From assembly GCF_000315625.1 (NCBI RefSeq), contig NW_005434444.1, forward strand, positions 1 to 58,656: a stretch of 58,656 bases of DNA, read 5' to 3'. Shown here one piece after another: positions 1-58,656 of the stretch. This stretch comes from Guillardia theta CCMP2712 (lineage: Eukaryota; Protista; Cryptophyta). The stretch's first letter is position 1, and each line of letters begins with the position of its first letter. Position numbers and translations under genes: made by a program. The notes under the pieces are model-generated. The model was not told the origin of the DNA, made no database searches, and saw only the letters and a program-made list of their open reading frames with translations.

Positions 1-19
1 TTTATCTCTTGCCATGGGC

Positions 20-1344
20 TCAAGGCTTCTCCATAACTTTCCGTGCCCTTGAAAAGTTTTGCCGCATCCTTTTCTTGCGGATAAATTCCGGTTTCAACTT
101 CTTCAAAGGGCATATCTTTTTTGCTATTCCATTCTCAACAAATTGTTCCCCACAGCGCCAACGTTGACACAGGTTCTTACAGTCTACCTTCTGCACAAAA
201 TCGTAACTTTGAGGAACCATACAGATTTCACCTGTGTCCCACTTGAACAAATCCCCTTGTACTGATGAGTCCGTGCCAACACCCCAGGTCATGTCATGCC
301 CACTGCCGCCGCCACCTGACGACTCCGAGGTCATGCCTGCCGATCTGTCACATCCACCCGTACTTCGCCTGTACTGGAACATTTGTTCAATGCGTCGAGA
401 CAATTCTTGAATAGACTCGTTCAGTCGTTGCTCCAATTCCTTTATATCATCTCTCTGTACAGGTACAACACCATTGATTTCGATTTTCTTTAGGATTGTT
501 TCTGTCACAGCTTCAGGTATCTTCGTTATTCCAACCTTCAACTCTTCTCGCAGCATGTTGATTTCTTCCCTTTTTGCATACTTCCAAGTATCCTTGCACC
601 GTCAACAAATTCTTGCCTTCTTTTATACGCATCTCTCCATTGACTTTTTTCTCAGTGACATGTTTCGCATATGCTTGGATGATTTTATCCAAGTTCTGGT
701 CTAAAGTCATCCCAGTCATTTCCTTTTACCCCTATCGCTGTGAATTCCTGATTGTGCTCGAAATAAAAGTCCTTCAATGCGCTCTTTTATCCTTGTAATG
801 CGCCAACAGACAACGTCTGATGTTTGACATTGTTGGCAGTGGAGCTCGATGCTTCCTCTACCATGTGCTCACCGTCATCGGAGTCACTCTCGTCGCTACT
901 GTCGTCATCGGCGTCTATGTCGCCATGTTGCCCTCGCCTCCTCTTCCTTCTCTTTGTCATACCGGTACTTCTTGTCAAATAGCCGAACAATCCCTTAACT
1001 GCCATGCATGAAAGTGGTAAATTCAATTGTCCAGACTCATTCAAAGCGTTTAAGTATATTTCATACTCGTTGGACTCGCCTGCTCTTTGAGCTCTTTGAG
1101 CGCGCTTCGCTTTCTTTCGGAGGATATCGACGAGTTTTAGAATTTTGTAACGATATACCTTCTGAGTGCTCTCAGCGATTCGTTTGTTCCTCATCGCATC
1201 ATACGCATGTATATCTCGGTCTGTTCTGTTAGTAGACACATCCCTCGTGAAAGAGGCTACACTACTTGCATTGTCCGCTGTCTCTGTCCCCAGACGCAAT
1301 CCATTTTCGGTCAGTGGGGTGGTTTTACGTTCAACTGTTCGCAT
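20..1344 (-). mobile_element. Degenerate Crypton-like (tyrosine-recombinase transposon, CryptonS-type) remnant with premature stop, frameshifts and the catalytic core apparently deleted
   Basis: Three intronless ORF pieces join as ...TLSVGALQG*KSALKDFY... / ...EKKVNGEMRIKEGKNLLTVQGYLEVC / ...IPEAVTETILKKIEINGVVPV...FKWDTGEICMVPQSYDF...CQRWRCG...PLKKL...FSRARKVM. These resemble, from recall, the N-terminal and GCR1_C-like C-terminal regions of oomycete/diatom Cryptons. In-frame TAA at 787-789 where GYKSAL would be expected. Confidence 0.6.
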
Positions 1345-1675
1345 ACACCAACAATACTTTACTTAACTTTTTCCTGGTACAAATTATTTCAGCGCAATCT
1401 TTGACGCACGTATCCTAGGAACGTCATGTTAGATAACTTGTATACTACCGGTCCTTGATTTTGCATGGAAAAGTACCCCGTACATTATATACTATATCAA
1501 GTTGCGTGCTCAATAACTACTTTTTTAAATTTTATTACTGCGCGCAACCCTATAACCCTAAAAGGACAGCAACAGATATATAGGGATTGCGCCATAAAAA
1601 TTAATTGTTATATTATTGATCCAAACAAAAAAAGACATCAAATTTTGATGTCCTCATTTTAGGTTATTTGCTTCG

Positions 1676-4600
1676 ATGGCATATAGCGTAACAGCATCAC
1701 CTTCCCGCTCGGTTGGATCTCCTCCTGCTCATCCCTACCGGTCGGTTGGAACCCCACCTGCTCATCCTTCTCGCTCGGGCGGATCTCTTCCTGCTTCTAC
1801 CCGCTCGGTCGGATCTCCCCTCAGTGTTTCTACCGGCTCGGTCGGATCTCTTCCTGCTTCTACCCGCTCGGTCGGATCTCCTCCTGCTTCTACCCGCTCG
1901 GTCGGATCTCCTCCTGCTTCTACCCGCTCGGTCGGATCTCCTCCTGCTCCTTCCCGTTTGGTCGGATCTCCTCCTGCTCCTCTTTATGCCTCATCTTCTC
2001 CCCGAGCTCAGCAGTTTCGTCCGAGTGAACTCATGGTTAACAAGCGCTCTCCTGGCACGACATCAGTCAGACTTTCATTTGGACATCAAGACCATGCTGA
2101 GCCAACCAGACTGTCCGCAAGTCCTACCGGGTCGCCAGGGCCTCATACACGCGCGTTGCAGTTTTCACCCTCTAAGGCGCCATTCCACCCCCTCAGCACT
2201 TCGACGTCGTCAAGACCTCCTAGTCCCCAGCTTCGCTCCTCCCTTGAGACTCATCTGATTACCCCCAATGCTTCGAGGATATCATGGCAGAGTAGTCCAA
2301 TGACTGACGAGACGGTAGGAAGTACAGGGTTGATCTTACGCAAGTCAGCGGATGGAGTCATCATCGTGGCTCATCTTGCCGTGGGTGGACCAGCAGACTT
2401 GAGCAGGAGAATCTCATTGCATGACAGACTTTTATCAGTTGATGGTCACTTTCTGACAAGCGAGCTCAGCCATGAACAGATTGCTGATCTTCTTATGGGC
2501 CCAGTTGGTTCAATCGTACATCTGTCTTTCCTACGCAATGACCCTGAGAGTGAGTATAGTGTCTGTCTTGTGCGAGCGCGAAGCTTTGTGAGGGGGCAAT
2601 CACCTCAAGTCGATGCAAGAATGCGACGCGAGCGACTGGCAGATGAAATATATCGCGAAATTTACAAGAGAAAGATTCGATCAATGACAAAGATGCTACT
2701 ATTCACATGGAGAGAGTTTGCACGATCTCAAGTAATGCTTTCAAATATTGGCTTATCTTTGACGTCAAGGGTGTTGGCAAATATTCTGGAGAACTATTTC
2801 TCCAATTGGCAACGTTTCATTGCAATTGAGCACGAACGATCTATTAATGTACTCTTTTGATTTAAATGACTCGCATGATAATTCACTTCATCAGAGACAG
2901 CATGAAATTGAGGCAATTCAAAGAAATGATCAGCTCAGGTTTGAACAATCACTTTTAACTAGCTTGTTGATGTGTTTCAAGGGTTGCCCAAGTACAAGCC
3001 TATGCTGAAAGAATCCGAAATCACATTACGATCGGAAAAAGGAACGATTCTGTCTGGAAGCAGATTTCATCATTGTTTTTGACAGTTCTAGCAGGGTGTC
3101 TGTACTTGCAGTTCACTTGCACGAGTGGCATTCCTGTACAAAAATGCAACGGTGGAGCTGTTTTGGATCACTCGAAGCAACTCACTTCTTGCAGGCTGCG
3201 GACAGAGGTTGTCATGGCGTGTGCGAAAAGATTGAGCGCTGCAGAAAGCATGAGGTTGCAGTCCGGTCATGCCCCATATGAATCTGTTGAGCAACTTTCT
3301 AACAAATGATGTAGAGAATGACAACGTGATTGTGATTAACCAACTGAGGACTTCGTTGCATTACCAGATTAGACAAATGGTGAGAAATTGTAACCAAAGT
3401 GATACTCACTAAGAAGAATTAGAACATAGATCTGTGCAAAGCTTTCGAGGAGGTCGAAGAGCTGGAACAAAACTTCAAACAACAAGAAAAGGCTCAATCA
3501 ATGAATAGCCGTTCATTGATATCCCAACTCGTAGAGATGAAAGGAATATGCCAAGATGCCATCAGCGATCTAACAGATCTCCAATTGAATTTTGAGAATG
3601 ATCGCGCATTGCATGCTTTGCAGGCTTCGAAATTATCCAACCAGATTCAAAATGTGCTTGAAGTCAAAAATCGTATTTTGATCGATTACGAGGCTGCAAA
3701 ACAAACAATTTTGCAAAAGGTTTCCTGTTTGTTTTCTGGCTTGTGTTATAATGCTGTAAAAAAGGACGCCGCATTGCACACGACCCAAGACAAGATGAGG
3801 CAGATTGAAAGCTTGATGAATGAATGGGCTTCAGAAAATTCATTGCAACAGAAGGTTTGTTCTTCCCTTATTGCGGGATAATGATTCTTGGGCAAAGATG
3901 CTTGAGGATGCGCAGGGAGAATGCAATGCAATTCGCGAAGCTCATGCAGGCTGTGAAGGCCTCATCGAAGCTCTGAGGTGACATCGACAAATCTGTTTGT
4001 TGGTAATGACCAATGTGGCAAGAAAACAAAATCAAGAGCTTCAAGATCAATTACAGAGCCTGATGAGAGAGAATATGACAAAGCAACAACGGCTCTGTGC
4101 GCCTATGCAAGGAGAAATGAGGAAGATGCAAGGACAGGATGCTGCTGGAGTCGGGCTCCTTCTAATGAAGGCATCTGCAGCTCAACAAGAGGTCGCTGTC
4201 TTCGCCTCCTTCCTCTTCCTCGCCTGCTCATTCCTTCCGCTAGGTTGTGAAGGTAGTCAAAATCACGCCTGGTGGCGCTGCAGCACAAGACGCTCGCATC
4301 CGGGTGGGGATTGAGCTGACTATGCTCAACCTTCATCTCTTCTCTTATCGTTGCAACAGGTTGGTGACATCATCGTTGCTATCGATGGCGCGTCTCTTGT
4401 TGGACTCAGCATGGATGAGATTTGCTCGCGTATCCGTGGGCCGGAGGGTCAACCGATTTCTCTCAGCGTCGAGAGGAAGGAAGATGGCTCCCTGCTCAGC
4501 ATGGAAGTCTGTTTGCATCGCCAAGTCGTGCCAACAGAGCACAGGACCGTCACATTGGCTGCCGCAGCCCCCCCTGAACGAGGGTATCCAGGGGAGATCC

Positions 4601-4761
4601 AACCAAAAGCACACGGCAAGGAATCGAATGAAACGGCCGATGCAGGACAGTTGAATCTTGTGGACGCGCTGAAAGAAAACTTGTTTTTTTCTGCAATCAA
4701 CGAAGCATTTCAATCCATCAATCGACCAAGAGATCAGAACGACGATGTGATCATGATGTGA
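1676..4761 (+). CDS. Multi-exon protein with Ser/Pro repeat N-terminus, two PDZ domains and a coiled-coil middle
   Basis: PDZ1: GSTGLIL...VIIVAHLAVGGPADLSRRISLHDRLLSVDG...GPVGSIVHL. PDZ2: GVGLLL...VVKITPGGAAAQDARI/VGDIIVAIDG...RGPEGQPISLSVER. Short introns between; stop at 4759-4761. Confidence 0.8.
1703..1981 (+). repeat. Coding tandem repeat, about 9 copies of a 30-33 bp unit encoding RSVGSPPAST
   Basis: Repeated cccgctcggtcggatctcctcctgcttcta units, some identical. Confidence 0.95.
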
Positions 4762-4869
4762 ATGAGAGGGTAAGGGAGATCAAGACGTGCTGCTCTCGTT
4801 GTACGCCATGTTTGTTTCTAAAATACAGCAACTTAAGATGATTCTGAGGTTGTCTCATCTCCAAGAGCT

Positions 4870-5515
4870 TCAAGGAGGATGGCGATCGAAGCGATCTGTC
4901 ATCTCCATGTCAATCTCGTCTCTACATCTCCTGCCGTCTGTCTGTATCACTCGCTGAACCCGAGGGTTCAACTCGTGGCCGTCTTGTGTCCTGTCTCCAT
5001 CTCTTGCAGGCGGAACATAGCCGGGCATGGCCGACAAGAAGAAGATCGACACTGTACTCCAAGCTGCACAGAAAAATCGTAGGATAGATTGCCAGATTTC
5101 GTTATCAAAGAGCTGAGCAGGAAAGAATCGAGCGAGCAATTGAGAGAAGCAATGGAAGGGGAGTAGGAAATAATCCATCAGCAGGTGAGTCAGCGGCTTT
5201 GCGAGCTTCTCTTGGTTTGTGCCCACAACTTGCAGCACTGAACGAGGATCGTCATGCAGAACTTGACTGATGTTCCCAGGGTTTAAAACCTTACCCCTAT
5301 CCAAGCGGGTGAGCTGCAATGAGCACAAAAAAGATATCTTTTACCGGTGAATGATCTTCAGTCTCCTCTGATCCAAGCCCAGCTGATTTGCGATGTCGGC
5401 AAAGATTTGCTCTCCGCCTAGCAGAGTTCGATCGAGGGTAAGAGCCGAAACCTCGCTCACTGACCCGTTGTATTTCACTCGCACGATCTGAAATCAGGTC
5501 GATGGTCAAGACCAT
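4870..5515 (-). CDS. Possible small hypothetical protein (spliced)
   Basis: Consecutive minus-strand ORFs 5297-5557 and 4870-5328 with hydrophobic patches; no family recognised. Confidence 0.3.
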
Positions 5516-5637
5516 AACCAGTAAGTCAAGCAATAAAGTTGAGCACGATACAAACACGTCAAAAGATACATATGATCATCTCAAAAGCTCACGTCCGTCT
5601 TTCTTCTCACTACAAGTTTCAGCATCGTCATCGTACC

Positions 5638-7100
5638 ATGCTGTTGCTCTTTCTGTTGTTCTTTGCAAAACCAGGGCAGTGCATTTCCCGAGTGCTATTT
5701 TCAAGACATTCATTCTTCTGTCCTTCATAGACAATAGAGAGAGATATTTCCATTGAGGCGGACCCATTCCATGCTCGTACAAGGCCTATCGGGCAAACAT
5801 GTCCCGCAGGTGCGCATGGCGGGTTGAGAGGAGGCGGCTCTTCACTCCTGCAAGGGAGTACTCCCTCAAGCTCAAGTGTGGAAGGACTCTTGGCATCAGC
5901 GAGTGGGGGGATCCCTCTAGCGCCTGCAAGACCGTCGTCTATCACCATGGTCTTCCGTTTGGCAGACTCGAGCCGTCCATTTATCTTTCGAACGCGCATG
6001 CTCATGAAGCCTTCGCGAAGATGGGAATCCGCCTCATATCTGTGGACAGGAACTTCGACCTCTGCACCTGTCTGTCTCGTGACATGAGCGCAGGCCAGGA
6101 ATCGGCAAGTCCACCAACCTTGCAAGTCGCTCACCGCACGACTTTGCTCAAGACTTGTCTCATGTAGCAGACGAGCTCAATGTCTGCTGCTCGACTCGCA
6201 TCGTGTCGGCGCTGACGTCGCTTCAGATTTCTCATTTTGCCGTGGTTGGCTTCTCTGCTGGCGCCTCATACGCCCTGGCGCAAGCCCAGCAAGATGCGAG
6301 GGTGAAGGCGGTGGCTCTAGTGGGGGCATCCGTTCCTATGGTAGACCTCTGATCCCTTGCACGTGCGAGACAGTGAGACTCGGCAACAGTATCTAATGGT
6401 GAGCCGTGAAGACTCTCTCGTAAGCCGAGGGCTGGCATGCCTGGAGTTCGCATCCTCCAAACTTCCTGCTTCGATCGCAGGGATACCTTCCTACAGCCTT
6501 GCGCTGCTGTTGAAACAAATCTCACACATGTCTCCATCTGCCGCGACCAGGTAGATTCTGCTTCTCATGACCAGTGAGGTAACAACGTGAAGATTGCTAG
6601 CCCGTTGTGAGCCTAGAAACGTCCTCACCTCAGATGAGGAAGAGACTGCTGGTGCGATGGTAAGCTTGTGCCTTGGATCTCTACATCTTTCGAAGTTCGT
6701 GCAGATCCATCAAACTTTACAAGACGCCGTCGGGCAAGGGCTTTTGGGATTTGGAGAGGATTTTCTTACAGTTTTGGGGGTACGTTTGCCTTCTTCAAAT
6801 TCAAAATCACCAAAGGTTCATGCTAATATGGGAGCGCAGCGGGGATTACAACTCAACTTGTCTGACATTGGAGTTCCTGTGCTCCTTTTTTTTGGCAAGT
6901 CAGATGATCTTGTTCCCTTGGGTACATCAGCATGGCTTGCGTCCAGATGCTCTCGGCCCAGATTGCGCCTCTGTAGTGGAGGTGACCTTGCTTGTGCACA
7001 AGCAATCTTGACATCCTGGTTTCAAGGGCATGGAATTTTGTTTCATCAATTCATCAGCTTGCTATCCGAGCTACGAGATATTCTCAAAGAGGGGGAATGA
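5638..7100 (+). CDS. Alpha/beta-fold hydrolase with probable signal peptide
   Basis: MLLLFLLFF N-terminus; GRTLGISEWGDP, YHHGLP, VDRPGIGKS (after splicing), nucleophile elbow GFSAG, LFFGKSDDLVP, GHG. Confidence 0.85.
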
Positions 7101-7405
7101 TGGTGTGTAGAAAAATCTAAAATGAACTTGAGAGTGGCAAATTGTTATTTTACGCTTTTCTAGGGAAATCGCGGCAACATGTGAAGCAGACCAAAGTTGC
7201 TTTCTCATTTGTTCCATTGCATCTCCCTTGTATTCTTCAAGCATCAGAGGAAGTTGACTCGTGTTTTCTCAACCTTCAGGTGCAAACAAGAAAGGTGTCT
7301 TTAAAGTAAATATACTGAGTTGCAACATAGCGAAGTTATCGAGATTCTAATGAAATTTAAACAAGAAACACAAGTTAATGTAAGCGCCATGGTAGAGGAT
7401 GAACA

Positions 7406-8455
7406 TCATTTCACTGGTCCAGGCATTATCAATATTCCATCAGAGTCCGAATACATGTAATCTCCAGGACGGATCGTGACTCCACCAAAGTGCAAAGGCA
7501 CATCCCTAGAAAAAAAGTTTCATCGTCCTGATTGAGTTTTGCTATCATGGCAGAAACCAGACAATACCTGACCCCCTTTTCATCTTTGTGGGATTTCACA
7601 GGATGTGTGTTGAGTGCTTTAACCCCAATGCAAATATTTGAAATTTCCTTGCGCATCATATGTTACCACAACGCGCTGCAAGCATGCAACAAGGTGAATA
7701 CAAGACGTACTTTTGAATCCCGAATGCAACCGTACACAACAATTCCAGCCCAGCCATTTTTTTCACCTGGACAAAGAGTAAGATGAGATTGCTGAGTTCC
7801 CTTTTTGGTGATGCCAAGAAGAAATGGCGTTACCAATCTCTGCAAGGTTGCCACCGAGCATAGCGCATCGTGTTGACCCTCCTGCATCCACTACCAACAC
7901 TCGGCCATTCCCGTCTTCTTGCAGAGTTGCACGAACCTGCGATGACGATTGCATCAGGATCATATCAAGGCAGAGAAGGATGGTGCGTTAGCGAAACAGT
8001 GGAGGTGGCACACAAAGAATGAAGATCGTACAAGAGGATTGCTCTCATATGCCTTGATCGTAACGATACTTCCACAAAATTCTGATTGACCACCAAAATT
8101 TTTGAAATTCAGAGAAGGGTCAATGACTTTTACACCATGATCTGATGAAATCTGGATGACTTTTGAGTCATGCGTATCTCAGCGACCAGTAAGGGCAGAC
8201 CTTAGACACGTCTAGACCATATGAATCGCAAATATCAGCCGTCGCAAAACTCTGCAGCAAGGGAAACTCGTCTGTCAAGCCATTCAAGCAAAAGTGAGAG
8301 CAAGAACATACGCTGAGAAACGCCCTTGGTGCAAATTGCTGTGAAGGTGCACGAGTGTAGAAAGAGCTTCGAGATGAAAGTTGAGTTGCTAACTGCATGC
8401 CCTTGAAGCAACTTGGGGAGAAGAAACTTCGTGTCCCATGCTTCAATGCGTTCAT
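7406..8455 (-). CDS. rraA: RraA/MenG family protein (HMG aldolase / oxaloacetate decarboxylase-like) with N-terminal targeting-like peptide
   Basis: Exons give [76 protein letters not shown]; TGA at 7406-7408. Confidence 0.9.
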
Positions 8456-8800
8456 GATCCAACTTATTGTCTTGAAGAAAAGATGTCAATTTAAGCAATG
8501 TAAGGCTAGCGCGGTGAGGCTACGAAACGGATGGGAGGAAAAGAGAAGGAGCAAGAGCAAGAGCAAGAGGAAGAGGAAGAGCAAGAGGAAGAGGAAGAGG
8601 AAGGGTTTAGGGGAAGCATACACTGACGCAGAGGCAGGCACCGCAGATAAAGCACTGCTGCAACAAACTTGTTTTTCGGGGCCCGGGCCCTAGACCGGCC
8701 GACCGGAAGAGCGGACCGAGGCTCCGGGTCTCTTGAGTGAAATTTCTACTCCGTATCCAACCTGAGGACAAGAAACGTATCCGACTGATGACGTCTTTTT

Positions 8801-8835
8801 TCTTTACTCAAAGTTAAGTTAAAAGATCAGTACGA
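8801..8835 (+). promoter_or_regulatory. Copy of conserved dispersed motif TCTTTACTCAAAGTTAAGTTAAAA(G)ATCAGTACG (function unknown)
   Basis: Near-identical copies at 22797-22829 and 55304-55343, and a partial copy at 52029-52045. Confidence 0.6.
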
Positions 8836-9213
8836 CATGATAAAATAAACACCCTCTGCAAATTTCGTATCCGACCCGACATTTTGCCCCACCTCGTGAC
8901 CACTCGTGACATGTATCCAGTTGTGTAACAGATATGTAGTAAAGTAGAACCTCGAAATAGAGGTTTTCGATGACATACAGTCCCATTCTTACAAAGAAAA
9001 GCGAATGAAGATATGAAAACAGATCTTATTGAAGATATTGGTGATTTGAAAAGTCGCAAAAAACATGCGACCGTAAGAAAAAACATGATAAGGCTTACTG
9101 GTCACGTTACGAAGGAAGAAAACGAGGAAAACTCCGCAGAGGATTTCAAGAGGCCAGGAGTGCGCGAGTTCATCTTGTAGTCCAAGAAAGCAGAAGATGC
9201 CATGAATGTGGCC

Positions 9214-9291
9214 GAGCGAGAAAGAGACAGCCATGGTACTCATGTAGCGGCTGAGCAAGAAAGAGACGGCCATGGTACTCATGTAGCTAGC
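9214..9291 (+). repeat. 39-bp direct duplication (2 copies) reading ERD(S/G)HGTHVA
   Basis: gagc(g/a)agaaagagac(a/g)gccatggtactcatgtagc occurs twice in tandem. Confidence 0.85.
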
Positions 9292-9446
9292 TAATAATTC
9301 CTTGCTGTGAAGGAGTGACAAAGATGGTTTAGTCTCTAATTGATGATAACTACTCAGATGGTTACATCATTTCTTTCGAAAATGTTTTTGCTCAATGTGC
9401 ATACTAATGCGTTGTTCCAGGTCTCGCACTTGTTGCTACATCTCCT

Positions 9447-9868
9447 ATGATTTCTCCAAGAGTAGCTCAGATATTCCCACGAAAGAAGAATGGCGAAGAA
9501 AAACGTCCCTGCGAAATTGTGACGCTGAATGCCGATGTCATCGTAGGGCTCTTTCACCTGAGGCAGACAGAAGCTGCACGTCATCTTGTATGTGTTTGTG
9601 TTTTCTCCTTCCCAAGTCTCGACTTACGATCTCGTCCCAGGGGATCTCGCTCTCAGCGTTGAAGAACGCTTGCAGACAACTTGGCGTCGATCGGTGGCCC
9701 TACCACAGGGTTGTCAACCCTGTCAGAGTGAAAGGAAACAAGTCCAAGGGAGAAGCTGCTGGCAGTTCCAAGTTTCTCGAATCCTCAGCTGAAGAGGAGT
9801 CTGAGATCGACGAGTTTTCTCTCTTCCAAGAAGCGATGAGGCATGTGGAGCGCAGACAATCTTACTGA
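9447..9868 (+). CDS. RWP-RK domain transcription factor (an upstream exon is possible)
   Basis: LFHLRQTEAARHL | intron | GISLSALKNACRQLGVDRWPYHR. Confidence 0.85.
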
Positions 9869-10027
9869 GCCCAGAGTTTCCTCCTGCTTCTGTGACGTGT
9901 ACATTATTGAAATATATGTTTTCCTAAATACATTCAAGTAGCTTCTATGTTGCATAATTTCAAAAGTTGATTTCTTCTGTACATTACAGAATGTTTCCCT
10001 CTAGCGTCATCTGACTAGATCGACCAT

Positions 10028-11809
10028 TTACGTCGAGATTTTGAGATTTGCCCATAACTTACGTCCCTCAGCATCTTTTGTGGCAAGGATGAAGCAATAA
10101 TGTTGCTTGCAAGATACATTAAGCATGTCAACTAGCAGAGCAAATGTTACCTGGATCATCTTCCACTCTTCGATCTCATCTAACCACTCAATCTTAGCAA
10201 CTCTGATACAAAAAATCATCATTTCCTCTCTGTCTGCAACAGAATCAGAACCTGCTCTTCTCCTCCTCTGGAAGGCCGTCGTAAAAGTCCTGCATAGATA
10301 TTGCCTCGCATGTTTCCCAGGTTGCCTTACCATTTCAATAAGCATGCTTTCGTGCAAAGCCAACGAAAAGTAACTCAGGTTCACCTCAAGATATCGCTGC
10401 TTTTGAGAATCACAGTCTGGATAGGCTTCGAAGGACTGGCAAAAGTCTTGAGAAGGGAGAAACGATGGTTTAGGGGCAAACGCATTGCTGACCAGAAGGG
10501 GGCATCCTCGCAGCGAAATATTCTGAGCCATCACCTTCCCAAAGGGATCATGCGGATGGATCTGTTTTGAGTGATTCAACAGTGAACTCAAGCATTGAAA
10601 ACCTGCTCGTAAGTGAAGAAAATTGAACAGGGGAAAAGATTCGCCGCCCACTCAATGATTCTAGTTCCTTCAGCTACAACAACTCAAACATGAAAATTCA
10701 CTCCACGGTCCTTGTACCAGGCTTCATGTATATCAGCACACATTCACTGCCTCAATGTCATTGACAATTTCGACAAGCGACCTCGAGACCTACCTGATGA
10801 AAAGTGTCGGAGCTGAGAAGTCAACTCCAGCGCTCCCCAAAGCAGCTTCAAGCTCCTGCTCTATTGTTTACATTTGAATCGCAGTCTCAGCAAAGGCACC
10901 TGACAGTTTCTCATATCACAGGACAGCAGCGTGTACTCTCGTGTTCGAAGCCCAAGATCGCCTTCTTTGTCATCCACTTCAGTTTCAGGCTCTTCACTTT
11001 CATCAATCTGAAAAGCTCGAATCAAACGAGAGAGATCATTTTGACAAGCGGTGACTTGAATTTCAAGTATCTTCTTTAGTGCGTCAGATCGCATGATCCG
11101 ATCTTTCTTGAATTTTACGACATCGTCAAAATCTACTTCAAAGTATCCTCCCCGTGGTTGCTGTGAAAACAGAATCTTTTACTTCCTGGCATTCATGTTG
11201 GCGAATCACCTTGCTCATGTTCTTGAGGTAGAAAAATGTGCTGTCCAAGCCAGATCCAAGAATCACAATCTGCTCCCGGAGGTTTTGACCATGAGCAAGA
11301 TCGCTCTCTACAACACCATGGTAACTCCAGCGACACATGTATTCTCCATCCACCTGAGGATGAATCGTCGCTGTTGTTTCCGCATGCTTCTAGAAACTGA
11401 AATATGACATTCCTGTCGGCGATCTCAGCTTCCAAGGTGCAGGTTATGGACTTCACCTCACGGCTGTTACTCGGGCATAATGCCCACGATTGATGAGAGG
11501 AGGTCTGCTTCCCGATCTAGACACGAAGACGTGTATGAAAGGATCCTACGCACGTGAAAGAATCAACATCTCCATCCGTTTGGAAATCACACATCACTCG
11601 ACGTACTTGGTAGTATCCCTTGGACGATGCTATGGACTTGCACAAAGCTATTGCAGGAGAGCAGGTATCAGAGGTACTCTCCAATCTCTCGACCTCATGT
11701 GTCATGCATATACTGTAGGATATTGACAGCCTCAACACGATTCCGCCAACTTACCTGCATCTTCGCTCGTTGCCATGACGGCCTTTTCATGTTCTCTCTG
11801 CGAGGACAT
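10028..11809 (-). CDS. LCMT1: Leucine carboxyl methyltransferase (LCMT1/PPM1 family)
   Basis: AVMATSEDA|ALCKSIASSKGYY, PLINRGHYARV, QIVILGSGLDSTFF, YFEVDF, HPHDPFGKVMAQNISLRGCPL, EWLDEIEEW, HYCF. Confidence 0.85.
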
Positions 11810-12390
11810 GGTCGGGGCTCTACTTGCTCCTCCCTCCTTGGGCGCTTCAGCTGCTTGTTTCTTCGTCTTCCTGTCTCCCCTTACGTCTCCTCTTCTCCAT
11901 GCTGCGTCTCTGACTTGCTAGCGCCGTCAGCCATGTCTCGCTCGCACCTCCCTCATTTCGTTTCGGCAAGCCTGCCTCACTGAGCAAGGGAAGGGCAAGC
12001 AACTGCTCCTAGCAAAGGAAAGAAGGCGAAGATGGAGGGAACGAGGGGCGGGGGTTGGGGGGATGAGAGGAGGGAGGAAGAGAGGAGGGAGGAAGAGAGG
12101 AGAGGTGAAGACAGACACGCGCGCACACCCACAAGGCCAGGGCTTCAGTTGTCAGCCGTTTACTTGTTCAGGTTGTGCTTTGACACCAGTGACATGTGAT
12201 GCCAGGCTCTTTTCCTTGGCTGCATGGCTGACTGCCATGCCTTGCTGTTCTTGTAGCTGCCCTTCAACTCCATGCTAGCCATGGCATACGCCACGGCGGA
12301 TCCAGAGATCCATCATGTGTCGTGGCGAAGATTGCATGGTAAAGCACGAGAGGGATAGGAGCGGCAGAGTAGCAGCAGGCCGACAATACC

Positions 12391-15300
12391 ATGGCCTCCT
12401 TCTCACGGCAAGATGAGTTCGAGAAGCATCTCCGAACCATCAGACAAGGCTTGTTTGTTGGCCTCCCTGACGCCACCATGGCGGCAAGAAACCCTGTGGT
12501 GCTGACCCACTCTCTGCCTCCTGTGAATCGCCAGCTCTGAACAAGGTTGTAGGCGCCCACGAAAGCGAAGCCCAAGAATATCAAGACCGAGCAGCTCAAG
12601 TCGTGGTTGGAGAAGGTCTACGGGGGTCAGATCCATCCTCCTCGAACCCGTTCGGCTGCGATCCCAAGAAAGCCGCTCAACAAGGCGCGTCCAAAATCAG
12701 CGGCGAGTCAAGAAGCAGGGCGAGGGGACCCTTACGAGGCTCTACTCAACTGGAGGGATACGACCTCTTCGTTGGGAGATGCAGACGCGAGGCAGGCAAG
12801 CAAGCAGGACCTGTTGTACTGGAAACAACAAAGCGATCGCTTGTCATGCGTGAAGCAACCTCGAAGCTCGGTCACGCAAGGGCTGCAGGAATCCGACCCA
12901 CCCCAGTTCTCAGCGTACCAACCAAGGAGCGTTCGCTTCATTCGACGACATGACGAGAGTCGCGAGGAGTTGTCGGGCTCGCTGCTTGCTAGCCCTCGCG
13001 GGGCTGGCCTCGTGTCTTCAAAGCTGTCGGATGTGGATGAGCACAGCGATGATGACGGGATGGTTGACATCGACAGCGAGTTCAGCGACGAGTCTCTTCC
13101 CTCAGAGGACTTGGAGGAGGACCTGGACAACCATGATTCGGCTCTGCGACACCGGCATGTGGTTGTGGTAGAAACGCCTCCTGCCTTTGAGGAGGAGAGA
13201 ATCGAATATCGACCCAAAGACTGGCAACCCAGACAAGGCCTCGCATGCCACAACCGTCCTCAGACTGCTCCCATACGGAGAGAGCAGCAAACCATCCGCA
13301 GGAGCAAGTTGGTCATCGCCCAAGCCCCCAACGGGAACGTGAGACCCCAACGGAGGATCGCGAGTGCGAGTAGAGTGAGACTTCGGCTGCTTTTATGCGA
13401 CAGCCTGTGACGTAACTTGCAGTTCCGCCCTCCCCCTCCTCTTGCAGCGACGGTTACTGTTGACGATGGTGAAGCTGCTCGTACCAAGGATGAAGCGGCA
13501 GCGCTGGCCATCCGACGGAAGCGAGGAAGCAAGCAGAAGATTTTCATTATCTGCGGCTCTTTCCAGGACATCCGCGAAGGGCTCGTTAGACGAGGGTGGT
13601 GTGAGAATAGCACAAAGGACAGTCGAGTCTTCGATTTCAAGGTCATCATAGTCCCATCATTGGCTTCCTTTCGCTCTGTGTGTTCGTAACCTATCTATCG
13701 GTTTCTCCTCCTCCTCTCTGTAGTTGTCTTGCTTTCTGTCCCTGAACGTCTTTCAGTGGACCCTGTATGACAACGACGTCGGCTATAAGGACCTGAAGCG
13801 CAACCAGATTGTCAATCACTTTCAGGGAAATTGTGAAATCACTTCCAAGGGTCTTCTTTGCCGGAATCTTCGCAACTGTGTCTGGGCAATGGACCTTGAC
13901 CCTGACACGGTTCAGCCCAAGTATGCTTACATTTATGTTCGCTTATGCTGCCTCCTCCTCCTTTAGTCTTTTAGGCCTCAGTGCTGTGTGCAAGCAGTAA
14001 CGTTTTCCCTGTCCTGTTTCTGATGACTAGCCGTTCGCTGCTCGCCTTCGCTCTGAACTTTTGCTCAAGGTGTTTCGAAGTGTCGGATAGCACGGAATGG
14101 GACTCGTTTGTCGCTTCCTTCCATCTCTCTGCCATCCAAGGAGTTCTCTGCATGTACGCAGAGCGGCAGAGCAACGGGACTGAGGGGGCCTGGCCGATCA
14201 GCAAGCTCCATCTCGTGCAAGCAGCGCTGGCACTGGCCAAGGAGAGGATGTATCGTCTGCGGTATGAAGACTCTCCTCATCAGCTACAGAACGGCTGGGT
14301 GGACATGGGCGGGGTCGCGGGGATCTGCGGAGAGCAGAGTTTGATAGAGGAGGTCCTAGAGCTGTTCTACAGGCGAGCCGTGACTTTGATGCGATTTAAT
14401 CTGTCTGATACTCCCCTGTAGCATGAGAGATGTTTTCAGAAGCAAGAATGGCAGTGAGCAGGTGGATATGGGAGGGAAACATTTCTCAGGTACGACGAGC
14501 CTGCGATCGTGACTTCACTGAGATGCCTTGAAAGCTGCTGAAGATCCGTTAACGAGAGACTGCAAGCAAATTCTTCACGAGCTGAGGATTGCCGACCCTC
14601 AGTTCCTTGTCAACGGCATGCAGGGCGTGTGGATTGCCAAGGTATGCTCACTCCATGACCTGGTTCTCGTTTGTTTGCTCCTTGTTCTTATTTCCCTGCA
14701 CATCCTTTCATGCTCATGTTTCATGTCTGCCGTCAGGCGGCAAACAGCAGCAAAGGGGTTGGAATCAAGCTCTTCGACCGCCTGAGTCAGGTGAGAAGAG
14801 GGAGCGAGACGAGAGGCAGAAGAGGGCAGGCAACAAGAGAAGAGAGCAGACGAGAATGAAGAGGGCAAAGGCGAAGACTTTTGAGAGAAGAGGAGGAGGA
14901 GGAGATATGGCCGGTGGTCAACCTGGTTAGCTGAGATGTTCTTGCAGGCTATGGACAGCAAGGGAACAGCTCGAGTCCTGCAGAAGTATGTGGAAAGGCC
15001 CTTCCTCATCGCTTCCAGGAAGTTTGACATCCGTTGCTGGGTGAGAGGAGGGTAGTGTCCAGCTGCTGCTCAGCTACTTGCAGGTTCTTGTCACGGACTG
15101 GAATCCTCTAAGCATCTGGTTCTACCAAGACTGCATCCTCCGTTTCTGCAGCGAGCCTTGGAACCTCTCTGACGTCGCCAACCGTTTTGCCCACCTGTCA
15201 AACGTGTCTGTCAACAAGGTCAACTTCCGGGAGCACGACTCCTTCCAGCAGGTTTGACAGGCTGAAGGAGTTGAAAACCCGTTGAAACTTTTGACACACT

Positions 15301-18300
15301 GCTGAAGGTATGGGCGTCGTGGACACTCGCTGACCATCTGGCAAAAGAAACCGGAAGGTGAGAAACAAAACCTGCGATATATTCAGCTGGACGAGAGTTG
15401 AGGGTTTTGCAGGCCGGACATCTGGGAGAAGGAAGTGCTCCCAGCCATCAAGCACCTGGTCGTTGCCTCCCTCCGCTCCGCTCAGAACGAGATCCGTAAC
15501 CGCAAGGTCACCAGTCACCGCAAGCCCTCCCAACCCAACCCATCCCCTCTCATCGCCTCCAATCTCTCCTCCCCTTCCAATCGCTCTTCCATCCCATCCC
15601 ATCCCATCCCATCCCATCCCATCCCATCCTATCCTTCCGGACCCCCTCCTTCCCTTCCCCTCACAGTCTCACGCCCCTCTACTTTTCTCGCGATTTTCAA
15701 TCATCTTTGTCTGCACGTATGGGATGCTCCTCCTGATCTCCTTCCTCTCTCTGCTTGCCTCTGTCGCTCTCTCCTTCTCATCAACTCCAGCAGGGCTCCT
15801 TCGAACTCTACGGCTTCGACGTTCTTCTCGATGAGTCGCTGGTAATGGAAGAGAAGGAGAAGGAGAAGAGAAGGAGAAGGAGAAGAGAAGGAGAAGGAGA
15901 AGGAGAAGGAGGCACAGGTTCTCACTCGAGAATGCAGCACCCTTGGCTTTTGGAGATCAACTTGTCCCCTGACCTGCGACACACCACCGCAGTCAAGGCG
16001 TCTATGAGCAAAGCGCTGGTGGAGGATATGCTCGCTGTGAGGAGGAGGAGGAGGAGGAGGAGGAGGAGGAGGAGGAGGTATTGACAACTCTTTCAGCTCA
16101 TTGTCGACATTGGCTTCGAGCGTCTGAGACGGTTGGATCTGAGGGGTGCGAGGAGCGATGGTTACTTCTCAAACTTGCCAATAGGGTGGAGGCAGTCGGG
16201 TTGCTGGGAAGCTGTCAGGATCAGTGGGATAAGATTCAAGAAGCGATACCGGAGTGGAGGAGGAGGTCAAGTGAAGGTATGAACATGTGGATGGAGGGCA
16301 AAATGACGGAGTGACAGAAGGAGCGAACGAAGGCCTTGACAAGGAAGGATACGACGAGAGTATGAAGGAGGAGGCACAGAAAGATGGGCAGGAGAATGGT
16401 CCCTCCAGTCCCTCCTCCTCTGAGAATATGAGGAGAGAGCATGGGTGGTGCCTGATCTTTCGAGATGGGACTGAGAGTGAAGGAAGGGAAGGAGGAGATT
16501 TGAGTCTTGCGGTGGAAGGCCAGAAGATGTCGAACAGAGCGATGAGAAACTTTGACATCTTTGTTGACAGGTCAATTGCTCGCTTCTCCTCCTCTTACTT
16601 TCATTCCCTCCTCCTCTTCACTGCTCCCTTCTCCCCCCCCCCCCCCTTGCTCTTTCTTCTCTACTCTGCCCATTTTCTTCTTTTCTTTTACAAAGTTTAC
16701 AGACAACTTGTGATAGCGAATGTCTTGACGATCCAACGAAGATTCAGAAAGTTCCTGGAAAGGAAGAGGTAGATTATCTTCTTCTTTCCTCGGCTGCACT
16801 CTTCTTTTACCTTCTTACCTCAATTTTTCCTATCTTACTTCTGCTTGTATGGCCTATGATATCTGCGTAGGTTTCAAGCTCATAGGAGAAGCTCGAAACT
16901 TGTTTCAACTCGCTGCAAGGCATGCTTTGCCAGGAGGAGATTCGTCCGCCTTATCATGGCAGGAGAGAGACTCAAGGTTTGAACCTCCTCCACCTACTCC
17001 TCCTTTGAGGCTACCTCCCCCACCCCACCACCCCCACCCCCTCCTCTTCCTCCTGTACTCCTCGTCCTGGGCTCCTCCTTGAATCCTTCTCTTTCTCCAC
17101 CTCCTACTCATTCATTTCTTTTCCGCTCCTCCATCGCTTGCTTGTCCTCACTCCACGAAAGATATCTGCAAAGCGAACGCTGCAGCTGCGCTTCTACATT
17201 CTCCTCTCCTCCGCTCTTCGTCTTCAGCGGGCCTGGAAAGGTTTCAAGGCCCGGGCGTGCGCGAGGAGGAAGGCAGCGTGTGTGCTGCAGCTGCAAGCTC
17301 TGGGCCGGGGGTTTCTTGCTCGGCGATTCCACCGGTCTGTTCTCCTGTTAGCGAATCGCAGGAGAAAGGAGGAGGGCAGAGAGGAGGAGGAGGAGGAGGA
17401 GGAGGAGGCGAGATCAGCTCCACGTCCTCGAGTTTTTCTTCCTTTCCTTCCGTCTCCCCTTTCCCCTCGTCTTGTTCCTTCTGCCTGGACAGACTTCTGG
17501 TCCCGCCGCTCCAGGGCTCCGGAGCATCGCCTGCTATGTAGACGGTTGACCTTCCTCCCTCCTCGTCCTTCTTGACTACTTCTCTCCTCCTCCTCCTCTC
17601 TATCCGCTACTGCTCTGCTCTTCCATCCCTCCATCGCTCTTTTTCCTCCCCTTCGACCTCCCTCCGCATCAATCTCAGCATTGATTTGACGCGCAGATTC
17701 TGCATGAGCGGCGTCTTTGAATTTCCAGCAGCTCATCATGCAATTCTCTTGCTGCAGAACAAAGTGCGAGGGCGAGCAGAGCGACATAAGTTCTTGGAGG
17801 CCATGTAAGACCACCTCCCTCCGTCCTTGAGATCACAATCCCGCTCCTCCTTCAACTTGTAAACATTGTTCTCATCACTCACTGCATTTACCTCCAACCC
17901 TTGATCTGCTGATCTCCTCTTTCTTCCTCTCCCTCAACGTATCTTCCATCCTCCTCTCCCCTTCTATTTCTTGTTTCTCTTCTTCCCAACTCTTACAGCA
18001 TGAATTTCTCTTCTCGATCTTCTCTGACTTGTTACGTTCCATGGCAGGGCCGTCAAGTCGCTCGCAATAGCAGTGAGGAGGAGGAGGGAGCGCCACAGCC
18101 TCTGCCAGCAGCTCGCCTGCTCCCTGCTCCTGTCAACGATCAAGCGACGCTCCTTGTGCTTCTCGTACATCCTCCAACTGCGAGCAGTCAAATCTTGCCT
18201 CCTCCCCTCCCTCGTCCGATTCAGCCAGGCCTCTTCCCTCCTCCGACAGAAAGTTGCTACATGCTTGCTTCAGGTCCTCTCCAACCTTCTCCTCTACCTC

Positions 18301-20426
18301 CGTCGCCTCCTCCACCACCACGTCCCTCCCACCTTTTCTCGTCCTCCGCCCCTCCTTCTGTTCCTGACAGCCATTCAGGCGAGGATCCGCCGTCTCCTCC
18401 CATGCGACCGCTGGCTGAAACTCTCAGCTGCTCTGCGCATCGGCTGCTTCCTCCGCTCATGCGACGCTCGCAGACGGGTTGGCCGCATCAGAGCCGCAAA
18501 CTCGCTGAAGGTGAGGGAAGAGAAGGAGGGGGGCATTTGACCAAGTTCGGGGAATAGGAGCAGGCAGAGGATAGGAGGGGATGGTGGAAGAGACGGAGGA
18601 GGTTGAAGAGCAGCAGTAATGTGTTTGATCGTATCATGCTTGCAGGTTTACATGCGTTCAGCGCTGCAGAGAAGGAGGTGGGAGAGGAGGGAGGGCGGGA
18701 GGAGGATACTCCTCTTGCTGAGACGGTGGATGGCGCGATCAGATCTTGAGAGGAGGAGGTGAGAATCTGCCGGGAAGTAGCGAAGGGAACTGATACAAGG
18801 CAGGGCTGCCAACTTGCTGTCTCGATTGCTCCGCAGGAGGAGAGATCAGGAGCAGCTGCAGAAGAGAAAAGCAGCTGCCGAACTGCAGCGGAGGACGAGA
18901 ACTTGTTGGGATCGGAAGATGTGGATGAAGGGGAAACAGGCGATTGTTCTGCTCTCCGCTCAGCTTCGTCGGCTCGAAGTGACAAGCTGGAAGAGCAAGG
19001 AGACTCAGGCGGCAAGAGTACTGCAGGTATGCTCCTACACTAGAGCAGGGGGTCAAAGGCAGAAAGAAGCTGGGTGGGGGGGAAAGGGAGAAGTGTGGGA
19101 GGGGGTCACGAAGAGAGGAGGGTGAGGACGAGGACGAGGACGAGGAAGAGGACGAGGAAGAGGAAGAGGAAGAGGCTGGTCTTGTTGAGTTTGGTTGCAG
19201 CATGGATGGATCTGCTACATGTCTCGCAGGTTCTTCCGGCGACTCCGCGAGCTGCAAGCGAGGTGAACGAGGCAGGGCGAGGAGGGAGGGGAAGAGAGAG
19301 GAAGAGAGAAGAGAGAAGGGAAGGGAAGGAGAGAGACTGAGGGGAAAGGAGGGAAGAAAGAAGAGGAAGGAGGAAGGGGGAAGGAGGAAGGGTGTCAACA
19401 AACTGTTTCAGCTGCATGACAAAAGCTGCAGAGAAGTTGAGAGTCGACTTCGAGGAGAGCGCCAGCGACGCTCAGGCCGCACGGGGCAGCAGGAGGGAAG
19501 AGGGAAGGAGAGGACGAGGAGCCAGCTGAACGAAGGGAAGGAGGAGGAGGCGTGCAAGCCTGGCCTGCCGCTGCCAGCGACGATCAGCAAGCTGAGGCTG
19601 CGGCAAAGTTTCCGACTGAACCTGGAGCTGCTCAAGGGGGGAGGAAAGTCTTCGCTCGCCGACAACGAGGAAGGAAAAGACGTTGAGGTGGTGCTGCGAG
19701 CGGCGAACGAGCAGGTGGAGCAGAGCTACAAGAAGTTTCTGGAGAAAAGGAGGAGCGGGAGCGAGGAGAAGGAGAAAGGAGGAAAAGATCGCAAGCGGAA
19801 GGAGGAGAAGGGAGGCAGGAGGATGGAGGTGCCGGAGGAGGAGAGGGAGAAGATGGCTGGGGGGAGAGAGACGGAGAGGGCAGAAAGTCGCTCCTCCTCT
19901 CTCCGCCTCCGCGAGCGAGTGGCTGCCCTTTCTGCCCTCTACGATGAGCCCGAGAAGAGGGAGGAAGCTGGGCTTCAGTTGGGGAACGTCAGCGCGAGGG
20001 AGGAGCTGGACTCTCCCGCCTCCTCGAGCTCCAGCCGTCGATCGTCCTCGAGGGCCGCGAGCCCCAAGAAGTGGACGCAAACGAGGCCGCAGGAGATGCG
20101 CGACTCCACCGCGGTGAGAGGAGGAGAGGAAGGAAAGGAAAGGAAGGGAGTTTGCGGGGGAGGGGGGGGGGTATCTAAAGGGCGGAAAGAGTTGAAGGAA
20201 GAGGAGCAAGAAGAGCCCAGGGGGGCTTGGGGGAGGAAGGAGGACGACAGAACGAGAGGGGCAGGAGGTAGGAACAGGAGTAGCGGAGGGGGCGAGGGGG
20301 GGGGGGCAGGAGGGAGGTGGAGCTGACGTTTGCTGCCTCTAGCTCCTCGATGCTTTCCTTGAGGTGCCGACGCCGAGGACGACCAGGTCGATGAGGACGA
20401 AGACCAAGACAACCGGAGCCTGGGGT

Positions 20427-20460
<34 letters not shown>

Positions 20461-20774
20461 AAGCGAGACAGGGGTCGAGGAGGAGCAGCAGCAGCAGGAG
20501 GAGAGGGACCGGTTCACTCGCTTCTGATCGTGTAGCAGATTCGGAGGGACTTTACAGCATCTTGGACTTCGTCGGAAAAGACAGACTTGGAGGAGCAGCA
20601 GCAGCACGAGGGGGAGGGGGGGCAGGAGGAGGAGGAGGAGGAGGAGGAGGAGGACGGTTGTACAAGCGAAGCCAATCAGCCAAGACAAGAAGGAATGAGG
20701 CAGGAGCTGCCGAGAGGTTCGCTTTGAAGCTCGCGGAGGTGAAGGGGGAGAAGTTGGAGGATGTGGAGGGTTGA
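12391..20774 (+). CDS. Large tubulin-tyrosine-ligase-like protein (TTLL3/TTLL8 glycylase-like) followed by IQ-like motifs and a low-complexity tail; start, end and single-gene status uncertain
   Basis: [109 protein letters not shown]; later IQRRFRKFLER, LQRAWKGFKAR, LQALGRGFLAR. Confidence 0.8.
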
Positions 20775-21248
20775 CAAGAAAGCAGATGAAGCAAGAGGAA
20801 GCCAGTGCTGGAAACCTCAAGGTGAGAAGGAGGAGAGAGGCTGAGGGAGGAGAGGAGAAGAGCTGAACGAGAAGGAACTGGGGAAAGATGGAGGGGGACG
20901 GGGAGAGGGGGAGGGTGATCTCGTGGCATGACAGCAGGCAAATCCGTATGAGGAGCCCATGAAGAGATCCTTCGCTGTGCGGCCGTAAGAAAGTCTGCCT
21001 CCTCTAGTCGGGCAATTGCTGTTCCTCCCCTTCATCTTCCCCTTCCTCCATCCCACCCCGTTCGCATTTCCTCCTCTTCCTCCTCCTCTGCAGCTATCCC
21101 TATCATCGTCTCTCTCCTCTTTCTGCCTCCCAGTGTGAGGTTTCGACTCACAGGAAGCAAACAGATACGCGGCAGCAGAGGGCAGCGCCCGTCCTCGGCC
21201 TCGAGTCAAGCGAGCATGGTAACTGTATTCACTTGTCCTCCGACCTTT

Positions 21249-22280
21249 TCAGCTCCTCCTTGAGTTCCTGCACTTGTTGGAAGTCCTGTAAATTAGCCAA
21301 TCAATGAAATACACAAACGTGCTGGAGGAGGAGGAGGAGGAATTCATTGCCTGTCTTTCCACTGCCTTCATCATGGAGTCTTGCTTATCTTTCATCTCTT
21401 CCTCCTCCTTTTTATCAGCTCCTCCTTCTTTTGCCTCCTTCTCCGGCTTCTCCTGCCCATAAACCTCCACGAAGTCGAGCTTCGGTAAGACGCTCGCCAG
21501 CCAGGACCCTGCAGAAGCGTCAAAAGCTTTGGAGCGGCTCCTTCCTCCACCTTTCGCCTCCTCGTTCTTCCTCAGCTTGTCGCTCATGGCCGACCGCGCC
21601 TGCTTCCGCTCCCAGTTCTTGTCCTGCTCGCCTGTCAGGCTCAGCACAGCTCAAACTCAGCAAGGCCTCGGGCCCCTGACGCAGAAACTTCTCCAGTCCC
21701 ACATCTCCCGCATACGTCTGGATTAGGTCAGGTCCAGCTGGACAAGAGCTGAGCGACTTGACCTGGAACTGGATGAGGCCAGCAGCCACTAGGCACACAA
21801 AAACTCCAGAGAAGTAGAGGACGTCGAGGTTGGGAGGAGCCGTGCCAGGGTCCAACCCGGCGATCTGCAGATACAGCAGCCGGTCAGGAGGACGAGAGCG
21901 AAGAGGAAGAGCAGTATGAATGAAACACCGGGGGAACACGAGGAACAGTCTGTGCGGAGAACAGGAGAGCAGAGGAGGAGGGAAGAAAGAAGGGTGAGGA
22001 GACTATCCAGAAGCAGAGCTGACATGGATCATGGACAGTGACGGCTGCTGCCTGTGTCGCAGAGGAGGAGAGGCGAGTAACGAGGTCCTGAAGCCATGGA
22101 CTGAAGACAAACTGACGGGAGTGAAAGTGAGTTTTTTGCTTATCGACACATCTCAAAAGTTTCGTGGTCTCAGATCGCAACGTCAACATGTTTCCCTTCC
22201 TGTTTGCGCCCTGGTTCTTCTCAACCAAGATTCGGAGCCCTCATTGCCTCGGCTCCATGCTCACCATTGCTGTAGGCATG
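21249..22280 (-). CDS. Hypothetical spliced protein with one predicted TM segment
   Basis: Exon-like frames IAGLDPGTAPPNLDVLYFSGVFVCLVAAGLIQFQ, GDVGLEKFLRQ, WLASVLPKLDFVEVYGQ; start uncertain. Confidence 0.5.
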
Positions 22281-22599
22281 CTTGCTCGCGGTATGAATGC
22301 CTCTGAAGCTGTTTCGTCTCTTCCTTCTCGTTGCTGGGGTAGTGTTCTCTTCTCTGCCCTTCTAGCCCTTCCCTTCCTTCACTCCACTTGGCCGTAGGGC
22401 AAGTCAAGAAATCTTCTAAATGCTTCCTTCTCTCACCCTCCTACTCCTCTTCCAAGCCTATCCCCTCTCTCGTTCGTTGTCATTCCTTCTCCTAATCGTG
22501 TTAGCAACCATCTTCCCCTCCCTCTCCCCCTCCTCCTCCTCCTCCTCACCTCAGCGGTTTGACTGCACTGACCAGCATTTTCCTTTATAACCAAGCCAA

Positions 22600-23215
22600 G
22601 CCGACGGCCGTCGCCGGTCGGCGGCAGCCGGCCCGGCCCGGCGGCCCGACCGTACGGTCTGGTCCCGGAGTCCGACCGACTCTCGGACGCACGGTACAGT
22701 CAGTCACAAATTGAAGTGAACATGCCGGGCTCAGTGTACCAAACCCTACCGTCCATCGACTCTCTGTCGAACACCGTCATGATTGTCTTTTTTATCTCTT
22801 TACTCTAAGTTTAGTTAAAAATCAGTACCGTAGTACGGAAGTGGCAAGGAGATTGTGGCTGCTTTGCAGGACAGAGATGATGAACTTCGCCAATTTCTTG
22901 CTTGCCACCCTGACACTGTCGCACAGCCCCAGAGCCTTGTCCGTACGGTACGGTCGGAGGCTCCGAGGCTCCGTCAGTCCGACCGTCCGTCACCACCGTA
23001 GCGTCGGAGTCACCCGGACGGTGGCAAGCCTTGCCGGAGACCGCCGGGCCGCTTTGACGGTCACCCGGCGGGCCCGGGGTGCCGCGCCACGGTGCCAAGG
23101 GCCGGGCCTTCCGAAGTTCAAGTTGGGGTGACTCGGTGAGCCGGCCGTGCCACCGGGTGGCCCGGACTCCGAGTCCGAGTCACTCCGGGTGAGCCAGCGG
23201 CTTGTCAACTCACAT
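22600..23215. other. GC-rich intergenic island carrying the conserved motif (22797-22829) and shared 13- and 20-bp modules
   Basis: Dense CCGG/GGCC/GTCA/TCGGA/ACGGT words; accctgacactgtcgcacag at 22907-22926 is identical to 52070-52089. Confidence 0.7.
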
Positions 23216-23232
23216 CAGGTTGCGATGCTTCG

Positions 23233-24091
23233 ATGCAGGGGAGGGGCGCTGACGAGACGCTGAAGGAGAGTATCATGGCAGTGACCGTAACAGTGAGAGA
23301 GGGAGGGGAGAGTCAGATGATGCAGTCGACAGCCTGAGGTGGAGCGACGCTAGCCAGGGGAGGAGACTGAGAGGAACATCAAAGATTCGAAAGACTTTTC
23401 GGCTACTTTAAGTTGAAGTTACTCGCTGGCGACGATTGAAGAGCTCGATTGCTCAACTATCGCGCTCAGAAGCAAATCTTTCCTTCAGCGATGCTCTCTT
23501 GCCAGCCTCCTCCTACTGACCAGGTTTGCTGCCAGGGATGTCTAAGAAGGGGCTGGTGCACTGGATAGGTTCTGCGATAGCGCGAGGGAAGGAATTTATC
23601 TCGGAGCCCACGAGGGAGGCAGGGGAGCATGTGAGCGCTAGATATGCCAGCGCTCGACCATGACGTTGAAGATAAGCAGGGTGGAGAGGATGGGGCAAAC
23701 GACAGAATGTCAAACCTTCGAATGAAGTTCGATCAGTATGACAAAGTGTCGACAAAGAGCTTCTCTGTTATGCTTCGCTGACTTGAGATTGACATGCAGG
23801 AGGGCAAGGGGGTCTTAGCACGAGAGGATTGCATGCTGCTCCTGCGAGACCTCTTCCTCACATTCAGCGATGAGCTGCCGACGCAGGAGCGGGTCGATCT
23901 TGCGGTGCGATCGCTCTCAAATTCAATCGGGATGAGCGAGGAGGAGGAGGGATGGGAAGTTGGCTTTCAAGACCTGTGTGACTGGTTACCTTCTATCCTC
24001 CTCCTCCTCCTCCTCCTCCTCTTCCTCCTCCTTCTCCTCCTCCTCTTCCTCCTCCTTGTCAACAGCTCACCACCACCACCACCACCATCGC

Positions 24092-24171
<80 letters not shown>

Positions 24172-25057
24172 AACAACAACAACAACAACAACAACTGCTA
24201 CTTTCTGCACCTCCATTTCTACCACAACACCAGCCGCAAGCACCCTCCTGCCCCTGCCCCTGCCCCTGCCCCTGCCCCTGCCCCTGCCCCTGCCCCTGCC
24301 CCTGCCCCTGCCCCTGCTCCGGCTCCGGCTCCTGCTCCGGCTCCTGCTTCTGCTCCTGCTTCTCCATTCGTTATGCTGTGTCATACTTTCTTAGCCTCTT
24401 TCCTGCAAGGGCTGTTGGGCCCACCTGCGTTTGAGCTCGGCTATCCCTCACAGCTCTACTGCTCAGGTACCTTCAAGGCCCCAACTCATCAAAGGAGCTG
24501 CAGGCGGGACAGGTGCAGGAGGAGGGAGCAATTGAGACACGATAGATCCTGAGTTTGCGACTAGCAGGGGGGAACCTCCCAACTAGAAGGGTCCAGCTCT
24601 CCTGCCGCTGTCCTGCCGCGAATCAACTCTTCGGGAATCGAACCCCCTGCTAAGAACTCTCCGATGGCGCTGAGGAATAGTCAGCAAGTTGTAACAGGAG
24701 AAGAACGCCAGGTGAAGGAGGCAGAGGCCCATGGTCCAGTCGCTTCCCCTTGGTGACCCTCTGACGACTGCACAGAAAACCTCCAGCTCGCCTCCCCCTG
24801 AGAGAATCAACGGCCGGCGCTCAAAGGGCTGGGAGGGCGGCGAGGATTTGACCCCTGCGATCCGAGACATCCGAGACACCTTAATTGACTGCAACACCTT
24901 CATCAAGGTCATACCCTAGCTCTGGTCAAGCTCCTCGCCAGCTGACTTCCTGCAGCGCTGGGAGCTGAGCATAGACGAGCACATCGAACGTCAGCTGGAA
25001 ATCTTGAAGCTGAGAGAAGTGGAAGTCAAGGGCCCTCAGGCTAACGACCCGGCTTGA
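23233..25057 (+). CDS. Hypothetical protein with an EF-hand-like region
   Basis: Spliced LRMKFDQYDK|EGKGVLAREDCMLLLRDL...VGFQDLCDW; last exon WELSIDEHIERQLEILK...DPA*; boundaries approximate. Confidence 0.5.
23997..24362 (+). repeat. Compound intronic microsatellite: (CCT)n, (CAC)n, (CAA)n, (CCTGCC)n
   Basis: Directly visible; CAA run about 24091-24195, CCTGCC run about 24247-24316. Confidence 0.95.
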
Positions 25058-25575
25058 TCCTTTCCGGTGGCACCGCCGGGCCGGGTAAGGCTTCGGACAC
25101 GAACGGTTCCGAGTTCCGAGAGCCCTCCTCAGTCGTCAGTAGCACTGAGCAATCGCCTTAGTGACTCCGAGCCTCGGAGGCTCCGACACTCGGCGCCTCT
25201 GAGGCCGTACCGGCGGTCTTGCAAGTTGCCAGCCGCGGCTGCGGCCGCCGGGCCGCGGCCGGGAGACCGGGACTCGAGAGGTTGTGACCGTTCACGCCGT
25301 TGTAAACCGTTCACAGTGACACATGAGTCATGACTCTACTCAGTAGTTCCCTCTCACTGTCGCAGCCCGGCCTGCGCGCGGGCCGGGCGGCCCGGCGGGG
25401 GCCCCACCGGGCCCCTGACCAGGACTGGCACCCGTCCGGGCGGTGACCGTACCGGGCCTCGCCCGGCCGTTCCCAGAGTCCTGCGGTTCCGAAGTTCGAC
25501 GGGCCGGCCGCCGCCCCGCGGCCGCGCCGGCACCCGGCCCGGCCCGCCGCGGCACCCGGCATTTCAATAACGGTT
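25040..25575. other. GC-rich intergenic island upstream of PSMG4
   Basis: Same short-word composition as the other islands. Confidence 0.6.
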
Positions 25576-26016
25576 ACTGCCGGCATTATGATAATAGGCA
25601 GGAGATGAGGGGGATGAACTGGACGGCCTGCGCTTCTAGCAGGAGGAAGAGAACGAGGAAGAGAGGAGAAGAGTAGAGAGGAGAGGAGAGAGGAGAGAGG
25701 AGAGAGGAGAAGAGAGGAGAGGGATGTACGAGGCCAAGAGAACGAGGAGGGAAGGAGAGGGGATTGGGAGGACAAGCGAGTGGAGGAGAGGTAAGAAGTG
25801 GGAGTCTCAGGAATGAAAGCAAGAAACAGCAAGTGGAGAGTGCGAGGAGGGGGGAGTTACACGGAAATGATAGGAGAAGGCAGAAGATGGAGAGAAAGAG
25901 GAGGAGCAACGAAGCTTGTGGTGGTAGAGGTCGTAGCAGCAGAAACGAGGCGCCGACGAGAGGAGGAGGAGGAGGAGGAGGAGGGGCAAGGGCTGATCAT
26001 CGTGACATGCAACAGG

Positions 26017-26467
26017 ATGGCCGAGATGGAGGCAGCCATGACAAAGCTCGAGCTGGAAGGGGAGGGAGGAGCAGCATGCAGCATCCGCGAGCACACGTTC
26101 ATGGAAGTGATAGAGGACGTGAAGGTGTACTACCAGCTGCTTCTCATGAAGGACAGCATTTACGTGTGGATCGGTGCCTCCTCGCCGTCCATGAAGAATC
26201 TTGACATGGCGATGCCTTCGTCTCTCGACCCCCTTCCTCTCTCGGTGACCCTCATGGGGGAGGGGAGCGAGTCCATCGGCTCTTCTCTTGCCCGCCGGCT
26301 GTCCATGCGGCTCAAGGCGCAGGTGTTTGTGAGCTACAACCTTCCTTCCTCCATGCCGGCGCTGCAGGGGCAGGCGGAGAAGCGTCTCTTTGAAGAGCTC
26401 AAGGATACGAAACTGCAGGTGAGCAGCCTTGCGATCGTCCGCCACTGACCGAGCCCTGCAGCTGTGA
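26017..26467 (+). CDS. PSMG4: Proteasome assembly chaperone 4
   Basis: YYQLLLMKDSIYVWIG, NLDMAMP, SLARRLSMRLKAQVFVSYNLP, AEKRLFEEL; terminal intron 26419-26461 then CTG TGA. Confidence 0.9.
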
Positions 26468-26679
26468 GCTTGAAGGAGCGGGAAAGTGAGACAGTGATGG
26501 AGATGGGAAGAAGAGAGCGAGAACGATGGGGAGACGAACTTCGATCACAACAAGTCATGCGAGGAGAGGAGCACAAGGAGCAAGACGAGGAGGAGGAGGA
26601 CGTGGAACATAAGGAGGAGCAGGAGGGACGGTGTAAATAATCTCTTAGGTGAATCTCAAAAATCAGCAAGGACGAGAGT

Positions 26680-29600
26680 TTAAGGAGAAGAGCTCTGAAC
26701 CTCGAGGATGCCCTGCGAGTCCTTCTTAATCTTGTTCGGCCTCCCTCCTCCCGATGGCGTCTGCGGAGGCCCCCTCCTCGCTTCCATCTGCACTCCTGCC
26801 GGCTCGTCCTCGACTTCCTCCACCCTCGTCGCCTCCCGAGCCGCCTCGGGCGAGTACTCCCTGCTCCCGAAGTTCCTCTCGTGGGGCTGGCAGATCTTGA
26901 TGTCAAGGTTGGAGGTCGAGGGCAGGTGCTCAGCTGGGTACAGGGAAGGGTTCTTGACCACTCTCCTGTAGTAGTCGTCGATGTTGGGGAAGTACTGCTC
27001 TTTGCAGTACTTGTAGAAGAGGATGGGGAGGGTGCACATGGATACCGTGACGATGGAGCTGAGCCAGAACAGGAAGCCCTTTCCCAGCTCGTAGATCACG
27101 TCGTACACGTTGTCCTGCGTGTCCCAGCTCCCGAGAGATTCGGGGGGGAAGCCGTTGTAGGACACGAGGAAGAGGTACCAGACCAAGATCGAGCCCACGT
27201 ACACAAACCAGTGCATCCAGGTCCATGAGCGAGTGTGAAGCCCCATCACGATCGTTACTGTCCAGATCACGTTGGTCAGCACCGTCGTGCCTGCCCCCCA
27301 GAGATCTTGGTTCCTCCCCGAGCTGCCGTACGTGTTCAGGTCCAGCATCTCCAGAGTCACAAAGTAGAGGACGGTGGCGTGCACGATGGCGCCGACGATG
27401 AACATGCTGAAGCGGGCGAGGGAGAACCTGACGTTGAAGTGACCGGCACTGTACAGCTCGGGATGCGCCCGGACGACAGACGGGTGGAGGTCGCGGTCCA
27501 GTACGGCAAAGAACATGACGGGGAGAGACGTGAAGACGAGGTTGTAGAGAGCCTGGTAACCATCGTCGTAGAGCGGCTGGTGGAAAGTCAGAGCAGGCGA
27601 GAGAAGAGGAGAAGAGGGAGAGAGGGAGAGGAGCGAGATAAAAGAGACCAAGGAGAGGAGAAGACGATGAAGGGAAGAGGTGGTGGTGGTGAACGAAGAG
27701 GAGGAGAACGAGGGATAGAGGAGAAAAGCTGACCTGAGCTGAAAACGCGTTGTTCAGAGAGAACCAGAAGAGGGTAAAGGCATAGGAGATGTTCTTGTAG
27801 AAGAAGTAGCAGACCATGGTACCGATCCTGTTGTAGCTCCACCTCCCATGAATCAGCAGCAGCCGCTCAAGGTACGCGAAGCGAGGCAGCGCGTAGTCTG
27901 ACGCAAGCACCGCCTGCTGCCCCTCCTTGCCTCTGATCCCTATCCCAATATGCGCGGCCTGAATCATGCTCACGTCGTTGGCTCCGTCTCCGATCGCCAG
28001 CGTAATCTGACCGGGGATGTTGTCCTTGACCAGCAGCGTCATCTGAGCCTTCTGCGACGGCGTCACGCGGCAGCACACGACAGCCTTGCATCGGACGCTT
28101 GCTTCCAGGAAGAGAATCTTGAGCTCCGGAGTTGCTGCTGCCCTCAAGCAAGTCCCGTCGATGACCAGGGCCCACCCCCCGGGCTTGGGGGTCTGGGTGA
28201 GCTTACTGAGCTCGATGATCTTCCGCTTGACTCGCTCCTTGAGCAGCGCGTCCTTGAGTTTGCTCTCGATGCTCAAGAACTCGGCGTAGCTCTGAGCGTC
28301 GTTGCCCTGCTTGATCCGAGAGGCAATCTCCTCGACCTTGGAAAACACTTCTGCTCCTGAGGAGTTCTGCTTCCCACTCTTGCAGATCTCCTGCACCAGC
28401 GGCGCATTCCTATGGTGCGAAGCATCAAGACAGCGGGTGAGGTTCTGCTCATGCTGCGACGCATCCTTGCTCCACCCAGGGTCGTCAGAGAGCATGTCGT
28501 CTTGACTGATCCTGTTGAGCGGCTCCATCTCTTGCGTCAGGAGAGCAGTCGCAAACCCGATGTTGATAGCTGTCTCCAGCTTATCCCCGGTGAGGACCCA
28601 GATCTTGATCATCGCCTTAGCTAGCTGCGAGATGCACTCCCCGACATTCTCCTGCAGCTTGTCCTCCAGTGCAGTGACTCCGTGCAGGGTTAACGAGCGT
28701 CTGCGGCAGAGTGAGCACAAGGACAAGACAAGCACGACGAGCTTACTCGTGGGGAGTGGAAGAGTCGAACAGAACTGACTCGCAGCCATCCGCTGTATGA
28801 TGCTCCTCCAGCTCACATGCCAGCTGAAGAAGAAGCCATCAGCCCACCACCCACGTCCACAGCGGATCGTGACAAGGAAAAACTCGTTTGCGACCCAGCA
28901 AGGGAGAAGGCAGACAAGGAACACACAAGGGGCGGCGAGGAGGAAGGGGTGCGGGGTAAGGGGAAAGGACGGAGTTGAGACAAGTGAGGCGGATGTATAG
29001 AGGACAAGAGTGACCTGTCTCAGCGCCTTCTCTCGCCCATCGCTGAGCAAGGAGGCTTTCTTGAACCTGTCGTTCCAGGCGGAGTAGTATTCAGGTTCAA
29101 GAACCCTTCCCGCAAACACCAGAGTGCGCAGGCCCTGCTCGCCGAACTTGTCGACCTGCTGCTGAGTTGACTTGTAGTAGGGGCACGCGTTGACGTCGAT
29201 GAAGGGCATGACACTCGTGTCAGCGCCTTTGATGAGGAGGAGGATGTTGGACTTGGTCTCGTCTGATATCACGACGCTCGTCCTCTTCCTGTTGTTGTCA
29301 AACGCATTGAAGTTCAAGACGGTCCATTTCTTCTCGACCCCCTGCCCCACAGGCCCGTCGGACGTCTTGATGTGAATGTCTTTCATGTTGCGCCGGCAGA
29401 AGAAAACTCCTGCAAAGACGAGCACAAGTCAAAACAATGATGGAAGAATGACATCAGTTCGGCATGTTGACACTTACCAAGATTCCTGGCAGCCTGCACG
29501 AAAGCTCCTTCATCAGGCGACTCGGCCTGGTATGCTGGTATGTCGGACCCCTCGTTGTACTCTACTTGAGCATTGTGGTTGACCGCCATGTTGAACAGAA

Positions 29601-31429
29601 AGTCTTCGATGATCTTCCTGTCCTGGCTCTCCCGCCACTTGCCTGACAGAGCCAGGAAACAGTCATCCTTACAACGGGACCACTCCTTCTCTCCTCACCC
29701 CCCATCAATCGATCGTCCACGAACTTGAAACCTGGATCAGCACCTGCAGCACGGACAAGTCAAGCACGAGCAAGCACCGTCGGTCGTCGTCTACCAGGTG
29801 GAGGCAGAGGATCGTCGGGCAGGTCTCTGCCTTGTCTTCGAGCGATGGCTCGTTCGACCTCACAGTAACCTTGACCATACTCGACACCGGCGATGCTGCA
29901 CTTCTTGAACTCCATCAGGTTTTGGGTCAAAGTTCCTGTCTTGTCCGAGAAGATGTAGTTGATTTGCCCTAGCTCCTCGCAGAGTCCAAGACTGCGAGCC
30001 TTGGAAGGAATGTCGTCTTCCTCCGCATACATCTCCCGGTCGCTGCTGATCAGGATGGATATGACCAACTTCACCATCTCCACAGACACGTAAAGGGAGA
30101 TGGGAACCAACAAGCTGAGAAGAATCAAGAAACTGAAGAAAGACAGGAACCCGGTCGTTCCAGGCTTCTGCACATTGAACGAGATAGAAGTGTTCTGGGG
30201 GCTGAGGTACCAGGCTCCCTTCAGTTCTGATGAATTGTTCATCGTACCTGCTCCTATGGCCCCGACAAGACACAGGATACCAAGGATCGCAAGGATCCCG
30301 ATGATGTAAACATTCAGCTTTCTCTCGATGTTGCTCACTTTGTTCGGAGGGTCAGTCATGTTCATTTGGATCTTCGTTTCCTTCCCAGTGTAAACGGCGA
30401 GGCCGATGCACCACTTTGTGTTCTTCAGCTTCGTGCTTCGTTGCATGAACTGACCACCGGACGCTCCTCCCGTCAGCGGGATGTCTTGACCCTCCCACTC
30501 GATCCTTGCGTTGAAGTCGTACAGCAAAGCATCCGGAATGTGACAGTTGACTTTGACTTTCAAGGTTTTCAGCTTCGCAAGATTACAATCCACAGAGTGC
30601 CCATCGACCTGGTGAGGCTCTCCAACAAGGTGCTTGTGAAGTGCCTCGGGAGCTTCTCTGATCTTCAAGTTCGTCTCCCCGTCCAAGTTTGCTGTTTCAA
30701 GGAAACAAGTCCCGTCCACCGACGAGGTGCACAACAGCGACAAGTCTGCAGGCACCATGGGAGGACAATCGTCGTCGCCAGTTTTCACCCGAACGATACT
30801 TCCTACAGCCACCTGCTTCCATGGCACCTGCTCGAAGTCACCTCTATCCCAGTTGAACACTTCGGTCACTCGGCTGTTCTCTTCAATGTCGGATTTGTAT
30901 CTTCTATAATCCTCACTTGCATCTTTGATTGCAGAAATCGCCAACACAGATATCAAAGGAAACCAGTACGTTGTTCCCGTCACGGGGGATAGAGGAGTAG
31001 ACGCTAAGATGGCGATGACAAGAAAGTAGCAGTTTGCCAGCCGATGAAATTGCAAGAACAAGTTCAAGGGAAGGAACGTGACGATTGTGTATTTGTTGGT
31101 CTTCACGTAGTTGCTCTCAAAGTGCTTGTGCGGGTCCGGTGGACATTCCACCTCCCTGCAAGAAAGTCAACAAACAACTGTAAATTGCACACTCAGCATT
31201 CAAAATTCACCTTCTGTCATTCGCTTCACTGTCATCGGCAGTTGCAGGATAGTCTTTGCCTGTGAAGGAGGGGAGAGAAAAGTTACTCTTCATGGTTCCT
31301 GCAGCCTTTTCAAAGACTGTCCGTTTGACGGCCTGGTTGTGATTGATAACGACTTCGGAGTATTTCACTTCCGGCTTTTGAATTGCTCCAGGAAACATTA
31401 TGAACAAAACCAGCAGTCCGGCGCAGCAT
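26680..31429 (-). CDS. P4-ATPase phospholipid flippase (alpha subunit moiety), probably the C-terminal part of a CDC50 fusion
   Basis: NYVKTNKY, LDGETNLK, PISLYVSVE, FSDKTGTLT, AESPDEGA, KGAD, EDKLQ, LTGDKLETA, VVCCRVTPSQK, IGDGANDVSMIQ, YFFYKN, TM7-10 segments. Confidence 0.97.
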
Positions 31430-32772
31430 CTGAAGATATCAAAATTCATGATTCAAACAAAGCATGCGTGCCAATTAGAATCACAGAACAGAAGCAAAAC
31501 TTGGGGTAAATCGAAGAATGAAAGGAAAAATCAATAAGGACTACTGGAAGGAACACAAATAGTAGGTTTTGCGATTAAGCAGACTTGAGGCTCTCAGGCA
31601 CGAAAACTTACACAAGTGTGATGCAGCCGACGGCCAATGTCATCGCACCCACAAACTACTGAAATTTTCAGGATTGCTGCTGGCCATGGCACGAAAACAA
31701 TCCTCACCGTTCGATCCGTTCCGAAGGTGTTTGCATTTGTCAGAACAAAGCCTTTAGTCCCTCTGAAGCTTGCAACAGGAAAGTTGACATCTGATGGAGA
31801 CGGTCAGGAAAGGGGCATGAAGAGACAGGGTCACTTACTGATTGAAAGACGGTACGTGCCTGCTTTCAGACCGTTCGGAATTATCCTGTGAAGCTTCCAG
31901 AAATCCGGTGATGCCGCTGGTCTCATCCACACCATGAAATCCTCATCCGAAACATTATGCCAACAGTTGTAACGTCCCGCTGGGTTCGCAGTACCCCTCA
32001 AAGTCTCTGAAAAGCCGCTTAGGCTGAAATCATAGCCACCCAAAGAATAACAGTTCTGCTTTAGCCATGCCTCACTTTGACTTGCGTAGCGGCCTTTCAA
32101 TCCAGCACGTGATGATATTCCCTCTTTGGTCCAGGGGACAACATTGGAGTTGGAGTCTTGAAGTAGAAATGTATCATTGAAAAAGCTCAGGGCACCGAGA
32201 CCACAAGGGTAGTAGTAAATCTTCTCTTCTTTGCCAGCGATCGACTCTGTGTAAGATTCAAGAGGCCAACACCCGCTGAAGGAACCCGTCGATGGTACTC
32301 CAGCAGCATCCACAGTCCATTTGTCTCTGTATTGAACTGGATCCTGCGAAGCGACATATCGTCGATGATTTTGGAAGAACTTCGTCAGCGTGTAGTAGAA
32401 GTAAACAGGTCCAGGGAGGTCTTCCTGCAGGGTGAAGGAAATCGGAGGGTTAGACTGGGTGACTTGGTTTCCGCAGACTGATCTCTCTGTTGGTGCGCAT
32501 CTACATGCAGAGCTGGGATTTTGAATGCATTTGTCTAGATCAAAATAAACGAGCGGGGAACCATTCGAGGGGAAAGATTTGATATGCGACCGCTGGCTCA
32601 AAGCTATTGATCCAATAATCAGAAGTATGAGCCCGACAAGCAGGAAGGTTGAGATCACGCATGGACCAGTGAACACAAGCTGTTGTACGGGGGCTCTCTG
32701 TTGCAAGACTATGTTCTTGCTTGGGGCTTTTGATTTCTTCTTATCGTGAGGGTCTTTGCTCTGAGCCGCCAT
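31346..32772 (-). CDS. CDC50/LEM3 family flippase beta subunit moiety (TM2 is completed by an exon that continues into the P4-ATPase)
   Basis: QQRAPVQQLVFT, TM1 (VISTFLLVGLILLIIGSIAL), VYFYYTLTKFFQNHRRYVASQD, YPCGLGALSFFNDTF, EDFMVWMRPAASPDFWKL, NFPVASFRGTK, TM2 FVGAMTLAVGCITLVCCAGLLVLFIMF. Confidence 0.93.
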
Positions 32773-33686
32773 GGCTGAAATGAAGAGCATATTTTTTGCC
32801 AAGGTTCCCAAGAGCTCAAGAGACCCTGCACACGTTTAGACGGGAGGAGGACGTGAATGGAAACGCGCGGCCTCACCGGTTCTCCAAGGTTACGACTCGC
32901 CCTGGCACATCAGATCCCCTCCGAAAGTCCCAGCATCTTTGCGCAAAGCCTCTTCAGCCGATCTGAATACCCGAGGGTGAGTAAGCAATAATTTCATGAG
33001 ACATTCTCTGCCCCATGTGATTTCAGACTCTTCCGTCGCAATTCAATCGTAAATTCCCTTCTTCCAGTCTCTTCCCCAATATAATGATACCTTGAAAGTG
33101 ATCTTCCCCCTACACTCTGTCCTGTCCTTCCCTTCCCTGCCCTTCCCTTCCCTGTTCTTCTCCGTTGGTTACCTCTCCAAACCCGACTCGTTAGTCGCCT
33201 CCTTCTTTCTCCCTCGTCCTCCTCCCTGTCTTCGCTAGAAAATATTTCCCCACATCGTCAACCATTCCTGTTCCGCCAAGCTCACCCCACCCCTCCTGCC
33301 TAACCCTTTCTGACTTTACGAGCACATGTACCCCCATCAGTCCCACCATTCACCCCCTCCAATCAGAGATATGACCCCTGATACTGAAGTTGAATGACCT
33401 GAACCATACTACCCACCACGTCCCCCTTTTCCATTACCGCACCAATCACCCCGTCCCCTTTCAAAGACCCCTACATATCCATGGTACTACCCCATGCTTG
33501 CGTTCCCACTTCTTGCCTCCTGTCGCCTTCACCCCCGCAAGGTCAGCAGACCACCCCTACGTCATACGCACATTCTTGGTTCCCCTCGCACCCCTACCCC
33601 CACTGTGTACCCATGGAATTAATCTCTCGCACTCCCCCTAACCACCCCTACCCCTGGGTCGCATACAACAATCACCTGGCGGTTTT

Positions 33687-33960
33687 CTATTAACTAAACT
33701 TTGGTGTACTTTACTACTGGTTACCAACAAACGGAAAACCGGTCCGTCGCAACTGAGTTCGGCCCGGCGACTCGATGATCGGACACAGGCTACTGTGAAG
33801 GCGGCCCGGGGCCCGCCGGGGGCCGGCGAGCCCGCGGCGGCGACGGCATCACTGAGGCCGCGACCGTGAACCGGGCGGCACTGGCCGGGCAATCTCTGAG
33901 TTGCCCTCTGACCTCACTGCCTTTGCTTTACTCCGTGACTAAACTCAACTAGTGCTCTAC
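33687..33960. other. GC-rich island upstream of the CDC50/P4 gene, with a minus-strand variant of the AAAGTTTAGTTAA motif
   Basis: taactaaactttg at about 33691-33703 is the reverse complement of caaagtttagtta; GC-rich core at 33730-33910. Confidence 0.5.
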
Positions 33961-34010
33961 TGAAATCAGAGTCACGATTCAATGCCCGATGATGATTGAC
34001 TTTGACTGTC

Positions 34011-37000
34011 TCAATGATTTTTCAATGATTTGAAGCTTTCCGTCACTGATAGGCCGCTTGGTGACAGCCTCGAACATGACTGAGTCAAGAACAGAATGAT
34101 ACATTCGTCATAAACGCCCGGCGCGAGGCAGATGATTGATTGGAGAGCCGGCTGGAAAGCTATGGTACTCAAGAGACGATGCAAGGGCTGCGAACAGCTT
34201 GGCCACAACTCTCGGGGCGGCACTGACAGGGTTGCTGACTTTGGCGAGGTGATGGAGCCATAAATCATCCAGTTCTGCCATGTTTTTAAGACTTTGCTCG
34301 TCGTTGTCGAGCATTACGAACTACAAATAAAATTTCACTTGGCAAGGTTTGCCTCGTAACATTGTACACTGACTTTAACAAGCAAAGCGTCAACAGACGT
34401 AGCGTTCCGGTCATGAAGCAATGACATTGCCCACTGAAGTGAATCAAAGTATTTCAACACAGCTCTTAGATGGCGGGGTCACCACAGCAGTCATGAGTGA
34501 GTTGCTGGGCCTAACATGATACCGTACAAGTCGAGTCAGTCATGTGAAGGCCGACGTGAAGCTTTCTGCCTCCGCAAGACTTTAAACAACTTTCGTCATA
34601 ACTTTCTACTTGTACAAACGTTCAATCCACTTGAAAACTCTCAGGCGCCGGCCCTGCGGCTTCGCCACCTGCCGGCTCCTCCACTTCCACTTGCCCAGCA
34701 GGGCCTTGGTAGCGAACAGGATAAAAGGCATATGCAGAAGGCGAGGAAGCCATACGGATCATGGACTGTCCGGCAGGCATGGACGAGCTGATGGAGAACC
34801 TCGGTGGAGCTTGGAGCGCAACCGATGGTGGCCGCACGGCATGAACGCTGGACGCGAAGACAAGAGGTTTGTATCTCTCGCTGGCCTCTGATGCTGATTG
34901 TATTGCCGTAGAGACCGCAGAGTCTTCGATACGCTGAGAAGAATCAAAGTCATGGCCTACACGTGCTGTTGTGCCCCCACCATCGGCCTTACCTGGGCGA
35001 TCGCTCTCTCTTGCTTCTGATTCCCTCCACCCTTCATCGCCTTGAACTCTAATTCCTTGGTGGCCTTTTTGCAACCTCTCAATACACACACGAGCATGTC
35101 ACTCCTACCTTGGTCGCGCCTTCCACCGCTGCCTTCTCCGCTAAGCGCAAGCGCGCCAACCCCTTAAGTGCCTGAGACTTGATTGCGGCATCGACAGCAG
35201 TGCTTGTAGCGTCCTCGATCGATTGTCTCCAACGAGGATGGCGCATCTCCAGCATGATTCCTGTCCTGACTGACTGGTACACCGCAAACTTCACCAGGTG
35301 CAGCACATAGCTCCTGAGAGCTTGCTTGGAGAGCACAGCAGGGCCTGTCGTCAATCACAACACGAAGACTCAATGAGAGAATGGCCTAGTTACCTGCGGA
35401 TCCAGCAGAGATAGAGGCAGTCGCAGCACCACTGGAGGTCTCGATGTTCACCAGGGGCTGTGAAGATAAGAGCATTCAAACATCATGAAGGGCACTGGGA
35501 TGAAGACACCTTCGCAGACAAAGCACGACGTTGCACGGCGAGTTGTAAGGTTTGCGAAGCTTGCAACTGCATTGTGGTTTCAATATTGAGTTGCTAGAGT
35601 GAGAAATTCAGAACCTGAGACATGACCGACTCTATCGCTATCTCCTCAATCCTGAAGATTTTTCAGTTGATCTTCCCACCCCAATACAAATGTCAGCTCA
35701 TACTGCTTCACTTGGCTGGTTGCTTCATGCTTCCTGTCCTCAATTGTCCGTACAGCCTGTTTGATTCCATGTTAGCGAGGTTCGATCCGAACGATTCATT
35801 TCACCTGCTTTATCGCAGCAGCAACCGCAAACTTGATGAGTTGATCGCCATTCGAATCAGAATCTTGTACAGAATTCTCTTCATCAGCTGCCTTGCTTTC
35901 AGAAGGGTTGCTTGCCCCCTTCCCCTCCTCATTGTGAGTGTTTTCAGGAAGAGAAACAGAATTCTCCGACTTCTCTGCAGTATCTCCATCACCCTCGTAA
36001 TCCTCTAGTCTCTGTTTCCACGCAGGAAGAAAATTGTAAACTGCCTCCGCTGTCGCTGTTCCCCAATTGCCATTGTCGTTGTCATCTGCGCCATACGCGT
36101 TCTCAGCGTCGTTCAAACCTACGTAAGGTATCAGGGGATCAGAAGAGCAGAAACATCGAGAAACAACCTTGTTGAGCCTTCCTGAGCACCATGTCAAACC
36201 GGTCTTTCGAGGGCTCTCGGATGCCGTCGAGAGTGCGATCAGACGAGATTTGCATCAAGATCTCGTTGATCTGCCTTGAGACCTGAATCAAGTCATACAC
36301 TGCGAGGTTGTACTGAGCTTCGTGCAGATTCAAAGCATCAGTCTTCTCCGGGAGCTCGGCGATGACCATCCGGAGATCATTCGCCATTCTCATCGCAGTC
36401 TTCACAGACGCAAGTTTGCTTGTGGTGGTGGGTTCTGGTATCGTCTGTATCCCCAGCACTTTGATCAAGTGGTTCAGCATTGTCTCTGCGACGTGGATCT
36501 TACTGTTTGATGCCGCGACATGCTCGTCGTGCTGCATGCCGAGCAGTGATCGCTTGATCTCAAGTATTGTGTCGGATGCCATATGTGCGGCAGCTGCCAA
36601 GATCATGCCGATCTTGTAATTGTCTTGGAACCGCCTTCCTACTCTAGTCATCTTAGGCACATGCTCGGGCATCGCATTCGTATCTCCCTCGTTCTCCAAA
36701 ACCGACCAGGTGTCGTGATTCTCCCTCCAAACTGCCCTCGTAGCGATCAGGGAGGCAGACTGCTGTCGTCCAGAAAGGTAGAGAGTGGCTAAGATCGCTA
36801 GCGACAACGATGCAGCAACAACCGTGAAACGAGACAATCTTCCTCTGACGTGCCTCAGACCTGCTGCTCGGTTTCCATCAGCTGAAACTATAGGCAGTAA
36901 CAGCACGTCATTTCCAGGGGAAACTTGTTCTCTGACCAGGCAAACTTCCATCCCATCAGACTGTCTGTTAGCGCTCTCAGACGAGGGGAGTGGAGAACTG

Positions 37001-37023
37001 TTTCCTTCTTCGCTCTCTCTCAT
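34011..37023 (-). CDS. Hypothetical multi-exon type II membrane protein (may be more than one gene)
   Basis: 294-aa first exon with single TM (FTVVAASLSLAILATLYL), followed by further minus-strand open exons; no family recognised. Confidence 0.5.
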
Positions 37024-37731
37024 CTTTTCGTCTCCTTCCTCTGCTCCACCGCTTCTTTGCTTCTCCTCTACCTCGCCGCCATGGTCGGCATGACTCTATT
37101 TCCGGCTCGGGAAATCACAGACACACTGGAGCTAGCAGGAGGCGCGGTTCCTCTTTCAGCCGATGCGCCTCAGAGTAAAATATTGGGGACAGCTATGAAT
37201 TATTTCCTATTGAGTTGGTAGTTATTATCTGCTGCCCAAATTCATCCTGCGAACATGCAGCCTCGCAGCTGCCATGCCGCAACCCTTGACCTTGGTGGCG
37301 TTGAACTGCCTCAATGCTCCTCCATGCTCGGATGCGAAGCAGCCGCTCCTGCCATCTGCTCCTTGCAGCCGCTCCTGCCATCTGCTCCTTGCACGCTCAA
37401 CTTGCTTCAGCTCCTCTCACTCCTGACATACTCACATTTCTTCAACTCCTGTCTCCTGATCCTTTTTTCCTGTCGAACGGGCTGATAGCATTGGCTACTT
37501 GTCTGTTCTTTTGTCACCGCTACTCTTTGATTGATCCCATCACTGTTTCTTCCTGATAGCCTGTCTTCTGTGGGGCACGAAAGCAAGATTCAAACATTCT
37601 TCATCTTCCCTAGAAACGATTATTATCATATCCATTATGATAAAAGGAGGGAGGTCTAGCCTTAAGTTTCCGTCAGACATCTTCTAGCCATCCTCATATG
37701 TTATCAATCCTGACGTATGCTTACCGTAGGA

Positions 37732-39363
37732 ATGAGCGGTTTCGGGAAAATTGTGATAGGCCAGGCAGGCAAGAAGTATGGTCTGCATAGACCGGGACAA
37801 GCAAGCAAGCCGCCTGTGCGACCGTCCATTTTCAACGATGACGGAGAGGACGAGGAGAGTCAAGATCCTGCGAAGGTTGTAATGAGCGACAAGCATCGAG
37901 AGAAGATGCAGAAGCGCGCAGAGAAGGAGATGGCGAAGGCATTGGCCGTTGACTCCTCCATCTTCGACTATGACGGAGCGCACGACTCCATCGTGGCAGA
38001 GCGCGAGAAGGCAGAGCAGGACCGGCTGGACTACTCAAAGAAGAAGAAGGAGGCGAGCTGGAGATGGGATCTCTCAGGGTTGTGACTTGCTTTCAAGGTG
38101 CGGTACGTGCACGCCCTGATCGCCAAGACCAACGAGAGGAAGCGAGAGGACGAGAGGCTGTTCGAGAAAAGACTCGTAACGGAGCTGAAACAGGTCCGCC
38201 ATGATGATGACTGACCGCAAGACATGCTGGGAAGAGGGTTGGACCTCAGAATCGTGACTGGTAGTTTGCTGCAGGAGCTCGAGGAGAATGGAGATTCGGA
38301 GAAATTCGTTACCTCTGCATACAAAGCACAACTCATGGCCAACAAGAAGTGGGAGGATGAAAGGGTCTGTTTACAGTCCCGTCTCGCTGCTCCTTGACAT
38401 TCTTGCCCGTCAGAACGCAAAAGACAACTTCGTCGCAAAGGACGATGTCCGGAAGAAGGCGGACTTGTCTGGTCAGTTTGCTAGTGACGGCGCGATGCCT
38501 TTGCTGAAGCCCAGGTTCAGACTTTTACAGCAACATGCTCCGAGGCAGGAACGTGGCTACTGGAGCCAATGCGCGCGGGGCGTCCCCTCCCAAGGATGTT
38601 GGTAAGGAGAGACGAGGGGAGAATTCAAGTCGTTTGACTTCTCATGTGAAGTTGCGGACATGAAGGCGAAATCTGAGGCCTTGGAGTTAGAGCAGCAGGA
38701 TTTGGAGGAGGCCATGATAAAGCGAGAGTACGAGGAGGAGGAGGAGGAGGCAGCGCAGGATGGGTACCCCGACCGTATTTGTTGCGTCGTCTGTGATGAA
38801 TGTTGTGATAGTTACGACGAATCCTTAGCGACCGAATCGAAAGACGCAGGTCAGTTGCGATCTGACTCGCTCCCTCCCCTCAATGTCATGCAGGAGAAGA
38901 GGAAGCAGCGCGCAACACATCCTTGATGCCGTCTGCAGCAGAAGCTGGGATAGGTGAGGAGCGCATCAAGGCTTCGGGGGAGTGGACGAACTCACATGGT
39001 GCCAGACCAACGCGAGAGGGACGAAGAGCAGGAAGCGATTAAGCAGGAGGAAGACAGCGAGTCGCGTGATGAGGAATCACGGAAACGCAAGTACGATGGT
39101 TGGGTGCCTACTGCCTACGGCTACGTGCGCGAGAAGAAAGATATTGTGAGTTGACTCGAACACTGTGACTCTTGGAAGCTAATCTGCCCCTCCCAGACGG
39201 CTAAACCAGACGAGAAGAAGGACGAGGTTGAAGTTCTTTCTGCACGGTCAGTCTAGCTTGCTAGCCTTGCTGGCAAGTCGTCTCGATGCCTGGAACTGAC
39301 TGGCTGGTGTGATGCAGAGAGAGATATCTGCAGCGCAAGGCCATGAAGAAAAGCTCGAACTGA
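37732..39363 (+). CDS. NSRP1: Nuclear speckle splicing regulatory protein 1 (CCDC55/DUF2040)
   Basis: KKYGL, KALAVDSSIFDYDG, RYVHALI...RKREDERLFEKRL, EKFVTSAYK, C-terminal ARERYLQRK. Confidence 0.88.
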
Positions 39364-39384
39364 GTCTGATACTCAGCACTCACT

Positions 39385-39810
39385 GGCACCCCGAACATCA
39401 CCGCAGCCGCCCGTGCAATCGGTGTGCCGCGTGCGGCAGGCATGATGCAGTGGCGCGAATTCTTACAGGGCAGCCGCGCCGGGGCGCTCAGCCCGCCGTG
39501 TCACAGCGGCGCCGCCTTGAGTGACTGGTGGACTCAGCTCTTGTATGATACAGTAAAAGATACTCAGCTGACGGTCCGAGGCTTCGGGATCGGACTCCGC
39601 CGGGCGCGTCCGATCCGAGGGGCCGACCGTACGGTACTTCGGACTCTGAAGTCTCTGCAGGCTGAGAGGGTACCAGTGAGTAGTCCGATCGCCGGGCCCA
39701 CTGAGTGACACTAGCCGCCTGAGTTCAACCAGCCTACGGTAGCCTAGTGAGTACTACTGAGTGCCGTGCGGCAGTGCCGGTAGCGAAAGTTTTAGTCAAG
39801 TAAAAAAAAC
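39385..39810. other. GC-rich intergenic island
   Basis: Same word composition; ends in gaaagttttagtcaagtaaaaaaaa, a loose variant of the shared motif. Confidence 0.55.
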
Positions 39811-40132
39811 GTCAAATGTCAATGAAAGCTTCAGTCAACAGTACCAATTCTGGATGAGCGCAGGACCCTTGTGCAGGTACCCTTCCTTTCCCTACCGATT
39901 GGTAGGTAGGGTGGTTCACGGAATTCCGAAAATAGGAGCTGCCCGGCATGGTTGGAGGGCAGAGCGTGAGGGAGGGAGGAAGATGGAAGGGAGGGAAGAG
40001 GAGAGAGGGACAGCTGCTGCTTCTGTCTGTCTGCTTCCTGAGCTGCTGGGTCGGAGCCCTCGCAGGGAGAGAACAAGAGCTGAAGGTTCGGCGAGCAAAG
40101 AGAGGACAGGTGGTTGACGCCCTTGACAGGCA

Positions 40133-43100
40133 ATGCTCGACCGTTTGGAGGACAAGTATAAGTTGCAAGAGTTTGGCGCTGCTGATGGAGCAGAGACGAT
40201 GCGTATGCTGCTACTGATGTTTGCTGCATCCTCCACTCACCTTGCTGTGAACCTGACAGCCCAAGTTCACTCCGCCATCGCTCCCCGACGGCTACCACAG
40301 ACATCCCTTTACAGCACCAACTTCCTCGATGACCTTCTCAATGGCCATCAAGGATCAAGATGGACCTCAGGTGACACATCCTCTGCCGCTGTGTGCACAT
40401 AGCTTGCTTTCCTTCTCACCTACCCGGAGCTGATCCTTGCACAGGCCCTTTGACTTATGACAGCGCAAGCCTGGCAGACTCAGTGAGCGCTGATGATGCC
40501 GTATGCTCTGCTCATATGGATGCTCAACAGATGCAAGACCTCAACGCTGACATCAAGAGAAGGGAGAACATCTGGGACAGCCTGGTAGACCAGGGAGGAG
40601 AGGAGTACGCGGATCTCAAAGTGAGTGACTGCAATGCGACATGTTCCTTCGTCGACCTGATCTCTTGGTCGTAAATCAGGTGCACAACATTCGTAATGAA
40701 GCAAACAGAGTGAGTCCGAGGATTGTTTGACGATTCCTTGTGATGCGTTGAGGAAGAAAATCGGAGAAGCGCAGGCTGTGGCTCAGAGGGCTCTCAGGAG
40801 GGAGTATGCCAACTCCGTGAGTCCCTAGTGCTGAGCTAGTCCTCGTTGCACTGCAAGACACGGCTTGACCTGAGCTTCTCTCAGGTTGCTGCGGCAGTAC
40901 AGCAAGCAATGATGCGGGTGAGATAGTGAATGCTTTCAAAGTTCTCAATGACTGGCAACCCATCCAGGCTGATGTGGAGCATCAAGAAGAAGTTGCTAGA
41001 GGTGAACGAACTCAATCCAATCCATGGCGTCAATGATGAGATGATCGACTTGATTGCGCAGAGAAAGCCAAGAAACGAGAGAAGGAGGCTGCTGAAGCAG
41101 GTGCTGGGCGAAATAGCAAGCGACTCATTCTTACCTTCTGCGACTGCAGAAAAGAAAGCTCTCCTCCTTCAGATCGTCAACTCCGCCATCTTACAGAAGC
41201 AGAAGAAGCTCAAGGTCCTCTACCTACTCTCTTGGAGGCACTACTGAACATCTTACTCCGCTTCCAGCTGGAGTATTCCGCGCTCAAGAAAGAGTCCGAG
41301 AGAAAGATCCAGCAGCTGCATCGCAAGCTGAGGAGGCTCAAGAGGTCTCCTCCTCCTCCTCCTCCTCCTCCTCCTCCTCCTCCTCCTCCTCCCCGTCCTC
41401 CTCCTCCTTGTTCAGTTCGTCTCAGTCACACTGGGCGATCAGGTCCCAAGAAGAGGCTGGACTGACAGCAGCCAAGCTGAGGGTGCGCGTGAAGCTGGTG
41501 AGGTCGCCGAGCTGACAAGAGGAGCAGGAGCGAGAGAAGCTTGCCAAGGACGCCTCAGAGGAGAGCCGGTGCGCATGCCGCTTGTAAACCCTCATATCCT
41601 GACATGCTCCGGATAGCTCGAAAGCTGAGAAGGTGGAGGGCAAGCTGGAGGGTCTGCTTGACCGGCTGGGAGACGCTCGTGCTGGTTGACTGCTGGGAGT
41701 TTGCGGGTCATTGAGCTGAAGGTCTGCCGGCAGGACTCGCGTGGTTGTCAGCAAAGCTCGGAGCTGCTCGCGATGACGCATCATCAGCTCACTCCGCCGA
41801 GGAGAGGCAAGATTGGTGCTTCTAACTCGACTCCAGCTGAGACTATGTCACAGGTGGGAACGCAAGGCCGAGGACGCGGGCAAGCTTGCTCGATCGGCTG
41901 AGGAGGAGAAGGAGGACGCGCTGTCTCAGGTCAAACGAGCTGGGAAGAGTTCGCAGGGCCCTTAACTCTGCTGGCAGATGCGACAGGAGCGAAGGAGAGC
42001 CGAGAGGCACCTCAAGCTGGAGCAGGAGGCCAACGTGAGCTGCTACTGAGTTTGCCATGGCAGTTGAACTTGCTGGTAGGCGAAGGAAGAGGAGGAGCGC
42101 GAGGAGGAAGAGGAGGCAATCGAGGCAAGGAGGAAAGCCGAGGTCAGGCCCGACCTACCTGTTGCTCCGGTGGGTCACACGAGGGCAGGTGTGGGCAGCG
42201 CGGGAGGAGGAGGCGGCAGAAGATGCGAGTAGTCAAGTCAGCAGGTGCCTTGAAGGAGCTTGTCAGCACGTGCAAGGATGATGTGCGGTGCAGGATGACG
42301 TCAGCAGCTGAGAAGGAGAGGGAGGCGATGAAGAAGGTTAAGAGAGCTCAGCAGCTGTTGGAGACTTCCTGAGCTCTTTCACAGGCAAAGGCCCTGCTGA
42401 AGATCGAACAAAAGAAGTAAGGAGGGAGAAGAAAGTGTCTTGAAAGAGCGAAGGGGGGGGGCGGGGGGTCAGAGGGGGAGGAAGACGAGCACGAGGAGGA
42501 GNNNNNNNNNNNNNNNNNNNNNNNNNNNNNNNNNNNNNNNNNNNNNNNNNNNNNNNNNNNNNNNNNNNNNNNNNNNNNNNNNNNNNNNNNNNNNNNNNNN
42601 NAAGAGATGAGGATGGGAGGATGGAGAGGAGTGAGGAGGGGCAGTGAAAGAGCAAGGAGAGTGGGTGAGAGGTGGTGGGGGGGGGGTTGAGAAGATTCTA
42701 GAGGAGGAGAGTTGGAAGGAGGAGCTGTTCGTTTCATGACTGGTCAACATTTCAGCTTGCGGATGAGGACGCAAAACTCCAAGAGCTTGCGGATCAGCTG
42801 GAGGTAACCAGCCAGTTCCCAGCTGGACCCCAGCAGCTGATTGACAATCTTCAGTTAATCATCGGACACCGGGAAGCTGAAGTCAATGCATCGAAGGCAA
42901 GAGGAGGAGGAGAGAGGGAGGAGGGTGGGGGGGGGGGGAGCAAGTCTAACGAGTCAACAGTTGGCAGCGACAAGGGCGAGGGAGGAGGAGGAGGAGGCGA
43001 AGAGGATGGCGCAGCAGGCTGAGGAAGACGAGAAAGCGGTGAGAGTGCCCACGTCACTCCCCAGCTGTGGCACCAACTAGAAGTTGACAGGCGGAAGAGA

Positions 43101-46100
43101 AGGAGCTGCTGACCATCCAGCGCATGCATCAACTTGAGGCTTCTGGTAGAGCTTCTTGTTCTCCTCCTCCTCCTCCTCCTCCTCCTCCTCCTCCTTGTTC
43201 TTCTCCTCCACCCAGCTCCTTCTCCACCCAGCTCCTCCCCTTCCTCCTCCTCCTCCTGTGGTACCTCCTCCTCCTCTTCCCATTTTCTACTCTTCCTCTC
43301 TTCTCTTCTGCTCTTGCTCCTCCACTTCTCCTCTTATGCTCACTTGTCGTCTTAGGCGTCGAGGACTCGCGAGAGATGATGCGTCTCAGAGCTGAGGTAC
43401 TTGCTGAGACTCAGCTGGACTCTAGCTGACGAATTTCAGCTCGAGAAGGCTCACAACGAGACTGAAGCCGCGAGGTGACAACAAACTCACTACCTTGCAC
43501 CTCCACCTCCACCCCCGCTCTCCTCCTCCTCCTTCTCTTTTTCTTCTCTCCTCTTTCTCCTCCCTCCTCTTCCCTCAGCTCCACCTTCTCTCCTCCAGCA
43601 CCTCTCTTCTCTTCTTTTCCTTCTTGTCTGTCTCTAACCTTCACTGTTTCATCTCCCGTAGAATGGAAGGAGTGCGAACTCAATCTGCTTGGAAGTTCTC
43701 AGAGCAAGAAAGAATCAAGGTCCTTCTCCGATCCTTTTCCGATCGCTTCTTGTAGACCTCTCTGACTCCTCGTCCTCGTTCTAGGCGGAAGCAGCTGAGA
43801 ACGACGCGATCCTCTCAGCAAAAGAAGCGCAGAAGGTGAAAGAAGGAGGAGAGGAAAAGAATATGAGGGGACTTCGGAAGAGGTTGGGTGGGGATGGGGA
43901 GCAGAGAAACAAGAGGAGGAAGGCAGAAGAGGTCGAGGAAGGAAGCGAAGAGCTGACGGTTTTGATCAGGAGCGAGAAGAAGCTCTTGCCAAGATCCAAG
44001 CAGCGGAGGAGAAGACAAAAACCGGTGAGAGGAGGAGAACGAAATTGAGGGGGGAGGAGAGGCAGTGGAAGAGGAGGAGCATTTCAACAGGGGTGTCATT
44101 GAGTTTGTTGGCAGCGCTGGAAGCGAAGGACGCTGCAAGCAAGGAGGCAGCAGAAGCTGCCAAGAAGGAGGCTGAAGAGGAAGAGCTGGCCAACTCAGAG
44201 AAGACGCGGGTGAGGAGTAGCAGGAGGAAGAGGAGCAGGAGCAGGAAGGGGAAGAGGAGGAGCGGGAGTAGATGCGGGAGGAGGAGGGGCTGAAGAGGAA
44301 GCAGATCTCCGAGGAGGAGGAGAAGCTCAAGGACGCCTACGCTCGTGCTGGTAGCTGAGAACTTGCTGGGAGAGGTGAAGTTGACTCCAGCTGTAGGCCA
44401 GCTGGAAGAGAAGTTGACAGCATCACAAGCTGCCCAGAAAGCGGCGGAGGATGCGACAAACAAGGTGAGGAGCAGGAGAAGAATGAAGTTAGGGAGAGGC
44501 AGAGGATTGAGGAGTAAAGGAGGGGAAGAAGGCAGGAGGGAGCGAGGAGAAGGAAGGGGAGCCGGCAAGGGGGCCCGGGGGGGGGCGGGGGGGGTTGGAG
44601 GGAGGGTCGAAGGGAGGCGTCAAGACATTGGCAGGCACGAGAAGGAGGAAAGGAGTGCGGAGGAGGAAGGATCCTTTCCCAAATCTGCTATCTTAACCGA
44701 TACGCCCAAGGTAACGGGAAGGACAGAAGGAGGAGGAGGGGGGGGCTGGGGGNNNNNNNNNNNNNNNNNNNNNNNNNNNNNNNNNNNNNNNNNNNNNNNN
44801 NNNNNNNNNNNNNNNNNNNNNNNNNNNNNNNNNNNNNNNNNNNNNNNNNNNNNNNNNNNNNNNNNNNNNNNNNNNNNNNNNNNNNNNNNNNNNNNNNNNN
44901 NNNNNNNNNNNNNNNNNNNNNNNNNNNNNNNNNNNNNNNNNNNNNNNNNNNNNNNNNNNNNNNNNNNNNNNNNNNNNNNNNNNNNNNNNNNNNNNNNNNN
45001 NNNNNNNNNNNNNNNNNNNNNNNNNNNNNNNNNNNNNNNNNNNNNNNNNNNNNNNNNNNNNNNNNNNNNNNNNNNNNNNNNNNNNNNNNNNNNCGCAGAG
45101 AAAGCCAAGGCGGAGGAAGAGGCGGCGGCGGAGGAGAAGAAGGTGAGGATCGAGCGAGTCTTGCGGGCCTTCCTGACGCTCGTGCAGGCGGCCAGTGCGA
45201 ACGAGAAGGCGGAGAAGGAGGAGGAGGAGGCGAAGTCAGCAGGGCAGGCAGCAGCTGGTGAGAGGCGAAAAGCTCGTCAGGCTGTCTGACAGTTGCTGCA
45301 GAGGCGAAGGCGATAATGATGAAAGAGGAGGACGAAGCTAAGGTACCTCTCCTCCTCCTCCTCCTCCTGGTTTTCTTGGACTTTTCCCTTATCCTCCTCT
45401 GCGACCTCGTCCTCCGTCCTCCCCCCCCCCTTCCCCCCCCACTTTCCTCCTCGTCCTCCCTTTCCCTCTGTTTCTCTTTCGTCTCGTATTCTTCCTGCGC
45501 TTCTCAATTTCGTCCAGGCTGCCCATGAAGCAGCGGATTCAGCCAACCAGAAGGAGGAAGAGGCAGAAAGGAAGCTGGCAGCTGCTCTTGCTCGCGGTGA
45601 GTGGGGACAGGAGGGAAAAATGTCAAGAGGAGGAACGAAGACAACAACAGGAGTGGGAGGAGGAGGAAGAGAAGGATTGGGAAGAGTATGAGCAGCAGCA
45701 GCAGGAGGAGGAGCAGCAGCAACAGCAACAGCAGTTCTCACAGCGAGACACTTTCTCGCACTGACTTTCTCGCAGCTGAGAAGGAGCAGGAGGATGCGAA
45801 GTCAGCAGAATCGCTGAACAATCAGAAGCTAAAAAGCGGTCTGTCCCCTCCTTCTTCTCCCTTCTTGTATTCCCTCCTATCATCTTCTGTCCCCCTTCCT
45901 CCCAGCCCCCTCACCTCCCCTCCTTCTACTTCCTCCCCATCCCCATGCTCATCATCTGTCTTGTTTCCCCATATTCACCACCTCCTCTCCTCTTCTTTCT
46001 CTTCTTCCTCTTCTTCCTCTTCTTCCTCTTCTTCCTCTTCTCCTCGGCTCCCGTCAATCTTGACTGAAAGTCCTCCAGCCACCGAGCAGTTCGTTCAAGC

Positions 46101-47127
46101 CTCTCAAGAAGCTGCTCGAGCACAGGTAAAGTTCAGGGGCACAAGATGAGGAGGGAGGAGGTGGAGGAGGTGGAGGAGGCAGAGATTTTTACGAGATTGT
46201 GCTGTACAGGAGCGAGCAGACGAGCTGGAGGAACAGCTCAAGGAGGCGCAGGCGATGATGAAGGCTGCTCAAGCTAGAGCTGAGATGTGAGATCCACCCT
46301 GCTCATTCCCCTACCTCTCTCATTCATCCTACCCCCTCCTTCCTCCCTTCCATTCCTCCCTCATTCATCCCCCTGCTCTTCCTCCCTCCTCCTTCCTCTT
46401 CTTCCTCCCTCATGCACCCTCTTCTCCTGTGTTCTCTTGCCTCTGCCATGCATCTCCTTTCGATCTTCTTTCACCTCCTTTACTCGTTTCTGCAGGTACT
46501 CTGCTTCTGCTGCCTCCAATGCAACAGCGCTTGCTCAGGAGAAGCAGGAAGCTCAGGTCCTCCTTCTCTTCTCCTACCACCACCTCCTCCTCCTCCTCCT
46601 CCTCCTCCTCCTCCTCCTCCTCCTCCTCCTCCTCCTCCTCCTTGCTCTCTCGCTCGCTCGCTGCACGAATGCTTCATATAATTTTTCTCCTCCTTCATCT
46701 TCATTTCTCTTTATCGCGCTCATTCGCTGCTGATCCTGCAAGCAGGCATGGAAGGAGGAGCTCGAGCGACGAGCAGCAGCAGCGGAGGAGGCGACAGCCA
46801 AGGTCAGACCACCTCATCCTCATCATCCTCATCCTCATCATCCTCATCCTCATCATCCTCATCCTCATCCTCATCATCCTCATCCTCATCCTCATCATCC
46901 TTATCNNNNNNNNNNNNNNNNNNNNNNNNNNNNNNNNNNNNNNNNNNNNNNNNNNNNNNNNNNNNNNNNNNNNNNNNNNNNNNNNNNNNNNNNNNNNNNN
47001 NNNNNACAGTCTCATACGAGGGGAAGGGGACAGGAAAGAAGAGTAAGAAGGAGGGAGCAGCGGGCGGGCGGGCGGGGCGGCAGGCAATAGCAGTTGCAGT
47101 TGCAGTTGCAGCAGTATGCAGGAGCGG

Positions 47128-47212
<85 letters not shown>

Positions 47213-48038
47213 TGCAGATGCAGCAGCAGCAGCAGATGCAGCAGGAAAAGAGGAGTGACGTGAAGGGCAGGCGATGGGAAAGAAGTGGTGTGTGGTTGAA
47301 GGAACGTGCGGGTCGTCGCTGGGGGATGGACAATTCTTCGACACATGTGCTCCTATCACAGAGAAAGGATGCTCCTGCCGCAACTCGTTCATGACCAAGG
47401 TGAGGAGACAAGCGAGGGAGTGAAGGAGGGAGGAAGGGAGGGGGAGGGAGGGGAAGTGGGAGGGAGGAGGGAGGGAAAGAGAGTGGAATGTTGAGGAAGA
47501 GGAAGAGGAGGAATGGGGGAGCGAGGAGGTGCAAGGAGGAAAGAAGGAGGGAAATGGCAACAGGGCAGGAGGAGGAGGGGAGGGGAAAAAGGCAACAGGG
47601 CAGGAGGAGGAGGGGAGGGGAGGGGGGAAGGGCGGAGCATGTGGGAGTGAAGGAGAGGAGGAGGGAGAAGAGGAGAAGCGACTCAGTCGGATTGCAGGGA
47701 CACCTCGTGACGGGATGTACCGAAGAGAGATCACAAGGGCAACCCTGGTGCAAGGTGAGGAGGGAGGAAGGGAGGGAGGAAGGAGAAGAGAGGGGGAGGA
47801 AAGGACGAGGACGAGGACGAGAGGGAAGTGAAGGAACAGGCGCAGCACGAGCTGAGGGGGAGGAGGGGAGAGGATCATTGACGAGGATTGCAGGTCAGGG
47901 AAACAGGATGCGGACAGCAGAATGCTGACGGCGCATGGTGGGACTTCTGCACCTGAGGAGGAGGACGACGAGGACGACGAGGACGAGGAGGAGGAGGAGT
48001 GAAAAGAGGAGGAGTTTATTTTTTGAGCCAACATGTTG
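40133..48038 (+). CDS. Long multi-exon Glu/Lys/Ala-rich coiled-coil protein, interrupted by assembly gaps
   Basis: Many short exons such as ALEAKDAASKEAAEAAKKEAEEEE and QLEEKLTASQAAQKAAEDA, flanked by GT/AG; boundaries uncertain. Confidence 0.55.
42502..42601. other. Assembly gap (others at 44753-45093, 46906-47005, 51374-52028)
   Basis: N runs next to G/C-run or SSR tracts. Confidence 1.
47131..47243 (+). repeat. (CAG)n microsatellite
   Basis: Directly visible. Confidence 0.95.
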
Positions 48039-48478
48039 AGGATACGTAATTGCGCATAAGCGAATGAACACTTGAAGATGGAAAAGAATCACTCTGCCTC
48101 CTCCTGCTCTCTCCCTCCTCTCCCTCTCCCTCCTCCCTCGGCTGCCTCTGATCTCTTGTTCTCCTTCGATCTCACTCTTCCTCCCTCGACCTCTCCCCCT
48201 CCTCTCCATCTGCGAATCTTCGTACAAGAATCCCGCTCCTCTCTCCGTTCCCGTTCTGGTCAAGCCGAACACTTCCTCTTGAACCCTCCTCCTTCCTCCT
48301 CATTGCCTTCCCACCTCCTCCCATATCTCCTCCTTCATATCTCCTCCTCCCATATCTCTTCCTTCATATGTCCTCCCTCCATATCTCCTCCTTCATATCT
48401 CCTTCATATCTTCTTCATATCTTCTTCTCCATATCTCCTCCTCCATATCTTCTTCTCCATGTCTTCTCCTCGTCTTCG

Positions 48479-50577
<2,099 letters not shown>

Positions 50578-52028
50578 CCTGTGACAACAGGAGTGAGGAA
50601 GCATGAGCTGGGAGAACATGCCTGGCGCAGGGTAGAACATGAGCTAGAGCAGATACAGTGAGGCTTCAAGGGAGTGATGAAACGAAGAGGCGCAGGTAAG
50701 GGGGGGGGGGGGAGGAGGAGAGGGAGGAGGAACAGAGAAGTAAATAAGAGAGAAAGAAGGAGCAAACGAAGGCAAGCAGTACGACGGAAGTAAACGTTCA
50801 ACCTCTGAAGGGCATCGCTGAAGGATTTGGAATGGCTGGTTCCTTGAAGAGTCGAGGATGATTGGGCAATGCAGGCTGAGATGGGTAATCACCTTTTCCT
50901 TCTCCTCCTTTTCCTCTTCCTCTTCCTCCAACTCTCCTCTCCCCCCCCCCTCGTGCATCTCTTTCCGTTTCTTGCCCCCCTTCTCCCGTCTCCTCCTCTC
51001 CCCCCTTCTCCCTCTTCTCTCCATTCCCACGCCTACCGAAGAGAAACAATGTCCAGATGACGGTCGTCATTCCAAGACTTCGATGTCCTTTCGCTATCCC
51101 TCTGGTTTGCTATTATGACGAAGACACGTTCATCAGATCAACGTGAGCCAAGGCATACGCCTAGAATCTTCTTTTCCCTTCCTTCACAGCTTGTAAGACT
51201 GTCAATGACTATCATGGAATGTTGTTTCGCTTCGTTCCTCGACCCTTCTGTCTTCTCGAGGGATCACTGGAACCTTTCTAATTCCTCAGCAAATGTTTTG
51301 ATTTGATGTACGACCTCCACCTCCTCCCTTTTCTCACCTCTCTCGTCCCCCCTCCCCTCCAACCCCCCCCCCANNNNNNNNNNNNNNNNNNNNNNNNNNN
51401 NNNNNNNNNNNNNNNNNNNNNNNNNNNNNNNNNNNNNNNNNNNNNNNNNNNNNNNNNNNNNNNNNNNNNNNNNNNNNNNNNNNNNNNNNNNNNNNNNNNN
51501 NNNNNNNNNNNNNNNNNNNNNNNNNNNNNNNNNNNNNNNNNNNNNNNNNNNNNNNNNNNNNNNNNNNNNNNNNNNNNNNNNNNNNNNNNNNNNNNNNNNN
51601 NNNNNNNNNNNNNNNNNNNNNNNNNNNNNNNNNNNNNNNNNNNNNNNNNNNNNNNNNNNNNNNNNNNNNNNNNNNNNNNNNNNNNNNNNNNNNNNNNNNN
51701 NNNNNNNNNNNNNNNNNNNNNNNNNNNNNNNNNNNNNNNNNNNNNNNNNNNNNNNNNNNNNNNNNNNNNNNNNNNNNNNNNNNNNNNNNNNNNNNNNNNN
51801 NNNNNNNNNNNNNNNNNNNNNNNNNNNNNNNNNNNNNNNNNNNNNNNNNNNNNNNNNNNNNNNNNNNNNNNNNNNNNNNNNNNNNNNNNNNNNNNNNNNN
51901 NNNNNNNNNNNNNNNNNNNNNNNNNNNNNNNNNNNNNNNNNNNNNNNNNNNNNNNNNNNNNNNNNNNNNNNNNNNNNNNNNNNNNNNNNNNNNNNNNNNN
52001 NNNNNNNNNNNNNNNNNNNNNNNNNNNN

Positions 52029-52470
52029 AAAATCAGTACGAGGACAATCAGGAGAGTCGAGGAGGCTTGACCCTGACACTGTCGCACAGGCCAAACGGCG
52101 AGAAGAGAAAAGACAGCGAGAACTAAACCCAATCCTGCCGCACTGCTGTCCCCCAGGGCAAACCGTTAACTGATACCGTACCTTCAGTTTTAATTGCGCG
52201 CAGGACGATTCCCCCCCGACCCACTCCCTCAACCGTGACAGATTTACAGAGTCAAAGTTAAGTCCGCCGGCTCAGCGGCTGCGGCACTGGGGCACTGCAG
52301 GACCCGCCTGAGTCACTGTCACAAATTGAACCGTCACGGTACCACGGTGTGACTGTGTGTGCGTCACAGTCACGGTACCGGGGCCGCCCTGAAGGCTCGA
52401 GGGGAGTAGCGATCATGACTGGCTTTATGACATGTCTAGATTTCACGTTGGAGTTTACTACTGGAGCATA
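52029..52470. other. GC-rich island with a partial conserved motif and modules shared with the 22.7-kb and 55-kb islands
   Basis: aaaatcagtacgaggaca, accctgacactgtcgcacag, acggcgagaagagaaa, gtcacaaattgaa. Confidence 0.65.
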
Positions 52471-52830
52471 AAAGTATTTTATCCGGGATGGGGGCTTATG
52501 GGGGACCTGTTCCTCACAGCCTTTTCTCCTTGTGGTTTGAACCCCTTGCGGGGGTACCCTGAATGTATACCTGGCTAAAACATTTTTGTGGGTTTCAACA
52601 TCCTTGTCCTCGTCCTCGTCCGAGCTTGTCCTCCTCGTCCTCCTCCATCGCCTCCTCCATCCTCCTTCATCTCGTCCTTATCCTCCTCCATCGCCTCGTC
52701 CTCCTTCATCTCGTCCTTGTCCTCCTTCATCTCCTCCTCATCCTCCTCCATCGCCTCTTCCTCCTTCATCTCCTTCTCTGCGATTCCATTTCATTCCTTC
52801 AAACACATCTTTCCCTCAAGCTTCAGCTCT

Positions 52831-53006
52831 ATGGAGCCCTCTTACGTCATCCGCACCCGTCAGCGTCCATCCCAGCTGCCCGCGTCTTCGACTAACCGAG
52901 CCCGTGCGGTCCACCTCGATCAGCCTACCATCCAGCGCCATTTTCACCTCCGACAGGCCGATGCCGCCGACACCCTTGTAAGGCCCTCTTCCTCCAGCTG
53001 CTGCTG

Positions 53007-53040
<34 letters not shown>

Positions 53041-53609
53041 TGCTGCTGCTCCTGCTGCTGCTCCTGCTGCTGCTCCTGCTGCTGCTCGTCCTCATCCTCA
53101 TCGTCATCATCGTCATCATCCACTCCCTCCAATTCTCTCCGTCTGTACACTGCTATACTCTCGCAACTCTTTTCCCCGTCAAGGTTGGCGTCGCTCACTC
53201 GGTACTGCAGGGAGTATCGCTCACGGCCTTGAAGAACGCATGCAAGGCCCTTGGCATCCGGTGGCCATACAGCGGCAGAAGAGCGCAGGCTCCTGCCAGC
53301 GTCTCTGAAGCCTCAACAGCCACCACACTAAGAGCAGAGGCAGCAGGAGGTAGTGGAGAGGGAACCCGATGGCTGGACGGCATTTTGGTCTTTGTCGACG
53401 GAACACGGACAGCACAATCTAGTGCAACAGAGGAATCAGCAGGCCGAGAGGCAACCTGGTCACGCACAGGATCAGTAGCGCTGACTGAGGAGGATGGGGC
53501 TGGGGCAGAGCCGATCGACTCTGGTTGGCTGGAGTGGTACATGAGGCAACCGATAGCAGAGGAGGTGAGGGCAGAAGATGAGAGGGCGGGAGGAGGAAGC
53601 AACTCATGA
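52831..53609 (+). CDS. RWP-RK domain transcription factor
   Basis: HFHLRQADAADTL | intron | GVSLTALKNACKALGIRWPYSG. Confidence 0.85.
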
Positions 53610-54759
53610 CGGGAGAGATATGGGTGCTTGTTGTGTGATGAATCCAAACAGATGTCTCCGAGGCTCAGCAAAGCAATCAACTCGAAATGGCAGGAATGAG
53701 AAGACTGCTCAGGAGCTGAAAGAAGCAGAGGGCGACTGAGCTCGCACCCCAACGTGCAACACAGTGACGGTGAGAAGCGCGAAGGGCCGGCATAATAGAG
53801 GCTGAAAATAGGATTGATCTGATAGATACTGCGCGCGTATAACAAATTGAAAAAAGAATCAATTTTGAAAGCAAGACGATTGTTGTGTCCCTGTGCCTCG
53901 TCTTAGGACGCCTTTCCGCCTTTCCCTTCCTCCTTTCTCCTGTACTGCTGATTCGATACGTAGGCGTGTAGCCTCCTCGCCTGCTGCCTCCTCTGTTGCT
54001 CCGCATTATTGGGCTGTCAGCGTCCCGTCGACAACAAAGATCTGCCTGCCGTCCAGCTGCTTGCAAGAGGGAAGCATACCGGTTGTATCTGCTGTAACAG
54101 ACTAGGTAGGGTCCATCAGTCCTTGAGAGCTCAGGAGACCTCCTCCGAGTCCATGTCATCTTCACAGGGTCCTTGGTCTTTGACCCGGTTGTTTCCCTTC
54201 TGCACAGCACCACCCCTCACATCAGTAGGCTCCTCCCCTGCTTCCAACCAGATGGCTTCCACAGGGTCCTCAGATCGCGTCCGAAGTTCAAGTCATTGAT
54301 CTCCCCCAGCTGCTTGCAAGCGAGGAGCTGGGAGAAGTTCACTGGCAGAACGAGTGACATGGTTGAAGACCATATATGAAGCTTCCTGCTTTCAACTTCT
54401 ACCGGAGCGCTGTTTCATACCTATGGCTTCTTCAGCTTGCAACCGGGACTCTGCCGCAGTTGGTCTCAGATTCTGGTCAGACCACTCGGAGCTCTTCAGT
54501 TCAGCCTTGCGTACCTGCGAGTTGGATGAAGCAACATGCTAGTTACCAGCCTTGAGGTCTGAGTCGTGCTGACGTGGCTCTAGTTGAGATAGACCTGTGA
54601 CATCTTCTGTAGAGAATCAAACTTTGAAAACAAATTAGGAATTACTATTTTATTAGTCGAAAAAAATGAAGCAATTCTTTTTAGCAAGTAGGATTCAAGT
54701 GTAAAAAAATCAGAAAATATAAGTAAAAAAACAGTAGTATCATTTGACTCCCAGCACTT

Positions 54760-55345
54760 CGTCCGTGACAGTACGGTCTGTGACTGGCGCCTGCCGATAC
54801 ATTGAATGAAAGCGGCGCCGGCTCCGCCGCTAGTAGTGGCGCGGTCCAGTCACGACTCGAACGGGCCCGGGCGCCACTGCCAGTAGTCAACGGGCCGTGG
54901 CACCCGACACCGGCCGCTGGCCGCCGCCGCGGTGATCGGACGGGCCGTGACCGTGACTGTCGCCCCCGCACGGAGAACCAACCCTCAGTTATCCGAGCCG
55001 AGTCCAACCCTCAGTTATGCAGGCCACCTGAAGTTCACTCGCCGGTGACGCCAACTGCGCACTGTGACAGCCGCTCGGACGCATCCCCCCCCGGCCAATT
55101 GCCGCAGTGCCAAGCTAAATCAGTCACTGGGCAGCCGGCGGCGGGACACGCCGCCGGGAGTCTGGCCGGGCACAGTATACGGCGAGAAGAGAAACTTGAA
55201 GCCTCTGACACAGCCGCGGGACTGACTCAGTGAGGTGATGCCCGGGCTACCCGACCCTCCGACTACCGGGGCCCGACTCGGTGACCCGCGGCGCAGGAAA
55301 ACTTCTTTACTCAAAGTTAAGTTAAAAAATGAGTACGAGGACATT
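54760..55345. promoter_or_regulatory. GC-rich island ending in the conserved motif about 15 bp before the DDX42 ATG
   Basis: tctttactcaaagttaagttaaaaaatgagtacgaggaca at 55304-55343; ATG at 55358. Confidence 0.6.
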
Positions 55346-55357
55346 GCGGAGGAAAAC

Positions 55358-58656
<3,299 letters not shown>

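What the first reader, a model, noticed from the sequence alone, without database searches (positions are those of the whole stretch)
26680..32772. Predicted natural CDC50-P4-ATPase fusion: a single-chain lipid flippase
Seen in sequence (minus strand): the CDC50 exon splices through GT-AG introns 31838-31791 (48 nt), 31707-31656 (52 nt), 31611-31430 (182 nt, donor GTAAGT) and 31210-31156 (55 nt). Every phase matches and there is no stop. The product reads ...GTYRLSINVNFPVASFRGTKGFVLTNANTFGTDRT-FVGAMTLAVGCITLVCCAGLLVLFIMFPG-AIQKPEVKYSEV...DSEANDRREVECPPDPHKHFESNYVKTNKY...DKTGT. The CDC50 second TM helix only reaches normal length using the exon (31429-31211) that continues into the ATPase. Read as a separate gene, the ATPase would start with an atypical hydrophobic N-terminus less than 100 bp after the CDC50 stop. 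Established knowledge: P4-ATPases usually work with a separately encoded CDC50 beta subunit, and the CDC50 C-terminus and P4 N-terminus are both cytosolic, so a roughly 60-aa linker fits the topology. Inference: a 12-TM self-chaperoned flippase with fixed 1:1 pairing. I do not know of a described natural example, but I cannot search.
Basis: partly seen in the sequence, partly recalled or inferred. Interest (0 to 1): 0.93.

Follow-up and report, generated by a model that had tools for sequence, protein, structure and literature searches.

The report
Natural CDC50–P4-ATPase flippase fusion gene
In the alga Guillardia theta the two subunits of a lipid flippase (the CDC50 helper and the P4-ATPase pump) are spliced into one mRNA with a single 1734-residue reading frame; related microbes have the same fusion, and I found no paper that describes it.

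Summary
Confirmed. The window is a Guillardia theta CCMP2712 scaffold. Each contig runs from the CDC50 5' UTR into the ATPase. An 11-exon GT-AG model (32790..26680, minus strand) translates 100% to a 1734-aa MMETSP transcript ORF (UniProt A0A7S4UTM1, auto-named "Phospholipid-transporting ATPase"). The genome annotation wrongly splits the locus into two partial genes (EKX32363.1 and EKX32362.1).

The fusion is not confined to this species. The same order (CDC50, a linker of about 45-60 aa, then a P4A-ATPase) occurs in Hanusia phi, Cryptomonas paramaecium and at least seven metagenomic lineages. Two genomic contigs carry the junction inside one uninterrupted ORF. The fused CDC50 domains form one strongly supported clade. 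The linker is under purifying selection and holds a clade-specific motif, KPxVxYxxVxI. All P4-ATPase catalytic motifs are intact. A complex model places the CDC50 part on TM7/TM10 in the canonical way (score 0.79, best control 0.00).

Still unshown: the full-length protein, binding in cis, flippase activity, and absence of minor unfused isoforms. Eight full-text searches found no description. This is a new variant of a known system.

The parts
32877..33265 (-). First, non-coding exon of the 5' UTR. The upper end is approximate. It contains a 35-codon upstream ORF (32997-32890).
   Evidence: Contigs X1 and X2 run about 162-170 nt beyond 33100. Translation of the spliced leader shows an in-frame TAA before the main ATG.
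32826..32876 (-). 5'-UTR intron (51 nt, GT-AG)
   Evidence: Skipped in X1 and X2; sequence read
31839..32790 (-). Coding exon 1: start codon (32790, or in-frame ATG at 32772), CDC50 N-tail, TM1 (32661-32605) and most of the ectodomain
   Evidence: Pfam CDC50 1.1e-40; exact match to P0176; hydropathy
31791..31838 (-). Intron 1 (48 nt)
31708..31790 (-). Coding exon 2: end of the CDC50 ectodomain
31656..31707 (-). Intron 2 (52 nt)
31612..31655 (-). Coding exon 3 (44 nt): first half of CDC50 TM2 (FVGAMTLAVGCITLV)
   Evidence: (X2 record 7 lays it)
31430..31611 (-). Intron 3 (182 nt, GTAAGT...CAG). It splits TM2, and if retained the frame stops at once (TAA).
   Evidence: Skipped in X1 and X2
31211..31429 (-). 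Coding exon 4: second half of CDC50 TM2 (to 31393), then the cytosolic linker of about 60 aa (31392-31213) with the conserved motif KPEVKYSEVVI (31377-31345)
   Evidence: linker pN 0.085 against pS 0.64
31156..31210 (-). Intron 4 (55 nt). If retained the frame reads ...ANDRR-TGA.
29795..31155 (-). Coding exon 5: P4-ATPase N-terminal domain, TM1-4, DGET (30683-30672), PISL (30104-30093), DKTGT (29945-29931)
   Evidence: Pfam PhoLip_ATPase_N; motifs
26680..29743 (-). Coding exons 6-11 of the ATPase: 29743-29699, 29642-29478, 29409-29015, 28823-28747, 28700-27734 and 27576-26680 including the stop. They carry TGDK (28591-28580), GDGAND (27991-27974), TM5-10 and the C-tail. Introns: 29794-29744, 29698-29643, 29477-29410, 29014-28824, 28746-28701, 27733-27577.
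   Evidence: Spliced model translates exactly to P0176. The first three introns and the donor at 29014 are seen in X1/X2. Pfam PhoLip_ATPase_C and Cation_ATPase.

Best explanation
The locus is one gene, not two. Its mature mRNA encodes a 1734-residue polypeptide. An N-terminal CDC50/LEM3 beta-subunit module comes first: cytosolic tail, TM1, a glycosylatable ectodomain and TM2. A cytosolic linker of about 60 residues then joins it to a complete P4A-type phospholipid-translocating ATPase with 10 TM helices and the A, N and P domains.

Shown: the spliced fused mRNA; the intact reading frame and catalytic motifs; conservation of the same architecture in a single clade that includes three named cryptophyte genera and several environmental lineages; purifying selection on the linker.

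Inferred: the CDC50 module folds back onto TM7/TM10 and the exoplasmic loops of its own ATPase, as free CDC50 does in solved P4A complexes. The result would be a 12-TM single-chain flippase whose assembly, ER exit and 1:1 stoichiometry need no separately made partner. [quoted passage not shown] G. theta also keeps one free CDC50 gene and six unfused P4-ATPase genes, so the fused gene is a dedicated, old paralogue rather than the cell's only flippase.
For: The spliced junctions appear in two cDNA-type contigs from separate studies, and the introns are present in a DNA-like run.

The window model equals the MMETSP ORF P0176 / UniProt A0A7S4UTM1 at 100%.

PF03381 and PF16209 lie on one chain in P0004, P0007, P0009, P0012, P0167, P0168, P0169, P0181 (Cryptomonas paramaecium), P0184, P0190 and P0198.

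Uninterrupted genomic ORFs span the junction in L001:1653-6062 (1469 aa) and L002:3681-5351.

All fused CDC50 domains fall in one clade with SH-aLRT 100 and a stem of 0.66.

The linker is as conserved as the domains: 86% identity, pN 0.085 against pS 0.64. It carries the motif KPxVxYxxVxI. Three lineages have no Met anywhere in the linker, so no separate ATPase start is available there.

DGET, PISL, DKTGT, TGDK and GDGAND are present, and hydropathy shows 2+10 hydrophobic helices.

The ATPase part is closest to the CDC50-dependent P4A structures ATP8B1, ATP8A1 and Drs2p (E about 1e-187 to 1e-178). It is far weaker to the CDC50-independent ATP9A and Neo1 (1e-96 and 1e-87).

The CDC50 part aligns end to end with Lem3 and CDC50A.

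Complex model: ipSAE 0.79 in three runs, best of 3 controls 0.00. That mark was reached by 51 of 78 solved complexes and 2 of 108 mismatched pairs. The runs agree in at least 83% of contacts and partner pLDDT is 76. Contacts are CDC50 TM1/TM2 with TM10 and ectodomain 290-300 with the TM7-8 loop.
Against: There is no protein-level evidence: no mass spectrometry and no blot. The only raw-read RNA run laid just 2 reads, so transcript 5'/3' ends and minor isoforms could not be examined. Contigs drop rare variants.

Stops lie immediately inside introns 3 and 4, and the G. theta linker exon holds in-frame Mets (M371, M406). Unfused products are therefore conceivable. Hanusia phi transcript sets do contain intron-retaining isoforms (P0001, P0178).

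The complex model may score high from memory of solved P4-ATPase/CDC50 complexes, and it cannot tell cis from trans binding. X1 may be the same data from which P0176 was assembled, so the independent RNA sources may number two rather than three.
Confidence: 0.8

Rival explanations
1. Dual-output locus. Besides the fusion, regulated retention of intron 4 (or 3) and an internal start give a free CDC50 (427 aa, ending ...ANDRR) and a free ATPase (from M406). On this view the fusion is only one of several products.
For: TGA follows directly after the intron-4 donor and TAA after the intron-3 donor. In-frame Mets sit at residues 371 and 406. Intron 3, at 182 nt, is much longer than its neighbours. 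Intron-retaining isoforms were assembled for Hanusia phi (P0001, P0178).
Against: X1 and X2 contigs pass all junctions without a break. Homologs with no intron at the junction (L001, L002 and the ORF-called P0004, P0007, P0009, P0012) cannot use this route. P0009, P0184 and P0198 have no Met in the linker. A stop soon after a donor is expected in any retained short intron. The retained-intron records may simply be pre-mRNA.
Confidence: 0.12
2. Precursor model. The fusion is translated as one chain, and the linker is then cut by a protease to give an ordinary two-subunit flippase.
For: The linker is long, cytosolic and mostly low in complexity. Its conserved motif could be a recognition site. 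No protein data exist to exclude this.
Against: No known protease site or precedent exists in P4-ATPases (my knowledge). The conserved motif directly follows TM2, and in the model its first residues (375-379) touch the segment after TM10. That fits a packing element better than a cleavage site.
Confidence: 0.06
3. Binding in trans. The CDC50 module of one chain binds the ATPase of another chain (a swapped dimer) or serves G. theta's unfused P4-ATPases, rather than binding its own ATPase.
For: G. theta has six other P4-ATPase loci and only one free CDC50. The complex model was made with separate chains and cannot tell cis from trans.
Against: A linker of about 60 residues is long enough to reach from TM10 to the ATPase N-terminus on the same molecule (geometric inference from solved P4A structures, not computed here). 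The two modules appear to have stayed fused across the whole clade, which fits a dedicated pair.
Confidence: 0.08
4. Artefact. Two adjacent genes were joined by chimeric transcript assembly or read-through, and the in-frame junctions arose by chance.
For: The official genome annotation has two partial models. Contigs can merge neighbouring genes.
Against: The junction is a canonical splice that completes a membrane helix. The same fusion appears in divergent species and in uninterrupted genomic ORFs. The linker is under purifying selection.
Confidence: 0.02

Closest known systems
Heterodimeric P4A flippases with a separately encoded CDC50 subunit (ATP8B1-CDC50A, ATP8A1-CDC50A, Drs2p-Cdc50p, Dnf1p-Lem3p)
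   Same: Both modules are present with the same domain content, catalytic motifs and membrane topology. They are the best sequence matches to these solved chains. The predicted interface is CDC50 TM1/TM2 on TM10 and the ectodomain on the TM7-8 loop.
   Different: Here the two subunits are one polypeptide, with the beta module N-terminal. The canonical CDC50 tail after TM2 is still present in G. theta's free CDC50 on contig C12 as PRILGDPRYLNW. In the fusion it is replaced by a clade-specific KPxVxYxxVxI motif and a linker.
P4-ATPase-guanylate cyclase chimeras (P4GC / GC-alpha, GC-beta) of alveolates and some stramenopiles (PMC13466520, PMC7858053, PMC6592433)
   Same: This is also a natural, lineage-restricted gene fusion involving a P4A-ATPase in protists.
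   Different: There the ATPase is fused at its C-terminus to a cyclase and still needs a separate CDC50 (PMC13466520). Here the fused partner is the CDC50 subunit itself, at the N-terminus.
P4B ATPases (Neo1p, ATP9A) that work without a beta subunit
   Same: A flippase made from a single gene product.
   Different: P4B enzymes lack CDC50 altogether. The ATPase here is clearly P4A-like: E about 1e-187 against P4A structures, versus 1e-96 and 1e-87 against ATP9A and Neo1. It also carries its CDC50 covalently.
UniProt A0A7S4UTM1 (MMETSP G. theta transcript) and GenBank EKX32362.1 / EKX32363.1
   Same: A0A7S4UTM1 is identical to the product of this locus. The two GenBank models cover parts of it.
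   Different: The UniProt record is named only 'Phospholipid-transporting ATPase'. The GenBank annotation splits the gene into two partial hypothetical proteins. Neither record notes the fusion.

Membership tests
P4-ATPase (P4A subfamily) lipid flippase | PhoLip_ATPase_N and PhoLip_ATPase_C domains flanking P-type ATPase core domains | tested here: met
   PF16209 3.5e-22, PF16212 1.8e-24, and PF13246 on the window ORFs. The same set is precomputed for the homologs.
P4-ATPase (P4A subfamily) lipid flippase | Catalytic motifs: DKTGT phosphorylation site, DGET in the A domain, TGDK, GDGxND, and PISL in TM4 | tested here: met
   DGET 591, PISL 784, DKTGT 837, TGDK 1151, GDGAND 1351
P4-ATPase (P4A subfamily) lipid flippase | Ten transmembrane helices | tested here: inconclusive
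   A simple hydropathy scan finds clear peaks for TM1, 3, 4, 6, 7, 9 and 10. TM2, 5 and 8 were identified by eye from the sequence. No dedicated topology predictor or full-length fold was run.
P4-ATPase (P4A subfamily) lipid flippase | Closer to CDC50-dependent P4A than to P4B enzymes | tested here: met
   ATP8B1, ATP8A1 and Drs2p at 1e-187 to 1e-178; ATP9A and Neo1 at 1e-96 and 1e-87
P4-ATPase (P4A subfamily) lipid flippase | ATP-dependent phospholipid translocation | not testable with these tools
   Needs expression and a lipid-uptake or ATPase assay
CDC50/LEM3 beta subunit | PF03381 domain between two transmembrane helices, with both termini cytosolic | tested here: met
   PF03381 1.1e-40. 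TM1 is 44-62 and TM2 is 346-372. End-to-end alignment to Lem3 covers residues 17-374.
CDC50/LEM3 beta subunit | Conserved ectodomain cysteines and N-glycosylation sequons | tested here: met
   C174, C196, C247 and C276 are invariant in the fusion clade. Sequons lie at N76, N205 and N279 in the ectodomain. Disulfide pairing itself was not tested.
CDC50/LEM3 beta subunit | Canonical short C-terminal tail after TM2 (P-R-x-L-G-D-x-x-Y-L-x-W type) ending the protein | tested here: not met
   The free G. theta CDC50 on C12 has PRILGDPRYLNW. The fused clade has KPxVxYxxVxI and continues into the ATPase. That this tail is general to the family is from my own knowledge plus hits P0022-P0024.
CDC50/LEM3 beta subunit | Binds a P4-ATPase through TM7/TM10 and the exoplasmic loops | tested here: inconclusive
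   The complex model scores 0.79 against a best control of 0.00, with the canonical contact pattern. It is a model, possibly drawn from memory of solved complexes, not a measurement.
Natural single-chain (beta-alpha) flippase | Continuous ORF across both modules in mature mRNA, and in genomic DNA of relatives | tested here: met
   mRNA; genomic ORFs
Natural single-chain (beta-alpha) flippase | The full-length polypeptide exists in cells | not testable with these tools
   No proteomic data were reachable

The most novel reading that the evidence does not exclude
The CDC50-P4A fusion is an ancient flippase lineage, found across cryptophytes and possibly more widely. In it, the clade-specific post-TM2 motif KPxVxYxxVxI and the tether have replaced the normal CDC50 tail. 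They act as a built-in regulatory or assembly element, giving a self-sufficient 12-TM flippase that needs no partner. Such a protein could be expressed from one gene as a minimal flippase for structural and synthetic-biology work.
Probability: 0.55. Interest if true: 0.7.

Novelty: new variant of a known kind. Interest (0 to 1): 0.62.

Why it matters
P4A flippases are described everywhere as obligate two-gene heterodimers. How, where and in what ratio the CDC50 subunit joins the pump is a standing practical problem for expression, trafficking and structural studies. A conserved natural beta-alpha fusion would matter in four ways:

1. It is a "Rosetta-stone" confirmation from evolution that the 1:1 complex is the functional unit.
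2. It shows that the CDC50 C-terminus and the ATPase N-terminus can be tethered by about 50-60 residues without loss of the gene over long evolutionary time.
3. It offers a ready-made single-gene flippase for heterologous expression, complementation without a beta subunit, and cryo-EM.
4. It corrects the G. theta annotation, where the gene is split into two partial models.

It does not change the basic picture of how flippases work.

Tried and rejected
- **Raw-read RNA run X19:** only 2 reads were laid, so there is no information on transcript ends, strand or isoform ratios.
- **A conserved internal Met in the linker** as a relic or alternative ATPase start looked promising in the first alignment. 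A wider alignment rejected it: P0009, P0184 and P0198 have no Met in the linker, and the other Mets do not align.
- **ESM Atlas look-ups** of P0176:1-520 and of P0190 gave no usable hit (one search was a busy error). The organisms behind the metagenomic fusions therefore remain unnamed.
- **Rfam scan of 26000-34000** found nothing, so no intronic RNA gene explains the long intron 3.
- **Full-length structure prediction** was not run. The protein (1734 aa) and the shortest complete homolog (1469 aa) exceed the 1200-residue limit.
- **The key evolutionary paper on P4-ATPases** (DOI 10.1016/j.bbamem.2019.02.006) is not held, so I cannot exclude that it mentions such fusions.
- **Chimeric-assembly artefact:** rejected (see rivals).
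Full report
**What is in the sequence.** On the minus strand an ATG at 32772 (with another in-frame ATG at 32790) opens a CDC50-family reading frame. Joining the exons gives an open frame from CDC50 through the P4-ATPase phosphorylation motif DKTGT. Pfam finds CDC50 (1.1e-40) in exon 1. In the ORFs downstream it finds PhoLip_ATPase_N (3.5e-22), Cation_ATPase and PhoLip_ATPase_C. Without splicing, intron 3 stops the frame at ...TLV-TAA, fifteen residues into the second CDC50 membrane helix. Intron 4 would stop it at ...ANDRR-TGA.

**RNA evidence.** A search of public runs found 15 that hold the stretch. Those guessed to be RNA hold at most about 0.74 of the sampled words. My estimate for introns absent is about 0.77.

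Four runs were laid on 29000-33100. X1 (study P1, 2014) and X2 (study P2, 2018) each gave a single contig (4710 and 5697 nt). In each, all four predicted introns are skipped, with CT..AC ends on the + strand. Also skipped are three further ATPase introns and a 51-nt intron in the 5' UTR. Both contigs begin about 165 nt beyond 33100 and run into the ATPase. X2's length fits a complete mRNA: about 430 nt of leader plus 5205 nt of CDS and a short 3' UTR.

X12, which looks like genomic DNA, keeps the introns, so the joined form is an RNA product. The one raw-read RNA run (X19) laid only two reads. Transcript ends and minor isoforms therefore could not be examined.

**Identity of the locus and full gene model.** The window is the 58,656-nt scaffold of Guillardia theta CCMP2712 that carries EKX32363.1 (GUITHDRAFT_56566, partial, 212 aa, CDC50) and EKX32362.1 (GUITHDRAFT_82383, partial, 1232 aa, ATPase).

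A 1734-aa ORF from an MMETSP G. theta transcript (P0176 = UniProt A0A7S4UTM1, named only "Phospholipid-transporting ATPase", type:complete) maps to 32790-26683. An 11-exon, all-GT-AG model translates to it without a single difference. The genome annotation therefore splits one gene in two. The ATPase model starts exactly at exon 5 (residue 433).

**The protein.** Hydropathy gives CDC50 TM1 at 44-62 and TM2 at 346-372. The exon 3/4 junction falls at residue 359/360, inside TM2, so the exon that completes CDC50 also runs into the ATPase. Residues 373-432 form a hydrophilic linker. The ATPase follows, with DGET (591), PISL (784), DKTGT (837), TGDK (1151) and GDGAND (1351), and with hydrophobic segments where TM1-10 are expected.

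Against solved structures, the ATPase part is closest to the CDC50-dependent P4A enzymes ATP8B1, ATP8A1 and Drs2p (E 1e-187 to 1e-178). It is much further from the beta-less P4B enzymes ATP9A and Neo1. The N-terminal part aligns over residues 17-374 with Lem3 and with CDC50A.

**Conservation.** A library-wide search with CDC50 exon 1 gave a group of best hits at about 45% identity. Several were too long for a CDC50. Pfam shows CDC50 followed by PhoLip_ATPase_N on P0004, P0007, P0009 and P0012. Length-matched searches added:
- full-length fusions P0168 (1469 aa), P0169 (1729 aa; 99-100% identical to Hanusia phi EukProt fragments) and P0181 (1529 aa; Cryptomonas paramaecium, MMETSP0038);
- further partial ones: P0167, P0184, P0190 (49 near-identical members) and P0198.

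P0168 is a single uninterrupted ORF on a 75-kb metagenomic contig with eukaryotic neighbours such as a protein kinase, a thioredoxin and bystin (L001:1653-6062). In L002 the CDC50 domain and the ATPase N-domain lie in one 556-aa ORF, followed by further ATPase exons. These genomic ORFs show the fusion without any splicing inference.

In a tree of CDC50 domains, all 11 fusions fall in one clade with SH-aLRT 100 and a stem of 0.66. With them fall 8 fragments too short to judge and one 319-aa record. The ATPase parts of the fusions are 52-58% identical to G. theta's. The best unfused P4-ATPases in the same search reach 37% or less. G. theta's own six unfused paralogues reach 33-51% in the exon-5 region, depending on the segment. 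A single, old fusion event is the simplest reading.

**The linker.** The linker varies in length (about 45-60 aa) but begins in nearly all members with KPxVxYxxVxI directly after TM2. It ends at the usual start of the P4-ATPase N-domain (R-x-x-x-x-P...F-x-S/T-N-F/Y-V). G. theta's second, free CDC50 (contig C12) instead has the ordinary tail PRILGDPRYLNW.

Between G. theta and the Hanusia-like transcript L003, the linker shows 86% identity, pN 0.085 and pS 0.64. This is similar to the flanking domains, so it is translated in this frame and constrained. P0009, P0184 and P0198 have no methionine in the linker at all, so in those lineages a separately initiated ATPase is not available.

**Does the CDC50 part fit its own pump?** A two-chain model was made of residues 20-400 against residues 1385-1650 (TM5-10). 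It scored ipSAE 0.79 in three runs against 0.00 for the best of three controls. That mark was reached by 51 of 78 solved complexes and 2 of 108 mismatched pairs. The runs agree in at least 83% of contacts, and partner pLDDT is 76.

The contacts are those of known P4A/CDC50 complexes. CDC50 TM2 and TM1 lie against TM10 (1604-1623). Ectodomain residues 290-300 touch the TM7-8 loop (1511-1532). The first linker residues (375-379) touch the segment after TM10.

Because like complexes are solved, this shows likeness rather than proof, and it cannot separate cis from trans binding. That a linker of about 60 residues can reach from the foot of TM10 to the ATPase N-terminus is my geometric inference. 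It was not computed.

**Context in the genome.** G. theta has two CDC50 loci, this fused one and a free one on C12. It has seven P4-ATPase loci. The fusion is thus a specialised member of a larger flippase set.

**What remains open.**
- No protein-level evidence exists.
- Stops right after the donors of introns 3 and 4 and in-frame Mets (371, 406) leave room for minor unfused products in G. theta. Hanusia transcript sets include intron-retaining isoforms (P0001 retains intron 1; P0178 retains intron 3 and starts at an ATG inside it). These may be pre-mRNA.
- Cleavage of the linker after translation, or binding in trans, cannot be excluded.

**Novelty.** Eight full-text searches combined CDC50, P4-ATPase, fusion/fused/single polypeptide, Guillardia, cryptophyte and protist. 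They found no description of a natural CDC50-P4-ATPase fusion. A 2024 review of P4-ATPases does not mention one. The 2026 paper on P4-ATPase-cyclase chimeras treats CDC50 only as a separate accessory subunit. The 2019 nomenclature paper is not held.

The sequence itself is public under an automatic name. I rate this a new variant of a known kind: real, conserved and useful, but not a new principle.

Noticed in passing
window 32826-33265 (minus strand): The mRNA has a long, purine-rich leader of about 430 nt with its own 51-nt intron (32876-32826). It also has a 35-codon upstream ORF (32997-32890, MKLLLTHPRVF...) that ends 97 nt before the main ATG in the genome, or about 46 nt in the spliced mRNA.
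   Followed up: partly
window 26680-32790; GenBank EKX32362.1 / EKX32363.1: The public G. theta annotation splits this gene into two adjacent 'partial' hypothetical proteins (CDC50 212 aa, ATPase 1232 aa starting exactly at exon 5). The ATPase model is only 87% identical to the transcript ORF because several introns are mis-called.
   Followed up: yes
P0217 (NCBI MGB1607689.1), member of the P0190 cluster: A 169-aa fragment of this eukaryotic CDC50-flippase fusion family is deposited as a protein of a 'Promethearchaeia archaeon' MAG, on an 849-nt contig. This is almost certainly eukaryotic contamination of an Asgard bin.
   Followed up: no
P0001 and P0178 (EukProt Hanusia phi, isoforms AAC.4 and AAC.3): The Hanusia phi transcript set contains intron-retaining versions of the orthologous gene. 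One stops just after exon 1. The other starts at an ATG inside the intron that precedes the linker exon and reads in frame into the ATPase.
   Followed up: partly
L001:1653-6062 (P0168): The otherwise uninterrupted 1469-aa fusion ORF carries a 27-residue Pro/Arg/Ala-rich insertion inside ATPase TM1 that no homolog has. It is probably a short in-frame intron read through by the gene caller.
   Followed up: no
G000:C12:1010665-1012616 (L004:6665-8616, minus strand): G. theta's second CDC50 gene is multi-exon and free-standing, with the canonical C-terminal tail PRILGDPRYLNW. It is nearest to P0022-P0024, which sit close to the fusion clade in the tree, next to its stem.
   Followed up: partly
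window 26000-34000: G+C rises along the gene, from 43-50% over the CDC50 exons and linker to 55-60% over the 3' ATPase exons. The region upstream of the transcript start (33200-33600) has a very strong GC skew (-0.59 on the + strand).
   Followed up: no
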